Shown: positions 1-64,000 of the stretch, piece by piece
How the letters are laid out: each line of letters starts with the position of its first letter
Position numbering within the stretch: the stretch's first letter is position 1
From: Parcubacteria group bacterium LiPW_41
GTDB taxonomy: Bacteria > Patescibacteriota > Minisyncoccia > UBA6257 > GWB1-50-10
Direction: 5' to 3'
Assembly (NCBI GenBank): GCA_007375535.1
Contig: VMEM01000001.1
Span: 39,462 to 103,461 of the forward strand
Length of the DNA: 64,000 nt
The notes under the pieces: model-generated
What the model saw: the letters and a program-made list of their open reading frames with translations, nothing else
Told to the model about the DNA's origin: nothing
Databases searched by the model: none
Program-made: the position numbers and the translations under genes

Positions 1-48
1 ATAAGCCATCCTCAGAAACAAGTTTGCCATTTAAAAAATGAATCTGCT

Positions 49-747
49 TCATATTTGCTTATATTTTGAATCAAAGTCCCTTTTACACTTCATTAATCCC
101 CAACTAATAGTTGAATCAAATATCTCGTAAAAGACGTCAATATCCATTTCTCTACTAAAAATATTTGGTGGTAGACTTGGAGTTCCGAGAACGCGCATAT
201 TCCTTTCAACATCTTCTTTTTTTAAATTGTTAACAAAAGCATTATCGCCAATTCCTTGTAATATTAATATATTTCTTGATATACGAAGAAAATATTTTTC
301 AATATATGCGCGCTTGTCTTGCGATGAAAGTGTATTCAGAAAAAAATTTTGCCTGACTATTTGCAATCTTTCAATTGATCGAATTAACATGCTCTGCTCA
401 TACTCAAATCTTGTTACTTCGGAAAATTTCTCTTTAAAGATGTTGATTCCAATAATGCATAACCCATCAGCCAAATATTCAAGCTTAAACTCTCTCGTAA
501 AATACGAAAGATTATTTTCTACCTCGTCTTGTGTATATAAATTAATATCAAGTTTTTTGTGTTTCGTAGCAAGTAATCTAAACAATTCTCTGATATTTTT
601 ATCGATTTTTTCTACAATAACCACCGCATCAAAATCATTCACACTCTCTTTGTTCAAAATAGAACCATAGAGCAAAAAACATTTTATGTTTTTAGCACAA
701 GAAAGACCAGACACCTCTTTCTTTAATTTTTTAGCGACTTCAATCAT
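49..747 (-). CDS. Pol-beta superfamily nucleotidyltransferase, N-terminal NTase domain plus a C-terminal helical domain of unclear affinity
   Basis: Motif GS-x10-DFD (LYGSILNKESVNDFDAVVIV) fits the minimal NTase fold. The start lies 22 bp after the stop of the upstream helicase on the same strand. Confidence 0.6.
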   Translation of the reverse strand: MIEVAKKLKKEVSGLSCAKNIKCFLLYGSILNKESVNDFDAVVIVEKIDKNIRELFRLLATKHKKLDINLYTQDEVENNLSYFTREFKLEYLADGLCIIGINIFKEKFSEVTRFEYEQSMLIRSIERLQIVRQNFFLNTLSSQDKRAYIEKYFLRISRNILILQGIGDNAFVNNLKKEDVERNMRVLGTPSLPPNIFSREMDIDVFYEIFDSTISWGLMKCKRDFDSKYKQI

Positions 748-768
748 TATTGTATCTATATTGACACA

Positions 769-2544
769 TCAAGATAATTCTGGGAATCCCTCTTTTCCAA
801 AAACATAAAGCTTTGAAATTGCGCGCGTAAGTGCAATATATAACCCATCCTTTTTTATTTTCTTTAACTCTTTAACACGTTCCTCGTTTTCACAAATGTG
901 AGCACAGTCAAACATGCTTCTATTAACTCCAATAATACATACCACATCAAATTCCAATCCTTGCGATTGAACAAATGAAAGAATATGGATTCGCCCATCC
1001 TCACCAAATTTTTGCAACAATACATTCAATAATTTTTCATCGGTATAAAGTACCCCAAGCGTCTGCTCTCCCAAATTTTTTATCACACCTTCAAGACGTT
1101 GTATTTGTTCATCTTCCGATCCAAAGAATTCTTCTACCGACTCCCCTATTTCAACATAATCAGGAATATCCATGGAAAAACCAAGATCTTTTATATAATT
1201 TAAAATACTTCCAGTATTTCGATATGTTTTACCAAGTATAAAATTCGCCTCTTCGGGAATAACCTCTTGTATCTCATTCCACGAACGGATAGTGCCGATG
1301 CGAACCTGTTGTGAATAATCCCCAATATACACCATCGCGCTTGTTTTAACGCTTAAAAAACTTTTTAAGATTTTTAATTGCTCAGGAAGATAGTTTTGAA
1401 ACTCATCAACAACAATGAGGGAATACAAGACTTTTAATATTCTTTCTCTATCGTTAATTGAACACTTATTCAGATATGAACCCAACAAAATAGTTAGATC
1501 AAAACGATCAAGAAACCGGGCTCTCTTTTGTTCTAAAAACAGACCATACATTTTTTTTGAAAGATTTTTTTTATAAATTTCTGTAAGTAAGAGAAATGGA
1601 TTTTTTTTATAAACACCGTATTCCCCAAGCCTAAGCACCGAAAGCTTTTCGTATTCAAAGAGATCTTTTTCCTTTTCATTTTTTCCAAATCGATCGATAT
1701 ATTTATATTCCTTTATTTTCAATATATTAAATGCCCAACTAGAAAATGTAGTAATGAGGACATTCCGAATTCCAAGTTCCGGCAAAAGACTTGAGAAATA
1801 TTTCTTTGTGCCAACATCTTGAATAAAAATGACAATTGAATTTCCAGGAAACATTGGCGCAGTATTTGGAGCAAGTGCAAGATACGCAACGCGATGAAAA
1901 GCGAGCGTAGTTTTTCCGGAACCTGCCGGACCAGAGATAAGCGTAGAACACTTGTAATTCGCACGTATAATCGCATCTTGTCGCTTTTCCATTTTTTCTA
2001 CAATCTCAACAAGCGAAAAACTGCTTTTTCTTTTTGTAATTTTTTCCTGATAAATAAGTTGTTTCGGGGTTTCGATAGTTTCACGGGAAAAATATAAAAC
2101 ACGCCCATCAACGATAGTATAGTGCTCAACCGAAAGCATTGATGCCTTTATCATCTCCCCGCTTGGCAATGTATAACTTACATTTCCTGGTGGTTCAAAT
2201 CGAATTGATGCTATTGGAGAAACCCAAGAACTAATACCCTCCTCGATAAAATGAAATTTCGCAAAATAACAAATAAATGGTGCTCCATCATCTATTGTTA
2301 ACTCACATCGAGCAAAATAAAATGACCTATTTAATTCATTCAACTCATCAATACGCTCCCTTCGTTGTTGTCGAATATTAAACTGGACAAGTTGATCACC
2401 AGAACGAAGTTTAAGAATCTCACTGTCTTTCTGGGTTCGGGACTCTACCTTGCTCTTTTCTTCTTGAATTCGCCCACGAATATACTCAACGTGCTCACAA
2501 AGGCGCTTCATTAAAACTTCTTTTTGATCGCTCATAGCTTCCAC
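769..2544 (-). CDS. UvrD/REP superfamily-1 helicase with a ~190-aa N-terminal extension, similar in layout to HelD / DNA helicase IV
   Basis: Walker A GPAGSGKTT, DExx-like VVDEFQNY, and a C-terminal UvrD_C-like motif LYIALTRAISKLYV. No 2B insertion. The N-terminal part appears coiled-coil rich. Confidence 0.65.
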   Translation of the reverse strand: MEAMSDQKEVLMKRLCEHVEYIRGRIQEEKSKVESRTQKDSEILKLRSGDQLVQFNIRQQRRERIDELNELNRSFYFARCELTIDDGAPFICYFAKFHFIEEGISSWVSPIASIRFEPPGNVSYTLPSGEMIKASMLSVEHYTIVDGRVLYFSRETIETPKQLIYQEKITKRKSSFSLVEIVEKMEKRQDAIIRANYKCSTLISGPAGSGKTTLAFHRVAYLALAPNTAPMFPGNSIVIFIQDVGTKKYFSSLLPELGIRNVLITTFSSWAFNILKIKEYKYIDRFGKNEKEKDLFEYEKLSVLRLGEYGVYKKNPFLLLTEIYKKNLSKKMYGLFLEQKRARFLDRFDLTILLGSYLNKCSINDRERILKVLYSLIVVDEFQNYLPEQLKILKSFLSVKTSAMVYIGDYSQQVRIGTIRSWNEIQEVIPEEANFILGKTYRNTGSILNYIKDLGFSMDIPDYVEIGESVEEFFGSEDEQIQRLEGVIKNLGEQTLGVLYTDEKLLNVLLQKFGEDGRIHILSFVQSQGLEFDVVCIIGVNRSMFDCAHICENEERVKELKKIKKDGLYIALTRAISKLYVFGKEGFPELS

Positions 2545-2580
2545 AATTTCAAAATAGTAGCATATATTTTAACATTAAAA

Positions 2581-2610
2581 AACCACCTTTTATTAGGTGG
2601 TTTTTTTTAG
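2581..2610. terminator. Bidirectional intrinsic terminator hairpin (ACCACCT/AGGTGGT) flanked by A and T runs
   Basis: Perfect 7-bp stem with AT flanks, lying between the stop of the 2607-3071 gene and the helicase start. Confidence 0.6.
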
Positions 2611-3071
2611 TACTGAATTGCCTCTAACTCAGTCGCTTCTATTGTTTTTGCGTCTCTGATGTTTGACTTACTTTTCACCGTCACCATCATTCCTGCCTTT
2701 ATTGCATTCACGTCCAACGTCTCTTGTTTCATATTTCCCTTAGAATCAATCGAAGCGGGATACAATGCAGTAATTTTTGTTTCTCCACTAACAAACACTT
2801 CTCGATCTATCTTTTTTGCTGGCGTTCCGTCGGCATGTGGAAGATAGTCACTAAAATCTGCTGTTTCAATAATAAGTCTTGCACCCACCGCCTCTTTTAC
2901 CAACCCCGATACTGCAAAAATTTCTTTTGGTGGTTCTGGAAATACTAAACTTATTACATCACGTAAATTTTTTGTTCCTTTGGTGTTGCCCCAATAATAC
3001 CCCCCTACCGCGCCAACAACCAATCCAATGACGAGTGCAAGAATGATTAAGATGAGAATTTTTTTCTCCAT
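2607..3071 (-). CDS. Hypothetical membrane-anchored protein with an N-terminal TM helix
   Basis: The ORF runs 2607-3113. The likely start is MEKKILILIIL at 3071, followed by a hydrophobic helix. Confidence 0.45.
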   Translation of the reverse strand: MEKKILILIILALVIGLVVGAVGGYYWGNTKGTKNLRDVISLVFPEPPKEIFAVSGLVKEAVGARLIIETADFSDYLPHADGTPAKKIDREVFVSGETKITALYPASIDSKGNMKQETLDVNAIKAGMMVTVKSKSNIRDAKTIEATELEAIQY

Positions 3072-3085
3072 ATGTAAATTATAGC

Positions 3086-3385
3086 AAACGGAGAGAGCGA
3101 AATGAATATGCAAAGTATATTCATTTCCGAACGAAGTGAAGATAAAAGCGAAGCTTTATAGCAAATGGAATGAGGAAATGGACACTATGTGTACATTTCC
3201 GAATGAAATGCAGTTACAAGCAAAGCTTTATAGCAAACGGAGAGAGCGAAATGAATATGCAAAGTATATTCATTTCCGAACGAGTGCAGCTGCACGAAGT
3301 GCTATAGCAAGTGAAGAGAGGAAAATGAATACGAAGAAATTTATTTTCCGAACGAACGTAGCTGCACGAAGTGCTATACACTATT
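3086..3385. repeat. Tandem array of four ~74-bp units, each carrying a GGAAATG...CATTTCC hairpin
   Basis: Units start at about 3086, 3164, 3236 and 3310 and each begins TATAGCAAA. Units 1 and 3 are identical over 56 nt and include GAAATGAATAT-gcaaagt-ATATTCATTTC. Confidence 0.7.
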
Positions 3386-3389
3386 AAAT

Positions 3390-4622
3390 TTATACAATTT
3401 CAAAAAAACGGTGTTTACCAATACGGAGAATATCCCCTTTTTTTGTCGCTATCATTTCCTTCTCATCCTTCTTTTGCTCATCATTTATTTTTATTGCTCC
3501 TTGAATAATGAGACGTCGTGCCTCACCCCTACTCTCAACTCCCGCCTCAATAAGTAAATCAATAAGTGGAAGTGTCTTTGTGATTTTTAATTTTGGCGCA
3601 TCTTCTGGGCGCTCTTTCTTTGAAAACACTCGAACAAACTCTTCACGCGCCTCAGTTGCTGCTTTTGTTGAGTGATACAATTTCACCAATTCTTCTGCAA
3701 CATACAATTTTATATCCCGAGGATTTATTCCTTTCTTTAGTGCAATTTTTATTTCCTCAACATTTTTTTGTGGAATGAGTGTTGCAAGCTCCGCAATTGG
3801 AACAATAAGTTCGTCAGGTGCTGCCATCATCTTTCCAAACATCGCAGTTGGAACATCATCAAGATTGATAAGCGTCCCTTCGGTTTTACTCATTTTCTTT
3901 CCTGTTGCAGGATCTTCGAGTAAACGATTAGTGATAACAAATTTTTCTTTATTTCGATATATTCGCTGTACGTCACGTCCTACAAGCATATTAAATGTTT
4001 GATCAGTGCCACCAATTTCCAAATCAACATCCATTGCATATGAATCGTATCCTTGCATTAATGGATAAAAAAATTCATGCAAATGAATTGGCTTCCCTGC
4101 TTGCAAACGCTCCTGAAACATACTCCGTTCAATCATTTGTTGAACGGTGAAATGAGAAGAAAATTCTATAACCTCTTCAAATGTTAATTTTGATAACCAC
4201 TTTGCATTGAATTTTACCTGTGCTGCATTTTGACCAGAAAACCGCAACACTTTTGATGCTTGAGTTTTAAATGTTTTTAAATTTTCTTTTACTTGCGCAC
4301 TAGTGAGTGAAACGCGTGCAGCGAGCTTGTCAGTTGGATCTCCGATTCTTCCAGTAAAATCACCAAAAAGTACAAACACCTCATGTCCTAAATCCTGAAA
4401 CCTGCGGAGCATAATTAAATTCTCTGCATGTCCTAAATGTAAATGTGGACTCGTTGGGTCAATTCCTAAATACAAACGAATCTTTTTTCCTGAAAATAAC
4501 ACTTTCTCGAGTGCTCCCCTTGTTGGATATATTGAGTCAACTGAACGGGTAAGCAATTCTTCAATTGCTGACTTATCCGTTGATACTTTTACAACGCCTT
4601 TCATATCTACCCATACTATCAC
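3390..4622 (-). CDS. tyrS: Tyrosyl-tRNA synthetase
   Basis: HIGH-type motif HLGH, KMSKT motif (KKMSKTEGT), and a C-terminal S4-like domain. Confidence 0.9.
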   Translation of the reverse strand: MIVWVDMKGVVKVSTDKSAIEELLTRSVDSIYPTRGALEKVLFSGKKIRLYLGIDPTSPHLHLGHAENLIMLRRFQDLGHEVFVLFGDFTGRIGDPTDKLAARVSLTSAQVKENLKTFKTQASKVLRFSGQNAAQVKFNAKWLSKLTFEEVIEFSSHFTVQQMIERSMFQERLQAGKPIHLHEFFYPLMQGYDSYAMDVDLEIGGTDQTFNMLVGRDVQRIYRNKEKFVITNRLLEDPATGKKMSKTEGTLINLDDVPTAMFGKMMAAPDELIVPIAELATLIPQKNVEEIKIALKKGINPRDIKLYVAEELVKLYHSTKAATEAREEFVRVFSKKERPEDAPKLKITKTLPLIDLLIEAGVESRGEARRLIIQGAIKINDEQKKDEKEMIATKKGDILRIGKHRFFEIV

Positions 4623-4635
4623 GCTTTTTTGATTA

Positions 4636-4668
4636 AAAAAATCCCGCTTACTGCGAGATTTTTTAATC
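4636..4668 (-). terminator. Hairpin plus U-run downstream of clpP
   Basis: AATCCCGC ttact GCGAGATT followed by a T-run. Confidence 0.4.
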
Positions 4669-4695
4669 CTAAACTCTAGTTACTAAATCCTATTT

Positions 4696-5280
4696 CTATT
4701 TTTTTGTTTTTATAATCTCATCCACAATCCCATACCGCTTTGCCTCGTCAGCGCTCAACCAGAAATCACGGTCAGCATCTTCCTCAATTTTTTCATATTT
4801 CTGTCCCGTGTGTTTTGCGAGAATCTGATTGATTCGCTCCTTGATACGCAAGATATGCTTTGCAGAAATTTCAATGTCTGATGCCTGCCCCTCTACTCCA
4901 CTCATTGGCTGATGAATCATTATTTCAGAATTTGGTAATGCAAATCGTTTTCCTTTTGCTCCCGCCGCAAGAAGCACAGACCCCATTGATGCCGCAATCC
5001 CCACACAAATAGTTGAAACAGGTGATTTCACGTGTTGCATCGTGTCATAAATCGCAAGCCCCGCATGCACTGATCCCCCAGGAGTATTGAGATAAAACTG
5101 AATTTCTTTTTTTGGATCTTCATGATCAAGAAAAAGGAACTGTGCAATAACACTGTTTGCTACCGTGTCATCAATCGGCCCACCTAAGAAGACAATGCGC
5201 TCTTTTAAAAGACGAGAGTAAATATCATAGGCGCGCTCGCCATAATTTGATTTTTCAATAACTGTCGGAATTAAGTTCAT
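4696..5280 (-). CDS. clpP: ATP-dependent Clp protease proteolytic subunit
   Basis: Full-length similarity to ClpP, including [18 protein letters not shown] and IMIHQP. Confidence 0.9.
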
Positions 5281-5296
5281 ATGAGCACTATATAAA

Positions 5297-5332
5297 AAAA
5301 CAGCCCAATATTCAAATTGGGCTGTTTTTTAC
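5297..5332 (-). terminator. Intrinsic terminator (CAGCCCAAT/ATTGGGCTG)
   Basis: Perfect 9-bp stem plus a T-run after the 5329-5940 gene. Confidence 0.6.
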
Positions 5333-5940
5333 TCAATTATCATTGTGCCAATCTCTCCCGCGTCCTCATGTCCTGGAAGATCACATCGAAACACAAATTC
5401 CCCCTTTCGGACCGCATAAAACTGAATTCCTCTTGATTCGTTAGGGCCCAAACTGATATTAACCGGGGAAAACAACTGGTCTTTAAATGCAAAGGAATGT
5501 GACTTTTTCCCACTATTTTCAAGTACAAACACCACCTGTTCCCCCTCTTTCACTGAAAATATTTTTGGAGAAAAACCTTTTTCATTAACCGTCATTTTTA
5601 CTACTCCATTTGGCAACTCTCCTTTTGGTAATGGAACCGAAGCTTGTGGTTGAGGAATATTTGTTGGATATGTTTGTATAGGCTCTCCATCTGAGGTTGG
5701 AGGAACATATGAATTTACTTCTTCCGAATTGTTTCCACTAATAAGGGCCTTAATTGGTGCAAAAAATGACAAATCAAACAAACTCTTTTTTTCCGTTGTT
5801 TGAGTTGATGAAAAATCTTTATTCTTTATTTTTGTAAGTTTGTCTTTGGGTACTACCGCAATAATGCTAAAAAACACAACACCAATAACAATGAGTCCGA
5901 CAAAAAGCAAAGTAATAATAAAACGAACTACATTTTGCAT
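5329..5940 (-). CDS. Hypothetical membrane-anchored protein, possibly with a cupredoxin-like C-terminal domain
   Basis: N-terminal TM helix. The C-terminal C-x4-H-x9-M spacing (FRCDLPGHEDAGEIGTM) is weakly type-1-copper-like. Confidence 0.4.
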   Translation of the reverse strand: MQNVVRFIITLLFVGLIVIGVVFFSIIAVVPKDKLTKIKNKDFSSTQTTEKKSLFDLSFFAPIKALISGNNSEEVNSYVPPTSDGEPIQTYPTNIPQPQASVPLPKGELPNGVVKMTVNEKGFSPKIFSVKEGEQVVFVLENSGKKSHSFAFKDQLFSPVNISLGPNESRGIQFYAVRKGEFVFRCDLPGHEDAGEIGTMIIE

Positions 5941-5997
5941 ACTATGTTTATTCTAACAAAATACACAATAACAAACTAATTTAATCTATTATTGTGT

Positions 5998-6267
5998 GCG
6001 CTCGGATACCCTTCGAGTCCTAAAATACAAATACAAAAAATCGCTCTTCGAGCGATATTTTGTATTTGTGCCCTCGTGAGGACTTTCCTCACCCGTCGCT
6101 TTCGCTCCTCCTTTGGAATCCTGGGTTCCTCGCTTCCGCTCATCCTCGACAAGCTCGGATTCGCTTTTCGCATTCGCGCGCTCGGATACCCTTCGAGTCC
6201 TAAAAATACAAATACAAAAAATCGCTCTTCGAGCGATATTTTGTATTTGTGCCCTCGTGAGGACTCG
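5998..6267 (-). repeat. tRNA-Arg trailer element, containing two 87-bp near-identical direct repeats
   Basis: The direct repeats are at 5998-6084 and 6178-6267. Each carries the last 17 nt of tRNA-Arg, a hairpin ACAAATACAAAA…TTTTGTATTTGT and an antisense T-arm (AGGACTCGAAGG). The 93-bp GC-rich spacer contains GAGCGAAAGCGACGG. Confidence 0.8.
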
Positions 6268-6321
6268 AACCTCAATTACGAGATCCGCAATCTCGCGTCC
6301 TATCCATTGAACGACGAGGGC
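6250..6321 (-). tRNA. tRNA-Arg, anticodon GCG as read
   Basis: Hand-folded cloverleaf with acceptor GCCCTCG/CGAGGGC, T-loop GGTTCGAGTCC and anticodon loop TTGCGGA. No encoded CCA. Confidence 0.75.
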
Positions 6322-6342
6322 GTAACATACACTTGTATGTTG

Positions 6343-6413
6343 TGCGGGCAAGGAGAATCGAACTCCTGTCTCAACCTTGGCAAGGTCGTGTTCTACCACT
6401 AAACCATGCCCGC
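6343..6413 (-). tRNA. tRNA-Gly(GCC)
   Basis: Cloverleaf with acceptor GCGGGCA/TGCCCGC, anticodon loop TTGCCAA and T-loop TTCGATT. Confidence 0.8.
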
Positions 6414-6458
6414 AAAACTATTTCTATTTAACACTAGAATACAAAAAAAATCCAGTTT

Positions 6459-6620
6459 TTATTGGGTAGGAGGTGGGCCGTACGGACCACGAACCGATGG
6501 TGGCCCAACTGGCCCCTTAAATGTCGTTTTTGGCTCCTCTGTTTTTTTAAAAACTGATGAAAAAATAAATAAAAGTATTATGCAAATACAAACAATAATC
6601 AAAAAAATAATTTTCTTCAT
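6459..6620 (-). CDS. Small secreted peptide with a signal peptide and a Gly/Pro-rich collagen-like tail (speculative)
   Basis: MKKIIFLIIVCICIILLFIFSSVF followed by KGPVGPPSVRGPYGPPPTQ. The competing plus-strand ORF overlaps tRNA-Gly. Confidence 0.3.
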   Translation of the reverse strand: MKKIIFLIIVCICIILLFIFSSVFKKTEEPKTTFKGPVGPPSVRGPYGPPPTQ

Positions 6621-6624
6621 ACAC

Positions 6625-7107
6625 TTAAAAACCAATAAAGTCTGCGAGAATACTCCCTGCAGTTTCTTCGTGTTCAATTTCAGGAAGATATTCCGCAAGA
6701 TATGGGCGAACTGACTTTAGTGTTATAACATCGATAGGGATATGAATATGTGGTTTTGTGTTTCCTCTCTGATGAATCACCAATTCATGGAGTTGGTTCA
6801 TACGCTCTCGAACAGAAAATGCAATAAGTTTTTCATATGGATATATTTTCTTTCCGATCCAAAGTCCTTGTTTATCCAAACGAAATTCATAAATAATAGG
6901 ACGTCGACGAGAAAAAGAAAAAAGTAAACCAGTTGCAGTAAGAATAAAAACAGCAAATAAAAAGTTTTTTTGCCACAAAGAAACAACAAAGAAGACGATT
7001 GCGACGAGACTGATGATAACATACCATCCAATTTCCTTTTCGCGATGTTCGTGTTCAGCGGCGCGCCACAACAATTCTTTTCGTTCTACTTTTTGTACTG
7101 GCTCCAT
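6625..7107 (-). CDS. Hypothetical membrane protein with 2 TM helices
   Basis: 160-aa ORF with two hydrophobic helices. No recognisable motif. Confidence 0.5.
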   Translation of the reverse strand: MEPVQKVERKELLWRAAEHEHREKEIGWYVIISLVAIVFFVVSLWQKNFLFAVFILTATGLLFSFSRRRPIIYEFRLDKQGLWIGKKIYPYEKLIAFSVRERMNQLHELVIHQRGNTKPHIHIPIDVITLKSVRPYLAEYLPEIEHEETAGSILADFIGF

Positions 7108-7124
7108 AATATATTTATTATAGT

Positions 7125-7156
7125 ATAAACCGCACAGTAATGTGCGGTTTATTTTG
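7125..7156. terminator. Hairpin AAACCGCACA/TGTGCGGTTT in the tRNA-Cys trailer
   Basis: Perfect 10-bp stem with a GTAA loop. Confidence 0.5.
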
Positions 7157-7228
<72 letters not shown>

Positions 7229-7242
7229 ATTATTATACTTTT

Positions 7243-7551
7243 TTATTTCGAATCTTCAGACTTCTCTGGTTCTACAATTTCAAATTTCAAATATGGCATC
7301 GGCTTTATATTGAGCTTTTTTAGGAGTTTAAACCTAATATCACTCGCCGCTCTTGAAACTATTTTATATACCTCCAAACTCTTTTCATACGGAATGATAC
7401 CAAGCTTTACATTCGCATGCAATAAATCCTTTTCAACTTCAGTCTCCATTATTGTTACTAAGGCTCCCTCAAAATTAAAATCACGAGAAAACATTTTTCC
7501 CAATTCTTCCGTGATTAATGACGATAGTTTTAGATCTCTAAATGGCCGCAT
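7243..7551 (-). CDS. rbfA: Ribosome-binding factor A
   Basis: RbfA-like sequence lying downstream of infB, as in the conserved gene order. Confidence 0.8.
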   Translation of the reverse strand: MRPFRDLKLSSLITEELGKMFSRDFNFEGALVTIMETEVEKDLLHANVKLGIIPYEKSLEVYKIVSRAASDIRFKLLKKLNIKPMPYLKFEIVEPEKSEDSK

Positions 7552-7568
7552 ATTTTGAATTAAATAAA

Positions 7569-9038
7569 TTAGTCTAGAAACACTAGATGATTTCCAATTC
7601 GTATATCTGATTCACACTCTACAAGCATTCCCACCTCCATGTCCTTCTCTGCTTCTGCAACATCCTTTTTATTTGATTGAAGATTGAGAATTCTTCCCTC
7701 TCCCGTTTTTCTCGTTCCATGCCACACTTCAAATGATTCATTTCTCAATATTGGACCACACAACACTTTTCCACCAATCACTCGCTCTTTTCCTTTTGGT
7801 TGTCCAAACACTCCAAGAATTTCAAGTGTTCTCTTTTCTTTTTCAATTGCGGTTTTTGCATATTCAGTAAGTGCATCAACAAGTTCATAAATAATATCTG
7901 AAGTAATAATATTTATTTTTTTTGTCTCACGCATGTTTTGAGCTGCTTTATCAATTTTTGTGTGAAACCCAATGATAGTTGCTTTCATCCCCTCTGCATC
8001 CTTTGTATCATTTTCAGTAATTGAACCAACAGAAGCTTTTATAATAATAATCGGAAGTGTAGTAACAAGTGATTCAATAGTATCTTTTAATACCTCAAGC
8101 GATCCAAGCTCATCTGCTTTCAAGAACAACGGAACCCTTTTTGATACATCATCTTCTGCAATCAAACTTTTTGTCACCTCGTGCTGTTCTCGTTCAAATT
8201 GTTCTAATGATGTACGGAGTACTTTCTCGTCTCTATGTGCACAAAATACCTCACCCACTTTTGGAGAATTTTCAAATCCAAATACAATTGCCGGTGCACT
8301 TGGAATTATTTCTTTTGCAGTTTTTCCTAAATAGTTTTCAAGTATTTTTACTTTTCCAATTGCAGTATGGGTTGCAATCATAGCTCCTTGCTCAAGTGAT
8401 CCATTTTTTACAATTACACTCGTCATCACACCACGTTTCGCATCCGATTTTACCGAAATGACAACGCCTGACGAAACATGATCTCCCGTACAATGGATAT
8501 CTTCAAGTTCTGATGCAAGAAGTAAAAGATCAAGTAGATCGGAAACACCCTCCCCTGTTTTTGCAGAAATTGCATGCCATGAAACATCCCCTCCTCGTCC
8601 CTCAAGATACACCCCTAATTGCATTAAATCATTAATTGCTTTATCAATATCTGCACCAGGTTTATCTATTTTGTTTATAGCAACAACAAATGGAACTTTT
8701 TCAGCAAGAATATATTTCAATGCATCTTTTGTTTGTGGTTTTACGCCATCATCTGCTGCTACAACTAAAATTGCTAAATCAGCAACACGTGCTCCACGAG
8801 CGCGCATCTTTGAAAATGCTTCATGTCCTGGTGTATCAATAAAAGTTATTTTTTGTCCCGCGTGTTCAATTTCGTATGCACCGATTGATTGAGTAATTCC
8901 TCCCGCCTCACGAAGTGCAACATTGGTACTTCGAATATAATCAAGTAATGTTGTTTTTCCATGATCAACATGACCCATAATAACCGCTATTGGCGGTCTT
9001 CGTTCTGGATTTTTTTGTTCTACTTTTTTGGGGGTCAT
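7569..9038 (-). CDS. infB: Translation initiation factor IF-2, short form without the long N-terminal region
   Basis: G-domain motif GHVDHGKTTLLD and a full IF-2 C-terminal domain architecture. Confidence 0.9.
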   Translation of the reverse strand: MTPKKVEQKNPERRPPIAVIMGHVDHGKTTLLDYIRSTNVALREAGGITQSIGAYEIEHAGQKITFIDTPGHEAFSKMRARGARVADLAILVVAADDGVKPQTKDALKYILAEKVPFVVAINKIDKPGADIDKAINDLMQLGVYLEGRGGDVSWHAISAKTGEGVSDLLDLLLLASELEDIHCTGDHVSSGVVISVKSDAKRGVMTSVIVKNGSLEQGAMIATHTAIGKVKILENYLGKTAKEIIPSAPAIVFGFENSPKVGEVFCAHRDEKVLRTSLEQFEREQHEVTKSLIAEDDVSKRVPLFLKADELGSLEVLKDTIESLVTTLPIIIIKASVGSITENDTKDAEGMKATIIGFHTKIDKAAQNMRETKKINIITSDIIYELVDALTEYAKTAIEKEKRTLEILGVFGQPKGKERVIGGKVLCGPILRNESFEVWHGTRKTGEGRILNLQSNKKDVAEAEKDMEVGMLVECESDIRIGNHLVFLD

Positions 9039-9059
9039 AATAATGGGAAAATACCTTCG

Positions 9060-9286
9060 AAAGTTGCTTCGCTTTGAAATAATTAAAAAATGTACATTTT
9101 TTAATATGTAGTCCCAAGGGGAATCCTTTCAACTAATCACTCGCCGTCGCTCGTGATTGTTTCAAGCCTGGGCTCACGGTGTATTCTACTGAATACACAT
9201 CGCTCCGCCCTTCGTTTCCCCACACGAAACAAGAAATTGTTTCGTTTTGGGATAATTAAAAAAATCTAAAAATTTTTTTAATCAGT
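9060..9286 (-). repeat. tRNA-Glu trailer element
   Basis: The distal end carries TAGTCCCAAGGGGAATC (9109-9125), a copy of the tRNA-Glu 3' end, with similar A/T hairpin flanks. The core contains GGGGAAACG, the hairpins GTGTATTC/GAATACAC and CGAAACAA/TTGTTTCG, and GAGCGACGGCGAG. Confidence 0.75.
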
Positions 9287-9356
9287 AGTCCCAAGGGGAA
9301 TCGAACCCCTATTTCCGCCGTGAAAGGGCGATGTCCTAACCGTTAGACGATGGGAC
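9287..9356 (-). tRNA. tRNA-Glu(UUC)
   Basis: Anticodon loop CTTTCAC and T-loop GGTTCGATTCC. Resembles canonical bacterial tRNA-Glu. Confidence 0.8.
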
Positions 9357-9367
9357 CAAACTGGGTG

Positions 9368-9454
9368 CGGAGGCGGAAGGATTCGAACCTTCGGAGGAGT
9401 TCCCCCCTCGACTTCTTAGCAGGAAGCCGCTTTCGACCGCTCAGCCACGCCTCC
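9368..9454 (-). tRNA. tRNA-Ser(GCU), type II
   Basis: Anticodon loop CTGCTAA, a long variable arm, discriminator G and acceptor GGAGGCG. Confidence 0.8.
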
Positions 9455-9571
9455 ACCCACATAACAGAGTGTACGATAAATATTCAATTTATTCAAGAAA
9501 CTAATACTTGGTAAACACATAATACTATCACGCTTTACGCGTCATCCTAATATAAGATATAATTTTTATAT

Positions 9572-10075
9572 ATGTCGAAGAGAAAGTGGACTCAAAAACA
9601 ACTCGAAGAAGCAATTAATTCTTCAACAAGCAATCGACAGGTTTTAAAAAAGTTGGGATTAAAGGAGGCGGGAGGAAATTATAGCCAAATAAAAAAATAC
9701 TCAAAAGAATTTAAAATCGATACTAGCCATTTCAAAGGTCAAGCGTGGAACAAAGGAAAGAAGGGACTAGGGAAGCCAAGAATCCCTTTATCAGAAATTT
9801 TGGTAGAAAATAGTAATTTCCAAAGTTTTAAATTAAAAAAAAGGTTATTTGCAGAAAAATTAAAATCTGAGTATTGTGAACACTGTGGGTGGGCAAAAAA
9901 ATCAAAAGATGGTAGGATTCCTCTTGAGCTCGATCATATAAATGGAAGAAGAAACGACAACAGAATAGAGAACCTTCGTATTCTTTGTCCAAATTGCCAC
10001 TCATTACAACCAACACATAGAGGTAAAAACATAAAGACTGCCCAGATGGCGGAACGGTATACGCGCAACACTTAA
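9572..10075 (+). CDS. HNH homing-endonuclease-like protein
   Basis: HNH motif CEHCGW…LELDHINGRRNDNRIENLRILCPNCHSL. The last 36 nt of the ORF overlap tRNA-Leu. Confidence 0.75.
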   Translation: MSKRKWTQKQLEEAINSSTSNRQVLKKLGLKEAGGNYSQIKKYSKEFKIDTSHFKGQAWNKGKKGLGKPRIPLSEILVENSNFQSFKLKKRLFAEKLKSEYCEHCGWAKKSKDGRIPLELDHINGRRNDNRIENLRILCPNCHSLQPTHRGKNIKTAQMAERYTRNT

Positions 10076-10122
10076 AATGTTGTGACCCAACGGTCTTGTG
10101 GGTTCGAATCCCACTCTGGGCA
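10040..10122 (+). tRNA. tRNA-Leu(UAA), type II
   Basis: Acceptor GCCCAGA/TCTGGGC, anticodon loop CTTAAAA and a long variable arm. Confidence 0.8.
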
Positions 10123-10350
10123 CAAATTCTACAACACCCTTCATGGGTGTTGTAGAATTTATTCATCAAGGGATTCGAAGGATATTCGAGCGCCCGAATG
10201 GGAAGAGTGAGTAAAATGAACGAAAGCGAGAAACCAAGGCTTCGGAGGAGGCACGAGAGTGCCGGAGGAGAAGAAATCCAACGTCGACCTACCAGTGAAT
10301 AAACCAAACACAAAACAATACCGCCAGTCCTTGGACTGGCGGTATTTTTA
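10123..10350 (+). repeat. tRNA-Leu trailer: terminator hairpin, a divergent GC-rich structured element, and a second terminator
   Basis: Hairpin TTCTACAACACCC/GGGTGTTGTAGAA, then the antisense T-arm AAGGGATTCGAAGG, GAACGAAAGCGAG, the hairpin GGCAC-GAGA-GTGCC, then ACCGCCAGTCC/GGACTGGCGGT with a T-run. Confidence 0.6.
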
Positions 10351-11001
10351 TTTTGCTTCTTTTTTTTCTTTCTTAAACAACTGATATGAATAAACAAAAA
10401 GTCCTATAATTCCGAAAATGAGTGGAATAAGAAACACAAGAAATGAGACAGTGGGAAATACAACACCAAGACATGCAACAACCCCTATAATTTTAAATAC
10501 TTTCCCTCCGAGTTTATGCGTTTTATCCCAAACCATTTCACTTGAAAGTGTCCATGGATTTCGAATACCCATAGTCCAATTCTGTTTTACCCGTTCAATA
10601 AGGAATCCCAATCCAATAAACAAGAAGCCAAAGAGAAACGGAAACACACGAGCGGGATCAATCCACGCTACAAGATTTGTTCCGATGATAAATAGTTGAA
10701 GGAGAAAAAAGAATGAACAGAGAAGAACAAGAAACGCATCATATATTCCCCTCATCTTTTCAATCACCTCTTTTTTTGGATCAAAATGGGGTACTGCAAC
10801 AAGAATTATGAGTAATACAAGTAAGATAATTGGAACAAATAAAATACCCCACAACTTCGACATGTATCCATTTACTTCCCCCATCGCCCCCCAGTGCGAC
10901 GCAATCTCGTCGGGAAGTACTGGGTAAAAATAAACCCCAACAAGTAGCGAGAGAACAATAATACCTAATGAAATTGCTACACCTTTAGTAAAAATCTTCA
11001 T
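10348..11001 (-). CDS. SdpI/YhfL-family membrane protein
   Basis: DUF1648-like YPVLPDEIASHW and the SdpI motif GIRNPWTLSSEMVWDKTH. Multi-TM. Confidence 0.7.
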   Translation of the reverse strand: MKIFTKGVAISLGIIVLSLLVGVYFYPVLPDEIASHWGAMGEVNGYMSKLWGILFVPIILLVLLIILVAVPHFDPKKEVIEKMRGIYDAFLVLLCSFFFLLQLFIIGTNLVAWIDPARVFPFLFGFLFIGLGFLIERVKQNWTMGIRNPWTLSSEMVWDKTHKLGGKVFKIIGVVACLGVVFPTVSFLVFLIPLIFGIIGLFVYSYQLFKKEKKEAK

Positions 11002-11063
11002 AATTTCTATTATAGTACCACCTACTACACAAAAATTAAATTGTCTGATATTCTAATCCAGTT

Positions 11064-11151
11064 GGAAGGTTGGCAGAGTGGTCGAATGCGCCGCACTTGA
11101 AATGCGGTATGCCGAAAGGCATCGGAGGTTCGAATCCTCCACCTTCCGCCA
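11064..11151 (+). tRNA. tRNA-Ser(UGA), type II, with encoded CCA
   Basis: Acceptor GGAAGGT/ACCTTCC, anticodon loop CTTGAAA, a long variable arm, and an encoded 3' GCCA. Confidence 0.8.
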
Positions 11152-11155
11152 ACAT

Positions 11156-11190
11156 AAAAAGTACACCACTTGGTGTACTTTTTATGTTTT
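11156..11190. terminator. Hairpin AGTACACCA/TGGTGTACT with A/T flanks
   Basis: Perfect 9-bp stem. Confidence 0.6.
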
Positions 11191-11372
11191 TGATGTGTGG
11201 ATTCGAACCGCAGGCTCCCTATTTTCTTAGTGAGCGAAGCGAGCTTAGAAAATAGCAGTGTCGCACATTGTGCGACCCGCAGTCATTATTTGAGAACGTA
11301 GGTCTCGAGTTCAGCAGAACGAGAGGAGAATCACTAACTTGTAAGCTCATTCATGCGATATATAATTGCTAG
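11186..11372 (+). repeat. Degenerate trailer-element copy after tRNA-Ser(UGA)
   Basis: Begins with the antisense T-arm GTGGATTCGAACC. Contains GTGAGCGAAGCGAGC, the hairpin GTCGCAC att GTGCGAC, and GGTCTCGAG. Confidence 0.45.
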
Positions 11373-11921
11373 GTGCAATACATAACATTTTTCTTTCTCA
11401 TTATCACACTCCTAGTTATTACTGGAGTCATTTATTCACTTTGGCGACTCTTGTTTAAAAAGAATCATGCTCCATTCATCCCAATCCCACATGACGCAAT
11501 TCCGTCACTTGTGGAACATGCTGACATAAATAAAGGAGATGTTGTGTATGATCTTGGGTGTGGAGATGCACGAATACTAAAAATATTAGCGAAAAAATAT
11601 TCTGATGCTCAATTCATAGGAATTGAAAAGGCATTATTCCCCTATATAATTGCAAAAATTTCTTCACTTCGATTTCCAAATATAACAATACGACGAAAAA
11701 ATTTCTTTAAGATACCAATTGCAAATGCAACAGTAGTGATAACCTATTTATTTCCAAGCGTTATGGATCTTTTGCTTCCAAAATTTGAAAAAGAACTTCA
11801 CAACACAAAACTCCTCTCATTTGATTTTCCCTTCTCAAAAAAAGAATATGAAACAATGTATGTAATAAAGGAGCGACAAGGGAAACTTGGATCAAAGATA
11901 TTTATATACCGATTTGAATAA
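11373..11921 (+). CDS. Class I SAM-dependent methyltransferase with an N-terminal TM anchor
   Basis: Motif I VVYDLGCGDARIL. Confidence 0.65.
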   Translation: MQYITFFFLIITLLVITGVIYSLWRLLFKKNHAPFIPIPHDAIPSLVEHADINKGDVVYDLGCGDARILKILAKKYSDAQFIGIEKALFPYIIAKISSLRFPNITIRRKNFFKIPIANATVVITYLFPSVMDLLLPKFEKELHNTKLLSFDFPFSKKEYETMYVIKERQGKLGSKIFIYRFE

Positions 11922-12070
11922 AAAATTGTTTTAGCGTATCATTTCACCATATAATATGAATAAGAAAAATAAACTTGCAAAAAAGAAACATTCGAAGAAA
12001 GCAGGAAAAAAGATAAATTTGCGCGCTCGATAAAACTTTATAAAAAACACCCCACAATTGTGGGATGTTT

Positions 12071-12676
12071 TTATTTATACAACTCACAGATCGCATCAAT
12101 CTGTTTATGCAAATATTCTCCGCGCCACTTATCCTTTTTAGGTAATCGTTTTGTGAGCAATGAAACAAGTGGTAATAAATGATTGCGCGTCTCCTCAATC
12201 TGAGTTTTTTGTTTTTCTCTTGTGCAGTTTTTCAATGTTCGAAGATTATGTAATCGATCACACAACTTCACTAAAATTGTTTTGTTGTCTCCATATATTG
12301 AAAGTCGCTTGAAATAACCTTCTTTTGGTTTCTTTGTAAGAAGTTTCAATCCAATAACTACTTCCTTTCCAAAATTTAACTCAATTCGATACGGAGAAAG
12401 GATGTGTGAATCCTCTAGCACGTCGTGTAACAATGCCATAATAATTGTCTGCGCATCATTCACCTTCAATTCTTCTATTAAAATATGAGCAACTGATTTT
12501 GGATGTTCAAAATATCGGGTCCCGTCGTCTCTCTCTTGGCCACGATGTCCATATTTTGAAAGAATATACGCAGTCTCAATTGCCTCAAGTTCTTTTGGAG
12601 ACATTATTGGCTCCAACTTTGCCATAAACTCCACACGACCAAGATCAATGTATCCATCAGTGTTTGGCTGCTTCAT
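12071..12676 (-). CDS. HD-domain hydrolase of the RelA/SpoT type, similar to the small alarmone hydrolases
   Basis: HD motif LLHDVLED and the downstream DRLHNLRTL. Confidence 0.65.
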   Translation of the reverse strand: MKQPNTDGYIDLGRVEFMAKLEPIMSPKELEAIETAYILSKYGHRGQERDDGTRYFEHPKSVAHILIEELKVNDAQTIIMALLHDVLEDSHILSPYRIELNFGKEVVIGLKLLTKKPKEGYFKRLSIYGDNKTILVKLCDRLHNLRTLKNCTREKQKTQIEETRNHLLPLVSLLTKRLPKKDKWRGEYLHKQIDAICELYK

Positions 12677-12700
12677 TGTTATTAGTATAATTGAGAACTA

Positions 12701-13885
12701 TTAATCAATCACCTCCCTTCTTAGCCGTTCAGGAATTCTAACGAGAATCTCATAAGGGATCGTTCCACACAAACCCGCTATAGAAGTGACAGAGTTTTTA
12801 TTTGATAACTCCTTACTTATCACACAGACCTCGTCTTCCTCTTTTATATTGAAAACTGAAGACACATCAACACTCACCATATTCATACTCACCCTCCCAA
12901 TAATTGAGCAAACGATATTTTGAATATAAATTGTACCAGAGTTAGAAAGTCGACGATCAATACCCTCAAAATATCCAACAGGAATTATTGCGATTTTCAT
13001 TTCTTGATTGGCGGAAAATGTTGCATTATATCCGACAAAATCACCTCGTTTTATTGTTTTAATTCCTACAACCACCGAAAACATCTCAAGCGCAGGAATG
13101 AGGTTTAATTTCCTTTCAGGAACCGGATCAAACCCATATAAACCAATCCCAAGACGAACAACATTTGCATCAAATTGCTTTATATATTGAGTTCCCGCTG
13201 TCGCGCTGATATGGAAATAGCGAATAGCATTAAACTTCGAACGAAATATTGGAACAACGGTGTTCCAAATAGTCTTTTGTCTCTCTACATGTAAGGAATT
13301 TTCAACATCAGCATCAGCAAGATGAGAACAGACTCCATCGATATTGATGTTTTTATTTGATTGAATAAGAGAAATGACATAATCAATATCTTCATATCGA
13401 ATTCCTTGCCGATTCATGCCGGTATCACACTTAATATGAAATATTTGTGGTTGTTTTAATGTTTCAGCAATTTCTCGTACTTGATGTGGAGTAGAAAGTG
13501 TAAAAATAATATTTTTATCGGTATTTTTTATAATATTTGATAAAAATGAATATCCTATCACTAGTATTGGTGTTTTAATATTTTCATTGCGAAGCATAAG
13601 TGCCTCATAGTATGAATCAACGACAAAAAATGGGACGCTTTTTTCGTCAAGAATTTTTGCAACAGGAATTAATCCATGTCCATACGCATTACTTTTTAAC
13701 ACTGGAGCAATCTTTATATCAGATTGTATATTTGAAAACACCTCATAATTATGAAGTAACGCTGATCGAGAAATCTTAATACGCACCAACGGCTCATAAT
13801 CAGTTAATGATTTTCTAAATTTACGAATAAAGTTTCGAAGAAAAACGAGCATATTATTATATATTATTTTCGCTCTCAAACTCAT
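12701..13885 (-). CDS. alr: Alanine racemase
   Basis: PLP-lysine motif VLKSNAYGHG. Confidence 0.85.
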   Translation of the reverse strand: MSLRAKIIYNNMLVFLRNFIRKFRKSLTDYEPLVRIKISRSALLHNYEVFSNIQSDIKIAPVLKSNAYGHGLIPVAKILDEKSVPFFVVDSYYEALMLRNENIKTPILVIGYSFLSNIIKNTDKNIIFTLSTPHQVREIAETLKQPQIFHIKCDTGMNRQGIRYEDIDYVISLIQSNKNINIDGVCSHLADADVENSLHVERQKTIWNTVVPIFRSKFNAIRYFHISATAGTQYIKQFDANVVRLGIGLYGFDPVPERKLNLIPALEMFSVVVGIKTIKRGDFVGYNATFSANQEMKIAIIPVGYFEGIDRRLSNSGTIYIQNIVCSIIGRVSMNMVSVDVSSVFNIKEEDEVCVISKELSNKNSVTSIAGLCGTIPYEILVRIPERLRREVID

Positions 13886-14660
13886 GATATTCTAAATCAA
13901 ACTGGAAATTATTTTTAAAGTATTCTTTTGTCTCCTCAATGGTTGTAAATCCCAACTCATTTTTTCCACTAAACAAATCAAAATAGGCATCTCTATATTT
14001 TTGCAACTTAAACGGGATTTTTTTTGGATCTACATCCCCGCACCGATTCATCTCAATCCATCCATTTTTCGAATATATTCTTTCTCTATTTTTTCCACTA
14101 ACACTCTCATTTATTTGGTTTTCACTTAAAAATATCTGAAGATCTCCCTCACTCGGCAAAACTCCTTTATTAAAAAGAATAGGAAGATTTTCTTGCTTTT
14201 CTTTATCAAGCTCAAACGCATCAAGAAAATCTGGATGCGAGTGCGCATAAAAAAATCCATTATTCTTTTTACCAACACCATGAGTACGCGCCCCAACAGA
14301 AAAAAAGAAAACAGAGTCGCCAACTTTTTCAACTGCTAATTCATATTGATTTTTTTTCCTAACAAACTCTTCAAAAATAGTATTCACCAATAAATTTTCT
14401 TTTGTCTCGACAAAAAAACCAACTTGGTCTTTTGTATAATTTGGAACATTTGGTAGTAAGGCCCAAATATCTTCTACATTTTTCTCCCTAAGTGGGCCTT
14501 CAATACTTGAAACGGGAAGTTTTTGTTTCCACAAATCAAACTCATTTTTTTCTTCTTCTGAATATTTTCCTAATCCAGATTTTTCCATGAGTTTCTTTAC
14601 TTGAACTTCTTTTTCAATATTAGGAGGAAACATTGGAAACTGATCAAACTTTTGTTTCAT
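13857..14660 (-). CDS. Hypothetical protein
   Basis: 267-aa ORF whose stop overlaps the alr start. No recognisable motif. Confidence 0.45.
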   Translation of the reverse strand: MKQKFDQFPMFPPNIEKEVQVKKLMEKSGLGKYSEEEKNEFDLWKQKLPVSSIEGPLREKNVEDIWALLPNVPNYTKDQVGFFVETKENLLVNTIFEEFVRKKNQYELAVEKVGDSVFFFSVGARTHGVGKKNNGFFYAHSHPDFLDAFELDKEKQENLPILFNKGVLPSEGDLQIFLSENQINESVSGKNRERIYSKNGWIEMNRCGDVDPKKIPFKLQKYRDAYFDLFSGKNELGFTTIEETKEYFKNNFQFDLEYHEFESENNI

Positions 14661-14782
14661 TATTCAATAATAGAAGAACCTGTGAATTTAGCCAACGAAA
14701 TAGGTTGTGGTGTTCTATCAGGTGTAAAACCCTAAAAAAGTAAAATGACCTACTGGGATTGCACAGATGCTCATTGTTTTTG

Positions 14783-14853
14783 TGGACCTACGGGGAGTCG
14801 AACCCCGACTTAGCGCATGCCATGCGCTTATTCTACCATTGAATTATAGGCCC
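14783..14853 (-). tRNA. tRNA-Ala(GGC)
   Basis: G3:U70 in the acceptor (GGGCCTA/TAGGTCC), anticodon loop ATGGCAT and T-loop GGTTCGACTCC. Confidence 0.8.
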
Positions 14854-15530
14854 ATATTTTTTCTTAATATTTCAAAGATAACTAAAAATTCATTAAAAAT
14901 ATTAGCAGAAAAATAATCTATTCGACACACGCCTTTATAATTCATTTTTCGTGATTTTTTATTAATAGAACGAGGATCAACTCGCGCTTTATAAAAACAA
15001 GATAAAGGAATATTAGTCAGCTTCGACCAAAAAATTTCCAACTTTTCGATGTTTTGATCATCCCTACACTGTAGGGTACACCTAAACTTACTCTCGTCAA
15101 CCTCATAACAACTCCTTAAAAGATTTAGAAATAATTTAATAATTAATGGATCAGAGTTGCCAATGGTAATACTCCCCTTTTTTGTTTTAGATCCCTCAGC
15201 TAAATAAAGCATAGCAAGAGTAATTTTTTTTGTTTTTTTGTCGTTTAATTCACCAATAACCCACTTATTTTCATTTAATAAATTTTCTAGGTATTTTTTT
15301 CTTTTCTCTTTTTTTACTTCCAGTGCTTTCTGTCTCGCCACCTTCAAATCTTTTACTCGTTTTGTTTCTAATTTTTGTTTTTGAAGATTTGAAAGTTCTA
15401 TACCTTTTAACCAAAATGAAATCGTACTTTTTGGAATGTTGGAACCAAGTGCTCTATTAATTTGCAGAAATGAATAACCCTTTTTTCTCAGGGCTATCAC
15501 ACGTTCTCTCATATTTTTTTGGGTGCTCAC
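14844..15530 (-). CDS. LAGLIDADG-family homing-endonuclease-like protein with an N-terminal HTH
   Basis: Single LAGLIDADG motif LAMLYLAEGSK. Its stop overlaps the 5' end of tRNA-Ala by 10 nt. Confidence 0.7.
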   Translation of the reverse strand: MSTQKNMRERVIALRKKGYSFLQINRALGSNIPKSTISFWLKGIELSNLQKQKLETKRVKDLKVARQKALEVKKEKRKKYLENLLNENKWVIGELNDKKTKKITLAMLYLAEGSKTKKGSITIGNSDPLIIKLFLNLLRSCYEVDESKFRCTLQCRDDQNIEKLEIFWSKLTNIPLSCFYKARVDPRSINKKSRKMNYKGVCRIDYFSANIFNEFLVIFEILRKNMGL

Positions 15531-15569
15531 TATTCAATTGTACCACAGAAGTCATCCATGTCCAAAAAT

Positions 15570-15755
15570 TTTGTGGGCGATAAGGAATCGAACGTCGTCT
15601 CATCAGAATGAGACTCCCACGAACCCAGCGGTTCGTGCGCTCCGCCACTGGGAAACTCCCGTTTCCCCGACCCCTTTCCCAGTTCGAGTCCTGTATATCA
15701 CAAGATATAAAAACAACGCATTTGCTTTAGAAATAGTGCATTGTTTTTATCTATG
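15570..15755 (-). repeat. tRNA-Val(GAC) trailer element
   Basis: In tRNA orientation: a terminator hairpin, the antisense T-arm ATACAGGACTCGAAC, GGGAAAGGGGTCGGGGAAACGGGAGTTTCCC, the hairpins CACGAACC/GGTTCGTG and GTCTCAT/ATGAGAC, and a sense end GTTCGATTCCTTATCGCCCAC. Confidence 0.75.
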
Positions 15756-15829
15756 TGGGCGATACAGGACTCGAACCTGTGACCTTTACAATGTCAATGT
15801 AACGCTCTAACCAGCTGAGCTAATCGCCC
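15756..15829 (-). tRNA. tRNA-Val(GAC)
   Basis: Acceptor GGGCGAT, anticodon loop TTGACAT and T-loop GGTTCGAGTCC. Confidence 0.8.
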
Positions 15830-15834
15830 TTATA

Positions 15835-16155
15835 TTATTTTTCCTTCTTTTCTTTTTTCAATTCTTTCACCGCTTCAGTAAGTGAAACATCAGGATGTTT
15901 TGCAACCGCCTCAAGCATATCTGCAAGCTTCACATATCCGTCATTGAGTGGAAGCTCTTTAGCCTTCATAAACCAATGCTTCTTTTTTCCTCCATCGGCT
16001 TTTTCCAGCTCCAACGCAATCATATCTGGCGTCTCATCATTCTTTAATTTCCTCCCGAGATCTGCCTCTGTTTTTTCAAAGCGTTTATATACTTCTTTTT
16101 TATCCTCCTTCTTCAATTTGTCCATGCCAAAGCTGAAGTGATCAAACATAATCAC
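15835..16155 (-). CDS. Hypothetical small charged protein
   Basis: 106-aa ORF, Lys/Glu-rich. Confidence 0.4.
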   Translation of the reverse strand: MIMFDHFSFGMDKLKKEDKKEVYKRFEKTEADLGRKLKNDETPDMIALELEKADGGKKKHWFMKAKELPLNDGYVKLADMLEAVAKHPDVSLTEAVKELKKEKKEK

Positions 16156-16224
16156 ATAATACCTGAGACATAAAAAAATACAAATCTTTACTCTAATCTA
16201 AGATTAATCTATAAATAGACAGAA

Positions 16225-16296
16225 GCCCTTGTAGTTCAACGGATAGAACAGTGCCGTCCTAAGGCGAAGATGGGAGTTCGATTCTCTCCAAGGGCA
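16225..16296 (+). tRNA. tRNA-Arg(CCU)
   Basis: Acceptor GCCCTTG/CAAGGGC, anticodon loop GTCCTAA and T-loop GTTCGATTC. Confidence 0.75.
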
Positions 16297-16300
16297 CATA

Positions 16301-16387
16301 GGAGGGGTGGCTGAGTGGTCGAAGGCACACGACTCGAAATCGTGCAGGGGTGAAAGCCCCTCGAGAGTTCAAATCTCTCCCCCTCCG
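16301..16387 (+). tRNA. tRNA-Ser(CGA), type II
   Basis: Acceptor GGAGGGG/CCCCTCC, anticodon loop CTCGAAA, a long variable arm and discriminator G. Confidence 0.8.
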
Positions 16388-16590
16388 CTAATATCAAAAC
16401 AATACACTTCATGTGTATTGTTTTATATTCGGAGAGATTTAAACGGGAAAGGGGTCGGGAAAACGGAAGTTTTCCCGTGGTGGAAGTACTGAAACCGCAA
16501 GGTGTCAGAAAATTTCGTCTGCGAAATTTTGTTCAATTCCCTCCCCCTCCACAAACAAAAAACACCATACAAAGTGGTGTTTTTAATTTT
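16388..16590 (+). repeat. tRNA-Ser(CGA) trailer element
   Basis: A terminator hairpin, the antisense T-arm GGAGAGATTTAAAC, GGGAAAGGGGTCGGGAAAACGGAAGTTTTCCCG, TGGTGGAAG, the hairpin CTGAAACC-GCAA-GGTGTCAG, a pseudo-anticodon arm ATTTCG-TCTG-CGAAAT, the sense end GTTCAATTCCCTCCCCCTCCAC, and a second terminator. Confidence 0.8.
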
Positions 16591-17257
16591 TTTCATTTTT
16601 CACAATATTTCCATCAAACAGTGTTATTACTCGATCAGTATACTGCACATATTCTGGTTCGTGGGTAACCATAATTATTGTTTGCCCATCTGCGTGCAAT
16701 TCTTTAAATGTTTTCAAAATAGAAATAGACGTGTCATTATCAAGATTTGCTGTTGGTTCGTCAGCAAATAATATTTTCGGATTGTGTCCCATTGCACGAG
16801 CAATAGAAACACGTTGTTGTTCTCCTCCGGAAAGCTGATTGGGAAGATTATTAAACTTTTCTTTTAGTTCAACGCGCTCTAACACTCTTGCTGATATTTT
16901 TCTTGCGTCAATTTTATTTATTCCTTGTTCCAAAAGTGGAATCATTACATTTTCAATCGCATTCAATTCTGGAATAAGTGCATAATCTTGAAACACATAT
17001 CCAAGTTGAAATAGTCGTAATATGGTCCGCTCCCTATCAGTTAATATGTCTGTGTTCTTCCCTCCAATCTCAATGGTTCCTGACGTTGGTCGATCAAGAA
17101 GACTCAACTGATACATAAGAGTACTTTTTCCAGAACCCGAACGCCCAATGATTGAAATAAATTCTCCGTCGTCAACATCAAAATCAACTCCTTTTAAAAC
17201 GGTGAGCTCTGAGTTTCCACTTTTGAATTTTTTTATGATTTTTCTTGCTTGTATCAT
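16583..17257 (-). CDS. ABC transporter ATP-binding protein of the FtsE/LolD/MacB type
   Basis: Walker A GRSGSGKST and ABC signature LSGGEQQR. Confidence 0.85.
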   Translation of the reverse strand: MIQARKIIKKFKSGNSELTVLKGVDFDVDDGEFISIIGRSGSGKSTLMYQLSLLDRPTSGTIEIGGKNTDILTDRERTILRLFQLGYVFQDYALIPELNAIENVMIPLLEQGINKIDARKISARVLERVELKEKFNNLPNQLSGGEQQRVSIARAMGHNPKILFADEPTANLDNDTSISILKTFKELHADGQTIIMVTHEPEYVQYTDRVITLFDGNIVKNEKN

Positions 17258-17259
17258 AG

Positions 17260-18540
17260 TTATCGATTTAATATCGCATCAAGTGTGTTTTGTCTGGTTA
17301 TAATTTTTACTGGAATATATCCCGCAACAAGTGTTGCTAAAAACAACACTGCGATTCTTATAATTGTCCCACTCGCAGTAGCTACCAATATCCCATCACT
17401 AAACGGGAAGTTTATTGGGTTCGCATCAAAATACGGTTTTAAAAACCCAAACACTAATACCAATCCTATGAGAGTTCCTGCAATCGCATAAAAAAATGCT
17501 TGAAAGATATACGCCCATTCGATAGTAGCTGGACGAATTCCTATTCCTTTCAATATCCCAATAAACTTCCTTCTTGTAACCGCATTAATAAAAATGACGA
17601 TAAAAATTGTTATTGCAGCAACAACCAACCCAATAGAGCTAATCGCAGTGCCAAGCATAGAAAATGTATTTCTTAAGTCTTGAATAAATTTTGGTTCTGC
17701 TTCGTTTCCTGCTTTTATTACTGCATATTCATCAAAATTATTTGCAAGAAGTGCTTGCTTTATAACAGACGGAGAAAATCCCTGTTTCGCCTTTATAGAA
17801 ATCTCACCCAAGTTATAATCATCTCTGCCTGCAAGTCCACGAAATTGTGAATCGACAAAAAATATACGTCGATCAATTTCATCCACTTTACTCTTCGTAA
17901 TCCCCTTAACCCAAACTTCGCGCACATTTCCATTTATTGTTATACGAATTTTGTCTCCAATATTCACATCAGCAAGCGCAGGAAATGTTGTAGAATCAAA
18001 ATCTAAATATTTTTTTAGAAGCATTCCACCAACAATTACCTGATCATAATCACTTCGATTTAAGTATTCGCCTTCAATAATTAGTTTCGACAATTCAGTA
18101 ACCTTATCCTCATCAACTGGATCTATTCCAGCAAACAGAGTACTTACCTCATTTCCCTTGTCGTTTGCATTCTTTTTTGCCTTTTTATAATCAGCTTCAA
18201 CGGTTCCCGAACCTAAATATCGCCCAGAAACTGCTTCAACACCAGGAATATTTCGAATGGTGTTCATTATAATTGCGCTTCGTTCAATGTTATTTTTTTC
18301 TTTAAGTGGGGTTATAAAAACATCACCAATATAATGCTTATACACTGCTTGTGTTGCGCCCTCAATAAGCCCAACAAGAATACCACTCACCACCACAAGA
18401 TTGAGAAAAGTAAGCACCATAACACACACCACAAGAACATTCGTCCAAATACTTGCACGTTTTATCTGTCGTACCGCTAGAAAAAATCCAACTCGAGCAG
18501 CAGAACCAAGACTCTCTTTGTGTCGTTTTTTCCGAAACAT
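17260..18540 (-). CDS. ABC transporter permease, FtsX/MacB-like, with a large extracytoplasmic domain
   Basis: FtsX-like C-terminal TM bundle lying upstream of the ATPase. The ORF extends to 18618; the likely start is MFRKKRH at 18540. Confidence 0.7.
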   Translation of the reverse strand: MFRKKRHKESLGSAARVGFFLAVRQIKRASIWTNVLVVCVMVLTFLNLVVVSGILVGLIEGATQAVYKHYIGDVFITPLKEKNNIERSAIIMNTIRNIPGVEAVSGRYLGSGTVEADYKKAKKNANDKGNEVSTLFAGIDPVDEDKVTELSKLIIEGEYLNRSDYDQVIVGGMLLKKYLDFDSTTFPALADVNIGDKIRITINGNVREVWVKGITKSKVDEIDRRIFFVDSQFRGLAGRDDYNLGEISIKAKQGFSPSVIKQALLANNFDEYAVIKAGNEAEPKFIQDLRNTFSMLGTAISSIGLVVAAITIFIVIFINAVTRRKFIGILKGIGIRPATIEWAYIFQAFFYAIAGTLIGLVLVFGFLKPYFDANPINFPFSDGILVATASGTIIRIAVLFLATLVAGYIPVKIITRQNTLDAILNR

Positions 18541-18580
18541 ATCTTGTTCCAGTATATCTGAGAGAACGAATTTTGAAAAA

Positions 18581-19258
18581 CTATATTTCGTCTGGACAGT
18601 CAGAAAACACCCCATCAACTCCCAAACTCTTCATTTTTTGAGCATCCTCTTTTGTATCAACAGTATATACATATACCTTTAGACCTATCCTATGTGCTCG
18701 ATCAATGAACCTTTTTTTTGCGTGTTTTATATTTGGATTAATAGAATGTGCATTTATTTTTTTTGCAAAATGGATAGAACCAAATATATTTGCATAAATA
18801 AGATAACCAACGGGAGTTTTTGTATCAATTCTTCTGAATGCACGAAGCTCTCTCCTTGAAAACGAGGAAACAACAAAATCACTATGCCTCCATCCCATTC
18901 CATAATACATTTGAAGCATTGTGGCGACAGCCCATCCAGTTCCTCTACCCTTCAATTCAATATTAAGTCGTGTTTCGCGATTGATAAGTTCAATAACATC
19001 TTGAAGTTTTGGAATGTGTTCTCCCATTCCGTCATCCAATTTCCTTAGTTCATCAAATGTCTTGTTGTGTATCTTCCCTTTTCCATTTGTCGTTCTGTCT
19101 ACTGTGTTGTCGTGCATCACCACTAATTCGCCAGTCTTACATAAATGAGCATCACACTCAATCATTGAAACATTCATCCGAAGCGCTCGGCGGAACGATC
19201 TCAATGTGTTTTCTGGTTCTTTTTTTGAAGCACCTCTATGAGCAATCTTTAAAAACAT
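18581..19258 (-). CDS. Glycerophosphodiester phosphodiesterase
   Basis: GDPD motifs HRG…ENT and ECDAHLCKTGELVVMHD. Confidence 0.8.
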   Translation of the reverse strand: MFLKIAHRGASKKEPENTLRSFRRALRMNVSMIECDAHLCKTGELVVMHDNTVDRTTNGKGKIHNKTFDELRKLDDGMGEHIPKLQDVIELINRETRLNIELKGRGTGWAVATMLQMYYGMGWRHSDFVVSSFSRRELRAFRRIDTKTPVGYLIYANIFGSIHFAKKINAHSINPNIKHAKKRFIDRAHRIGLKVYVYTVDTKEDAQKMKSLGVDGVFSDCPDEI

Positions 19259-19339
19259 ATCTTTTCTCTATTTATTATACATTCATATCCAAACCATCGG
19301 AATGAATTTAGTTTCTATGTCTGATACAATGAATAAAAG

Positions 19340-20386
19340 ATGTGGAATGAACATAATACCATCACTCGGACAATAAAGAAGGTTATGCCTTCAGTGGTTT
19401 CGATTACTTTAAAAAAACCAAAAGATTTGGTGATCGAACAGTTAAAAGAAGAACAAAAAGCGATTCACGAAAAATCACACATTGAAATTCCTGAAGATAA
19501 AATAGATGCACAGGGATTAGTAGATGTTGGAGGAGGAAGTGGTTTTATTATTGACGGATCGGGAATAATTCTCACGAATCGACACGTCATAGAAGAAAAA
19601 GAAGTATTGTATTTTGTCACCACACACGACAACCATACCTATGAAGCAGAACTTCTTGCAAAAGATCCAGTAGATGATATTGCAATCCTTCGAATCCAAC
19701 CAACGAGAAAATTACGCGCAGTAAAACTTGGAGATTCAGCAAAAGTGGAACTTGGGCAAACAGCAATTGCATTTGGAAATGCACTCGGTCTCTTTAAGGA
19801 CACTGTATCAATGGGGATTATCTCTGGTCTTTCTCGTGCAGTTTCTGCGCGAGAAAATGAAAATTCAGCAGTCCAAGAAATGCGCGGACTCATACAAACC
19901 GATGCCGCAATAAATCCAGGAAATTCTGGAGGACCACTTGTAAATATATATGGGAGAGTTGTGGGAATTAACGCCGCAGTAGTTGCAAGCGCAGAGAGTA
20001 TAAGTTTTGCAATTCCTATTAATACCGCAAAAAGAGATATAAAAGATTTGAAAAAATACGGAAAAATAAGACGTCCTCTTTTTGGTGTTCGTTATCTCGT
20101 TTTAAATCAAACACTAAAAGAAAAACTAAAAACGCCAGTGGACTACGGAGCATTAATAACAAAAGAACACACAATCGACGTAGCGGTCGCATCAGGAAGT
20201 CCAGCAGACAAAGCGGGAATAAAAGAAAATGATATACTTCTTCGTTGGAATGGAATCCCTATAACCGAAACGAGAAGTATTCAAGACTTTCTCGAATCCC
20301 ACGGAGTTGGAGATGAGGTAACGCTTGCAGTCCTTCGAAATGGAATAGAAATCGAGCGACGAGTAACTCTCGAAGAAAGAAAATAA
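19340..20386 (+). CDS. HtrA/DegP-family serine protease with a C-terminal PDZ domain
   Basis: Catalytic motif GNSGGPL and a PDZ-like C-terminus. Confidence 0.8.
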   Translation: MWNEHNTITRTIKKVMPSVVSITLKKPKDLVIEQLKEEQKAIHEKSHIEIPEDKIDAQGLVDVGGGSGFIIDGSGIILTNRHVIEEKEVLYFVTTHDNHTYEAELLAKDPVDDIAILRIQPTRKLRAVKLGDSAKVELGQTAIAFGNALGLFKDTVSMGIISGLSRAVSARENENSAVQEMRGLIQTDAAINPGNSGGPLVNIYGRVVGINAAVVASAESISFAIPINTAKRDIKDLKKYGKIRRPLFGVRYLVLNQTLKEKLKTPVDYGALITKEHTIDVAVASGSPADKAGIKENDILLRWNGIPITETRSIQDFLESHGVGDEVTLAVLRNGIEIERRVTLEERK

Positions 20387-20387
20387 A

Positions 20388-20420
20388 AAATACCCCACAC
20401 TTGTTGGGGTGTTTTTTATT
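20388..20420 (+). terminator. Intrinsic terminator ACCCCA/TGGGGT plus a T-run
   Basis: Hairpin followed by TTTTTTATTTT. Confidence 0.55.
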
Positions 20421-20423
20421 TTC

Positions 20424-21341
20424 TTAATATATATATTCATCCACAACCAAACCTTGTTTATCATAAAGGATCAAGCGGTCATGTTTTGGATCAAATTGCA
20501 TTCCTCCATTTAACCATGTTCTCCATTCTTTTGAGAAAAAATCAGGCTTCTCTCTATTGGTGTCATAACAATTTCCAAATGTATACTGATCAGCAATTCT
20601 ACGACACTCAACATCATTAGGCCCAGTATATCTATTTAAATCATTCGCGGAAGGAAGTTTACACGAAGGAAGTGATCGAAGAAAATCCTGACACGCACCG
20701 GTGAAGGTAATTATTCTTTTATCCTGTGCAATTGATGGACACTCTTCAGGAAGCGAAGGAGAAAAAGAAATCTGTTGATTCAAAAAACCCATACACTTAT
20801 TTAATCTAAAGTTTTTTCCGTTTGCACTCTTCCAAGAATACATTCGAATATATTCTCCAGGTTTAAGAATAATATCGCTTTCCCTGTTCACACCATATGG
20901 ACTAAAATCAGAAATTGCTCGAGGAATTTCAACAGATCCTCCAAGATTTGCTCGAATAATCCATTCAGTAACTAACACTGGAGATTTTAAATTGTCTGTC
21001 GAAATTGTAATTTCGGAATTAGTATCTCCAAAATAATCCGGTGGATTTACCCCAGAAATGCGGACTTGTTTATAAAATGGAGAAAGTTGTGATTCAACAA
21101 ATCCAAGCGGTGGCTCAACTTTTGGTTTTTGTGGCTCCTCTGGTTTTTCTGGTTGATTATTATTTCCTCCAGTTGGACCTACTGAAACGGGTTTCTGCCC
21201 AACATCAGTTCCAGTCATATCGAGATATCCAGGTTGAAAAAACGAAGCAATCGTTCCTGGCTTTGATTTTCCAGAAAAAATTTGAGACGCACCAAAAAGA
21301 ATGAGACCAAGAACAAAGAGAATAATTAAAATATTCTTCAT
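20424..21341 (-). CDS. Hypothetical secreted protein
   Basis: N-terminal signal/TM segment and a Pro-rich linker. Confidence 0.5.
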   Translation of the reverse strand: MKNILIILFVLGLILFGASQIFSGKSKPGTIASFFQPGYLDMTGTDVGQKPVSVGPTGGNNNQPEKPEEPQKPKVEPPLGFVESQLSPFYKQVRISGVNPPDYFGDTNSEITISTDNLKSPVLVTEWIIRANLGGSVEIPRAISDFSPYGVNRESDIILKPGEYIRMYSWKSANGKNFRLNKCMGFLNQQISFSPSLPEECPSIAQDKRIITFTGACQDFLRSLPSCKLPSANDLNRYTGPNDVECRRIADQYTFGNCYDTNREKPDFFSKEWRTWLNGGMQFDPKHDRLILYDKQGLVVDEYIY

Positions 21342-21345
21342 ATAG

Positions 21346-23790
21346 TTATATTACAAGATTTATAAGCCGGTTGGGAACAAAGATAATTTTTTTGATTTCA
21401 ATGCCGTTTATCATCTTTTTTATTCCGTCTTGGCTCATTGCAATCTTTTTTGCATCATTTTCAGAAATTCCACGTGGAACCTCAATGGTCGCGCGCACTT
21501 TCCCATTTATTTGAACAACTAACACAAAGTTTTCTTCAACTATTTTCTTTGGATCATACACTGGCCATTCAGAAATATGAATTGATTTTTTATTTCCAAG
21601 CCCAAACCATAACTCCTCCGTCATATGCGGAGCAAATGGAGCGAGTAACTGTAGAAACATTTGAAATTCAGCTACGGAAACCTCTTTATTTTCTATTTCA
21701 TTTAAACAAATCATTAGTGCGCTGATCGCGGTGTTATATTGAAGTGATTCAATGTCTTCGGTCACCTTTTTTATTGCTTTATGTATTGCGCGCTCACACG
21801 TTGGCTTTTTATTCTTATGCTCTATTACTGTTTGTCCCAATCTCCACACACGCTCAATAAATCGTGCAACCCCAACAATTCCCGCATCGCGAAAATCTCC
21901 ACCTTGCTCAAACGGAGCCAAAAACATCAAATTAGTTCGAAGCGTGTCCGCGCCAAATCGTTTTATATATTCATCGGGATTTACTACGTTTCCTTTTGAC
22001 TTTGACATCTTTGCGCCTTCTTTAATAAGAAGACCATGTGCACGAAATCGAGTAAACGGCTCTTCAAAATCAATAAGCCCAGCATCCTTAAACACCATTG
22101 TGATAAATCGTGAATATAACAAATGAAGAACAGAATGTTCTGCCCCACCAATGTACATATGCACTGGAAGCCATTTCTTTGTTATTTCATTATTCCAAGC
22201 ACTTTTCCTGTCTTGCACACTTGGATACCTTAAGAAATACCATGCAGAATCAAGAAATGTATCTGATACATCGGTTTCTCTTCGTGCCCCTCCACCGCAC
22301 ACAGGACACCCCACTTTATAAAACGATTTCACTGATGCAAGTGGCGATTCATCTTTTCCTTTTGGTCGAAACTCCTTCACCATCGGAAGTAGCACAGGAA
22401 GATTTTTTTCTTTTTCTGCATACCACCCAGGCATTTCCTTTTGTTCTCCCTTCCCCACACGTGCACACGCCTCGCAATACATCATTGGAATTGGAGGGCT
22501 CCAATATCGTTGACGAGAAACAATCCAATCTCTTAAACGAAACTGCGTAGTAAACGTTCCTCCAACATAATTAGTGATTTTCTTTTTTGCGTCCTCAACA
22601 CTCAATCCATTTAAAGGACCTGAATTTATTAACTCACCATCTCCAATATATGCTTCAGTAAGTGGTTCAACTGTTTTCCCATCTGAAATAACAACTACAA
22701 TTGGAAGTTTAAATTTCTTTGCAAAATCAAAATCGCGTTCATCATGAGCCGGAACAGCCATAATTGCTCCTGTTCCATACCCAGAAAGAACATAATCAGC
22801 AGCAAAAATAGGAATTTCTTTTTTATTTGCAGGATTGATTGCTTTAATTCCCTTCAATTCAATTCCTGTCTTCTCTTTGTTTTCAACGCGCTCTTCCTCG
22901 CTTTTCTCTTTAGAAATTTTTACATATTTCTCCACTTCGCTATAATTTGAGATTTGAGATTTAAGTTTTGAAATTATTTCGTGTTCCGGAGCTACCACCA
23001 TATATGTCGCTCCAAATAATGTGTCCGGTCGAGTAGTAAACACCTTCAATACATGCTCTGAATTTGCAATTTTAAAATTAATTTCTGCTCCTTCAGATTT
23101 TCCAATCCAATTTCGCTGTGCAATTTTTACACGCTCTGACCAATCAATATGATCAAGATTTTTTAATAATCGATCTGCATAGCGCGTAATACGAAATGAC
23201 CACTGTTCTAACTCCTTTTTAATTACCACGCTTGAGCACCGTTCACATGCACCACCAACCACCTGTTCATCAGCAAGCACTGTTTTGCATGACGGGCACC
23301 AATTTACTGCCTGTTTCTTCCTGTATGCAAGTCCACGCTTCCACATTGCGATAAATACCCACTGTGTCCAACGATAATATTCTGGATCATATGTTTCCAA
23401 ATGTTCATTCCATGCAAATCCATTTCCAATCATCTCCAACTGCTTATAGAACCGTTTTTCAGAAACTTTCGATTGTTTTAATGGATGTGTTCCCACTTTA
23501 ATTGCATAGTTTTCAGAATGGATTCCGAAACCATCGAGTCCAATCGGTTCAAATACATCATACCCACCCATCCGCTTAAACCTCCCATATATATCACTCC
23601 CAACAAACGCATACATGTTTCCAACATGAAGCCCCTCTGCTGATGGATACGGAAACATCATAAGGTTATAAAATGGCTTCCTTTTTGCGGTTTTTGTTGA
23701 TTTTAGTGACGGTTCATAAATCCCCGTCTTTTTCCATTCGGTCTGCCATCGCTTCTCAATTTTTGAAAACTCGTATTTCTTCATAAACAA
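21346..23790 (-). CDS. leuS: Leucyl-tRNA synthetase
   Basis: Class I motifs HVGN and KMSKSKGN. Full-length, 814 aa. Confidence 0.9.
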   Translation of the reverse strand: MFMKKYEFSKIEKRWQTEWKKTGIYEPSLKSTKTAKRKPFYNLMMFPYPSAEGLHVGNMYAFVGSDIYGRFKRMGGYDVFEPIGLDGFGIHSENYAIKVGTHPLKQSKVSEKRFYKQLEMIGNGFAWNEHLETYDPEYYRWTQWVFIAMWKRGLAYRKKQAVNWCPSCKTVLADEQVVGGACERCSSVVIKKELEQWSFRITRYADRLLKNLDHIDWSERVKIAQRNWIGKSEGAEINFKIANSEHVLKVFTTRPDTLFGATYMVVAPEHEIISKLKSQISNYSEVEKYVKISKEKSEEERVENKEKTGIELKGIKAINPANKKEIPIFAADYVLSGYGTGAIMAVPAHDERDFDFAKKFKLPIVVVISDGKTVEPLTEAYIGDGELINSGPLNGLSVEDAKKKITNYVGGTFTTQFRLRDWIVSRQRYWSPPIPMMYCEACARVGKGEQKEMPGWYAEKEKNLPVLLPMVKEFRPKGKDESPLASVKSFYKVGCPVCGGGARRETDVSDTFLDSAWYFLRYPSVQDRKSAWNNEITKKWLPVHMYIGGAEHSVLHLLYSRFITMVFKDAGLIDFEEPFTRFRAHGLLIKEGAKMSKSKGNVVNPDEYIKRFGADTLRTNLMFLAPFEQGGDFRDAGIVGVARFIERVWRLGQTVIEHKNKKPTCERAIHKAIKKVTEDIESLQYNTAISALMICLNEIENKEVSVAEFQMFLQLLAPFAPHMTEELWFGLGNKKSIHISEWPVYDPKKIVEENFVLVVQINGKVRATIEVPRGISENDAKKIAMSQDGIKKMINGIEIKKIIFVPNRLINLVI

Positions 23791-23815
23791 TTAATTCAAT
23801 TGTAATGCCAAATCA

Positions 23816-23852
23816 AAGAAAATAAAAACCCCGCCTTATCGGGCGGGGTAGT
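23816..23852 (-). terminator. Intrinsic terminator CCCCGCC/GGCGGGG
   Basis: GC hairpin plus a T-run on the minus strand, after the HAD hydrolase gene. Confidence 0.6.
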
Positions 23853-23862
23853 TTGGAAATAA

Positions 23863-24537
23863 TTAGAAAACAATATGTATAACTGTTGGGAAAATATCAA
23901 CTTCAAATTCTGCTGCATTTTTTAGTTCGTGTTTCTTTTTGAGTCCTGAGGTAACACCAAATGTTTTAACCCCAGCACCAACCCCACATTGGATATCAAC
24001 AATCTCATCACCAATATAGGCAATTTGATTTTTTTGAATTCCATAATTTTCCTCAATAAACTGCAAAAGACAGTTGAGAGAACGGGGGTCGGGCTTCCGA
24101 AATCCCGATCTTGGGATATCTATACCACCATCAGTGCCCACAACATCTTCAAAAAAATGAATCACATTAAATTGTTTCAAAACATTTCGTGCGCTTCGTT
24201 TTTTTCGAGAAGTAAAAACAAAATTAATAATCCCATTATCTATATTCCTTTGAAGAAGTTCTGGAACTCCTTTCACTAGAGGAATTGGGTCAATTTTATC
24301 TGCCTCAACCCATTGTCTATGAATTTCTCTTGCAAATTTTTTTGTGATTTCAAATCCTGTTGCAATGAGTTCAATGGGAGGAAGTCCCCACTCTTTTTTT
24401 AGCCGTCTCTTTACCTTTGGATTTAAATTTATTCCATTTTTTTCTGCTAAACCGCATAAACGAATGAATCCCTCCTTACCCGAATTTAAAAGAGTTCCAT
24501 CTAAGTCATAGATGGCCGCTCGTGTGTTCGTTTTCAT
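23863..24537 (-). CDS. HAD-superfamily hydrolase
   Basis: Motif I DLDGTLL and a motif III-like GDEIVD. Confidence 0.7.
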   Translation of the reverse strand: MKTNTRAAIYDLDGTLLNSGKEGFIRLCGLAEKNGINLNPKVKRRLKKEWGLPPIELIATGFEITKKFAREIHRQWVEADKIDPIPLVKGVPELLQRNIDNGIINFVFTSRKKRSARNVLKQFNVIHFFEDVVGTDGGIDIPRSGFRKPDPRSLNCLLQFIEENYGIQKNQIAYIGDEIVDIQCGVGAGVKTFGVTSGLKKKHELKNAAEFEVDIFPTVIHIVF

Positions 24538-24559
24538 TAAAACCTCCTTTTTTTATTGT

Positions 24560-24962
24560 TTATGTGCTTGACTCTACCCTACTGTGTATTTGAGAATTGT
24601 GCAACTATTGATGAATTTTACTTATTATGTATAATCAGCATAGATTCTTTTAAATACTGACGTGACTGTCGTAATTGTAGAACGATAAAATCCTTGTTTG
24701 ATAATACAGTCACACGACAGACCTATCGGTCTGGTTTATGGGCGTGATTCCCCAATGAAGGATCATACAACGCCCACACTATTATGTAGGAATAGTTTGC
24801 TCTTGCCTGCATTGTATTAAGCAATATTCGCATTGACATGGATATGCATTGCGCCATATCCACATTGCGTGCGCCGAGACCTTACCAGAAGGGTATACAA
24901 AAGAAACCCGCGGCAGATGCCGTGAAGGAATTCCCGCACCCCCTCGCTTTATGCGAGGGATT
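24560..24962 (+). ncRNA. Candidate structured ncRNA of unknown class, ending in an intrinsic terminator
   Basis: Nested stems CGTGACTGT…ACAGTCACACG, CAGACC/GGTCTG, GGGCGT…ACGCCC and ATGGATATG/CATATCCA. The terminator CCCTCGC-tttat-GCGAGGG plus T6 is at 24936-24962. No credible ORF. Confidence 0.3.
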
Positions 24963-24964
24963 TT

Positions 24965-25807
24965 TTATATACCAAAAACTTCTTTTGCATTTTTTAGAAC
25001 CTGAGAAGCAACACCTTCTTGTGAAACACCTTTAATTTCTGCGATTTTTTTCTCAACTTCAAGAACATATATTGGCTCATTCCTTTTTCCACGATATGGA
25101 ACTGGCGCAACGTACGGCGCGTCAGTTTCGCAAAATATTTTTTCTATCGGAATCATCTTTATTACTTCTTCATAATCAGTTCCTCCTTTACGCATTGGGT
25201 ATGTTATTGCACCACCAAATGTAAAATAGAAACCGAGATTTAGTAATTCTCTTGCTCCATCTGTTGTACCGCAAAAGAAATGAATAACCCCAGGCCTACT
25301 ATTAAGTAAATGTTTCTTTGATTGCAATATCTGAATTAGGTCACCATACGCATCCCTACAATGGATCATCAATGGTTTCTTTAATTTATGAGCAAGACTA
25401 ATGTGTCGAATAAAAACCTCTTTTTGCACTATTTTATCTTCTTCATTTTTCAAATGAAAATAATCCAACCCACACTCCCCAATTCCCACAACTTTTTTGT
25501 TTGCTGCGATTCTTTCAAACTCTTCTACATCAAAGGTTTCTGATTCCTCCACACCCTCATTTTCATCATGAAACGAGTCTCCAGTGTGTATTGGATGAAG
25601 TCCTACGCACGCCCACATACAATCAGAATTTTTTTCAGCAAGAACAACCGCATCTTTTGAAGTCTTTAAACTACTCCCAATCTGGATCATCCCAATCCCC
25701 TCACTTCTTGCCCGCTCAATAACCACATCTCTATCCGCATCATATGCAGGAAAATGAGTGTGGGTGTGTGCGTCTAAGTGTTTAAAACTAAATTCGCTTG
25801 CATTCAT
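24965..25807 (-). CDS. TatD-family metal-dependent hydrolase / DNase
   Basis: Motifs HTHTH…, and HCRDA. Confidence 0.8.
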   Translation of the reverse strand: MNASEFSFKHLDAHTHTHFPAYDADRDVVIERARSEGIGMIQIGSSLKTSKDAVVLAEKNSDCMWACVGLHPIHTGDSFHDENEGVEESETFDVEEFERIAANKKVVGIGECGLDYFHLKNEEDKIVQKEVFIRHISLAHKLKKPLMIHCRDAYGDLIQILQSKKHLLNSRPGVIHFFCGTTDGARELLNLGFYFTFGGAITYPMRKGGTDYEEVIKMIPIEKIFCETDAPYVAPVPYRGKRNEPIYVLEVEKKIAEIKGVSQEGVASQVLKNAKEVFGI

Positions 25808-25821
25808 AAATATTCAACGGT

Positions 25822-26445
25822 ATGATGCCAGCATACATTAAAAACAAAATACGGAGAAGTAGCATGAAGAAAAAATTGTATATCGGAATCGTGGCAGAAA
25901 TCGGCGCCGGAAAAGACGCCGTTGCAAAATATCTTGAGGTTTTCTATCAAGCAAGGGTCCTTAGAAGCTCGGACCTTTTGGGGGAAATTTTAAGGATGCT
26001 CAAACTAGATTCCAAAAAACGAAAAAATCTCCAAAAACTCCCGATTGCAATCAGGAATACTTTTGGAGCACACACGATAAGTAAAGCAATGGTGCATTGG
26101 ATGAGAGAACAAAAAAACGCAAACATCGTTATTTGGAATGGTATCCGCTATCCGTCAGACGTAGAAGAATTTAAAAAGCTTCCAAACTCAGTACTTATAG
26201 GAATTTCTGCAGATCTTCTCAAAAGATTCAAATGGATAAAAAAACGGAAGGAGAAGTCAGGGGAAGAAAAAATAACATATGCAAAATTCCTTGAAGAAGC
26301 GGGACAAGACACAGAAAAAAATGTTGCAAAAATAATTGAAAAAAATGCAACCTATGTCATTCAAAACAACAAAACAATAACATCTCTTTATAAAAAGATT
26401 GCAAAAATAATTGAAGAAGAACAAGCGCGATTAAACATGAACTAA
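25822..26445 (+). CDS. P-loop nucleotide kinase-like protein (dNMP kinase / dephospho-CoA kinase-like)
   Basis: P-loop IGIVAEIGAGKDAVA. Confidence 0.4.
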   Translation: MMPAYIKNKIRRSSMKKKLYIGIVAEIGAGKDAVAKYLEVFYQARVLRSSDLLGEILRMLKLDSKKRKNLQKLPIAIRNTFGAHTISKAMVHWMREQKNANIVIWNGIRYPSDVEEFKKLPNSVLIGISADLLKRFKWIKKRKEKSGEEKITYAKFLEEAGQDTEKNVAKIIEKNATYVIQNNKTITSLYKKIAKIIEEEQARLNMN

Positions 26446-26446
26446 T

Positions 26447-26477
26447 TAAAACCCCTCACTAGGAGGGGTTCTTTTTA
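26447..26477. terminator. Bidirectional terminator ACCCCTC/GAGGGGT
   Basis: GC stem between two convergent genes. Confidence 0.55.
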
Positions 26478-27929
26478 TCCAATTCGTGGAAACAATGGTG
26501 ATATTGGGTCGGATGGATTTTTGAGAATAATGCGAATCTTTTCTGCGGTTTCAGGAAGAAATGGGCGAAGCATCAATTCAATATCCCACAATTCATTTAC
26601 TAATTCAGAAAGTATCTCCTTTGCTTTTGCTTCATCGGTTTTTATTAACTTAAATGGTTCCGTCTCTTGAATCTTTTTGTCACACATGGAAATTTTGTTC
26701 CAAATCTCCTCTGCTGCCTTCTTTATTTCATATCTATCAAGCAATTCACGATAACTAACAAAGACTTCATCGTGAATGGAAACATTTTTTTGTATACTCA
26801 ATCCCGCATTTTGTGCCATCTTCATCGTTCTACTTACCAAATTTCCAAGACCATTTGAAAGTCCACTTGTATAATTCTCTGCACATTTTTCATCGGTAAA
26901 ATCTCCATCTTCAAACGTATTCATCTCTTTTGTTAGCCAAAATCGCAATCCATCTGTTCCAAATTTTTCAATTACTTCATAAGGATCAATAACATTTCCA
27001 AGAGATTTTGCCATCTTCTGTCCCGCGCTCACAATAAATCCATGAATAATAATTTGCTTTGAAGTTGGAACACCAGCGGACATCAACATCGCCTGCCACA
27101 TCGCTGATTGCTGTCTCAAATTATCTTTTCCAGCAATCTGAATAGCATTTAACAAATCTTTTGTCCCCCAATACCTATCAAACTGTTCCTTGTCCTCGGG
27201 CCATCCAAGTGTAGAAATATAATTTATAAGCGCATCAAACCACACATACATCACCTGATCCTCGTCATTAGGGACCGAGACACCCCATGGCATTTTTGAT
27301 TTAAGTCTCGAAATACTAAAATCAGAAAGTCCATTTTTCACAAAACTTTTTATTTCATTAAATCGAAAATCTGGAACAACAAAATCTGGATGTTTTTCAT
27401 AGAATTCGAGAAGCGCCTTTTCATAATTTGAAAATTTGAAAAAATAATTTTCCTCTTCACGATCCTCAAGCGTGAGATTTGGATGATCAGGACACACACC
27501 GTCTTGTAACTCGGAATCAGTTTTTTCAAGCTCACACCCAACGCAATATTTTACTTTGTATGTTTTTTTGTAAATATCCCCTTTCTCCTTACAAACGTTC
27601 CAAAAATATTGTGCCGCTTTTTTATGATGTGCGTCAGTTGTTCGGATAAAATGTATGTCTTTAGAAATATTTAATTTATCAAGAATCACCTTAAATTTTT
27701 CTGCATACTCATCTGCGTATGCTTGTGGGTCCATTCTCGCTTCTTTTGCTTTTGTATATATCTTTTGTCCATGCTCATCAGTGCCAGTATTAAAAAATAC
27801 CTCTTTTCCTAAAAGTTTTTGATATCGAGCTATGACATCTGCCTGTACAAATTCAAGTGCGTGCCCCATATGTGGCTTTGCATTCACATACGGCAATGTT
27901 GTTGTTATGTAAAAATATTTCTTTTCCAT
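26475..27929 (-). CDS. metG: Methionyl-tRNA synthetase, short form
   Basis: [11 protein letters not shown] (HIGH motif), KMAKSLGN and a zinc knuckle CVGC…CPDH. Confidence 0.85.
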
Positions 27930-27974
27930 ATATTTAAAATGCTCCGAAACATTCGGAGCACTAGTTTAATACTA

Positions 27975-28988
27975 TTAGTTCTCCAAAGATTTTCGTTTCT
28001 CTCCCACGTAGGTTACCACCTCTTCTGTTAATACTGCAATAGGAACTGCTAAAAGAACCCCAACAAACCCCGCAATCTGTCCACCAGCAAGTATCGAAAG
28101 AATTACCATAAGTGGGTGGACGCGCATCGCCTTTCCCATAACAAGTGGAATAAAAATGTGATTCTCTAATTGTTGTAATATCATAAAAAATACCAACGCA
28201 TATATTCCAAGAGAAAACGATTCAGAAACTGCAATAAGGAATGCAGCAGCACCAACAATGACCGGACCAATCATAGGAACAAGTTCAAAAATTGCTGCAA
28301 GAATTCCAATTACGAATGCATATGGAACCCCAAGCAACCACATCCCCCCTCCCGCTACAATACCCATAACCAAACAAAGAAGTAGTTGAGCAGAAAACCA
28401 TTTCCTAATTCTCTTTTTGAAATTATTAAACAGCGAAAGAGCTCCTTTTTCTTGTGCGTCAGGAACTAACGCTTTAATGACGCGCTCTAAAACTGCTGGA
28501 TCATAAGTTAAATAAAAAGAGGAAACAATTGTTGCAACAACAAGAAATCCTTGAAAAAACACCGAACTTACTGCGGAACCAATAGATGCCCCAGACAAAC
28601 CAATTGCTCCAAGCGCCTCTTGCCAATGTTGACTTATCGATTCAAATGGAAGCGATGGAATTTGAATCCCAAACAATGAATAAGAAACAGAACTAAAATA
28701 CGAAACAAAATTCTGAAATTCGCTTAATAAAATTGGAACAACAAAATATGCGGCAGTCGTAAGAATTATTATTCCAAATACAAACACTACAAAAGTTCCA
28801 AGAATTCGAGGAATCTTTCCTTTCTCAAGAAACGAAACAAAAGGATCAAGTCCGAGAGAAATAACCGCAGAGACAAGAAATACCGCGACCGCTGACCGAG
28901 CAATAATAAGAAAATAAATGATGGCAATAAATGCAGCAATTCGCCACATCGTCCCCCATCCTATTTCAAGTTTTCGTGTGTCTATCAT
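27975..28988 (-). CDS. AI-2E (PerM/YhhT) family transporter
   Basis: About 8 TM helices with family-typical topology. Confidence 0.6.
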   Translation of the reverse strand: MIDTRKLEIGWGTMWRIAAFIAIIYFLIIARSAVAVFLVSAVISLGLDPFVSFLEKGKIPRILGTFVVFVFGIIILTTAAYFVVPILLSEFQNFVSYFSSVSYSLFGIQIPSLPFESISQHWQEALGAIGLSGASIGSAVSSVFFQGFLVVATIVSSFYLTYDPAVLERVIKALVPDAQEKGALSLFNNFKKRIRKWFSAQLLLCLVMGIVAGGGMWLLGVPYAFVIGILAAIFELVPMIGPVIVGAAAFLIAVSESFSLGIYALVFFMILQQLENHIFIPLVMGKAMRVHPLMVILSILAGGQIAGFVGVLLAVPIAVLTEEVVTYVGEKRKSLEN

Positions 28989-30259
28989 TACACTTTTAGT
29001 ATATCACCAAAGGTTACATCCTTATAAGGACCAACCAAAGCTAAATTAAGTGTTTTATTCATGAAAAGTTCTTTTGCTAATGCCTGCACATCGCTCGCCT
29101 TCACTGCACGTATTTTCCTTGCAAGCGCCTCTGGTGTCTGTATTCCCGATTTCATAAGTGCCTGCATTCCATAATACATACAAAGCTGATCAGACGTCTC
29201 GATAGAAAGATAAAAATTTCCGATAAGATGTTCCTTCGCTCGATCGAGTTCTTCCTTGGTCACTAATTCTTTTTTAAGGCGACCGAATTCTTCAAGTGAA
29301 GCAGAAATAACTGCTCTGAGCTTTTCATGATTCACCCCAGCAGACATTGCAATATATCCATGATCAGTAAATAAATTTGCAAATGCTTGTATATAATATG
29401 CTGCACCAAGTTCTTCGCGTACTCGAGTAAATAATCGGGAGGCCATACCTCCACCTAAAATGTCTGCGAGTACTTGAAGTGTAAATCTTCGTTTGTCATA
29501 CATATCAAATGCCCGAAATCCTAGCATAAGATATGTCTGATCTGAATTATTAAAAGAAATAAGTTCTCTTGGTTTTCCTTGAAGTTCAGTTACAGGTTTT
29601 TTGTCAGCCTTTTTCCCTTTCTTCATCTCACCAAAAATTGCTTCAACTTTTTTATCAATGTTTTTGAAGTTTGCACCACCCGCAACAATAATAGTAGTTG
29701 CGCTTGGTACATAGTGTTGCGATCGATAAGAAATAAAATCTTCCCGTGTTATTTTTTGGATTATCTCTTTTTTACCAGCAATAGATCTTCCCGCTGGTTG
29801 ATCTCCATATAAAACCTCCATAAATACATTCGGAACTTTTCGCGGAGCAATATCCTCATACATATTTATTTCTTCAATAATCACCCCTTTCTCGCGCTCA
29901 AGTTCTTCAGAGTCAATAACTGGATTGAGATATAAGTCAGTAATAATATCTAAAGCATCACCAAATGATTCATTTTTTACTTTTGCATAATATCCAGTAT
30001 ATTCTTCTGCGGTAAACGCATTATAGTCTGCACCAAGTTGCTCAAGTTCACGCGCAATAGTAATTGGCTTTGGTCGCTTCGTTGTTCCTTTAAAACACAT
30101 ATGCTCCAAAAAATGAGAAATTCCATTTAAATTTTTCTCTTCATATTTTGATCCAGCTTCAACAAGCACCGCAACTGTTGTTGCCATATTTCCTTTTTGA
30201 GGAACAACTACTAAACGAATTCCATTTGAAAGTTTTTTCTGAATTACTTCGTGTGTCAT
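28988..30259 (-). CDS. M16-family zinc peptidase (insulinase-like)
   Basis: Inverted zinc motif HFLEHMCF (HxxEH). Confidence 0.8.
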   Translation of the reverse strand: MTHEVIQKKLSNGIRLVVVPQKGNMATTVAVLVEAGSKYEEKNLNGISHFLEHMCFKGTTKRPKPITIARELEQLGADYNAFTAEEYTGYYAKVKNESFGDALDIITDLYLNPVIDSEELEREKGVIIEEINMYEDIAPRKVPNVFMEVLYGDQPAGRSIAGKKEIIQKITREDFISYRSQHYVPSATTIIVAGGANFKNIDKKVEAIFGEMKKGKKADKKPVTELQGKPRELISFNNSDQTYLMLGFRAFDMYDKRRFTLQVLADILGGGMASRLFTRVREELGAAYYIQAFANLFTDHGYIAMSAGVNHEKLRAVISASLEEFGRLKKELVTKEELDRAKEHLIGNFYLSIETSDQLCMYYGMQALMKSGIQTPEALARKIRAVKASDVQALAKELFMNKTLNLALVGPYKDVTFGDILKV

Positions 30260-30329
30260 GAAGATAGTATATAAGGGTTAATGACTAGGGTCTAGTTTTT
30301 TTGAAAAACTTGCACTTTTCTTAGATATA

Positions 30330-30719
30330 TTGCATAGTTTATATATCATTCACAATTTAAAGAGGTGGCAAATGGAAACGAAAATTTCACTTAGCAAACT
30401 CGCCGCCATGCTTTACGGAGAAGAAGAATTAAAACAATCTGGTCTTACCGAAGCAGGGATCATTGAAAAAATAGGCGAAACATATAAAAACACTAGTGAT
30501 CCCGCAGAAAAAAAAGAAGCAGAGCGGATCCTTGTTGGGCTACTTGAAGATAAACGAATTACCAACAAAACAGAAATTCTTTTTTACCTTATGGTATGCG
30601 AACCTATTGAAGGCCATAAACAAATCATCAAAGACTATCTCCGACGACACAATAAAATTGCACAAACAATTCAAGACCTCATCATCGAGAGAGATGAATT
30701 GCCATGGCTCACACGATAA
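30330..30719 (+). CDS. Hypothetical protein
   Basis: 129-aa ORF. The likely start is METKISL at 30373. Confidence 0.4.
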   Translation: MHSLYIIHNLKRWQMETKISLSKLAAMLYGEEELKQSGLTEAGIIEKIGETYKNTSDPAEKKEAERILVGLLEDKRITNKTEILFYLMVCEPIEGHKQIIKDYLRRHNKIAQTIQDLIIERDELPWLTR

Positions 30720-30749
30720 AAATCCCCCGCTTTGCGGGGGTAATTATTT
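30719..30749. terminator. Terminator CCCCCGC/GCGGGGG
   Basis: GC hairpin with A/T flanks. Confidence 0.55.
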
Positions 30750-30978
30750 ATCCAACTGTTATATGAGGATTTCCGCCACACTTACTACACCTTGGTACAA
30801 ATACACCACCACCTCCATACTCAATATCAGCTCCACAACAACCGCTTTTTTCCATTATTACCCCACCCCGAAATTTCCTTGGATTACTTTTGATGTGGTC
30901 TGATAAAATTTGCCCCATTCTGGACCGCTCTCCTTTTTTCTTTAGTCCTCTTTTACTCTTTGAAATCTTTTTAGACAT
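30748..30978 (-). CDS. Small basic Cys-rich protein, possibly a zinc ribbon
   Basis: 76 aa with CC…C-x2-C at the C-terminus. Confidence 0.35.
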   Translation of the reverse strand: MSKKISKSKRGLKKKGERSRMGQILSDHIKSNPRKFRGGVIMEKSGCCGADIEYGGGGVFVPRCSKCGGNPHITVG

Positions 30979-31096
30979 ACCAACCTCACTATGTTAATGA
31001 TGTACTACTTATAATGTCTAAACACAAAAAAACAAGATTATTGAAATATTATTTGTTATAGATATAGTATTAGAAGAACATAAAAAAGAGGCGTTT

Positions 31097-31279
31097 ATGG
31101 AAAAGAAAAGAAGCAAAGAAGAAATTTTAAAATCTGCGAGAGAGCGTATAAAAAACGGAGAATTTCTGAAAGCACTAAAAGAAGAGACAAAGGGCGTAAA
31201 ATTATTTATAAAGTTTCTACACAACAAACGGACCCATGCTCGCCAAACAAAGCGCAGAGATATACCAATAGGAAACTAA
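31097..31279 (+). CDS. Small basic hypothetical protein
   Basis: 60-aa ORF followed by the terminator at 31281-31312. Confidence 0.3.
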   Translation: MEKKRSKEEILKSARERIKNGEFLKALKEETKGVKLFIKFLHNKRTHARQTKRRDIPIGN

Positions 31280-31318
31280 AAAAACCCCACTGATAGTGGG
31301 GTTTTTATTAACAATTAT

Positions 31319-32659
31319 TTACTGCAACTTATTTTTAATAAAATCGTGAATCTCCGAAATTTTTATTCGTTCTTGAGTCATTGCATCTCTATCACGAACA
31401 GTTACAGTGTCGTTTTCTAATGTTTCAAAATCCACTGTGAAACAAAATGGAGTTCCCGCCTCGTCCTGTGCACGGTATCGCTTTCCAATATTCCCACGTT
31501 CATCCCACGCAATCATCCACTCTTTTCGCAACTCATTGTAAATACCTCGAGCTTTTTCTACTAATTCTGGTTTGTTCGCAAGTAATGGAAATACTGCTGC
31601 CTTCATTGGAGCAAGTTTTGGATGAAGTTTTAAAACAATTCTCGTATCTCCTTCTTTCACTTCTTCCTCTCTATACGCATCCATTAAGAAGAAAAGAGTT
31701 GCACGGTCAACACCGCCTGAAGTCTCAATTACCATTGGCGTGTACCGCTCTTTCGCTTCTTCATCAAAATATGTCATGTCCTGCTTTGAATACTGTTCAT
31801 GACGAGACAAATCCCATGTTCCCCGATGATGAATTCCTTCCATCTCCCACCATTCATCACGCGCTTTATATTCAATATCAAATGCAGCCTTTGCATAATG
31901 CGCTAATTTCACATGCCCTTTAAATTGCAAATTTTCTTCGCGCATACCAAGTGACAAGTACCACTTTCTGCGCTCCTCCTTCCAATATTCAAACCACTTC
32001 ATTGATTCTTCATCATTTGGTTTTACATAAAACTGTAATTCCATTTGTTCGAATTCACGTGAACGAAAAGTAAAGTCACCAGGAGTGATTTCATTTCGGA
32101 ATGCCTTTCCAATTTGAGCAATACCAAAAGGAAGTTTCACTCGTGATGATGAAAGTACGTTTTTAAAATTCACATGCACACCTTGTGTAATTTCTCCACG
32201 TAAATATGTTTTTAATTTTTCCCCTTCGATAACCCCAAGATATGTTTCCACAAGCGTACTAAACCGCTTTGGCTCGGTTAATTCTCCACCACAATCAGGA
32301 CATTTGTATTCCGCAATATTAAAATTATTTGAGTTTAAAATTTCTTCAGGAATAATTTTGTCAGCACGAAATCGATGATGACATTTTTTACATTCAGAAA
32401 GTGGATCAGCAAACGACTCAGTATGTCCAGATGCCTCCCACACCTTTGGGTTCATAACAATTGCAGCATCAACTCCAACCACATCGTTGCGTATCTGCAC
32501 CATAGTCTTCCAATATTCATTTTTGAGATTTCGTTTTAGCTCAACGCCAAGTGGCCCGTAATCCCAAGTTCCTGCAAGCCCTCCATAGATTTCAGATCCT
32601 TGATAGATAAACCCTCTTCGCTTTGCGAGTGATGAAATTTTCTCGAAAATATCCATGGG
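31319..32659 (-). CDS. glyQS: Glycyl-tRNA synthetase, alpha2 type
   Basis: Class II GlyRS N-terminus MPMDIFEKISSLAKRRGF…WDYGPLG. The ORF extends to 32734. Confidence 0.85.
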   Translation of the reverse strand, partial: PMDIFEKISSLAKRRGFIYQGSEIYGGLAGTWDYGPLGVELKRNLKNEYWKTMVQIRNDVVGVDAAIVMNPKVWEASGHTESFADPLSECKKCHHRFRADKIIPEEILNSNNFNIAEYKCPDCGGELTEPKRFSTLVETYLGVIEGEKLKTYLRGEITQGVHVNFKNVLSSSRVKLPFGIAQIGKAFRNEITPGDFTFRSREFEQMELQFYVKPNDEESMKWFEYWKEERRKWYLSLGMREENLQFKGHVKLAHYAKAAFDIEYKARDEWWEMEGIHHRGTWDLSRHEQYSKQDMTYFDEEAKERYTPMVIETSGGVDRATLFFLMDAYREEEVKEGDTRIVLKLHPKLAPMKAAVFPLLANKPELVEKARGIYNELRKEWMIAWDERGNIGKRYRAQDEAGTPFCFTVDFETLENDTVTVRDRDAMTQERIKISEIHDFIKNKLQ

Positions 32660-32726
32660 CATAGTATAAAGTATAAATTCGTAAGTATAAAGTATAAAAA
32701 GACCCCCTATAATATGGGGGGTCAAA

Positions 32727-33083
32727 CTAATCATTTACCGTAATATCAATACCATTCATCCAATGTCCAGAAGAAACATCGATTTTCTCTATTGGATAAG
32801 CGTGGTACTTTCCGTCTTCAGAACGGCGAACTATCATTGTGAGAGTTCCTTCAGATTCTGGAAAAACTTCATAGCTTGGATTAATTTTGTACGTCTTCTT
32901 TCCAAACTCTTCAACACAACTCATTGCCCACGGAACGGTATATCCTGCGGTACTCATTCCCATATCAACTATTTTTGTTGGATACAAAACTTTTTTACTA
33001 TCTTCAAATGGATCTTTGCTTGTCGCATTAAAATAAATACCATATGAAATGATAGCAATAAATACAAAAATGAATAAATACAA
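32727..33083 (-). CDS. Hypothetical membrane-anchored protein
   Basis: N-terminal TM helix. Confidence 0.45.
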   Translation of the reverse strand: MYLFIFVFIAIISYGIYFNATSKDPFEDSKKVLYPTKIVDMGMSTAGYTVPWAMSCVEEFGKKTYKINPSYEVFPESEGTLTMIVRRSEDGKYHAYPIEKIDVSSGHWMNGIDITVND

Positions 33084-33259
33084 AGAAAATCAATATAATT
33101 TTGCCGCGTTCATTATTGTTCCTTTTTAATTGTTAATGCTTATATTATACACCCAAATTATAAAAAAGTCAATATTGCACAGAGGGACCAGTATTTCAGA
33201 AAAACCCTTTTAAAATGAGGGTTTTTCGCAAATCTATACATAATACCCACTACTTCATA

Positions 33260-35050
33260 CTATTGAACCACTTTTCCTCCTCCTGCCCCAACGGTAGAAT
33301 CGTCAGGAAGTGAGGTTGAGAGAGCAACATCACGAGCTAATAACTCCATATTGGTAAACTCATCAATTCCTTTCGCAATTGTTTCTTTCATAATCGGCAT
33401 AAATTGTTTCACTTGATCTTGTCTCGGAGTTGCGCGAACCTGAAATGTCGCTTCTAACATATCACTAATTACCCCGCGCCCCGATGGAATTCGTGGAATC
33501 TTCCACTTCATTGATCCCGAAACAGGATCAAATTCTGGTTTTGTTTCAATATTTGATTTTGAAGTTCCAGAAAACTGAACGCCACCTTCCAGTTCTCCAA
33601 CAATTTCAACATCTTTTATATCAGTCGCACCAGTCTCAAGTATCCAATGAATTGTGTACTCCGTTGGTTGTCCCGCTTTAGGAGGAAATGGACCGGTGTT
33701 TGCAATTCCAGAATCAGGATCTCGATATCGAAGTTCTGAGGCAACCCAAAGTGATCCGCCAATCTTTGTCTCTTTATTCGCAGACACTGAAGTTTTAAGC
33801 GTATTCATATATGGAGGAACCGAAGATGATTCTAATTTTGCCTGAGCAACTACAGAAAAATTTTTATCGCTCGCTTTTTTTATTGGAAATATATCTTTTA
33901 ATTTTATCGTTGCAGAAAGTTCTCCGCTTGCTCCAGCGCTTAAATATGCAAACGTTGGCACGTTTTTTGTACTCCACTCAATACTTCTTTCACGTTTATT
34001 AATAACCCCATCACCAGAAAGAGTTGCAGTATCGGCCATTACACCAGAAAAGGAAAGAGAAATAATAGTGTCTTTTAAAGCGATACCTGTCCGATTTTCA
34101 TACTGAATTGAATAGGTAAGTGTGTCTCCAAGTTTTGCAATATAATCTTGCACACCATTTACTGAGACGTTTAATGTTACTGGAGATGGTTGTGGTTCTT
34201 TTGAAGATTTTGATGAGGCAATTACATAATCTCTATCACCTAAAGAAACAACAAGAGATGCGGGGATGGTAAGTGGAGATGAATCATCTCCCTCATATGT
34301 CCCAGTTATCTCAATACTCCCTACTTCTCCTTTTTTTATTTTCGAAATTTTCCATCGATTATTTAATGAATCAGGATCTTGAGACGCATTATCAAAATGG
34401 AATGTATTTGGATATTCCACAGCAAGCCAAACATCATTTACATCAACTGGAGAAGAGTTTGAATATTGCAACTCAAGCGAAAACGGCGAACCGCGGACAA
34501 TCGAGTCTGGAAGTGCTACCGCAACACTTAACGGCTCACTATTTGTTTCAATTGAATATTTCGTTCCTGTTGGCTCAAATCGACTACCGCCCGCTCCCAC
34601 ATATGAAATTTTTGTTTCGATATCTCTCTTACTTCCCTTTTCATTTGTTGAAATAAGTGAAAAAGTTTTTTTTACAGACGTCCCACCTTGGATTATTCCA
34701 ATTGGTTCAGCAATAAGAGATCCCCCAGTGTTTACCTCTCGTATTCCATCGGGAAGTACAAGTGAAAGTTTTGACTCTGAAATCGCAATGTCTTGATCGT
34801 TTGAGACAACCGCAGTGACCGTAAATGGAATCCCCCGCATAATAGTCTTTTCTACCTGTAGTTCGACTCCAACAAAATTTGATTCCTTAAAAAGAAGAGA
34901 CCAAATAAGAAATCCACCACCAATAATTACTACACAAAAACAGGTTATAAAAAATATAAGTATCCACTTTATTATTGGGTGTTCCTCGCGATCTCTATCT
35001 TTCTGCTTTGTCGACTCGGCAAGTTCTTTTTCTAATTGCTCAAGTGCCAT
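33260..35050 (-). CDS. Large membrane-anchored extracytoplasmic beta-rich protein
   Basis: N-terminal TM helix and a repetitive Thr/Ser/Val-rich region. Confidence 0.55.
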   Translation of the reverse strand: MALEQLEKELAESTKQKDRDREEHPIIKWILIFFITCFCVVIIGGGFLIWSLLFKESNFVGVELQVEKTIMRGIPFTVTAVVSNDQDIAISESKLSLVLPDGIREVNTGGSLIAEPIGIIQGGTSVKKTFSLISTNEKGSKRDIETKISYVGAGGSRFEPTGTKYSIETNSEPLSVAVALPDSIVRGSPFSLELQYSNSSPVDVNDVWLAVEYPNTFHFDNASQDPDSLNNRWKISKIKKGEVGSIEITGTYEGDDSSPLTIPASLVVSLGDRDYVIASSKSSKEPQPSPVTLNVSVNGVQDYIAKLGDTLTYSIQYENRTGIALKDTIISLSFSGVMADTATLSGDGVINKRERSIEWSTKNVPTFAYLSAGASGELSATIKLKDIFPIKKASDKNFSVVAQAKLESSSVPPYMNTLKTSVSANKETKIGGSLWVASELRYRDPDSGIANTGPFPPKAGQPTEYTIHWILETGATDIKDVEIVGELEGGVQFSGTSKSNIETKPEFDPVSGSMKWKIPRIPSGRGVISDMLEATFQVRATPRQDQVKQFMPIMKETIAKGIDEFTNMELLARDVALSTSLPDDSTVGAGGGKVVQ

Positions 35051-35100
35051 ATATATCGATTATAACCCAAAGACAAGAATTCAAACATTTGGATAGAAAA

Positions 35101-35634
35101 CTACAATACAATAATATGTGACTCTGGTGTTTTTTCTCCACACTCAAAACATATAAATGAATGATTTTTTACATTAAATCCCACAACAAATGGTGCTGAA
35201 CATACATCACACTGCGCGTGATGTATGTCGTATCCCAATTGTGCAAGAGTCTCTTTTGGTGAAATGTTTCCTGTGTGCGCCATCTCTTCTAGCAGGCCCC
35301 ATAATCCATCATCGCGAACTTCTCGTGGTGTCAAAATATAAATCAAAGAAAGTGCACGCATTCCTGCACTCCACAAATTTGAATTTTTTCTTACAAGAGA
35401 GCAATGTGTGTGAGTTAATACATCAGTTACAGTGAAACCACTTCGCTTTGCAAGCCGAACAGTAACTTTCTGTAGCGGTTCAAGATGTGGAGCAAACTTC
35501 GAAAGTGGCTTTCTTCCACTTACCACGCGCGCCTCAATGCGTCCAAATTCCTCCGTAAACAAATGTGCGGTTTTATCAAAATCACGCGACGGAGTCACGC
35601 GAAGTGTGTATGCATTTGTCACAAAATCTTTCAT
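35101..35634 (-). CDS. recO: DNA repair protein RecO, short form
   Basis: OB-fold N-terminus and C-terminal zinc motif CDVC…CFEC. Confidence 0.6.
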   Translation of the reverse strand: MKDFVTNAYTLRVTPSRDFDKTAHLFTEEFGRIEARVVSGRKPLSKFAPHLEPLQKVTVRLAKRSGFTVTDVLTHTHCSLVRKNSNLWSAGMRALSLIYILTPREVRDDGLWGLLEEMAHTGNISPKETLAQLGYDIHHAQCDVCSAPFVVGFNVKNHSFICFECGEKTPESHIIVL

Positions 35635-35670
35635 TGCGTATTAATAATGGTAGTATAAATCAAGAAGTAT

Positions 35671-36414
35671 ATGAATGCATCTATTGTAATAAAAGCAAAA
35701 AACGAGGCTGACAAATTAGAAAAACTTTTTCGCATTCTCAAAAATCAAACGTATAATAATTTTGAAATTATTGTTATTGATAACGAATCAATTGATGACA
35801 CAAAAGAAATATGTAAACAATTTGATGCACAATTTGTAACAATATTAAATAAAGATTTTTCATATCCAAACGCGGCAAACCTTGGCGCGTCAATCGCAAA
35901 AGGAAAATTTATTGTTTTTCTCTCGGCCCACTCGTTTCCTCCAACAAAAACATGGCTTGCTGATGGATTAAAACATTTTGATGATAAAAGTGTAGCGGGT
36001 GTATATGGTCCAACATTTTTTTATAAAGACTCACCTTTTATCGAAAAATATATATGGTCTAAAAATTGGTTACAATGGAAGCTTCGTTTTTTCATTAAAT
36101 CCAAAAAAATTCGAAAGGGAGGAATGGGGGTTCTCGGAATGACAAATGCAATTATTAGAAAAGATTTGTGGAATGTACATCATTTTAATGAGGCATATGG
36201 AGCAGGAGGAGAAGATGGAGAATGGGCACAATATTTTTTTGACAAAGGATATGAGGTAGTATGGGATCCAAAATTTGCCGTCCGACATGCACACTATATA
36301 AAAACATGGAAACTAATGAAAAAACAATTTGAAGAATGGGGAAAAATGGGATCGCCCCAACCATTCAAAACTACCAACTTTGATTTTAGAGGAGATAAAG
36401 AAAAATTTTTATAA
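35671..36414 (+). CDS. Family 2 glycosyltransferase
   Basis: GT2 motif IVIDNESIDDT. Confidence 0.75.
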   Translation: MNASIVIKAKNEADKLEKLFRILKNQTYNNFEIIVIDNESIDDTKEICKQFDAQFVTILNKDFSYPNAANLGASIAKGKFIVFLSAHSFPPTKTWLADGLKHFDDKSVAGVYGPTFFYKDSPFIEKYIWSKNWLQWKLRFFIKSKKIRKGGMGVLGMTNAIIRKDLWNVHHFNEAYGAGGEDGEWAQYFFDKGYEVVWDPKFAVRHAHYIKTWKLMKKQFEEWGKMGSPQPFKTTNFDFRGDKEKFL

Positions 36415-37974
36415 CTATTTTTTTTGCGCAACACCTTTTGGTGTCACCCAAAATCCGAGTTTGAATTTTCCTCCTAACATCATGCGCGTTTGAGATTCAA
36501 GTGCGGGGATTGCGCTGAAAAAAATAAAAGTAACAGGAATCAAAAACCACTGAGCAAGATAATATATTACCTCATACCATTTATGTTTTTGGTTGTCCCG
36601 TGGAGGAAGAAGTCTAACGCTCAAAAACGCAGACGTTATAATTCCAAAAGTACTTAAGTTAATAATAAATCCAGTTATTTTTGGAAGATTATACGAAGTT
36701 ACCGTCTGATGAAATACTGCGCCGCCAAGCACATTAGGAAGGAAACCAAATAAAAATATAATAAACGAACTTGTTGCCCACGAATGAAATCCATCCAACA
36801 ACGTAAACGTCCAAAATATTTTTTTACGGAGCGACATTGTTTTGCTCTTCCAAAAATTTTTTAATACGTATGGAATATTTTCAATCCCCCATGCCCATCG
36901 TCGCTGCTGTTTGTAGAGATTTTTCATCGCTTGAAAAATTGTCTCTCCCTCAACAAGATCCATGTATACAGGATATAAAAGAGGAACCACTCGCCAATCA
37001 CCTTTATAGTGCTCAAAGCACTGGAAAAAGATGCGAGAATCTTCTGAAACAATATCAGTATGCCAAAACCCAATTTCTTGAAGCGCCTTTAATGGCATAC
37101 TATGTGAAGAAAAAGTTACCAGCTGTTCAGGACGTGCTTGCTGCATGAGCTGCCAAAACGTTGAACTGAATCCAATAAGTCGTGCAAATATTGGAACTTT
37201 ATGGATATTACTTGTAAAAACAGGAATTGGCTGATAACTCGATCGATCTGGATGTGGAGCAACACAGTATGAGTGTGTAAGTATTCCCAAATATTCCTTC
37301 CCAGGTCTAGTATCAATATCGAATACCGAAACAAGAAAATGTTCTATTGGAATTCCAGATGGCAACACAAGCTCAGAAATTGCTTTTCGAACTGCAAACG
37401 TTTCGTTTGATCCCTTTCCTGGAAGCTCACCGGGAATTCCTGCTGGATGTTCAACAACTGCAAATCCACCAAATTTTTCTTTAAACTCTTCGCGAACTCT
37501 TTCTGCTCCATCTTTCATTCCCCCGCGCTCTTCTGGAGCAAGTAAAATAAATATTTTCTCTGTTGGATAATTTATTTCAGTAAATGAAACAATTGTTTCA
37601 CGAATAACGTCATATGACTCTTTATATATCGGAAGAACAATTAAGTGCCGAATGTGTTCCCAAGAACACTTTTCTTCATTTAATTTTTCCACCCAATTCG
37701 TCGCAATATTTTTTTTCATCCGAGAAAACGAATATCGAAGATGAAAAAATAAATACACCGTTTTTAAGAACCAAAAAAGATCGTAAAGTACTATAAAAAT
37801 CGCTACTGCAAACGGCACCTTCCATGAAAGAAAAAGGAGCCCCAAGAGGGTTCCCCACGAAAGAATACCAATTAACATCTCTAAAAACCGATTCATAGAT
37901 ACAATAAATCCCCCAAGAGGAGACAACCCACAAGATACAATAAATATTCTTTTTTGTCTAATAAAAATCCCCAT
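36415..37974 (-). CDS. Integral-membrane processive GT2 glycosyltransferase (cellulose-synthase-like)
   Basis: DxD-like FDIDTRP and QxxRW motif YKQQRRWAWG, with multiple TM helices. Confidence 0.65.
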   Translation of the reverse strand: MGIFIRQKRIFIVSCGLSPLGGFIVSMNRFLEMLIGILSWGTLLGLLFLSWKVPFAVAIFIVLYDLFWFLKTVYLFFHLRYSFSRMKKNIATNWVEKLNEEKCSWEHIRHLIVLPIYKESYDVIRETIVSFTEINYPTEKIFILLAPEERGGMKDGAERVREEFKEKFGGFAVVEHPAGIPGELPGKGSNETFAVRKAISELVLPSGIPIEHFLVSVFDIDTRPGKEYLGILTHSYCVAPHPDRSSYQPIPVFTSNIHKVPIFARLIGFSSTFWQLMQQARPEQLVTFSSHSMPLKALQEIGFWHTDIVSEDSRIFFQCFEHYKGDWRVVPLLYPVYMDLVEGETIFQAMKNLYKQQRRWAWGIENIPYVLKNFWKSKTMSLRKKIFWTFTLLDGFHSWATSSFIIFLFGFLPNVLGGAVFHQTVTSYNLPKITGFIINLSTFGIITSAFLSVRLLPPRDNQKHKWYEVIYYLAQWFLIPVTFIFFSAIPALESQTRMMLGGKFKLGFWVTPKGVAQKK

Positions 37975-38267
37975 TACTTTGGGGATTTATTTTTTCCAAT
38001 AACAATGGTTATTCCTTCGTCGGGCAGTTTTATAATCAAGAGTCCACTAATAAAACTTACCAAAAGGATAAAAACAATTACTAAAACAACCCACTGTGGA
38101 ACCATTAGAGAATTATTTGAAGTCAGAGAAGTCGTGCAGCTCATTCCCATAGAATAAACAATGAAACCAACCACGAGAGCAATAGGGATAACAACCATCC
38201 AAAATCCTATTCTTTCATTCTTTGAATCAAACATGGGCATATCACACCTCTTAAAATGTTCTACCAA
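37974..38267 (-). CDS. Small membrane protein
   Basis: 97 aa with 2-3 TM helices. Confidence 0.4.
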   Translation of the reverse strand: MVEHFKRCDMPMFDSKNERIGFWMVVIPIALVVGFIVYSMGMSCTTSLTSNNSLMVPQWVVLVIVFILLVSFISGLLIIKLPDEGITIVIGKNKSPK

Positions 38268-38339
38268 GATTAAACACCCAAATTACTTATCTGTAAATAA
38301 AAAAATTACAGTGGACAATTTACTTATTAAATCAATATA

Positions 38340-39392
38340 ATGCAAATGATGCGAATACTGGCAATCGAGACATCATGTGATGAGACCGCATTTTCACTTG
38401 TTGAAGCAAGTGGTGGACTTTTGCGTCCAACATTTTCTGTTTTAGAAAACCTCGTGACATCTCAAATCGCCATTCATCGCCCCTTCGGCGGAGTTGTTCC
38501 CAACTTGGCGAAACGAGAACATTTAGTTAACCTTCCAATTCTTTTTGAACAGATAAAAGAAAAAATTGGGAAAAAGAAAATCGATATTGTTGCAGTAACC
38601 GTTGGTCCAGGACTCGAACCAGCGTTATGGACTGGGGTTGGTTTTGCAAAAGAAATTCATAAAAAATATTTTCCAAAATCAAAACTAATTGGAGTAAATC
38701 ACATGGAGGGACACCTTTACAGTTTTTTGCTTTCGCAAAAAACTGAAAAATCAAATTTCAAATTTCAAATTTCAAAACTAAAAGAGTTATTTCCCGCAAT
38801 TGCACTTGTGGTAAGTGGTGGACACACAATAATTATTCGAATGGATTCACTCACAAAAAGAAAGAAACTTGGAGAAACACGAGACGATGCAGTCGGAGAA
38901 GCATTTGATAAGGTTGCCCGACTTTTAAATCTCCCTTACCCGGGAGGTCCAGAAATCGAACGGTGTGCAAAAGAAGGAAATCCTCACGCAATAGAATTTC
39001 CTCGTCCAATGATGCACGATAAAAATTATGAATTTAGTTTCTCAGGACTCAAAACCTCAGCACTCTATTATATGAGAGATCACAAAACTGCAAATATTAA
39101 TGATGTGGCAGCAAGTTTTCAAGAAGCAGCTATTGATGTACTAAGACACAAAGCAACACGAGCTATAAAAGAATTTAATGCACACTCACTACTTCTTTCT
39201 GGTGGCGTTGCAGCAAGCAAAGCACTCCGCACAGCACTCGAAGAACGATGTAAAGAATTGAACATAAGATTCTTTGCTCCATCAATTCAATACAACACCG
39301 ACAATGCAACCATGATTGCAGTCGCGGCATATATAAATTTTCTAGAAAAGAAAAACAGGGCCCTACGAGCAAATGGAAATATGGCGCTATAA
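38340..39392 (+). CDS. tsaD: tRNA N6-adenosine threonylcarbamoyltransferase
   Basis: N-terminus MRILAIETSCDETAFSLVE and Kae1/TsaD fold motifs. Confidence 0.85.
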   Translation: MQMMRILAIETSCDETAFSLVEASGGLLRPTFSVLENLVTSQIAIHRPFGGVVPNLAKREHLVNLPILFEQIKEKIGKKKIDIVAVTVGPGLEPALWTGVGFAKEIHKKYFPKSKLIGVNHMEGHLYSFLLSQKTEKSNFKFQISKLKELFPAIALVVSGGHTIIIRMDSLTKRKKLGETRDDAVGEAFDKVARLLNLPYPGGPEIERCAKEGNPHAIEFPRPMMHDKNYEFSFSGLKTSALYYMRDHKTANINDVAASFQEAAIDVLRHKATRAIKEFNAHSLLLSGGVAASKALRTALEERCKELNIRFFAPSIQYNTDNATMIAVAAYINFLEKKNRALRANGNMAL

Positions 39393-39403
39393 AAAAATCC
39401 CCA

Positions 39404-40138
39404 TTATATCTGGGGATTTTCAACTATTTCTTTTAATCTTTCAAAATGATTTCTTGAGACATCAAGTAAAAAACGAAACTGTTTTCCATATTCTGGACCA
39501 ACTGACGTTGTAATAAGCGCCAAAAAGAAACTTTGCATCTCTTCATTGGTTATTTTTACATCAACAACGCGTTTTTCTGTGCTGATGGTCCTTGAAATTA
39601 ATTCAAGTGATTTTCCGACACTCTCAATTCCAACACCAAAAGACAAAAGCCACAATAAAATTTCTTTGCCTTTTTTCCCGATCCTTTGAGGAACAATACA
39701 AAGAGGATGAACCGGATCAAGATATCGCGCAATACCATTGAAGCTACCACGAATAATTTCAAACCTATTAACGTCATCCTTAAAAAATTCAAGAAGACTA
39801 ATTTTTTCAGATGTAGCCGCTTCAGCGATCGCCTTATCAAAAAAATCTTCGAGAATCTCAATGAATTCCTTTTCGCAAGCAAGAAGTCTTTTTTCTGCTC
39901 TTTCTTTTGTTTGAGCTTGTTCAACTGTCTGAACATAAGGCCCCAAGGAATTTAGAATTGACTCATCAATTTTAATTTCTTTGAGAACCTCTTCCTTTGT
40001 TCTTGTTGGCGGCTTCCATTTCTCTTCTTCCTTTTTTGGAGAGGAAAAGAAATCAAAAATTCTCTTAACTAAACTCATTTTTTCCTCTTCTGTTATTAAT
40101 GTTAAAAACATTATATAATCTTTATTATAATGTGTCAA
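39404..40138 (-). CDS. Hypothetical protein
   Basis: 244-aa ORF with no motif. Confidence 0.45.
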   Translation of the reverse strand: MTHYNKDYIMFLTLITEEEKMSLVKRIFDFFSSPKKEEEKWKPPTRTKEEVLKEIKIDESILNSLGPYVQTVEQAQTKERAEKRLLACEKEFIEILEDFFDKAIAEAATSEKISLLEFFKDDVNRFEIIRGSFNGIARYLDPVHPLCIVPQRIGKKGKEILLWLLSFGVGIESVGKSLELISRTISTEKRVVDVKITNEEMQSFFLALITTSVGPEYGKQFRFLLDVSRNHFERLKEIVENPQI

Positions 40139-40185
40139 TATTCACAAAAATAGTAAATATGGTATACTTTTATTGTTAGGTTGAT

Positions 40186-41454
40186 GTGACCGTCCCCGAA
40201 AGGACGGACCATTTTTTAAAAAGGCCTAACAAAAAACAACTAAATATGATGAACCTAAAAGAGTTAGGTGCGGCGGTTGAACAGATAGCGAAAGAAAAAG
40301 GGCTACAACCAGAACGCGTGCTTCTCGCAATTGAAACTGCAATTGCAGCAGCATATAAAAAAGAATATCGAAAGAGAACCGAAGTAGTTCGGGCTCAGTT
40401 TGATATGAAGACGGGCGATATTAAATTTGTACAAGTAAAAACGGTAGTTGATCCAAACGAAGTAAGAATTGTTGAAGAAGTTCCAGAAGAAGAGAAAGAA
40501 GAAAAGAAACACGAATTCCGAGGACCACGACGAGAAGAAGAGCAGGTTGAAGAAGAAGGACTTCTCCCACGATATAACCCAGACAGACATATTTTTCTTG
40601 AAGAGGCAAAAATGATTAAGCCAGATGCAGTTGTTGGTGAAGAACTTGAGTTCCCTCTTGAATCACATTCCGATTTTGGACGTATTGCAGCACAAACTGC
40701 AAAGCAGGTTGTTTTACAAGGACTAAGAGACGCAGAACGCGCATCAGTACACGAGGAATATGCAGACAAACAAGGAGAAATCGTAAGCGGTATTATTCAA
40801 CGTTTTGACCGAGGAAATGTATTTGTAGATCTCGGACGAGCAATTGGCGCAATGTTCCGAAGTGAAAGTATCCCTGGAGAACACTATCGCGCAGGAGAAC
40901 GTATGCGTTTTTATGTGCTCGCAGTACAAGACGATCCACGTCACCCAGGTATTATGCTTTCTCGATCACATCCAAAATTTGTTCAAAAATTATTTGAACT
41001 CGAAGTTCCTGAAATTGCCGACGGAACAGTAGAAATAAAAGGTGTAGCACGAGAAGCGGGGAGCAGAACGAAAATAGCAGTGTACTCAAAAGAAGAGGGA
41101 GTCGATCCAGTCGGATCAGCAGTAGGACAACGAGGGACACGTGTTATGGCAGTCACCAACGAACTTGGAAATGAGAAAATTGATATTATTGAGTGGTCAG
41201 AAAAACCAGAAGAATTTCTTGCACACGCAATTTCACCAGCAAAAGCAACTCGCGTAGAAGTAAATGAATATCACGAAGCAAAAATTCTTGTTGCTGATGA
41301 CCAGCTTTCACTCGCAATCGGAAAGGGAGGACAAAACGTTCGCCTTGCAGTCCGACTTACTGGATGGAAAATAGACATTCGCGCAGAATCAAATCCTGAA
41401 GCAGTGCAAGAACACGGCACCGCTGACACAGAAGAAGAAAAAGTAGAGGAGTAA
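40186..41454 (+). CDS. nusA: Transcription termination/antitermination factor NusA
   Basis: S1 domain and two KH domains (IGKGGQNVRLA). The likely start is MMNLKEL near 40246. Confidence 0.85.
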   Translation: MTVPERTDHFLKRPNKKQLNMMNLKELGAAVEQIAKEKGLQPERVLLAIETAIAAAYKKEYRKRTEVVRAQFDMKTGDIKFVQVKTVVDPNEVRIVEEVPEEEKEEKKHEFRGPRREEEQVEEEGLLPRYNPDRHIFLEEAKMIKPDAVVGEELEFPLESHSDFGRIAAQTAKQVVLQGLRDAERASVHEEYADKQGEIVSGIIQRFDRGNVFVDLGRAIGAMFRSESIPGEHYRAGERMRFYVLAVQDDPRHPGIMLSRSHPKFVQKLFELEVPEIADGTVEIKGVAREAGSRTKIAVYSKEEGVDPVGSAVGQRGTRVMAVTNELGNEKIDIIEWSEKPEEFLAHAISPAKATRVEVNEYHEAKILVADDQLSLAIGKGGQNVRLAVRLTGWKIDIRAESNPEAVQEHGTADTEEEKVEE

Positions 41455-41492
41455 AAATAAAAATCCCCGCAAAAAACGGGGATTTTTTTAAT
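41455..41492. terminator. Bidirectional terminator CCCCGC/GCGGGG hairpin
   Basis: aaaaatccccgcaaaaaacggggattttttt. Confidence 0.6.
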
Positions 41493-41802
41493 CAACGTGA
41501 GTCGGAATATATACAAACGCATCAATATCACTTTCGAGTCGAACTCTTTTTCTATCGTATCGCCCACCCTCATACTGATCAAGAAGCGTTAATTCTTCAG
41601 GATAGACATCATACACAACACCCTCAACCGACAACTCACTACACTCTTCTATTCCAGGATATGTGTCTCCGCCATCAACAACTGCTTCGTCTTTATATTG
41701 ATATCCAGCCAACTTATCTGGTGTAGCAATCGCCATACGCCCGATAACAGATTTTAATAATTCCGGATCAACAAGTGTTCCATATACAAACAAGTGTTCC
41801 AT
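41488..41802 (-). CDS. Gamma-glutamyl cyclotransferase-like (AIG2/GGCT family) protein
   Basis: N-terminal YGTL motif (LFVYGTL). Confidence 0.6.
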   Translation of the reverse strand: MEHLFVYGTLVDPELLKSVIGRMAIATPDKLAGYQYKDEAVVDGGDTYPGIEECSELSVEGVVYDVYPEELTLLDQYEGGRYDRKRVRLESDIDAFVYIPTHVD

Positions 41803-41837
41803 ATAAATAGTATATCGTATTTTGTTATAAGTATAAA

Positions 41838-41873
41838 AATCCCGCCCCTCTCAGAGGGGCGGGGTATATTTTA
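41838..41873 (-). terminator. Terminator CCCGCCCCTC/GAGGGGCGGG
   Basis: 10-bp GC stem plus a T-run on the minus strand after the Hsp20 gene. Confidence 0.65.
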
Positions 41874-42344
41874 GTCTGCTTTAACCTTTACCTTTTTTCC
41901 TTTCTGTCGATTGAGTCGAGGCATTCGAACAGTAAGAACTCCATTTTTTACTATTGCAGTTGATTTCTCTGGATCAACCTCAACAGGTAAAATTACTGAA
42001 CGAGAAAATCTTCCCCAAAAACATTCCTGATAAAAATAGTCTTTGTCTTCAATTTTTTGTGACTTCTCTCGGGAACCCTTCACCGTTACCGATTCTGGAG
42101 TTATATGAATATCCAAATCATCAGGAGAAACTCCCGCAACCGTAGATTGGACCACAATATCATCTCCATCTTGATAGACGTCTACAGTAAGTTGTCCCTC
42201 TATCTCATCGCTTTGCTCATCCATCGCTGGTGCTTTTGGATCACTCTCAACGACAATTTTTGCTGGCGAAGACTTTACTTTTGCAAGTTCAACAAAAATA
42301 TCTTCTGGTTCGTGTTGTGTTTCTTTTTCTTCAAAATACTCCAT
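41871..42344 (-). CDS. Hsp20/alpha-crystallin small heat-shock protein
   Basis: Alpha-crystallin domain …GVLTVRMP. Confidence 0.8.
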   Translation of the reverse strand: MEYFEEKETQHEPEDIFVELAKVKSSPAKIVVESDPKAPAMDEQSDEIEGQLTVDVYQDGDDIVVQSTVAGVSPDDLDIHITPESVTVKGSREKSQKIEDKDYFYQECFWGRFSRSVILPVEVDPEKSTAIVKNGVLTVRMPRLNRQKGKKVKVKAD

Positions 42345-42372
42345 ATAAAGGTATTATATCACACAAAAATTT

Positions 42373-43056
42373 CTATTTCAGTTTTTCAAAATCTCGAAAT
42401 ACAAAAAATGAAACTGCAATCAAGAACAAAGTTGGAATAAGAAAATTGATTTCCTGAAACTGGTACACTAATAAATTAAAAATCGCATGAACAAATGTTC
42501 CTATTACTAATCCCAAAAAAACAAACTTTTTTACATTTCCCCTTACTAATCCCTTAGCCCAAAAATATCCAATAATTGCCGAGGCTAGTGTGTGTAGTAA
42601 TGTTGCACCAATAAATCTTAAAATAAGCGCGGCCCCAACTGCGGTAAATGCGAAAATGAATTTATATTGAAACATTACCGACGCAATCACAAAAAAATTT
42701 TCAATTGTAGCGAACCCAAGCCCGGCAACAACCATATAAATCATTGCATCAACTGGCTCTTCAAATTCTGGCGCTTTGTGAATTGCAAAATATGCACCAA
42801 AAAATTTAAATAACTCTTCAATTGTTGCGAGTATTATCGCCATCAAGAAAAAACTTGAAATTTGAGAAGAAAAAAGTGTTTCCGAAATTGTTTGAAAAAA
42901 CAGTACCGGAATACTCATGAGGGCACCAAATATAAATGTTTTTAAAATGAGTCTTGGTGGTGCGGGTTTTTTATCTTCATGCAGAAAGAAAAGAAGCCAT
43001 ACAATCGTAGGAAAAAGTGCCAACAACATATATCCAATAACCGTAGAAATTACCAT
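42373..43056 (-). CDS. PrsW-family intramembrane metalloprotease
   Basis: Motifs EELFK, FATIEN and H-x7-G (LHTLASAIIG). Confidence 0.65.
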   Translation of the reverse strand: MVISTVIGYMLLALFPTIVWLLFFLHEDKKPAPPRLILKTFIFGALMSIPVLFFQTISETLFSSQISSFFLMAIILATIEELFKFFGAYFAIHKAPEFEEPVDAMIYMVVAGLGFATIENFFVIASVMFQYKFIFAFTAVGAALILRFIGATLLHTLASAIIGYFWAKGLVRGNVKKFVFLGLVIGTFVHAIFNLLVYQFQEINFLIPTLFLIAVSFFVFRDFEKLK

Positions 43057-45158
43057 TGATGAATAATAAGAGGTGTCTTATCTTTTATCCCCTCTTTCCA
43101 TAATACCTCAGTAATAAAAGGAATAAATGGATGAAGCATAATGAGTGATTCTCTTAATGCATACATTAAAATTTCTTGAGTCCCCTCTTTCTGTCCTTCG
43201 TTCTGCATCTGTGTTTTTGCAACCTCTATATACTCATCACAAAACGAATGCCAGAAAAATTCATAAATGTCATGAAGTGCTTTTGAAAACTCAAACGTTT
43301 CAATGTCTTGTGTAACACCTTGTTTTAATTGCTTTATTCCTTCAAGAATTTTTTTGTCAGCCTCAGTGTTTCCTTCTGGAACGTTTTTCTCATCCCCCTC
43401 CTTTTTGTTTGCTAGAACAAACTTTGTTGCATTCCAAATTTTGTTTAAAAATTTCTTCCCTCCAATGACAGCTGTTTCGTCCCATCGAATATCTTGTCCG
43501 GTCGCCTGCCACACTACCGCAAATCGAGTTACGTCTGCACCATACTGTTCTATATATTGAAGTGGATCAATTCCAGTCCCCAAACTCTTTGACATTCGCT
43601 TTCCATCTTTTGTCATAATAGTCCCATGAATCAACACGTCTTTAAATGGAATTGCATTTTTAAATTCAATCCCTGAATAGATCATTCGAGCAACCCAAAG
43701 ATTTAAAATATCGCGAGCAGTGATGAGAGTGTTTCCTGGATAATAATTTTTCTTATCTTCTTCTTTTATTCCAGCAAATGGCCAAAGCGCAGAAGAAAAC
43801 CAGGTATCTAAGACATCTGGAGCCTGCTCCATTTCACATGAGTGACAAAATGAACACTCACTCGGTTTTTCTTTTGTAACAACAAATTTTTCTTTCTTTT
43901 CGTCGTTCGCGCAAAACCATACAGGAAGTCTGTGTCCCCACCAGATCTGACGAGAGACTGTCCAATCTCGGATATTTGAAAGCCAATCGAAATATGGTTT
44001 TTCGAATCGCTCCGGATGAATCTTTACATCTCCAGATTTAACTGCGCTAATTGCAGAATCGGCAAGCTCCCTCATCTTCAAAAACCATTGCGCTGATGGA
44101 ATCGGTTCAATAACTGAATTGCAACGATAACATACCGCAACATTATGTTTGTATGGTTCGGTCTTTACTAACATTCCCCCTTCTTCAAGTTTTTTCACAA
44201 CCTCTTCCCGTGCTTCATTTGCTTTTTTCCCTTCATAAACCCCCGCATCTTTTGTCATTCTCCCGCGCCCGTCAATAACTTGAATCATAGGAAGCTTGTG
44301 TCGCTCACCAATTTCAAAATCAACACTGTCATGAGCTGGAGTAACTTTTACCATCCCTGTTCCAAATTCTTTATCAATCATTTCATCTCCAACAATTGGA
44401 ATCTCTCGATTCATCAGTGGAAGCATCACCTTCTTTCCGATTAAGTGTTTATATCGCTCATCACTTGGATTTACCGCAATTGCAGTATCTCCCAACATTG
44501 TTTCAGGACGTGTTGTCGCGACAATGACGTCATCACTATATTTGATGTGCCATAATTTTGTTTCCTCTTCTTTATACTCAAGTTCAAGTTCAGACAAACT
44601 AGTTCCGCATCGAGTGCACCAATTTACTGTTCGAAATCCACGATACAAAAGTCCTTTTTCAAAATAGTGAATGAATGCGTCCTGAACGTCACGAGCATAT
44701 TCAGGGTCCATTGTAAATCGTGTACGAGACCAATCAGCAGAACATCCAAGTTTCTGAAGCTGAGACAAAATAATTCCCCCATATTCTTTTTTCCACTCCC
44801 ACACTCTTTCAATAAATTTTTCCCGACCTAATTCAAATCGATTAATCCCCTCTTTTTTTAATTGTTTTTCAACCACATATTGTGTCGCAATTCCTGCATG
44901 GTCAGTTCCTGGAAGCCACAATGTTTTGTATCCACGCATTCGATGATAGCGAATAACGAGATCTTGAAATGTATTATCAAGCGTATGCCCCATATGAAGA
45001 GAACCCGTCACGTTCGGCAATGGCATATATACGATATAATTTTCTTTTCGGTTTCCAGGGAGATTATCAGGATTAAAATATCCCGACTTCATCCACTCTT
45101 CATATATATATGATTCGTATAATTTTGGGTCGCACGCTCCCTCAATCTTCATTTCCAT
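43050..45158 (-). CDS. valS: Valyl-tRNA synthetase, C-terminally short
   Basis: PNVTGSLHMGH, GTDHAGIATQ and KMSKSLGTG. Confidence 0.85.
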   Translation of the reverse strand: MEMKIEGACDPKLYESYIYEEWMKSGYFNPDNLPGNRKENYIVYMPLPNVTGSLHMGHTLDNTFQDLVIRYHRMRGYKTLWLPGTDHAGIATQYVVEKQLKKEGINRFELGREKFIERVWEWKKEYGGIILSQLQKLGCSADWSRTRFTMDPEYARDVQDAFIHYFEKGLLYRGFRTVNWCTRCGTSLSELELEYKEEETKLWHIKYSDDVIVATTRPETMLGDTAIAVNPSDERYKHLIGKKVMLPLMNREIPIVGDEMIDKEFGTGMVKVTPAHDSVDFEIGERHKLPMIQVIDGRGRMTKDAGVYEGKKANEAREEVVKKLEEGGMLVKTEPYKHNVAVCYRCNSVIEPIPSAQWFLKMRELADSAISAVKSGDVKIHPERFEKPYFDWLSNIRDWTVSRQIWWGHRLPVWFCANDEKKEKFVVTKEKPSECSFCHSCEMEQAPDVLDTWFSSALWPFAGIKEEDKKNYYPGNTLITARDILNLWVARMIYSGIEFKNAIPFKDVLIHGTIMTKDGKRMSKSLGTGIDPLQYIEQYGADVTRFAVVWQATGQDIRWDETAVIGGKKFLNKIWNATKFVLANKKEGDEKNVPEGNTEADKKILEGIKQLKQGVTQDIETFEFSKALHDIYEFFWHSFCDEYIEVAKTQMQNEGQKEGTQEILMYALRESLIMLHPFIPFITEVLWKEGIKDKTPLIIHQW

Positions 45159-45206
45159 AATAATCCAATTCTATATCGATTTTTTCTATTAATAAAGAGG
45201 AGACTT

Positions 45207-45677
45207 TTGACAGAACACACCAAGACGCAGTATGGTGTACACAACATTAAAAAGGATAGTGAAATGAATCGAAAAAGAATGAAGAGAATGGAAAATTTTC
45301 TGGCATATTTTATTGCAGTAATTCATTTTGGAATTAAATATGAGTGCAAGTGCTATTGGTATAAAGACCTCAGAAACCCAAAAAATAATCGTCGGTTGGA
45401 CGGAACCTACGACCCAAAAGAAAATGGAAGGTCAAAAATCTTGATTGATGACCATGTAATAAAAAAACCACTGCGAGCAGCAAAAACTCTTTTTCATGAA
45501 GGCATACACCACGCATTCTTATTGCGAGGAAAAATCTCTGATGAAGACATGACGCTGCAATTTGAAGAGATGTGTTGGAGTTTAATGTCTCAAAAACAAA
45601 AACATTTTTTTATTAAATTACTTCCCAAAAAGTATCACCCAATTTCAAGAAAATATTCAAAAAGACCCCGCGCATAG
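45207..45677 (+). CDS. HExxH-motif putative zinc hydrolase / peptidase
   Basis: LFHEGIHHAF. Confidence 0.4.
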   Translation: MTEHTKTQYGVHNIKKDSEMNRKRMKRMENFLAYFIAVIHFGIKYECKCYWYKDLRNPKNNRRLDGTYDPKENGRSKILIDDHVIKKPLRAAKTLFHEGIHHAFLLRGKISDEDMTLQFEEMCWSLMSQKQKHFFIKLLPKKYHPISRKYSKRPRA

Positions 45678-45721
45678 CGGGATTATTTTTTAATAGGAAA
45701 ATAAAAAAAATTTAGCAATTC

Positions 45722-46123
45722 TTAAGAAATTATTTGTTTGTAGTGATTTATTTGGTATGTATCCCCTATTTTTCTTAACGCGACACAATCAATGCGCCAT
45801 CCAATTTTTTCATTAACTAATTTTGGAAAATGATTTGCATACCACTCCCCCGCTCGCATACATTTTTTTATCTTTGTGGAAGTCATTTGATCTTCAGGTT
45901 TTAAATAATTTCCAGTAACCGTTTTAACCTCAATAAATACAAGTGTGCCATCTATGTCTCGCGCAACAATATCAATTTCGTCATTCCATGGAAGCCTCAC
46001 ATTAGTATCTAAAATTTTCCACTTTTCTTGTTTCAAAAAATTTTGTGCAAAATATTCTCCATCATTTCCCACTTTTTTTCTTGTGGTCTCCATATATATA
46101 GTATACACCACGACACTTGACAA
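45722..46123 (-). CDS. YraN/UPF0102-family endonuclease-like protein
   Basis: GNDGEYFAQNFL…DEIDIVARDIDGTLVFIEVKT. Confidence 0.65.
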   Translation of the reverse strand: MSSVVVYTIYMETTRKKVGNDGEYFAQNFLKQEKWKILDTNVRLPWNDEIDIVARDIDGTLVFIEVKTVTGNYLKPEDQMTSTKIKKCMRAGEWYANHFPKLVNEKIGWRIDCVALRKIGDTYQINHYKQIIS

Positions 46124-46180
46124 AACAGTAATAATATATTTATATTAATCTATTCTTTCACAAATCTAAAAAGGAGTTTT

Positions 46181-47038
46181 ATGATGCGTTCATATTTCGG
46201 AGTCACAGGATTTATGTCGCAATCAGAAATGGTTGCACTTAATGAATTGCTTTCGCGAAAGATCGGCGAAACGACTATTCGAGAAAAAATTAAATCACTT
46301 AACAAAAAAGTAATGATTGGAGTTCTTGTTAACAAAAACACTCTGATGGGATTCCTCCCCTCAAATCCGTCTCGATATCCACTTATTGAAGATGCGAAAT
46401 CGATTTTTATTTCAGATGATCTTTTCCTTAATGCGGTCCACTATAATTCAGATGATTGGCGCATGCTTTCTCAACAGTTGTGCAAAATTGCAGAAACGTT
46501 TGAAAATCTTAACGCAATTCAATTGAACCTTGCATGGCCGGATTCTGAGCACATTATTCGCTTCCGAGACCAGTTTCCAAATATTGAGATTATACTCCAG
46601 GTCGGAAGCAGTGCGTTCTATGAAGTCGGTAATTCACCGCGCTCACTCTATGCTCGCCTCGAAGAATACTCGAAATGCATTAATCATGTCTTATTTGACA
46701 TGAGTGGTGGCGGAGGAAAGCTCATTGATGTTAATAATGAACTTATCAAAATTGTTGTTGACCTGCACGCAAAGTTTCCACAAATGTCGATCGGAATTGC
46801 TGGTGGTTTATGCTCAAGTGCGCTTCTTGGCGAGCAATACCAAACCAAGGAACCAGATGGTACCACAAAATCACAAGTTGGAGATGGGATAAATCGACTA
46901 ACTGAGTGTCTCTCGTCTTCAGAGTCTGACTTAAGTAGGCTGTCGTTAGATGCCGAAGCAAAATTAAGAATCGATGATGCGCTCTATCTGCCCGAAGTTA
47001 TTAAATATTTAATTGCATCAATCGCTACATTCTCCTAA
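46181..47038 (+). CDS. TIM-barrel protein similar to phosphoribosylanthranilate isomerase (TrpF-like), uncertain
   Basis: VLFDMSGGGGKLID (compare TrpF DSxSGGxGxxFDW) and IGIAGGL (compare LAGGL). GC content is noticeably above the window average. Confidence 0.35.
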   Translation: MMRSYFGVTGFMSQSEMVALNELLSRKIGETTIREKIKSLNKKVMIGVLVNKNTLMGFLPSNPSRYPLIEDAKSIFISDDLFLNAVHYNSDDWRMLSQQLCKIAETFENLNAIQLNLAWPDSEHIIRFRDQFPNIEIILQVGSSAFYEVGNSPRSLYARLEEYSKCINHVLFDMSGGGGKLIDVNNELIKIVVDLHAKFPQMSIGIAGGLCSSALLGEQYQTKEPDGTTKSQVGDGINRLTECLSSSESDLSRLSLDAEAKLRIDDALYLPEVIKYLIASIATFS

Positions 47039-47041
47039 ATT

Positions 47042-47077
47042 TCAAAGCCCGCCAAACATTGGCGGGATTTTTTATTC
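47042..47077 (+). terminator. Intrinsic terminator CCCGCCAA/TTGGCGGG plus T6
   Basis: After the TrpF-like gene. Confidence 0.6.
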
Positions 47078-47078
47078 A

Positions 47079-47310
47079 AAAATGTTTCACGTGAAACATT
47101 TTTGAATGTTTGTTGATAAACATTTTTTTAACGATGTAGGCCTAGCTTGACTATCAGATTGTCAAAAAATGAAGCAGGTTTTCCTGGTTTTTCGGGTTTT
47201 TCCATTTTTTTAATAAAACCAACTAAACACACCCTGAAAATGTTTCACGTGAAACAATATTGTGCGACATATCAAAATTATGTAGGCCTGGCTTGACTAT
47301 CAGCTTTTGA
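47079..47310. repeat. Two ~78-bp units, each with a TGTTTCACGTGAAACA palindrome and a 24-bp direct repeat ATGTAGGCCTRGCTTGACTATCAG
   Basis: Perfect 26-bp palindrome AAAAATGTTTCACGTGAAACATTTTT at 47079-47105; a second copy of GTTTCACGTGAAAC at 47240-47258; the direct repeats are at 47133-47156 and 47281-47304. Confidence 0.7.
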
Positions 47311-47386
47311 AACGATGGAATATAAATGTTTATTTATATTTCCAAAATGAGAAAGCTAACAAGTAAGGCGCCATCAGCTTTTGAGT

Positions 47387-48115
47387 TTATTCAACCTCCT
47401 TAATTTCTATCTTATCATGACCAATAGAAATATATGTCGAAGGAATATCAGTCCAACAACCAGAATTATAATAGTGAATTCCTCTTAACTGCTTTTCCAT
47501 CGCCTTGTGAGTATGTCCACAAAATACAATATCGGCCCTCTTTAAAAGTCCATATAAGACAGCTCCACGCGCAACCTTTTCTGACACCCGAAGCCATGAC
47601 TTACTTGCTCGCTTTAAGAAGCGACTGATAAATTGTCGTTCGGTGTCCAGCTTCTGTATTCCAAGATATAACCAAGAGGCGATAGTACTAACAATTGGAT
47701 TTTGTGTCATAAACCTATCAAATTGATGACCGTGAATAACAAGACATCTCTTCTTGTTCCACTCAAATATATATTCGTTACGAACCGTGACTCCAATTAA
47801 ACGCGAAAGAATCTGTGCAGCACCATCGTGGTTTCCCGCAATCCAAATAACTTCAACCCCATACTTTGGGTCAGACAACTGTCTTACTTTTGACAGCAAC
47901 TCCCAGTGATCGTGCTGAAGTCGTGTAAAATCAAGATCATCAAAAATATCACCATTTAATATCAGGGTTTTATATTCTTCGGTATTAAGCAGTTCAAGAA
48001 GCTTGTTTGCTCGACTCACGCTTGAACCAAGATGTATATCAGAAACAATAAGTGTGTGCATAGTTTGGGAATTGCGTAAATCCCGCAGTTCATCTTTAAT
48101 ATAACAAGATGGCAC
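47387..48115 (-). CDS. Calcineurin-like metallophosphoesterase
   Basis: DIHLG, GDIFD and GNHD motifs. Confidence 0.75.
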   Translation of the reverse strand: MPSCYIKDELRDLRNSQTMHTLIVSDIHLGSSVSRANKLLELLNTEEYKTLILNGDIFDDLDFTRLQHDHWELLSKVRQLSDPKYGVEVIWIAGNHDGAAQILSRLIGVTVRNEYIFEWNKKRCLVIHGHQFDRFMTQNPIVSTIASWLYLGIQKLDTERQFISRFLKRASKSWLRVSEKVARGAVLYGLLKRADIVFCGHTHKAMEKQLRGIHYYNSGCWTDIPSTYISIGHDKIEIKEVE

Positions 48116-50268
48116 AAAAGAAACAAAAAAAGAAAAGTAAATCAGAAGTCACAAAATCAGTCTCCCAATCAAAGAAGCAAAAAGAAATTTCGCGTGGACC
48201 AAAAATAGATCTACATCCTGATGTCCGACGATATGTTCTTGTTATTGTTTTTTTTGGTGTTGCACTTATTTTACTTTTAGCATCAGCAAATCAAGCTGGC
48301 CCAGTCGGAGAATTTATTTATCAAATATTTTTTAAATTATTCGGATGGGGATACTTTCTTCTCCCATTTGTTTCAATCATTCTTGGTGTTGCATTTCTTT
48401 CTCCTGATGACAAACAGTTTTTCGGATTACCACTTATTGGAGGAATTGGATTTGTTCTTTCGTGTTTGGGATTTATGGATTTGGTTGCAAGTCAGAGCGG
48501 GGGATGGGTTGGAAATTTTATTGGAATGCTTGAGCAACCATTTGGAATTGTTGCAGCAATAATTATTACGCTTTTAGGAATTGTTATTTCGTTTCTTGTC
48601 ACACTCAATCGACCACTTCACACATTTTCATGGTTTAACAAAAATGAAGATGATGATGAGATCGATGAAACCCCTATTATCGCACCGCTTGAAATAAAAA
48701 CACCAATTGGTGCTCCAATTGAAGAACCAATAAAAGATGAGATTAAAAAACCTGAGCGAGCAGAAAAACGAAAACAAGAAGAGGACGCAATTCGTGAAGC
48801 CGAAGGTATTGGATTTGAGGTTCCAAAAGCATCTGCACAAAAAGTAATAAAAAATTATACACCACCACCACTTGATCTTCTTTCTTCGAACGTTGAAAAA
48901 CCAACAATAGGGGATTTGCGCGCAAATGCAAATATTATAAAGCGAACACTCGAAAGTTTTGGTATTCCAGTTGAGATGGGAGAAATCAATGTTGGGCCAA
49001 CTGTTACGCGATACACACTAAAACCAGCAGAGGGCGTAAAGATTGCAAAAATCACTACACTCAACCAAGATCTTGCACTTGCGCTCGCCGCACATCCAAT
49101 TCGTATTGAAGCTCCAATTCCTGGAATGTCACTAGTGGGAATTGAAGTCCCAAATAAATCCGCGGCAATTGTTCGATTGGGAAGTTTGTTGTTATATCCA
49201 GACTTTCAAAAATCAGATGGACTATCTTTTGCATTAGGAAGAAATGTAAATGGAGATCCAATGTTTCCAAGTATTGCAAAAATGCCACACATGCTTGTTG
49301 CTGGTGCAACTGGATCTGGAAAATCAATTGCAATTCATTCGATACTTATTTCGTTGCTTTATAGAAATTCTCCTGACATGTTGAAGTTGATTCTCATCGA
49401 TCCAAAACGTGTTGAGCTTTCTATATATAACAACCTTCCACATCTTATTGCTCCCGTAGTCACCGAAAACAAAAAAGCGATCGGCGCATTGCGCTGGGTA
49501 ATTCAAGAAATGGATCGAAGATATCAAACACTTCTCGAAGCAGGATCACGCGATATAAAAAGTTATAACAAGAGCGCTGCCGAACCAATGTATTACATTC
49601 TTGTTGTAATTGATGAACTTGCCGATCTTATGCAAACATATGGACGAGAAGTTGAAGGGTCAATCATTCGTCTCGCACAGATGGCGCGTGCAACCGGAAT
49701 TCATATGGTTGTATCAACTCAGCGTCCTTCTGTTGAAGTTATCACCGGACTTATTAAAGCAAACATCACAACACGCGTTGCACTTCAAGTTGCAAGTCAG
49801 ATTGATTCACGCACAATACTTGATACTGCGGGCGCAGAAAAACTTTTAGGTCGTGGAGATCTCTTATATCAATCTTCTGATTCTCAAAAACCAAAACGCT
49901 TACAAGGTGCATTTATTAGTGAGGAAGAAATTAAAAAGGTTATTCGTTTCATTATTGAAAATAACGATGTATCAGTAACTGGCGCATCAATTGAAAACGC
50001 AGCAGAGCCAGAAGCAACTCATATATTTGAAAGCTTTGGATCAAATGACGAAAGTGGAGATGAACTTCTTGAAGAGGCAATTGAGGTGGTTCGATCCGCA
50101 GGAAAAGCCTCTGCATCACTTCTACAAAGACGTCTAAAGGTTGGGTATGCCCGTGCCGCTCGACTACTCGACATTATGGAGGAACGAGGAATTATCGGAC
50201 CAGGAGATGGAGCAAAACCAAGAGAGATACTCATTGATACAGACCAACCTCCAACCGAATCATTTTAA
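48109..50268 (+). CDS. ftsK: DNA translocase FtsK/SpoIIIE
   Basis: N-terminal TM helices, Walker A GATGSGKS and a gamma winged-helix domain (LLQRRLKVGYARAARLLD). Confidence 0.9.
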   Translation: MAQKKQKKKSKSEVTKSVSQSKKQKEISRGPKIDLHPDVRRYVLVIVFFGVALILLLASANQAGPVGEFIYQIFFKLFGWGYFLLPFVSIILGVAFLSPDDKQFFGLPLIGGIGFVLSCLGFMDLVASQSGGWVGNFIGMLEQPFGIVAAIIITLLGIVISFLVTLNRPLHTFSWFNKNEDDDEIDETPIIAPLEIKTPIGAPIEEPIKDEIKKPERAEKRKQEEDAIREAEGIGFEVPKASAQKVIKNYTPPPLDLLSSNVEKPTIGDLRANANIIKRTLESFGIPVEMGEINVGPTVTRYTLKPAEGVKIAKITTLNQDLALALAAHPIRIEAPIPGMSLVGIEVPNKSAAIVRLGSLLLYPDFQKSDGLSFALGRNVNGDPMFPSIAKMPHMLVAGATGSGKSIAIHSILISLLYRNSPDMLKLILIDPKRVELSIYNNLPHLIAPVVTENKKAIGALRWVIQEMDRRYQTLLEAGSRDIKSYNKSAAEPMYYILVVIDELADLMQTYGREVEGSIIRLAQMARATGIHMVVSTQRPSVEVITGLIKANITTRVALQVASQIDSRTILDTAGAEKLLGRGDLLYQSSDSQKPKRLQGAFISEEEIKKVIRFIIENNDVSVTGASIENAAEPEATHIFESFGSNDESGDELLEEAIEVVRSAGKASASLLQRRLKVGYARAARLLDIMEERGIIGPGDGAKPREILIDTDQPPTESF

Positions 50269-50369
50269 TTGTTTTAATCATGAGTCCCGCCAGTCCACGG
50301 ATTGGCGGGATTAAGCTATCCAAAAAGACAAATGAGTGATATAAAGAGAGAGCAAAATATATAAAAAAT

Positions 50370-51071
50370 ATGGAAGAAATTACTACAAAATCCATATCGG
50401 CACTTCTCACTGATGCAATGCGGATAAAAAATATGTCAGTGGAAAAACTTTCGCAAGTAACAGGAATCTCAGACAGATTTCTCGGACTACTTTTAGAAGA
50501 ACGTTTTAACAAACTTCCATCAACACCATATGTACGTGGCTATGTGCTAAAGATTGGAGAGGTTCTTTCTATTGATGGAAATGAGCTCTGGGAAATAATA
50601 AAATCACACCACACACAAACCGTTGCAAAATCAGGAGAAAAAGACATACTTCCAAAAAACAGATTTAAGGTTGAAGCATTAAATATAAAAATAATTATTG
50701 GGGGAGTCATTGGAATTATCTTTTTCATATTTTTATTATTCAGAATCCCTGCACTACTTGGAAAACCAAAATTCGAACTCTATGACATTCAAGATGGAAT
50801 GAAGGTGACAACGTCAACGCTGTCAATTCGTGGTACAATAAATCCGTCGGATGAATTATTTATCAACGACGAACAAATCGTCGCCAATGAAAAAGGAGAT
50901 TTTGAAAAAACAATTGAATTAACTCCAGACTTCAACACACTTCATTTCACGGTAAAAGGACTTCTCGGAAAAGAACTACAAGAAACAAAACAAATTTTCT
51001 ACGAGGCTCCAAAAGTTGAAGCAAAGAAAAAAGTAAATGAATCATCAACCGAACCAATAAATATCGAATAA
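50370..51071 (+). CDS. HTH-domain membrane protein, RodZ-like
   Basis: N-terminal XRE-type HTH, a central TM helix and an extracytoplasmic C-terminus. Confidence 0.5.
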
Positions 51072-51075
51072 AATT

Positions 51076-52107
51076 ATGCCAGCAAAAAAACAAAAAGAAG
51101 AGGGAACAAAAGATTTAGAGTCGTTAATGGAGGCTCTCCAATCACGTTTTGGAGAAGGATCTATAATGACACTCGGCGAAGCAGGAGGATTAAAAAAAGT
51201 TGAAGCAATTTCTACGGGATCATTTTCACTTGATCTTGCACTTGGAGTTGGTGGCTTTCCAAAAGGAAGAGTAATCGAAATATTTGGTCCAGAAAGTTCT
51301 GGAAAGACAACACTTGCGCTTCACGTAGTTGCAGAGGCACAAAAGGCAGGAGGAAAAACTGCATATATCGACGCAGAACACGCACTCGATCCAGTATATG
51401 CATCAAAGATTGGAGTAAAAATAAAAGAACTTCTCATATCACAACCAGATAATGGAGAAGAAGCACTAAATATTTTGGAGAGTTTGGTGCGCTCAAACAT
51501 TATTGATGTGGTTGTTGTCGATTCGGTTGCGGCACTCACCCCACGAGCAGAGATTGAAGGAGAGATGGGGGATTCGCACATGGGACTTCAAGCACGTTTA
51601 ATGTCTCAAGCGCTCCGCAAACTTACCGCAATTGCAGCGAAATCAAACACAATTGTTATATTCATAAATCAAACTCGAATGAAGATTGGGTTGGTATTTG
51701 GAAACCCAGAGACAACCCCTGGAGGAATGGCATTAAAATTCTACGCATCGGTTCGTATTGATATTCGAAGAATTGCACAGGTGAAGAAAGGGGATGCGGT
51801 TGTAGGAAATCGAACAAAAGCAAAGGTAGTAAAAAATAAAGTTGCACCACCATTTCGAGTTGCAGAATTCGATATTATGTATGGCGAGGGAATTTCATAC
51901 GAAGCAGACGTTCTAACGACAGCAGTAAAATATGATGTCGTAAAAAAGAATGGTGCAAGTTATAGTTTTGAAAATGAAAAACTTGGAGTGGGATTTGATA
52001 ATATCCGAGAGAAACTAAAGGCTGACAAAAAATTACTTAAAGCAATCGAAAAAAGAACAACAGAAGTTGCAGAAAAAAAAGGAGTAGTAGTAGAAACAGA
52101 AGAATAA
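51076..52107 (+). CDS. recA: Recombinase RecA
   Basis: [12 protein letters not shown] plus full-length RecA similarity. Confidence 0.95.
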
Positions 52108-52140
52108 ATAAAAAAGTCCCCGCTATTCGCGGGGGTTTTG
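52108..52140 (+). terminator. Terminator CCCCGC/GCGGGGG plus a T-run
   Basis: After recA. Confidence 0.6.
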
Positions 52141-52168
52141 CTAAAATAATGATTAATCTTTTTATTTC

Positions 52169-52495
52169 CTATAATTTGTATTTTGGTTTGTGTTGAATAA
52201 AAATTCCAAAAATAAACTCGAAAGAATCTCGTGTAAATTGTTGTTTTTCTATCTTCCAACTAACAACCTCAAGTTTTGGATTGCATTCCTCAAAATTTTT
52301 TATAATCCAGAGAATCGTCAAAGCTTTATTACCTGGATTATCTTTCAAACCCAATTTGATATAGGTATTATTTCCAACCGTCGTCGCGTTAGCAACACGC
52401 TGTTTCACAAAATCACTTTGTGCTTTTGAATCTTTTGGAAAAATTACCAAAAAGAAAGTAACCAACAACACGATAAACAAACCAATCTTTTTCAC
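52169..52495 (-). CDS. Hypothetical secreted protein
   Basis: Signal-peptide-like N-terminus. Confidence 0.4.
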   Translation of the reverse strand: MKKIGLFIVLLVTFFLVIFPKDSKAQSDFVKQRVANATTVGNNTYIKLGLKDNPGNKALTILWIIKNFEECNPKLEVVSWKIEKQQFTRDSFEFIFGIFIQHKPKYKL

Positions 52496-52540
52496 TTCTA
52501 CTCCTTATTTAGTTAATTAAAGAATAAATAATTTATAGAA

Positions 52541-53359
52541 CTAAATGACATTTTCGTCAACATTATTACATTTATAAAAGTTTTCAAATAATTTTGCCAC
52601 AAGTATTGGTCCGGTTCCCCCTGGGGTCGGCGTATAGAAAAAATTATCCGTTGTTGGTTTGAGTAGATCTCCACATAATTTCCCGTCGATAAACGAACAT
52701 CCAAAATCAATAACGAGCACACCGTTTTTTATCATTCCCTCATTCACAATATTTGGAACACCAGTTCCGAGTATAACTACGTCAGCATCTTTTATCTTTG
52801 ATAAATCATCTCCTTTGTCGAGAATTACCAATTGTTTTCCTTGCAATCGTAAATAATCAGAAATTGGCTTTCCCACTAAAAAACCGTTTCCCACAACCAC
52901 AAATGTTTCATGTGAAACATTTCCAAGAACCTGGTAGTGCGATAAAACCTCACAAAACGTGGATACTGACGGCGGAAGAATCCTCTGATCAGTTAAGAAC
53001 TGCCCATATGCAGACTCCGACAATACATCTAGATCCTTCTCTTTTGGCATAGAGTTTACTATTCGCCTTCTATCCAAATGAGAGGGAAGTGGAAGCTGAA
53101 CAATCAAGCCACCACACGTTTTTCCATGTCCAATTATTCCAATTTTTTTTCTTAATTCATCAACTTCTATCGATTCAGCAAATTGATAGGCTCGAAAATC
53201 AATATTAAGAACTTCTGCTATTTTCCTTTTCTGCTCCACAAATTTCTTTGATGCAGCATTCTCTCCAACAATAATAACCCCAAGGAATCTCTTTGGTGTT
53301 GGATGCTTTACTAATCTATCAATAATTTCTTTTGCAATTTTTCTTCCGTCTATAATCAC
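52541..53359 (-). CDS. folD: Bifunctional methylene-THF dehydrogenase / methenyl-THF cyclohydrolase
   Basis: N-terminus IIDGRKIA, and the motifs VVILGTG and PGGTGP. Confidence 0.8.
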   Translation of the reverse strand: MIIDGRKIAKEIIDRLVKHPTPKRFLGVIIVGENAASKKFVEQKRKIAEVLNIDFRAYQFAESIEVDELRKKIGIIGHGKTCGGLIVQLPLPSHLDRRRIVNSMPKEKDLDVLSESAYGQFLTDQRILPPSVSTFCEVLSHYQVLGNVSHETFVVVGNGFLVGKPISDYLRLQGKQLVILDKGDDLSKIKDADVVILGTGVPNIVNEGMIKNGVLVIDFGCSFIDGKLCGDLLKPTTDNFFYTPTPGGTGPILVAKLFENFYKCNNVDENVI

Positions 53360-53404
53360 CCGGTTATAGTATCGTTTAATAAAAAACTCCGCAAATGCGG
53401 AGTG

Positions 53405-53776
53405 TTAAACACATAAATTAATCCCACAAATCTTTGCAGATTTTTCAATTTTTTCTCTCTCAAGCGCAACACCCAAACCGGTAATCGCGTATGCTTGTCG
53501 AATTCTACCCTCATTCAAACCAAGATTTAAATAGCGTAAGTGCTTCTCTTGAGTGTTCTTTTTATTTTCAATATAGAGAGAAAATAATCTAAAGACTTTT
53601 TTTATGTCCTGATCAAAAGTTTCACTATTTGTTTCTTTATCAAGATATTTATAGATAATTTTATCCAACTTTTTTTTGTGGTGTGCCTTCCGCGCTTCTT
53701 TAAAATCAAAAAGAACAACAAACCAACACAAAAAAACAAACACCGACGAAATGATGTTAGTTAAACTAAATCTCAT
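53405..53776 (-). CDS. Hypothetical membrane-anchored protein
   Basis: N-terminal TM helix. Confidence 0.4.
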   Translation of the reverse strand: MRFSLTNIISSVFVFLCWFVVLFDFKEARKAHHKKKLDKIIYKYLDKETNSETFDQDIKKVFRLFSLYIENKKNTQEKHLRYLNLGLNEGRIRQAYAITGLGVALEREKIEKSAKICGINLCV

Positions 53777-53968
53777 ACAAACCTCATATTTATTAATATT
53801 AATGTATGAAAATATTATACCGCTATTTTATTGTGTTTGCAAGTCCTATACAAAAAGGAGGGGGACATACGTCATTATGAGTCCCAATATAAGAAGTGAA
53901 ACGAAAACAATAACCACTACTCTGTGCTTTTTTGCGTTAAACATATTTTCTTAATTATAAAATATTTT

Positions 53969-54541
53969 TTAAAACAGTTGTGCTGGTGGGGGAGTTGGCT
54001 CTACAAAATCATTAAACTCAAGTCTTGTCATTTGCGGTTTAAATTTTTCTGGAATCCAAAGATATTTTTGATCTTTCATTTGATCATATACCATCTTTGT
54101 TACTCGAACATCTTGAGTACAATAATCTTTTAGTTTTTGCATTTCTCCATTTCGATAAAAATCGATTGCATCAAGCCCGTGCGCGCTCTTTCCTACCCCA
54201 ACATTTGCTTCTGCGAGCACTCCCAATCCGATACGTCGTCCAAGACGCTTCTCAATCTCCTCAAGAATATCAACGTGTTGAATTGCTGCAATATTAAACG
54301 AGTAATATTTTTCAAGGACCGGAATATCAAACTTCTTACTATAAAACCCAATCAACATATATGCATTTTGAAAATACTTTCCCGCCTTATCAAACTCTGT
54401 CTCATCAAAACAATAATATGCATCCTCATTATAGGAGTAGAGCCCAATGACAGACGTTTCAAGTTTCTTTATATTTTCTTGACCACCAACATCGGCAAAT
54501 GTGTTTTTTGTCTCAATATCAAATACAATTTTATCTCTCAT
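53969..54541 (-). CDS. RNase H-like 3'-5' exonuclease (PolB-exonuclease-related / YprB-like)
   Basis: Exo I-like VFDIETKNT and YCTQDVRVTKMVY. Confidence 0.5.
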   Translation of the reverse strand: MRDKIVFDIETKNTFADVGGQENIKKLETSVIGLYSYNEDAYYCFDETEFDKAGKYFQNAYMLIGFYSKKFDIPVLEKYYSFNIAAIQHVDILEEIEKRLGRRIGLGVLAEANVGVGKSAHGLDAIDFYRNGEMQKLKDYCTQDVRVTKMVYDQMKDQKYLWIPEKFKPQMTRLEFNDFVEPTPPPAQLF

Positions 54542-54567
54542 TTTGGTTATAAGTCCCCATTATACAG

Positions 54568-55062
54568 TTAGGTATACATGTCGGCAACATGTGAGGCGGC
54601 AAAGCTTTCTGGTTTTGTTTTAACCTCATAATTCGACGCCCGAATCATTCCGACAATCTCTTGAATTAAAACGTTCGTTGGACCGTTTACTCCAACATCT
54701 GCATGAATTTCAAATGTCCATTTTGGTATTGGAAATGTATGTTCTGTTTTTTCAATCTCCTTCAAAAGTGTTTCTGCGATTTCAAGTGACAACAAAACTT
54801 CTCGGATAATTCTATCTCGTAATGTATAAAATTTTCCCAACTCAGTTCTTCTCCAAAAATATCTTCCGCCATTACCCACACGGTGCACAACGATCGCTGT
54901 CACAAAATCCGCCATTTTATTGTGAAACCCCATTGAATCAGTTCCAATAATTATCTTATATTCTTTTCTAGTGTCCTCACGCATATATCTCAAAATCTCT
55001 CGTACTACTGACGAGATATCAAATTCAACACCTATTGAACTTCGAAATAATAATGGCGACAT
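54568..55062 (-). CDS. DUF458/YkuK-like RNase H-fold protein
   Basis: IIIGTDS and HADVG motifs. The family assignment is tentative. Confidence 0.4.
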   Translation of the reverse strand: MSPLLFRSSIGVEFDISSVVREILRYMREDTRKEYKIIIGTDSMGFHNKMADFVTAIVVHRVGNGGRYFWRRTELGKFYTLRDRIIREVLLSLEIAETLLKEIEKTEHTFPIPKWTFEIHADVGVNGPTNVLIQEIVGMIRASNYEVKTKPESFAASHVADMYT

Positions 55063-55109
55063 AGTTCCAACCTAACCCTGAAGGCATAATATGTCAATTT
55101 TTCATTCAT

Positions 55110-55165
55110 AAATACATATTCCACACAGACTTAGGGATTTAGTCTGCGTGGAATATGTATTTACT
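55110..55165. promoter_or_regulatory. Near-perfect 22-bp inverted repeat in a divergent intergenic region, a candidate operator
   Basis: AATACATATTCCACACAGACTA…TAGTCTGCGTGGAATATGTATT matches at 21 of 22 positions. Confidence 0.45.
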
Positions 55166-55249
55166 CATTTTTACGGTAGATAGAAAAAAATCTTGAGTTT
55201 TCTTTGACTCTAGTGTACAACCAATACAGAACATAAAAATGGAGGAAAA

Positions 55250-55609
55250 GTGAATTTTTTTGATAATGACGAAAACGAGGTGATATTAAAGACGGGAGAT
55301 TTTGTTGCTTTTTATTTCAAACCTGACGAATATCTTGCGGCAGCAATTCAAACCGCAGAGAAAAAGATGTTGAATTTTTTTGAAAATTCAAAAAAACAGG
55401 AATATTTCTTTTTTAATCTACCAATTTCACTTGAAGAAGGTAAAAGGGTAATTGAAAAGAGAATCGGATTTACACTTGATTCACTCGAAGGCGAGGAGAA
55501 AAAACACAAAGAAAACAATCTTGCGCAATTTGCTTATATATTCATCCCCGCAAAGAATAAAGGAAAAAATATTATCACCACCGTATTCAAAATTGGAAAC
55601 CCCGTATAA
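55250..55609 (+). CDS. Hypothetical protein
   Basis: 119-aa ORF followed by a terminator. Confidence 0.45.
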   Translation: MNFFDNDENEVILKTGDFVAFYFKPDEYLAAAIQTAEKKMLNFFENSKKQEYFFFNLPISLEEGKRVIEKRIGFTLDSLEGEEKKHKENNLAQFAYIFIPAKNKGKNIITTVFKIGNPV

Positions 55610-55628
55610 TTCGGGGTTTTTTCTTGAG
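55596..55628 (+). terminator. Terminator AAACCCCG/CGGGGTTT plus a T-run
   Basis: After the 55250-55609 gene. Confidence 0.6.
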
Positions 55629-55670
55629 TTTTTTTAGATATCTGATATGCTTGTTGTAGAAGTTTTGGAA

Positions 55671-55743
55671 GGGCCAGTAGCTTAGTGGCTAAAGCACCGA
55701 GCTTATACCTCGGCGACCGAAGGTTCGAGTCCTTCCTGGCCCA
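55671..55743 (+). tRNA. tRNA-Ile, anticodon UAU as read
   Basis: Acceptor GGGCCAG/CTGGCCC and anticodon stem-loop CCGAG-CTTATAC-CTCGG. Confidence 0.7.
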
Positions 55744-55769
55744 CAGAACGGGCATTACAAACAAAATAT

Positions 55770-55841
55770 GGGCGTTTAGCTTAGTGGTAGAGCGTCTCGT
55801 TTACACCGAGAAGGTCGGGGGTTCAATCCCCTCAACGCCCA
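55770..55841 (+). tRNA. tRNA-Val(UAC)
   Basis: Acceptor GGGCGTT/AACGCCC and anticodon loop TTTACAC. Confidence 0.8.
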
Positions 55842-56058
55842 CACAATAAAACATCATATTTCTCAATATGATGTTTTTGTATGAGGGGATTGAACAAGAA
55901 GGGGTGTTGGGGAAACGTTTGTTTCCCCATGGAGGAAGTATTGAAACCGAGTGGTTTCAAAGCGCAGTCTCGCCCGCAAGACGAGCAGTGAAATTTCCCC
56001 TCAACGCCCACACAAAAACAAAAACATCCTTTTCTAGGATGTTTTTGTTTTCTATTTT
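55842..56058 (+). repeat. tRNA-Val(UAC) trailer element
   Basis: Terminator AAAACATCATAT/ATATGATGTTTT, the perfect antisense T-arm GAGGGGATTGAAC, GGGGAAACGTTTGTTTCCCC, TGGAGGAAG, the hairpin TTGAAACC-GAGT-GGTTTCAA, GTCTCG…CGAG, a 20-nt copy of the tRNA 3' end TCCCCTCAACGCCCACACAA (56004-56023), and a second similar terminator. Confidence 0.8.
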
Positions 56059-57914
56059 GCAGTTACTGAATCAGCAGATACCCCCAAATCTTTAAGTAGT
56101 TTATAAAACTCTTCTTGTTCGAGTGTTTCTTTTTCAATAAGTGCCGCTGCAACCCCATCAAGTGCCTTGCGGTATGTGGTCATTATTTTCTTTGCAGTTT
56201 GAAGTCCTTTCTGAATATATTCATTGATCTCTCCATCAATCGTCGTCCCAACCGTTTCAGAATAATCTTTATCATTTCCAAATCCACGTCCCAAGAACGT
56301 CATCTCTTGTCCCTTTCCGTATGCACGTGGACCAAGCTTCTCACTCATTCCATACTTCGTTACCAATAACTCAGCCATATCAGTTGCTTGTTGAATATCA
56401 CTCGATGAACCAGTAGTAATATCTTTAAATACTGCTTGTTCTGCCGCATATCCTCCCAACGAAACTGCAATATCTCCAACAAAATCTGATTTTGTTCTTA
56501 ATCGTTTTTCTTCCATTGGAAGTTTTAATGTGTATCCTCCCGCCATTCCGCGACTTACCACTGAAACCTTGTGCACTGGATCCGAATTTTTAATAATTGC
56601 AGCGACAATTGCATGACCAGCTTCGTGATATGCAGTTACCTGTTTTTCATGATCATTAATAATTCGATTCTTTCGAGCTGGACCAAGTAACACTTTTTCT
56701 ATTGAGTCTAATAAATCTTCTTGTTCAATAAACTTACGATTGTTTCGTGCCGCAAGAATTGCTGCCTCATTCATCAAGTTTGCTAACTCAGCCCCTGCAA
56801 ATCCTGGAGTTCTGAGCGCCACCATATGGAGATCTGCCTTTTTTGAAAGTGGTTTCCCTTTTGCATGAATATTTAAAATTTCTTCTCTATCTTTTATATC
56901 AGGCATATCAAGCATCACACGTCTATCAAAACGTCCTGGACGGAGAAGTGCTTGATCAAGTACATCTGGTCTATTTGTTGCCGCAACAACAATCACGCTT
57001 GTATCTCTTTCAAATCCATCCATCTCTACAAGAATCTGGTTGAGTGTTTGTTCACGTTCGTCGTGTCCACCACCCATCCCTGTTCCACGCTCGCGACCCA
57101 CCGCATCAATTTCATCAATAAAAATAATTGCTGGCGCAGATTTTTTTGCAACTTGAAACAAGTCACGAACACGAGACGCTCCAACACCAACAAACATTTC
57201 AACAAACTCGGATGCGGAAATGTGAAAAAATGGAACATCAGATTCTCCCGCAACTGCACGAGCAAGCATTGTCTTTCCTGTTCCGGGAGAACCCATAAGC
57301 AACACACCGCGAGGAATTTTTGCTCCCATTGCATGAAACTTTTTTGGATTCTTCAAAAACTCAACAACTTCCCATAGTTCTTCTTTTGCTTCCTTAAGAC
57401 CGGCAACATCTTTAAAGAGAATCCTATCTTTTAGAGGGGAGAATAAACGAATATTTACTCTACCAAATGAAAACGCTTGGTTTGCTCCTCCTTTTGCTTG
57501 ACGAAGCATCCACCACAAGATGAGCCCCATAATAACAAGAGGAATAAGTGTTGGAAGAAGGACCCCCATCCAATATTTTGACCCTCCCTGATCTTCAATT
57601 TTTATTTCAATTTTTCCTAATGTGCTTGAAGTTATTCCATAACTTGAAAGCGTTTCCAATAATCCAACTCCTTGTTCTTTTTTTGATTCAGTTTTTGTTC
57701 CATCGTTTAGCTCTAAAGAGAGATTGCTTTCTTGTACAACGATTGCTTTTACTTCATTGTTCGATATTTTTTTTGCAACATCGCTGATGCTTATTTCTTT
57801 TGGTCCGTTTGATTGTGTGTCGATAATCGCACCAAATAGAAGTGCTGTAATTATGAGAAAAATGACCGCATAAATAATATTTTTTCCAAGTGATTTCATA
57901 ATGATAATACGCAA
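56052..57914 (-). CDS. ftsH: ATP-dependent zinc metalloprotease FtsH
   Basis: AAA Walker A GSPGTGKT, the SRH, and M41 motif HEAGHAIV. Confidence 0.95.
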
Positions 57915-57968
57915 TTTACTATACCTGAAAATACAAAAAAAGAAACTCCGCCAAAAAGGCGGAGAGAA

Positions 57969-58568
57969 TTAATTTGTTTTATTTTTTACACCAAGACAAT
58001 ATAGAGGGGTTGGCGATCCATACACTCCATGATCATGAATTGAAAGATACGTTTTTTTATCTTTACAGAAAGTTGCCATAGGAGAAATTATTCCTTCTTT
58101 CTTATCTGGTTTAGCAAAAGAACCTTTTGCAACAACTTCAATATCGTTACCTTGAAAACATTTTTCAAAAACAAGGTGAAGTAATTCACACCCTGTTCCA
58201 TGTCGGTATCCTAAAGATTCCATTTCTCTTTTCATTTTAGACTCTCTCGAATTAAGTCCTTCAGAGAGAAGAAATAAACGAACTTGATACTTTTTAAGTC
58301 CATCACTTTTATGAGGAAAATATCCTATTTCTTCCTGATCTAATGAATGATAGACAAACTTCGAATCTTTTGCTCTTCCAACAAGTTCTTCAAATGTTCC
58401 TTGTTGAGAATTTACAAGCGCATTGATCCACGCCTCTTGTTCCATCGTCTCCCAAAATTTATCTCGTTGCCACGGTTCATACGCAATGAGTGTTGGTATA
58501 ACAATCGAACTCACAAAACTTGATACCTGTTTCGCTTTTTCTTTTTTCGATCGATCAGCCATAAACAT
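57969..58568 (-). CDS. Hypothetical protein, possibly a Cys/His/Asp triad enzyme
   Basis: No clear family. The candidate triad rests on HGTGCELLH and SIHDHG and is weak. Confidence 0.35.
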   Translation of the reverse strand: MFMADRSKKEKAKQVSSFVSSIVIPTLIAYEPWQRDKFWETMEQEAWINALVNSQQGTFEELVGRAKDSKFVYHSLDQEEIGYFPHKSDGLKKYQVRLFLLSEGLNSRESKMKREMESLGYRHGTGCELLHLVFEKCFQGNDIEVVAKGSFAKPDKKEGIISPMATFCKDKKTYLSIHDHGVYGSPTPLYCLGVKNKTN

Positions 58569-58625
58569 TCTCCAATTATTTTTAATGAATATATTTGTTG
58601 TATCGCATTATAACAATAAACACAA

Positions 58626-58662
58626 GAAAAACCCCGCTAGTCCATGGACTAGCGGGGATAAT
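58626..58662 (-). terminator. Terminator CCCCGCTAGTCC/GGACTAGCGGGG
   Basis: 12-bp stem after rpsA. Confidence 0.65.
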
Positions 58663-58670
58663 TTGAATAA

Positions 58671-59762
58671 TTATTCTTTTACTAATTTCAAATTAATTCT
58701 TTTTTCTTCTGTTTTTATACTATCAATAACAAATGTGTACTCCTTCTGAAGTGAAAGCTCTTTTTTCATCTCGTCTGCCCCTCCAAAATCAGTAACGTGT
58801 ACATATCCCTGTGTTTCCGAATCAATATTTACTACCGCACCAAATGCATTAAACAAATATACCGTACCACGAATAGTTGCCCCTTCTTTATATCGCTCTA
58901 CGCTTGTAGTCCATGGATCTTCCTTTAACACTTTTAGAGAAAGAGAAATTTTACCATCTTTAATTTCTGTAATCTTTGCCTTGATAACTTCATCAATTTT
59001 TACAATCTCTTTTGGATTTTCAACAACTCGATAATCAAGTTCTGAAACATGAATTAATCCTTCAACTGCTGGATTATCAACAAATTTTACAAAAACTCCA
59101 AAATCAGCAACACCAGAAACAATAACCTCAACGATTTGTCCCACTGAATAATTTTTTACTAACTCACGTGAAGAAACTTCTACCGCTTCTTTTTCTGAAA
59201 CAATGAGTTTTCCATTTCGTTGGTTTGCATCAATTACTTTTACAGTAATTTCTTCTCCGACGAGCTTCTGAAGTGCTGAAGCAATATCAGTTCTATCTCC
59301 AACACCAATTTTTGGATAATGATCCTGAGATAATTGAGATACTGGAAGAAATGCGCCAACTCCACGAACACTCACAATAAGTCCACCTTTGTTATAACCG
59401 GTTGGCTTTACTACAAACGACTCGTCTTTTCCTTTTAACTCATCAATTTCAAGCCATGCTTTTTGACGTCCTGCTTCAGTAAGTGAAAGTTCAACGTATC
59501 CTTCTTCATTATCAATTTCAACAACTTTTCCATTGATCACCCCACCACATTCAACAGATTTCACGAGATCGCGTGCATTTTGCAATTCACCACGATATAC
59601 AACACCAGTTCCGTTCTTTCCAAGATCAACAAGAAGACGGTTTGAACTCTTTTCTATTATTTTTCCCTCAACAAGGTCTCCAACCTTCAAAGGGGAGAAT
59701 AGCTGTGGCGCTGTTTTTACTAATTGCGCAAGCATCAGCATTCCATTCTTTACTATATTCAT
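58671..59762 (-). CDS. rpsA: 30S ribosomal protein S1, with four S1 repeats
   Basis: Repeated S1/OB modules. Confidence 0.8.
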   Translation of the reverse strand: MNIVKNGMLMLAQLVKTAPQLFSPLKVGDLVEGKIIEKSSNRLLVDLGKNGTGVVYRGELQNARDLVKSVECGGVINGKVVEIDNEEGYVELSLTEAGRQKAWLEIDELKGKDESFVVKPTGYNKGGLIVSVRGVGAFLPVSQLSQDHYPKIGVGDRTDIASALQKLVGEEITVKVIDANQRNGKLIVSEKEAVEVSSRELVKNYSVGQIVEVIVSGVADFGVFVKFVDNPAVEGLIHVSELDYRVVENPKEIVKIDEVIKAKITEIKDGKISLSLKVLKEDPWTTSVERYKEGATIRGTVYLFNAFGAVVNIDSETQGYVHVTDFGGADEMKKELSLQKEYTFVIDSIKTEEKRINLKLVKE

Positions 59763-59857
59763 ACCGCATTAGAATACGTGTTTTAGTAAAAAAAAGCAAT
59801 ATTCCAAAATAGAATAAACAACAAAAAAGATTAGAGACTATTCAAAAAATCATTTTT

Positions 59858-60457
59858 TTGACCTATACTACTATGGATATGGTTATTACGCATCAAGGAG
59901 GAAACTATTTTAAGATCCAGTCTGGAGACTATACAGTGCTTATTGATCCTGAAAATCAGAGATCTTTTAAGGGGGCGCAAGTGGTAATTAATACCGTAAA
60001 ACCGACGTTCGCAGAACCACAAGAAGGCGAAGGATCTCCGGTTTGGATTGAGCACCAAGGAGAATATGAAATTGGGGGAGTGCGAATTCATGGATATTCA
60101 TGTGGATGGAACGAAAAAGCAAAATGTGAGAGTACTGCATATCATATCTTTTTTGACGATATTACTATCGCGGTGTTGGGACATCTTTATAAAGAACTTG
60201 ATCCAAAAACCGCTGGAGTGTTAACCGATGCAGATATTGCAATTGTTCCAGCAGCAGGATCGCCATTTCTTGAAATCACAAAAGTTGCAAAACTTATCAG
60301 ACAACTCGAGCCAGGAATTGTTATTCCATCGCTTACCGAAAAACCACAACCACTTCTTAAAGAACTAAATAGAGAAGCAAAAGCGGAAGAAAAACTTACT
60401 ATAAAGAAAAAAGAAATAGAACCAAAGGCCATAAAGGTTGTTTGGCTACAATCGTAA
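59858..60457 (+). CDS. MBL-fold / UPF0173-like metal-dependent hydrolase (tentative)
   Basis: Sequence resembles a metallo-beta-lactamase fold. Confidence 0.35.
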   Translation: MTYTTMDMVITHQGGNYFKIQSGDYTVLIDPENQRSFKGAQVVINTVKPTFAEPQEGEGSPVWIEHQGEYEIGGVRIHGYSCGWNEKAKCESTAYHIFFDDITIAVLGHLYKELDPKTAGVLTDADIAIVPAAGSPFLEITKVAKLIRQLEPGIVIPSLTEKPQPLLKELNREAKAEEKLTIKKKEIEPKAIKVVWLQS

Positions 60458-60884
60458 TAGAAAAACTATGAAACAGGTGGTCACAAGTCATATCGAAAAA
60501 ATTCGCCACTCTGATGAACACACAAAGCGTTGGTGGGTGATAGGAGCAACAACAATTGTTATGTGTGCTGTTATTGTTTTGTGGGTTATGTATCTTACTG
60601 CGACACTTCCGAAAACAAGCGAACAAAAAACATCAACTGAAGTTGTACAAATAGAAACAGAAAAAACTTCTTTTTTAGGGACATTAATTGAAGGAGTAAA
60701 AATCACTTCAAATAATTTATGGAATTCGTTTCGTTCAATAGGAACAGGATTTTCAAAAGGAGTAGAAAATGCAATGCAATACACATCAAAAAAGAAAGAA
60801 ATAATAATACAAAAAGCACCATCAGAAACGCCTTTCATACCAAATAATCCAGAACCATTAGAACCAATACAACTACCACAATAA
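60438..60884 (+). CDS. Hypothetical membrane protein
   Basis: Single TM helix. Confidence 0.4.
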   Translation: MFGYNRNRKTMKQVVTSHIEKIRHSDEHTKRWWVIGATTIVMCAVIVLWVMYLTATLPKTSEQKTSTEVVQIETEKTSFLGTLIEGVKITSNNLWNSFRSIGTGFSKGVENAMQYTSKKKEIIIQKAPSETPFIPNNPEPLEPIQLPQ

Positions 60885-60887
60885 TCT

Positions 60888-63362
60888 ATGAAAAAAGAAG
60901 AAAAGAAAATTGAAATAATAGAAGAGTCAATTCAACCACAAGAAATCACAGAAGAAATGCAGAAGTCGTATTTGAGTTACGCGATGTCTGTTATTGTTTC
61001 TCGTGCTCTTCCTGACGTGCGTGATGGACTCAAGCCTGTACAACGAAGAATATTGTGGGGAATGTGGGATATGGGACTCACCCATACGGTAAAATTTAAA
61101 AAATCTGCAAACGTCGTTGGAGAGGTTATGGGAAAATATCATCCACATGGAGATCAAGCAATTTATGACTCAATGGCTCGCATGGCACAAGACTTTTCTC
61201 TTCGTTATACACTCGTTGATGGACAAGGAAACTGGGGATCGATAGATGGAGATGCGCCTGCTGCAATGCGTTATACCGAAGCACGACTTACGAAAATCTC
61301 TGCAGAGCTTCTTACTGATATCGAAAAGGGAACTGTTGATTGGAATCAAAATTATGATAACTCTCGCGTTGAGCCTGCGTTTCTTCCAGCAAAACTTCCA
61401 CATCTTCTATTAAATGGAACGGTTGGTATTGCGGTTGGTATGGCGACATCAATCCCACCTCATAATTTACACGAGATAATCAATGCAACAATGCATCTCG
61501 CGAAGCACCCCGATTCTTCAACAAAAGATCTAATGCAGTTTGTTCCGGGTCCTGATTTTCCAACTGGTGGTGTAATCTTTGATAAAAAAGCGCTCGAAGA
61601 AGCATATGCAACAGGACGTGGATCAGTGACTATTCGCGCAGTAGCAGAGGTTGAGGAACGAAAAAATGGAAGCTTCCAAATTGTTATCACAGAAATTCCT
61701 TATCAGGTAAACAAATCTGATCTCATCACAAAGATGGCAGAACTCGCGCAAGAAAAACGCATTGAAGGAATTAGAGATCTTCGCGACGAGTCAGATAGAG
61801 ACGGACTCCGTATTGTTGTTGAAATTAAGAACGACGCAACACCACAAAAAGTATTAAATCAATTATTCCAATATACTGAGTTGCAAAAGAATTTCTATTT
61901 CAATATGTTGGCACTTGAAAATGGAATTTCACCTCGTATCTTCTCATTAAAGGATATTCTTTCTGCATATCTTGATCACCGAAAAATTATTGTAAGAAGG
62001 AGAACGGAGTTTGACCTCAAAAAAGCAGAAGATCGCGCACACATTCTTGAGGGACTCGCCACCGCACTCGATGTAATCGATAAAATTATCGAGACGATCA
62101 AAAAATCAAAAGACAAAGATGAGGCGCGCACAAATTTGATGAAGAAATTCAAACTTTCTGAACTTCAAGCAAATGCAATTCTTGAAATGCGCCTACAATC
62201 GCTTGCTGCTCTCGAAAGAATTAAGATTGAGGAGGAATTAAAAGAAAAGAAAAAATTCATTGCAGAATGTAAGGCGATTTTGAAATCTGAAGAACGAATT
62301 CTTGGAATTATTACTGATGAATTGAGTGGTCTCAAAACCACCTATCCAAGCGAAAGGAAAACAAAACTTGTTTCTTCTGGAATAAAAGAATTTAAAGAAG
62401 AGGATTTAATTCAAAACGAAGAGGTTATTGTGACCCTAAGCCAAGATGGATATATAAAGCGAATGCCCCCAACGGTATTCAAGGCACAACGAAGGGGTGG
62501 AAAGGGACTTATTGGGTTTGAATTAAAAGAAGAAGATCAAATCCATAAAATTATCACCGCAAACACACACGATAATATACTTTTCTTCACCGATAAGGGA
62601 CGCGTATTTCAAACAAAGGTATACGAGATTCCTATTGCCTCTCGCACCTCAAAAGGAAAGTCGGTACACAATTTCCTCACACTTCCACCAAATGAAAAAA
62701 TCTGCTCAGTGGTGAATTACGAAGGAATTGAAGGTGGAAAGCGAGGGGAAGGAAGTGGATTCCTTGTTATGGCAACACGCGATGGCATTATAAAGAAAAC
62801 AGACTTTAAAGATTTTTCTAGCGTACGAAGAACAGGAATTATTGCTATTACACTAAAGGATGACGACGTTCTTCAGTGGGCTGACCGATCTTCTGGAGAG
62901 GACGAAATAATTCTCGTAACAGCAAATGGGCAATCAATTCGATTTAAAGAAAAAGATGTGCGCGCAATGGGAAGAACCGCATCAGGAATCAAAGCAATAA
63001 ACTTAAAAAATAAAGATGTTGTTGCAGGATTTTCTATAATCGGAAAGGGAACTAAATCGGATACACAATTCCTAGTTATTATGGGAAATGGATATGCGAA
63101 ACAGACACCAATAAAAGAATATAAGGTACAAAAAAGAGGTGGAAGTGGAATTCGAACCGCAAAAACAACAGATAAAACAGGAAAAGTAGTTGCAGCACAC
63201 GTGATTGATCCTGAAGCAGAAGAAGTCATTGTTTTTTCTTCAAAAGGACAAGTAATTCGAACAAAACTCTCTGATATACGCGTTGCAGGACGAGCTACAC
63301 AAGGAGTACGAATGATGAATCTTGATAAAGGAGATTCGATTATGGGAATTGTAGCTTTATAA
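60888..63362 (+). CDS. gyrA: DNA gyrase subunit A
   Basis: Active-site region AMRYTEARL, the YHPHGD motif, and GyrA-box QRRGGKG. Confidence 0.9.
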
Positions 63363-63367
63363 GATAA

Positions 63368-63408
63368 GAGAATAAAAAACACCCCACTAACTATTTAGTG
63401 GGGTGTTG
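63368..63408 (+). terminator. Terminator CACCCCACTA/TAGTGGGGTG
   Basis: After gyrA. Confidence 0.6.
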
Positions 63409-63423
63409 CGTTATAATTAATTC

Positions 63424-64000
63424 AATGAATAAATCTCGGTCACTTATCATTGGTGCGGTCGCAATTGGAATATCACTTTTTATACTTATTCTCATTGGAA
63501 TACTCCCAGGGCTTAATAGTAATGAACCAAAAAATAATCCAATTTCTATCTCAGTTTGGGGAATAGAAAATGATAAAAACTTCTTTTCTCAATCTGCAGA
63601 CATATTAAAGACCGAATATCCAAACTTCTCAATACAATATAGAAACTTCCCAGACGAAGAAACATATATTTATGCGCTCAATGAAGCATTTTCAATCGGG
63701 AATGCACCAGACATCATCATGGTTTCAAATGCTGATGTCCCAAAAATGAAAACAAAAATTGCCCAAATACCAGAACAATACATCACACAACTTCAACTCC
63801 AACAAGCATTCCCAGAAACAGTGTGGAGATATGATTTTGCGGATAAAAACGGAGTCTATGCACTTCCATTCACAATCGACACGCTCGTTCTTTATTACAA
63901 TCGAGATATTTTGGGAAATGCTGGGATTGTTTATCCACCAGAAACATGGGAGTCACTCGAAGAAATGGTTCCAAAACTCACAAAAAAGAACGCCACAGGA
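63424..64000 (+). CDS. ABC transporter substrate-binding protein (family 1, sugar-type), 5' partial within the window
   Basis: Start MNKSRSLIIGAVAIG followed by a TM/signal segment. The ORF runs off the window end. Confidence 0.55.

What the first reader, a model, noticed from the sequence alone, without database searches (positions are those of the whole stretch)
55842..56058. Val-UAC copy has a perfect antisense T-arm at one end and a 20-nt copy of the tRNA 3' end at the other
The left end carries GAGGGGATTGAAC, the exact reverse complement of the tRNA-Val(UAC) T-arm GTTCAATCCCCTC. The right end carries TCCCCTCAACGCCCACACAA, identical to the last 20 nt of the tRNA. The internal GTCTCG…CGAG resembles the tRNA's own anticodon stem (TCTCG/CGAGA). 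Two similar terminators (AAAACATCATAT…ATGATGTTTT and AAAACATCC…GGATGTTTT) bracket the element. That is the layout expected from insertion with duplication of the target (tRNA 3' end plus terminator), or alternatively from a designed pairing partner for the tRNA.
Basis: seen in the sequence. Interest (0 to 1): 0.8.

Follow-up and report, generated by a model that had tools for sequence, protein, structure and literature searches.

The report
tRNA-linked structured RNA repeat family
The sequence after tRNA-Val is one copy of a conserved, folded small-RNA element that follows most tRNA operons in this candidate-phyla-radiation bacterium, each copy carrying sense and antisense pieces of its own tRNA's 3' part, much like the unexplained "tRNA-linked repeats" of E. 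coli.

Summary
A 20-nt exact direct repeat and a 14-nt perfect inverted repeat of the tRNA-Val(UAC) 3' part flank a 135-nt element (55882-56016) lying between two terminator-like hairpins.

It is not a one-off. Seven of the nine tRNA transcription units in this window end in the same layout: tRNA, hairpin, antisense T-arm, structured interior, then a copy of that tRNA's own 3' end. Related Paceibacterota contigs show it too, for Val, Glu, His, Ala, Leu and Ser.

The interiors fall into at least three sequence classes with strong compensatory base-pair support. They are 91-94% identical between genomes whose alr gene is only 70% identical. The arms track changes in the tRNA.

Partial tandem units occur (period 175-181 nt). 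So do presence/absence differences and class replacement at the same locus.

This architecture matches the E. coli tRNA-linked repeats (TLRs; RtT RNA). Those carry 18-19 nt of the upstream tRNA's 3' end, sit between dual terminators, form 178-bp tandem units, and have no known function. I found no sequence homology to them.

Best reading: a small RNA made by terminator read-through, whose terminal helix mimics the tRNA acceptor/T-stem 3' strand. Its arms are kept matched to the tRNA by local recombination, by selection, or both. Function remains unproven.

The parts
55671..55744 (+). tRNA-Ile(UAU), first gene of the transcription unit
   Evidence: ARAGORN; Rfam tRNA, 73.9 bits
55770..55842 (+). 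tRNA-Val(UAC), last gene of the unit; CCA not encoded
   Evidence: ARAGORN; Rfam tRNA, 72.4 bits
55827..55846 (+). Direct repeat copy 1: tRNA positions 59-73 plus 5 nt of trailer
   Evidence: D1
55848..55877 (+). Hairpin T1 (AAAACATCATAT / ATATGATGTTTT) followed by a U-rich stretch. A weak, A/U-rich terminator-like hairpin. It is the tip of a long imperfect palindrome formed by the tRNA 3' part and the antisense arm.
   Evidence: Sequence, I1 and I3; fold of the read-through transcript. Not called by the strict terminator scan.
55882..55895 (+). 5' arm: exact antisense of the tRNA-Val T-loop plus T-stem 3' strand (positions 53-66). Its first 8 nt pair with 55996-56003 to form closing helix P1.
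   Evidence: I3
55882..56016 (+). The whole element: a class B tRNA-linked structured RNA
   Evidence: Covariance model R1 gives 98.9 bits, E 2e-26. Alignment A1 and its consensus structure.
55908..55929 (+). Hairpin H1 (GGGGAAAC GTTT GTTTCCCC), preceded by the conserved purine-rich linker AAGAAGGGGTGTT
   Evidence: I10; (compensatory G-C / A-U change)
55941..55960 (+). Hairpin H2 (TTGAAACC GAGT GGTTTCAA), preceded by the conserved linker ATGGAGGAAGTA
   Evidence: 4 of 8 pairs have compensatory changes
55967..55986 (+). Weak hairpin H3 (GTCT...AGAC or CTCG...CGAG); a stronger hairpin of unrelated sequence sits here in the paralogues
55996..56015 (+). 3' arm, which is direct repeat copy 2. TCCCCTCA pairs with the 5' arm. 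ACGCCCA(CACAA) is predicted to be a free 3' tail equal to the tRNA acceptor 3' strand.
   Evidence: D1
56015..56051 (+). Terminator T2, two-way by sequence symmetry, shared with the convergent ftsH gene
   Evidence: orthologous hairpin in L012
56052..57914 (-). ftsH, the convergent neighbour; not part of the element
   Evidence: Pfam
5998..6201 (-). Paralogue after tRNA-Gly/tRNA-Arg(GCG): class C element in about 1.5 tandem units (period 180-181 nt). 17-nt tRNA 3' end copy at 6068-6084.
9107..9221 (-). Paralogue after tRNA-Ser/tRNA-Glu(UUC): class A element ending in an 18-nt copy of the tRNA-Glu 3' end
   Evidence: R2 gives 122 bits
10170..10295 (+). Paralogue after tRNA-Leu(UAA): class C-like interior, 10-nt antisense T-arm, decayed 3' arm (approximate end)
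11196..11340 (+). Possible degenerate paralogue after tRNA-Ser(UGA): 11-nt antisense T-arm, no clear 3' copy (approximate end)
15568..15695 (-). Paralogue after tRNA-Val(GAC): class B element with a 15-nt perfect antisense T-arm
   Evidence: R1 gives 129 bits
16431..16555 (+). Paralogue after tRNA-Arg/tRNA-Ser(CGA): class B element
   Evidence: R1 gives 130.5 bits

Best explanation
The element at 55882-56016 is one copy of a multi-copy family of tRNA-linked structured RNA genes ("TLR-like") in a Paceibacterota (candidate phyla radiation) genome.

Layout. Each copy sits directly after the last tRNA of a transcription unit, on the tRNA strand, behind a hairpin. It has a 5' arm antisense to that tRNA's T-loop and T-stem 3' strand. 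It has a conserved interior of hairpins joined by purine-rich linkers. It has a 3' arm that copies that tRNA's 3' end.

Inferred mechanism.
- The two arms close the RNA into a helix that reproduces the 3' strand of the tRNA's acceptor/T-stem stack, with a free acceptor-like 3' tail.
- The tRNA end-maturation enzymes (RNase P, RNase Z, CCA-adding enzyme) can therefore trim and stabilise it.
- The conserved interior carries the still unknown function.
- At the DNA level, the direct repeat allows unequal crossing-over. This yields tandem units, precise loss and homogenisation.
- The inverted repeat around the hairpin keeps the 5' arm matched to the tRNA, by template switching and/or by selection for pairing with the tRNA.

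Shown versus inferred. Shown: the anatomy, the family, the structure, the conservation and the arm-tRNA co-variation. Inferred: transcription, processing and function.
For: Family.
- The same layout was found for more than 20 tRNAs: direct repeats of 10-25 nt at 120-226 nt downstream and inverted repeats of 10-15 nt at 25-72 nt downstream.
- Upstream controls gave 2-9 nt, with two of 11 nt.

Structure.
- Class B (alignment A1): 94% of cells are paired, against 57% or less when the partners are slid. 12 of 34 pairs have compensatory changes. 0 of 500 shuffles reach the observed score.
- Class A (alignment A2): 26 of 36 pairs have compensatory changes.
- Models R1 and R2 recover members that were not used to build them.

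Strand.
- G-U versus A-C cells are 11:3 in class B.
- GNRA-type loops (GCAA, GGAA, GAAA) appear only on the tRNA strand.

Selection.
- Elements are 91-94% identical between the window and L090.
- Over the same genome pair, alr DNA is 70% identical, the downstream flanks 54-62% and the tRNAs 96-99%.

Arms follow the tRNA.
- L013 has a different T-arm, an exact 20-nt repeat of it and a matching antisense arm.
- The Val(GAC) 5' arm follows a compensatory T-stem change between the window and L090.
- In 14 of 14 elements the 5' arm fits the tRNA better than it fits the element's own 3' arm.

Recombination dynamics.
- Partial tandem units occur.
- The element is absent in L011, L002 and L089.
- The Val(UAC)-ftsH slot holds class B in the window and class A in L006, L007, L008, L012, L013 and L015.

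Read-through.
- There is no promoter-like site between T1 and the element, and T2 is terminator-like.

Precedent.
- E. coli TLRs have an 18-19 bp tRNA 3' end copy, dual terminators, read-through transcription and processing near the repeat (PMC8144298).
- The E. coli tyrV units show the same closing helix plus a free 3' tail.
Against: - There are no expression data, so transcription, read-through and processing are all inferred.
- In class A the G-U versus A-C count is only 8:6. The strand call therefore rests mainly on class B and on the loop motifs.
- Processing enzymes read shape, not sequence. Mimicry alone does not explain exact identity to the neighbouring tRNA.
- It also does not explain why the 5' arm extends into the antisense of the T-loop, beyond what the closing helix needs.
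- No homology to E. coli TLRs or Rfam RtT was detected. The parallel may be convergent.
- Class replacement at one locus is hard to explain without some copying mechanism, and none was identified.
Confidence: 0.6

Rival explanations
1. Dedicated pairing partner of the neighbouring tRNA. The 5' arm pairs with the T-arm, and the 3' tail pairs with the 5' acceptor strand, of the tRNA or pre-tRNA. This could happen in cis on read-through transcripts or in trans. It would trap, sense or redirect that specific tRNA, or build an "expanded tRNA" in which the element replaces the T-loop.
For: - In 14 of 14 elements the 5' arm is more complementary to the tRNA (10-17 nt) than to the element's own 3' arm.
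- The 5' arm follows T-loop and T-stem changes in the tRNA.
- The lowest-energy fold of the read-through transcript is exactly the strand-exchanged form: -116.9 kcal/mol, z -8.4.
- The heterodimer is favoured by about 12 kcal/mol in silico.
Against: - A folded, modified tRNA T-arm is locked in tertiary contacts, and the energy model ignores this.
- The tRNA folds before the arm is transcribed.
- In E. coli and L044 the antisense T-loop carries conserved substitutions (GATGAGAA for GATTCGAA).
- The pairing would inactivate the tRNA.
- There are no interaction data.
Confidence: 0.2
2. Selfish or relic DNA: the scar or miniature derivative of an integrative element that inserted into the tRNA gene's T-loop to 3' end region. 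It brought its own copy of the tRNA 3' end, and the displaced original forms the second repeat.
For: - Direct repeats that start in the T-loop and run to the tRNA 3' end are the classical signature of integrase targets in tRNA genes (general knowledge).
- Elements are present or absent between relatives.
- Tandem units occur.
- T1 resembles T2.
Against: - No integrase or other gene lies between or beside the repeats.
- The arms differ for each tRNA while the interior is shared.
- The interior shows compensatory RNA-type covariation and tRNA-like conservation.
- No T-arm-like hairpin sits at the right-hand junction.
- The E. coli counterparts also follow 5S rRNA (PMC8144298).
Confidence: 0.12
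3. A degenerate tRNA-Val duplicate (pseudo-tRNA), or a tRNA-like or tmRNA-like gene.
For: - The 3' end equals the tRNA 3' end.
- GGGTGTT (55904-55910) could pair with AACGCCC (56005-56011), as read directly from the sequence.
- Some class A copies also carry the antisense of the acceptor 3' strand, which is equivalent to an acceptor 5' strand.
Against: - ARAGORN and Rfam find no tRNA or tmRNA here.
- There is no cloverleaf.
- The GGGTGTT partner belongs to a conserved linker (GGGGTC in the paralogues) that does not match their tRNAs.
- The same interior occurs beside unrelated tRNAs.
Confidence: 0.05

Closest known systems
E. coli tRNA-linked repeats (TLRs): the tyrT 178-bp repeats / RtT RNA (rttR, Rfam RF00391) and the rrA/rrB/rrF small RNAs of rrn operons (Egan & Landy 1978; Rudd 1999; Stenum et al. 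2021, PMC8144298)
   Same: - They sit immediately downstream of a tRNA (or 5S) gene, in the same operon and on the same strand.
- The 3' end carries 18-19 nt (here 20 nt) identical to the 3' end of the upstream stable RNA.
- There are many copies per genome at different tRNA loci.
- They form tandem or partial tandem units of about 175-181 nt (E. coli: 178 bp, 3.14 copies).
- Some copies lie between two terminators and are made by read-through.
- In the tyrV unit, a 5' segment antisense to the T-arm region (GGGGAAGGAT) closes the RNA and leaves the acceptor-like tail free.
- Function is unknown.
   Different: - No detectable sequence homology. Rfam RtT gives no hit at E up to 10 or up to 0.1. 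Smith-Waterman scores are at shuffle level for six of seven elements (z -0.5 to 0.9; win_Glu z 3.2). The CPR models do not hit the E. coli locus.
- The host phylum is different (Patescibacteria), and CCA is not encoded.
- The interiors form at least three distinct, covariation-supported structure classes.
- The antisense arm keeps the exact T-loop complement and tracks the tRNA.
- No small ORF like tpr is conserved.
attL/attR repeats of integrative elements inserted in tRNA genes (tyrosine-integrase targets in the T-loop to 3' end)
   Same: - A direct repeat of about 17-20 nt starts in the T-loop and runs through the tRNA 3' end.
- The upstream copy completes an intact tRNA.
- Precise loss is possible by recombination between the repeats.
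   Different: - Only about 150 nt lie between the repeats.
- There is no integrase.
- The interior is a conserved structured RNA shared between different tRNAs.
- An antisense T-arm is present.
3' external transcribed spacer RNAs of tRNA operons (for example 3'ETS-leuZ in E. coli, cited in PMC8144298)
   Same: A functional RNA derived from the 3' trailer of a tRNA operon transcript.
   Different: - 3'ETS-leuZ is a short sponge without a tRNA 3' end copy.
- It is not a repeated family.
- It does not carry arms matched to the tRNA.

Membership tests
tRNA-linked repeats (TLR) as defined in E. coli | Located in a tRNA or rRNA operon, immediately downstream of a stable RNA gene | tested here: met
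   The element starts 40 nt after tRNA-Val(UAC), on the same strand. The same holds for 6 other tRNA units in the window.
tRNA-linked repeats (TLR) as defined in E. coli | About 18-19 bp at the 3' end identical to the 3' end of the upstream tRNA/rRNA gene (the hallmark stated in PMC8144298) | tested here: met
   20 nt are exact here. Paralogues and orthologues show 10-25 nt. The repeat starts at tRNA positions 56-60, as in tyrV (position 58/59).
tRNA-linked repeats (TLR) as defined in E. coli | Repeated at several loci per genome, sometimes as tandem units | tested here: met
   7 loci lie within 64 kb. About 1.5 tandem units follow tRNA-Arg, and there is a 64-nt repeat in L048.
tRNA-linked repeats (TLR) as defined in E. 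coli | [quoted passage not shown] | not testable with these tools
   Only indirect evidence: no promoter-like site, and T2 is terminator-like.
Rfam RtT RNA (RF00391), sequence/structure family | A match to the RtT covariance model, or detectable sequence similarity to E. coli TLR units | tested here: not met
   - No RtT hit at E up to 10 or up to 0.1.
- Pairwise scores are at shuffle level for six of seven elements.
- R1 and R2 do not hit the E. coli locus L016.
Integrase-mediated insertion in a tRNA gene (att scar) | A recombinase gene, or remnants of an island, between or next to the repeats | tested here: not met
   149 nt lie between the repeats. The neighbours are a hypothetical protein and ftsH.
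Integrase-mediated insertion in a tRNA gene (att scar) | A direct repeat covering the tRNA 3' part from the T-loop onward | tested here: met
   D1
tRNA / tmRNA | Cloverleaf or tRNA-like domain recognised by ARAGORN or the Rfam tRNA/tmRNA models | tested here: not met

The most novel reading that the evidence does not exclude
TLR-like elements may form a widespread, overlooked class running from E. coli to the candidate phyla radiation. In this reading, each tRNA operon carries a dedicated RNA whose arms base-pair with its own tRNA: the antisense T-arm, plus a tail complementary to the 5' acceptor strand. On read-through transcripts this would build a strand-exchanged, "expanded" tRNA-element chimera. 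The chimera would serve as a per-tRNA sensor or regulator of maturation or abundance, rather than being a passive processing mimic or relic.
Probability: 0.12. Interest if true: 0.85.

Novelty: new variant of a known kind. Interest (0 to 1): 0.6.

Why it matters
- tRNA-linked repeats have been known in E. coli since 1978 and still have no function.
- The same architecture occurs in a reduced Patescibacteria genome, a group not known to carry TLRs. There it follows most tRNA operons, is conserved almost as well as the tRNAs, and has clear covariation-supported structures.
- This argues that the layout is selected rather than accidental.
- It also supplies many independent examples (different tRNAs, at least three interior classes) for working out what the tRNA-matched arms do.
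- It flags a set of structured RNAs absent from Rfam. These can be mistaken for pseudo-tRNAs, integration scars or ORFs during annotation.

Tried and rejected
1. Known RNA families. Rfam at gathering and permissive thresholds, on the window and on relatives, gave only tRNAs and noise. RtT, YrlA and tmRNA were not supported.

2. tRNA-like fold using GGGTGTT/AACGCCC. Rejected, because GGGTGTT belongs to a conserved linker and the paralogues have no such partner.

3. Homology to E. coli TLRs. An apparent visual similarity (GAGCG, CCCGAAGG, TGAG.AA.TCC) did not survive shuffle controls for six of seven elements (z about 0-1; win_Glu z 3.2). It also did not survive covariance-model searches.

4. 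Minus-strand RNA (an ftsH 3' UTR). Disfavoured by the G-U:A-C count of 11:3 and by the GNRA loops.

5. Coding potential. The ORFs at 55868-56095 (+) and 55832-56011 (-) are not credible, because the paralogues differ by frame-breaking indels and paired substitutions.

6. Collection scans.
- The metagenome pattern GAAACAATNNNGAGCRACGGC gave 67 loci. Only L041, L048 and L078 were true elements; the rest were chance or coding matches.
- The same pattern gave 3 viral contigs, none of them an element.
- The genome-contig scan with alanine racemase returned only unrelated taxa. I therefore obtained no named species-level distribution.

7. One common model for all classes. R1 and R2 do not cross-detect classes A, B and C. 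Common ancestry of the interiors is therefore unproven.

Full report
**Observation**

The region reads: tRNA-Ile(UAU) 55671-55744, tRNA-Val(UAC) 55770-55842, an A/U-rich hairpin (55848-55877), a 135-nt element (55882-56016), a second hairpin with a U-tract (56015-56051), then the convergent ftsH gene.

The repeat finder confirms the 20-nt exact direct repeat TCCCCTCAACGCCCACACAA at 55827-55846 and 55996-56015. It also confirms the 14-nt perfect inverted repeat GTTCAATCCCCTCA / TGAGGGGATTGAAC.

The repeat covers tRNA positions 59-73 plus five trailer bases. CCA is not encoded.

The two hairpins share AAAACATC...GATGTTTTTGT (D4 and D6). Only the second passes the terminator scan. No promoter-like site lies between the first hairpin and the element.

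**What it is not**

Rfam finds only the two tRNAs here. No family matches the element at permissive thresholds. ARAGORN finds no tRNA or tmRNA in it.

On its own the element folds into a closing helix (TGAGGGGA/TCCCCTCA) around hairpins, leaving ACGCCCA... as a free 3' tail.

**Organism and orthologous loci**

FtsH homologues place the window in Candidatus Paceibacterota / Parcubacteria.

I fetched the tRNA-Val(UAC)-ftsH interval from relatives. The findings were:
- L007, L008 and L015 carry a longer, clearly different element.
- L006, L012 and L013 carry a variant of that element.
- L011 has only a terminator, with a 45-nt spacer.
- L002-L005 have a rearranged locus and no element.

In all elements the left end is antisense to the T-arm and the right end resembles the tRNA 3' end.

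L013 has only 72% FtsH identity and a different T-arm (TTCGACACCC). It carries an exact 20-nt repeat of its own tRNA end (GACACCCTCAGCGCCCACAA) and a matching antisense arm GGGTGTCGAAC. The arms therefore follow the tRNA.

The tracking is not universal. L008's 3' arm has several mismatches to its tRNA.

**The key result: it is a family**

Searching every tRNA tail against its surroundings showed the same layout elsewhere in the window. The copies follow:
- Gly-Arg(GCG)
- Ser-Glu(UUC)
- Leu(UAA)
- Ser(UGA)
- Val(GAC)
- Arg-Ser(CGA)

There is none after Cys or Ala. That makes 7 of 9 tRNA transcription units, counting Ile-Val(UAC).

A systematic scan of the window and 13 related loci gave:
- downstream direct repeats of 10-25 nt at 120-226 nt;
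- downstream inverted repeats of 10-15 nt at 25-72 nt;
- upstream controls of only 2-9 nt, with two of 11 nt.

Further examples include tRNA-His (L041); Glu (L048); Ser(CGA), Val(GAC), Ala, Leu and Glu (L090); and Ala and Ser(UGA) (L091). In L089 the elements are absent after Ser(CGA), Val(GAC) and Ala.

**Structure and strand**

The interiors fall into at least three sequence classes.

Class B comprises the finding, Val(GAC) and Ser(CGA), plus three from L090. It aligns into a closing helix and three hairpins joined by conserved purine-rich linkers (GGGAAAGGGGUC, GUGGUGGAAGUA).
- 94% of cells are paired, against 57% or less when partners are slid.
- 12 of 34 pairs show compensatory changes.
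- 0 of 500 shuffles reach the observed score.

Class A (nine sequences) has 26 of 36 pairs with compensatory changes. One example is GGGC:GCCC replaced by CGCC:GGCG.

G-U versus A-C cells are 11:3 in class B, and GNRA-type loops are seen only on the tRNA strand. Both point to an RNA on the tRNA strand. Class A is less decisive, at 8:6.

The covariance models behave as follows:
- R1 scores the finding at 98.9 bits.
- R2 recovers non-training members: L008, L006, L012 and a second copy in L041.
- The classes do not cross-detect each other.

**Selection and dynamics**

Comparisons between the window and L090:

| Sequence compared | Identity |
|---|---|
| Ser(CGA) and Val(GAC) elements | 94% and 91% |
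| alr gene DNA | 70% |
| Sequence just downstream of the elements | 54-62% |
| tRNAs | 96-99% |

This is strong purifying selection on the elements.

The loci are nevertheless dynamic:
- The Arg element is about 1.5 tandem units: 63-nt and 28-nt exact repeats with a period of 180-181 nt.
- L048 has a 64-nt repeat with a period of 175 nt.
- The Val(UAC)-ftsH slot holds class B in the window and class A in six relatives.
- The first hairpin of L006 and L012 matches the single terminator of L011. The window's first hairpin instead resembles its own second one, which is orthologous to that of L012.

I read this last pattern as unequal crossing-over between repeat units.

**The arms**

In 14 of 14 elements the 5' arm is more complementary to the tRNA T-arm (10-17 nt) than to the element's own 3' arm (6-13 nt).

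Between the window and L090, the tRNA-Val(GAC) T-stem has a compensatory change (CAGG/CCTG to CTGG/CCAG). The 5' arm follows it (ATACAGGAC to ATACTGGAC). The 3' arm does not.

The read-through transcript 55770-56052 is predicted to fold as follows (-116.9 kcal/mol, z -8.4):
- the tRNA 3' third pairs with the 5' arm;
- the tRNA 5' acceptor strand pairs with the element's 3' tail.

The tRNA-element heterodimer is about 12 kcal/mol more stable in silico than the two monomers. These energies ignore tRNA tertiary structure and base modification.

**Comparison with known systems**

The architecture is that of the E. coli tRNA-linked repeats. Their features, from PMC8144298, are:
- 22 copies at 10 loci in tRNA/rRNA operons;
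- the hallmark of 18-19 bp identical to the 3' end of the upstream tRNA or 5S gene;
- for rrA/B/F, a position between dual terminators with expression by read-through;
- no known function.

I fetched the E. coli tyrV locus. It has three 178-nt units, each ending in AATCCTTCCCCCACCACCA. Each contains GGGGAAGGAT, the antisense of ATCCTTCCCC. The unit folds with that closing helix and a free 3' tail.

Sequence homology is not demonstrable. Rfam RtT does not hit, Smith-Waterman scores are at shuffle level for six of seven elements, and R1/R2 do not hit the E. coli locus.

By chance, an unrelated metagenome contig (L044) showed another such element after tRNA-Gln(UUG). It has an 18-nt repeat including CCA and an E. 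coli-like arm ATAGGATGAGAACC. This suggests the layout is more widespread than annotated.

I found no description of such elements in candidate-phyla-radiation bacteria in the paper library.

**Interpretation**

[quoted passage not shown] Its terminal helix copies the 3' strand of the tRNA acceptor/T-stem stack, so the tRNA end-processing enzymes define its ends. The conserved interior would do the unknown work.

The direct repeat would drive tandem duplication, precise loss and homogenisation. The inverted repeat around the first hairpin, together with selection, would keep the 5' arm matched to the tRNA.

The anatomy, family membership, structure, conservation and arm co-variation are shown. 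Transcription, processing and function are inferred.

The main rival is a true pairing role toward the tRNA, which the arm data favour more than simple mimicry does. An integration scar and a pseudo-tRNA are disfavoured.

**Verdict**

The element is a new variant of a known but unexplained kind, the tRNA-linked repeat, in a phylum where it had not been reported. I rate interest as moderate to high.

Noticed in passing
window 55671-55744; also L002, L008, L011, L013, L015: A tRNA-Ile gene with anticodon UAU is conserved next to tRNA-Val(UAC) in all relatives. To my knowledge most bacteria instead read AUA with a lysidine-modified CAU tRNA.
   Followed up: no
L044 7140-7391 (minus strand): An unrelated metagenome contig carries a TLR-like element after tRNA-Gln(UUG). 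It has an 18-nt exact copy of the tRNA 3' end, including CCA, 158 nt downstream. Its 5' arm ATAGGATGAGAACC resembles the E. coli tyrV unit (GGATGAGAAGC). Rfam RtT does not detect it.
   Followed up: partly
L089 3944-8043: A relative (alr 71% identical) has a block between its ABC-transporter gene and the tRNA-Arg/tRNA-Ser(CGA) pair. The block holds CD-NTase/SMODS-like, LexA-methyltransferase, EcoRV-like endonuclease and HTH genes. The tRNA-linked elements are absent after Ser(CGA), Val(GAC) and Ala there.
   Followed up: no
L091 13740-15314: A large serine recombinase gene (Resolvase, Recombinase, Zn_ribbon_recom) lies right beside tRNA-Leu(UAA) and tRNA-Ser(GCU) in a relative. This may be an integrated element at the tRNA cluster.
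   Followed up: no
L002-L005, about 4387-5306: In the closest relatives (FtsH 96% identical), an HTH-domain gene lies between ftsH and the tRNA-Ile/tRNA-Val pair. The pair is inverted relative to the window, and there is no element after tRNA-Val.
   Followed up: partly
window 5976-6402: Mechanical ORFs of 99-136 aa on both strands run across the tRNA-Arg element and the tRNAs. Such repeats could be mis-annotated as hypothetical proteins.
   Followed up: no
L041 7960-8070 (minus strand): Model R2 found a second class A element (91 bits) at the contig end of L041. It is cut off at its 5' side, and the associated tRNA is not in the fetched sequence.
   Followed up: no
window 55882-56016 versus 15568-15695 and 16431-16555: The unit periods of the CPR elements (169-181 nt) are close to the 178-bp period of the E. 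coli tyrT repeats, despite no detectable homology.
   Followed up: no
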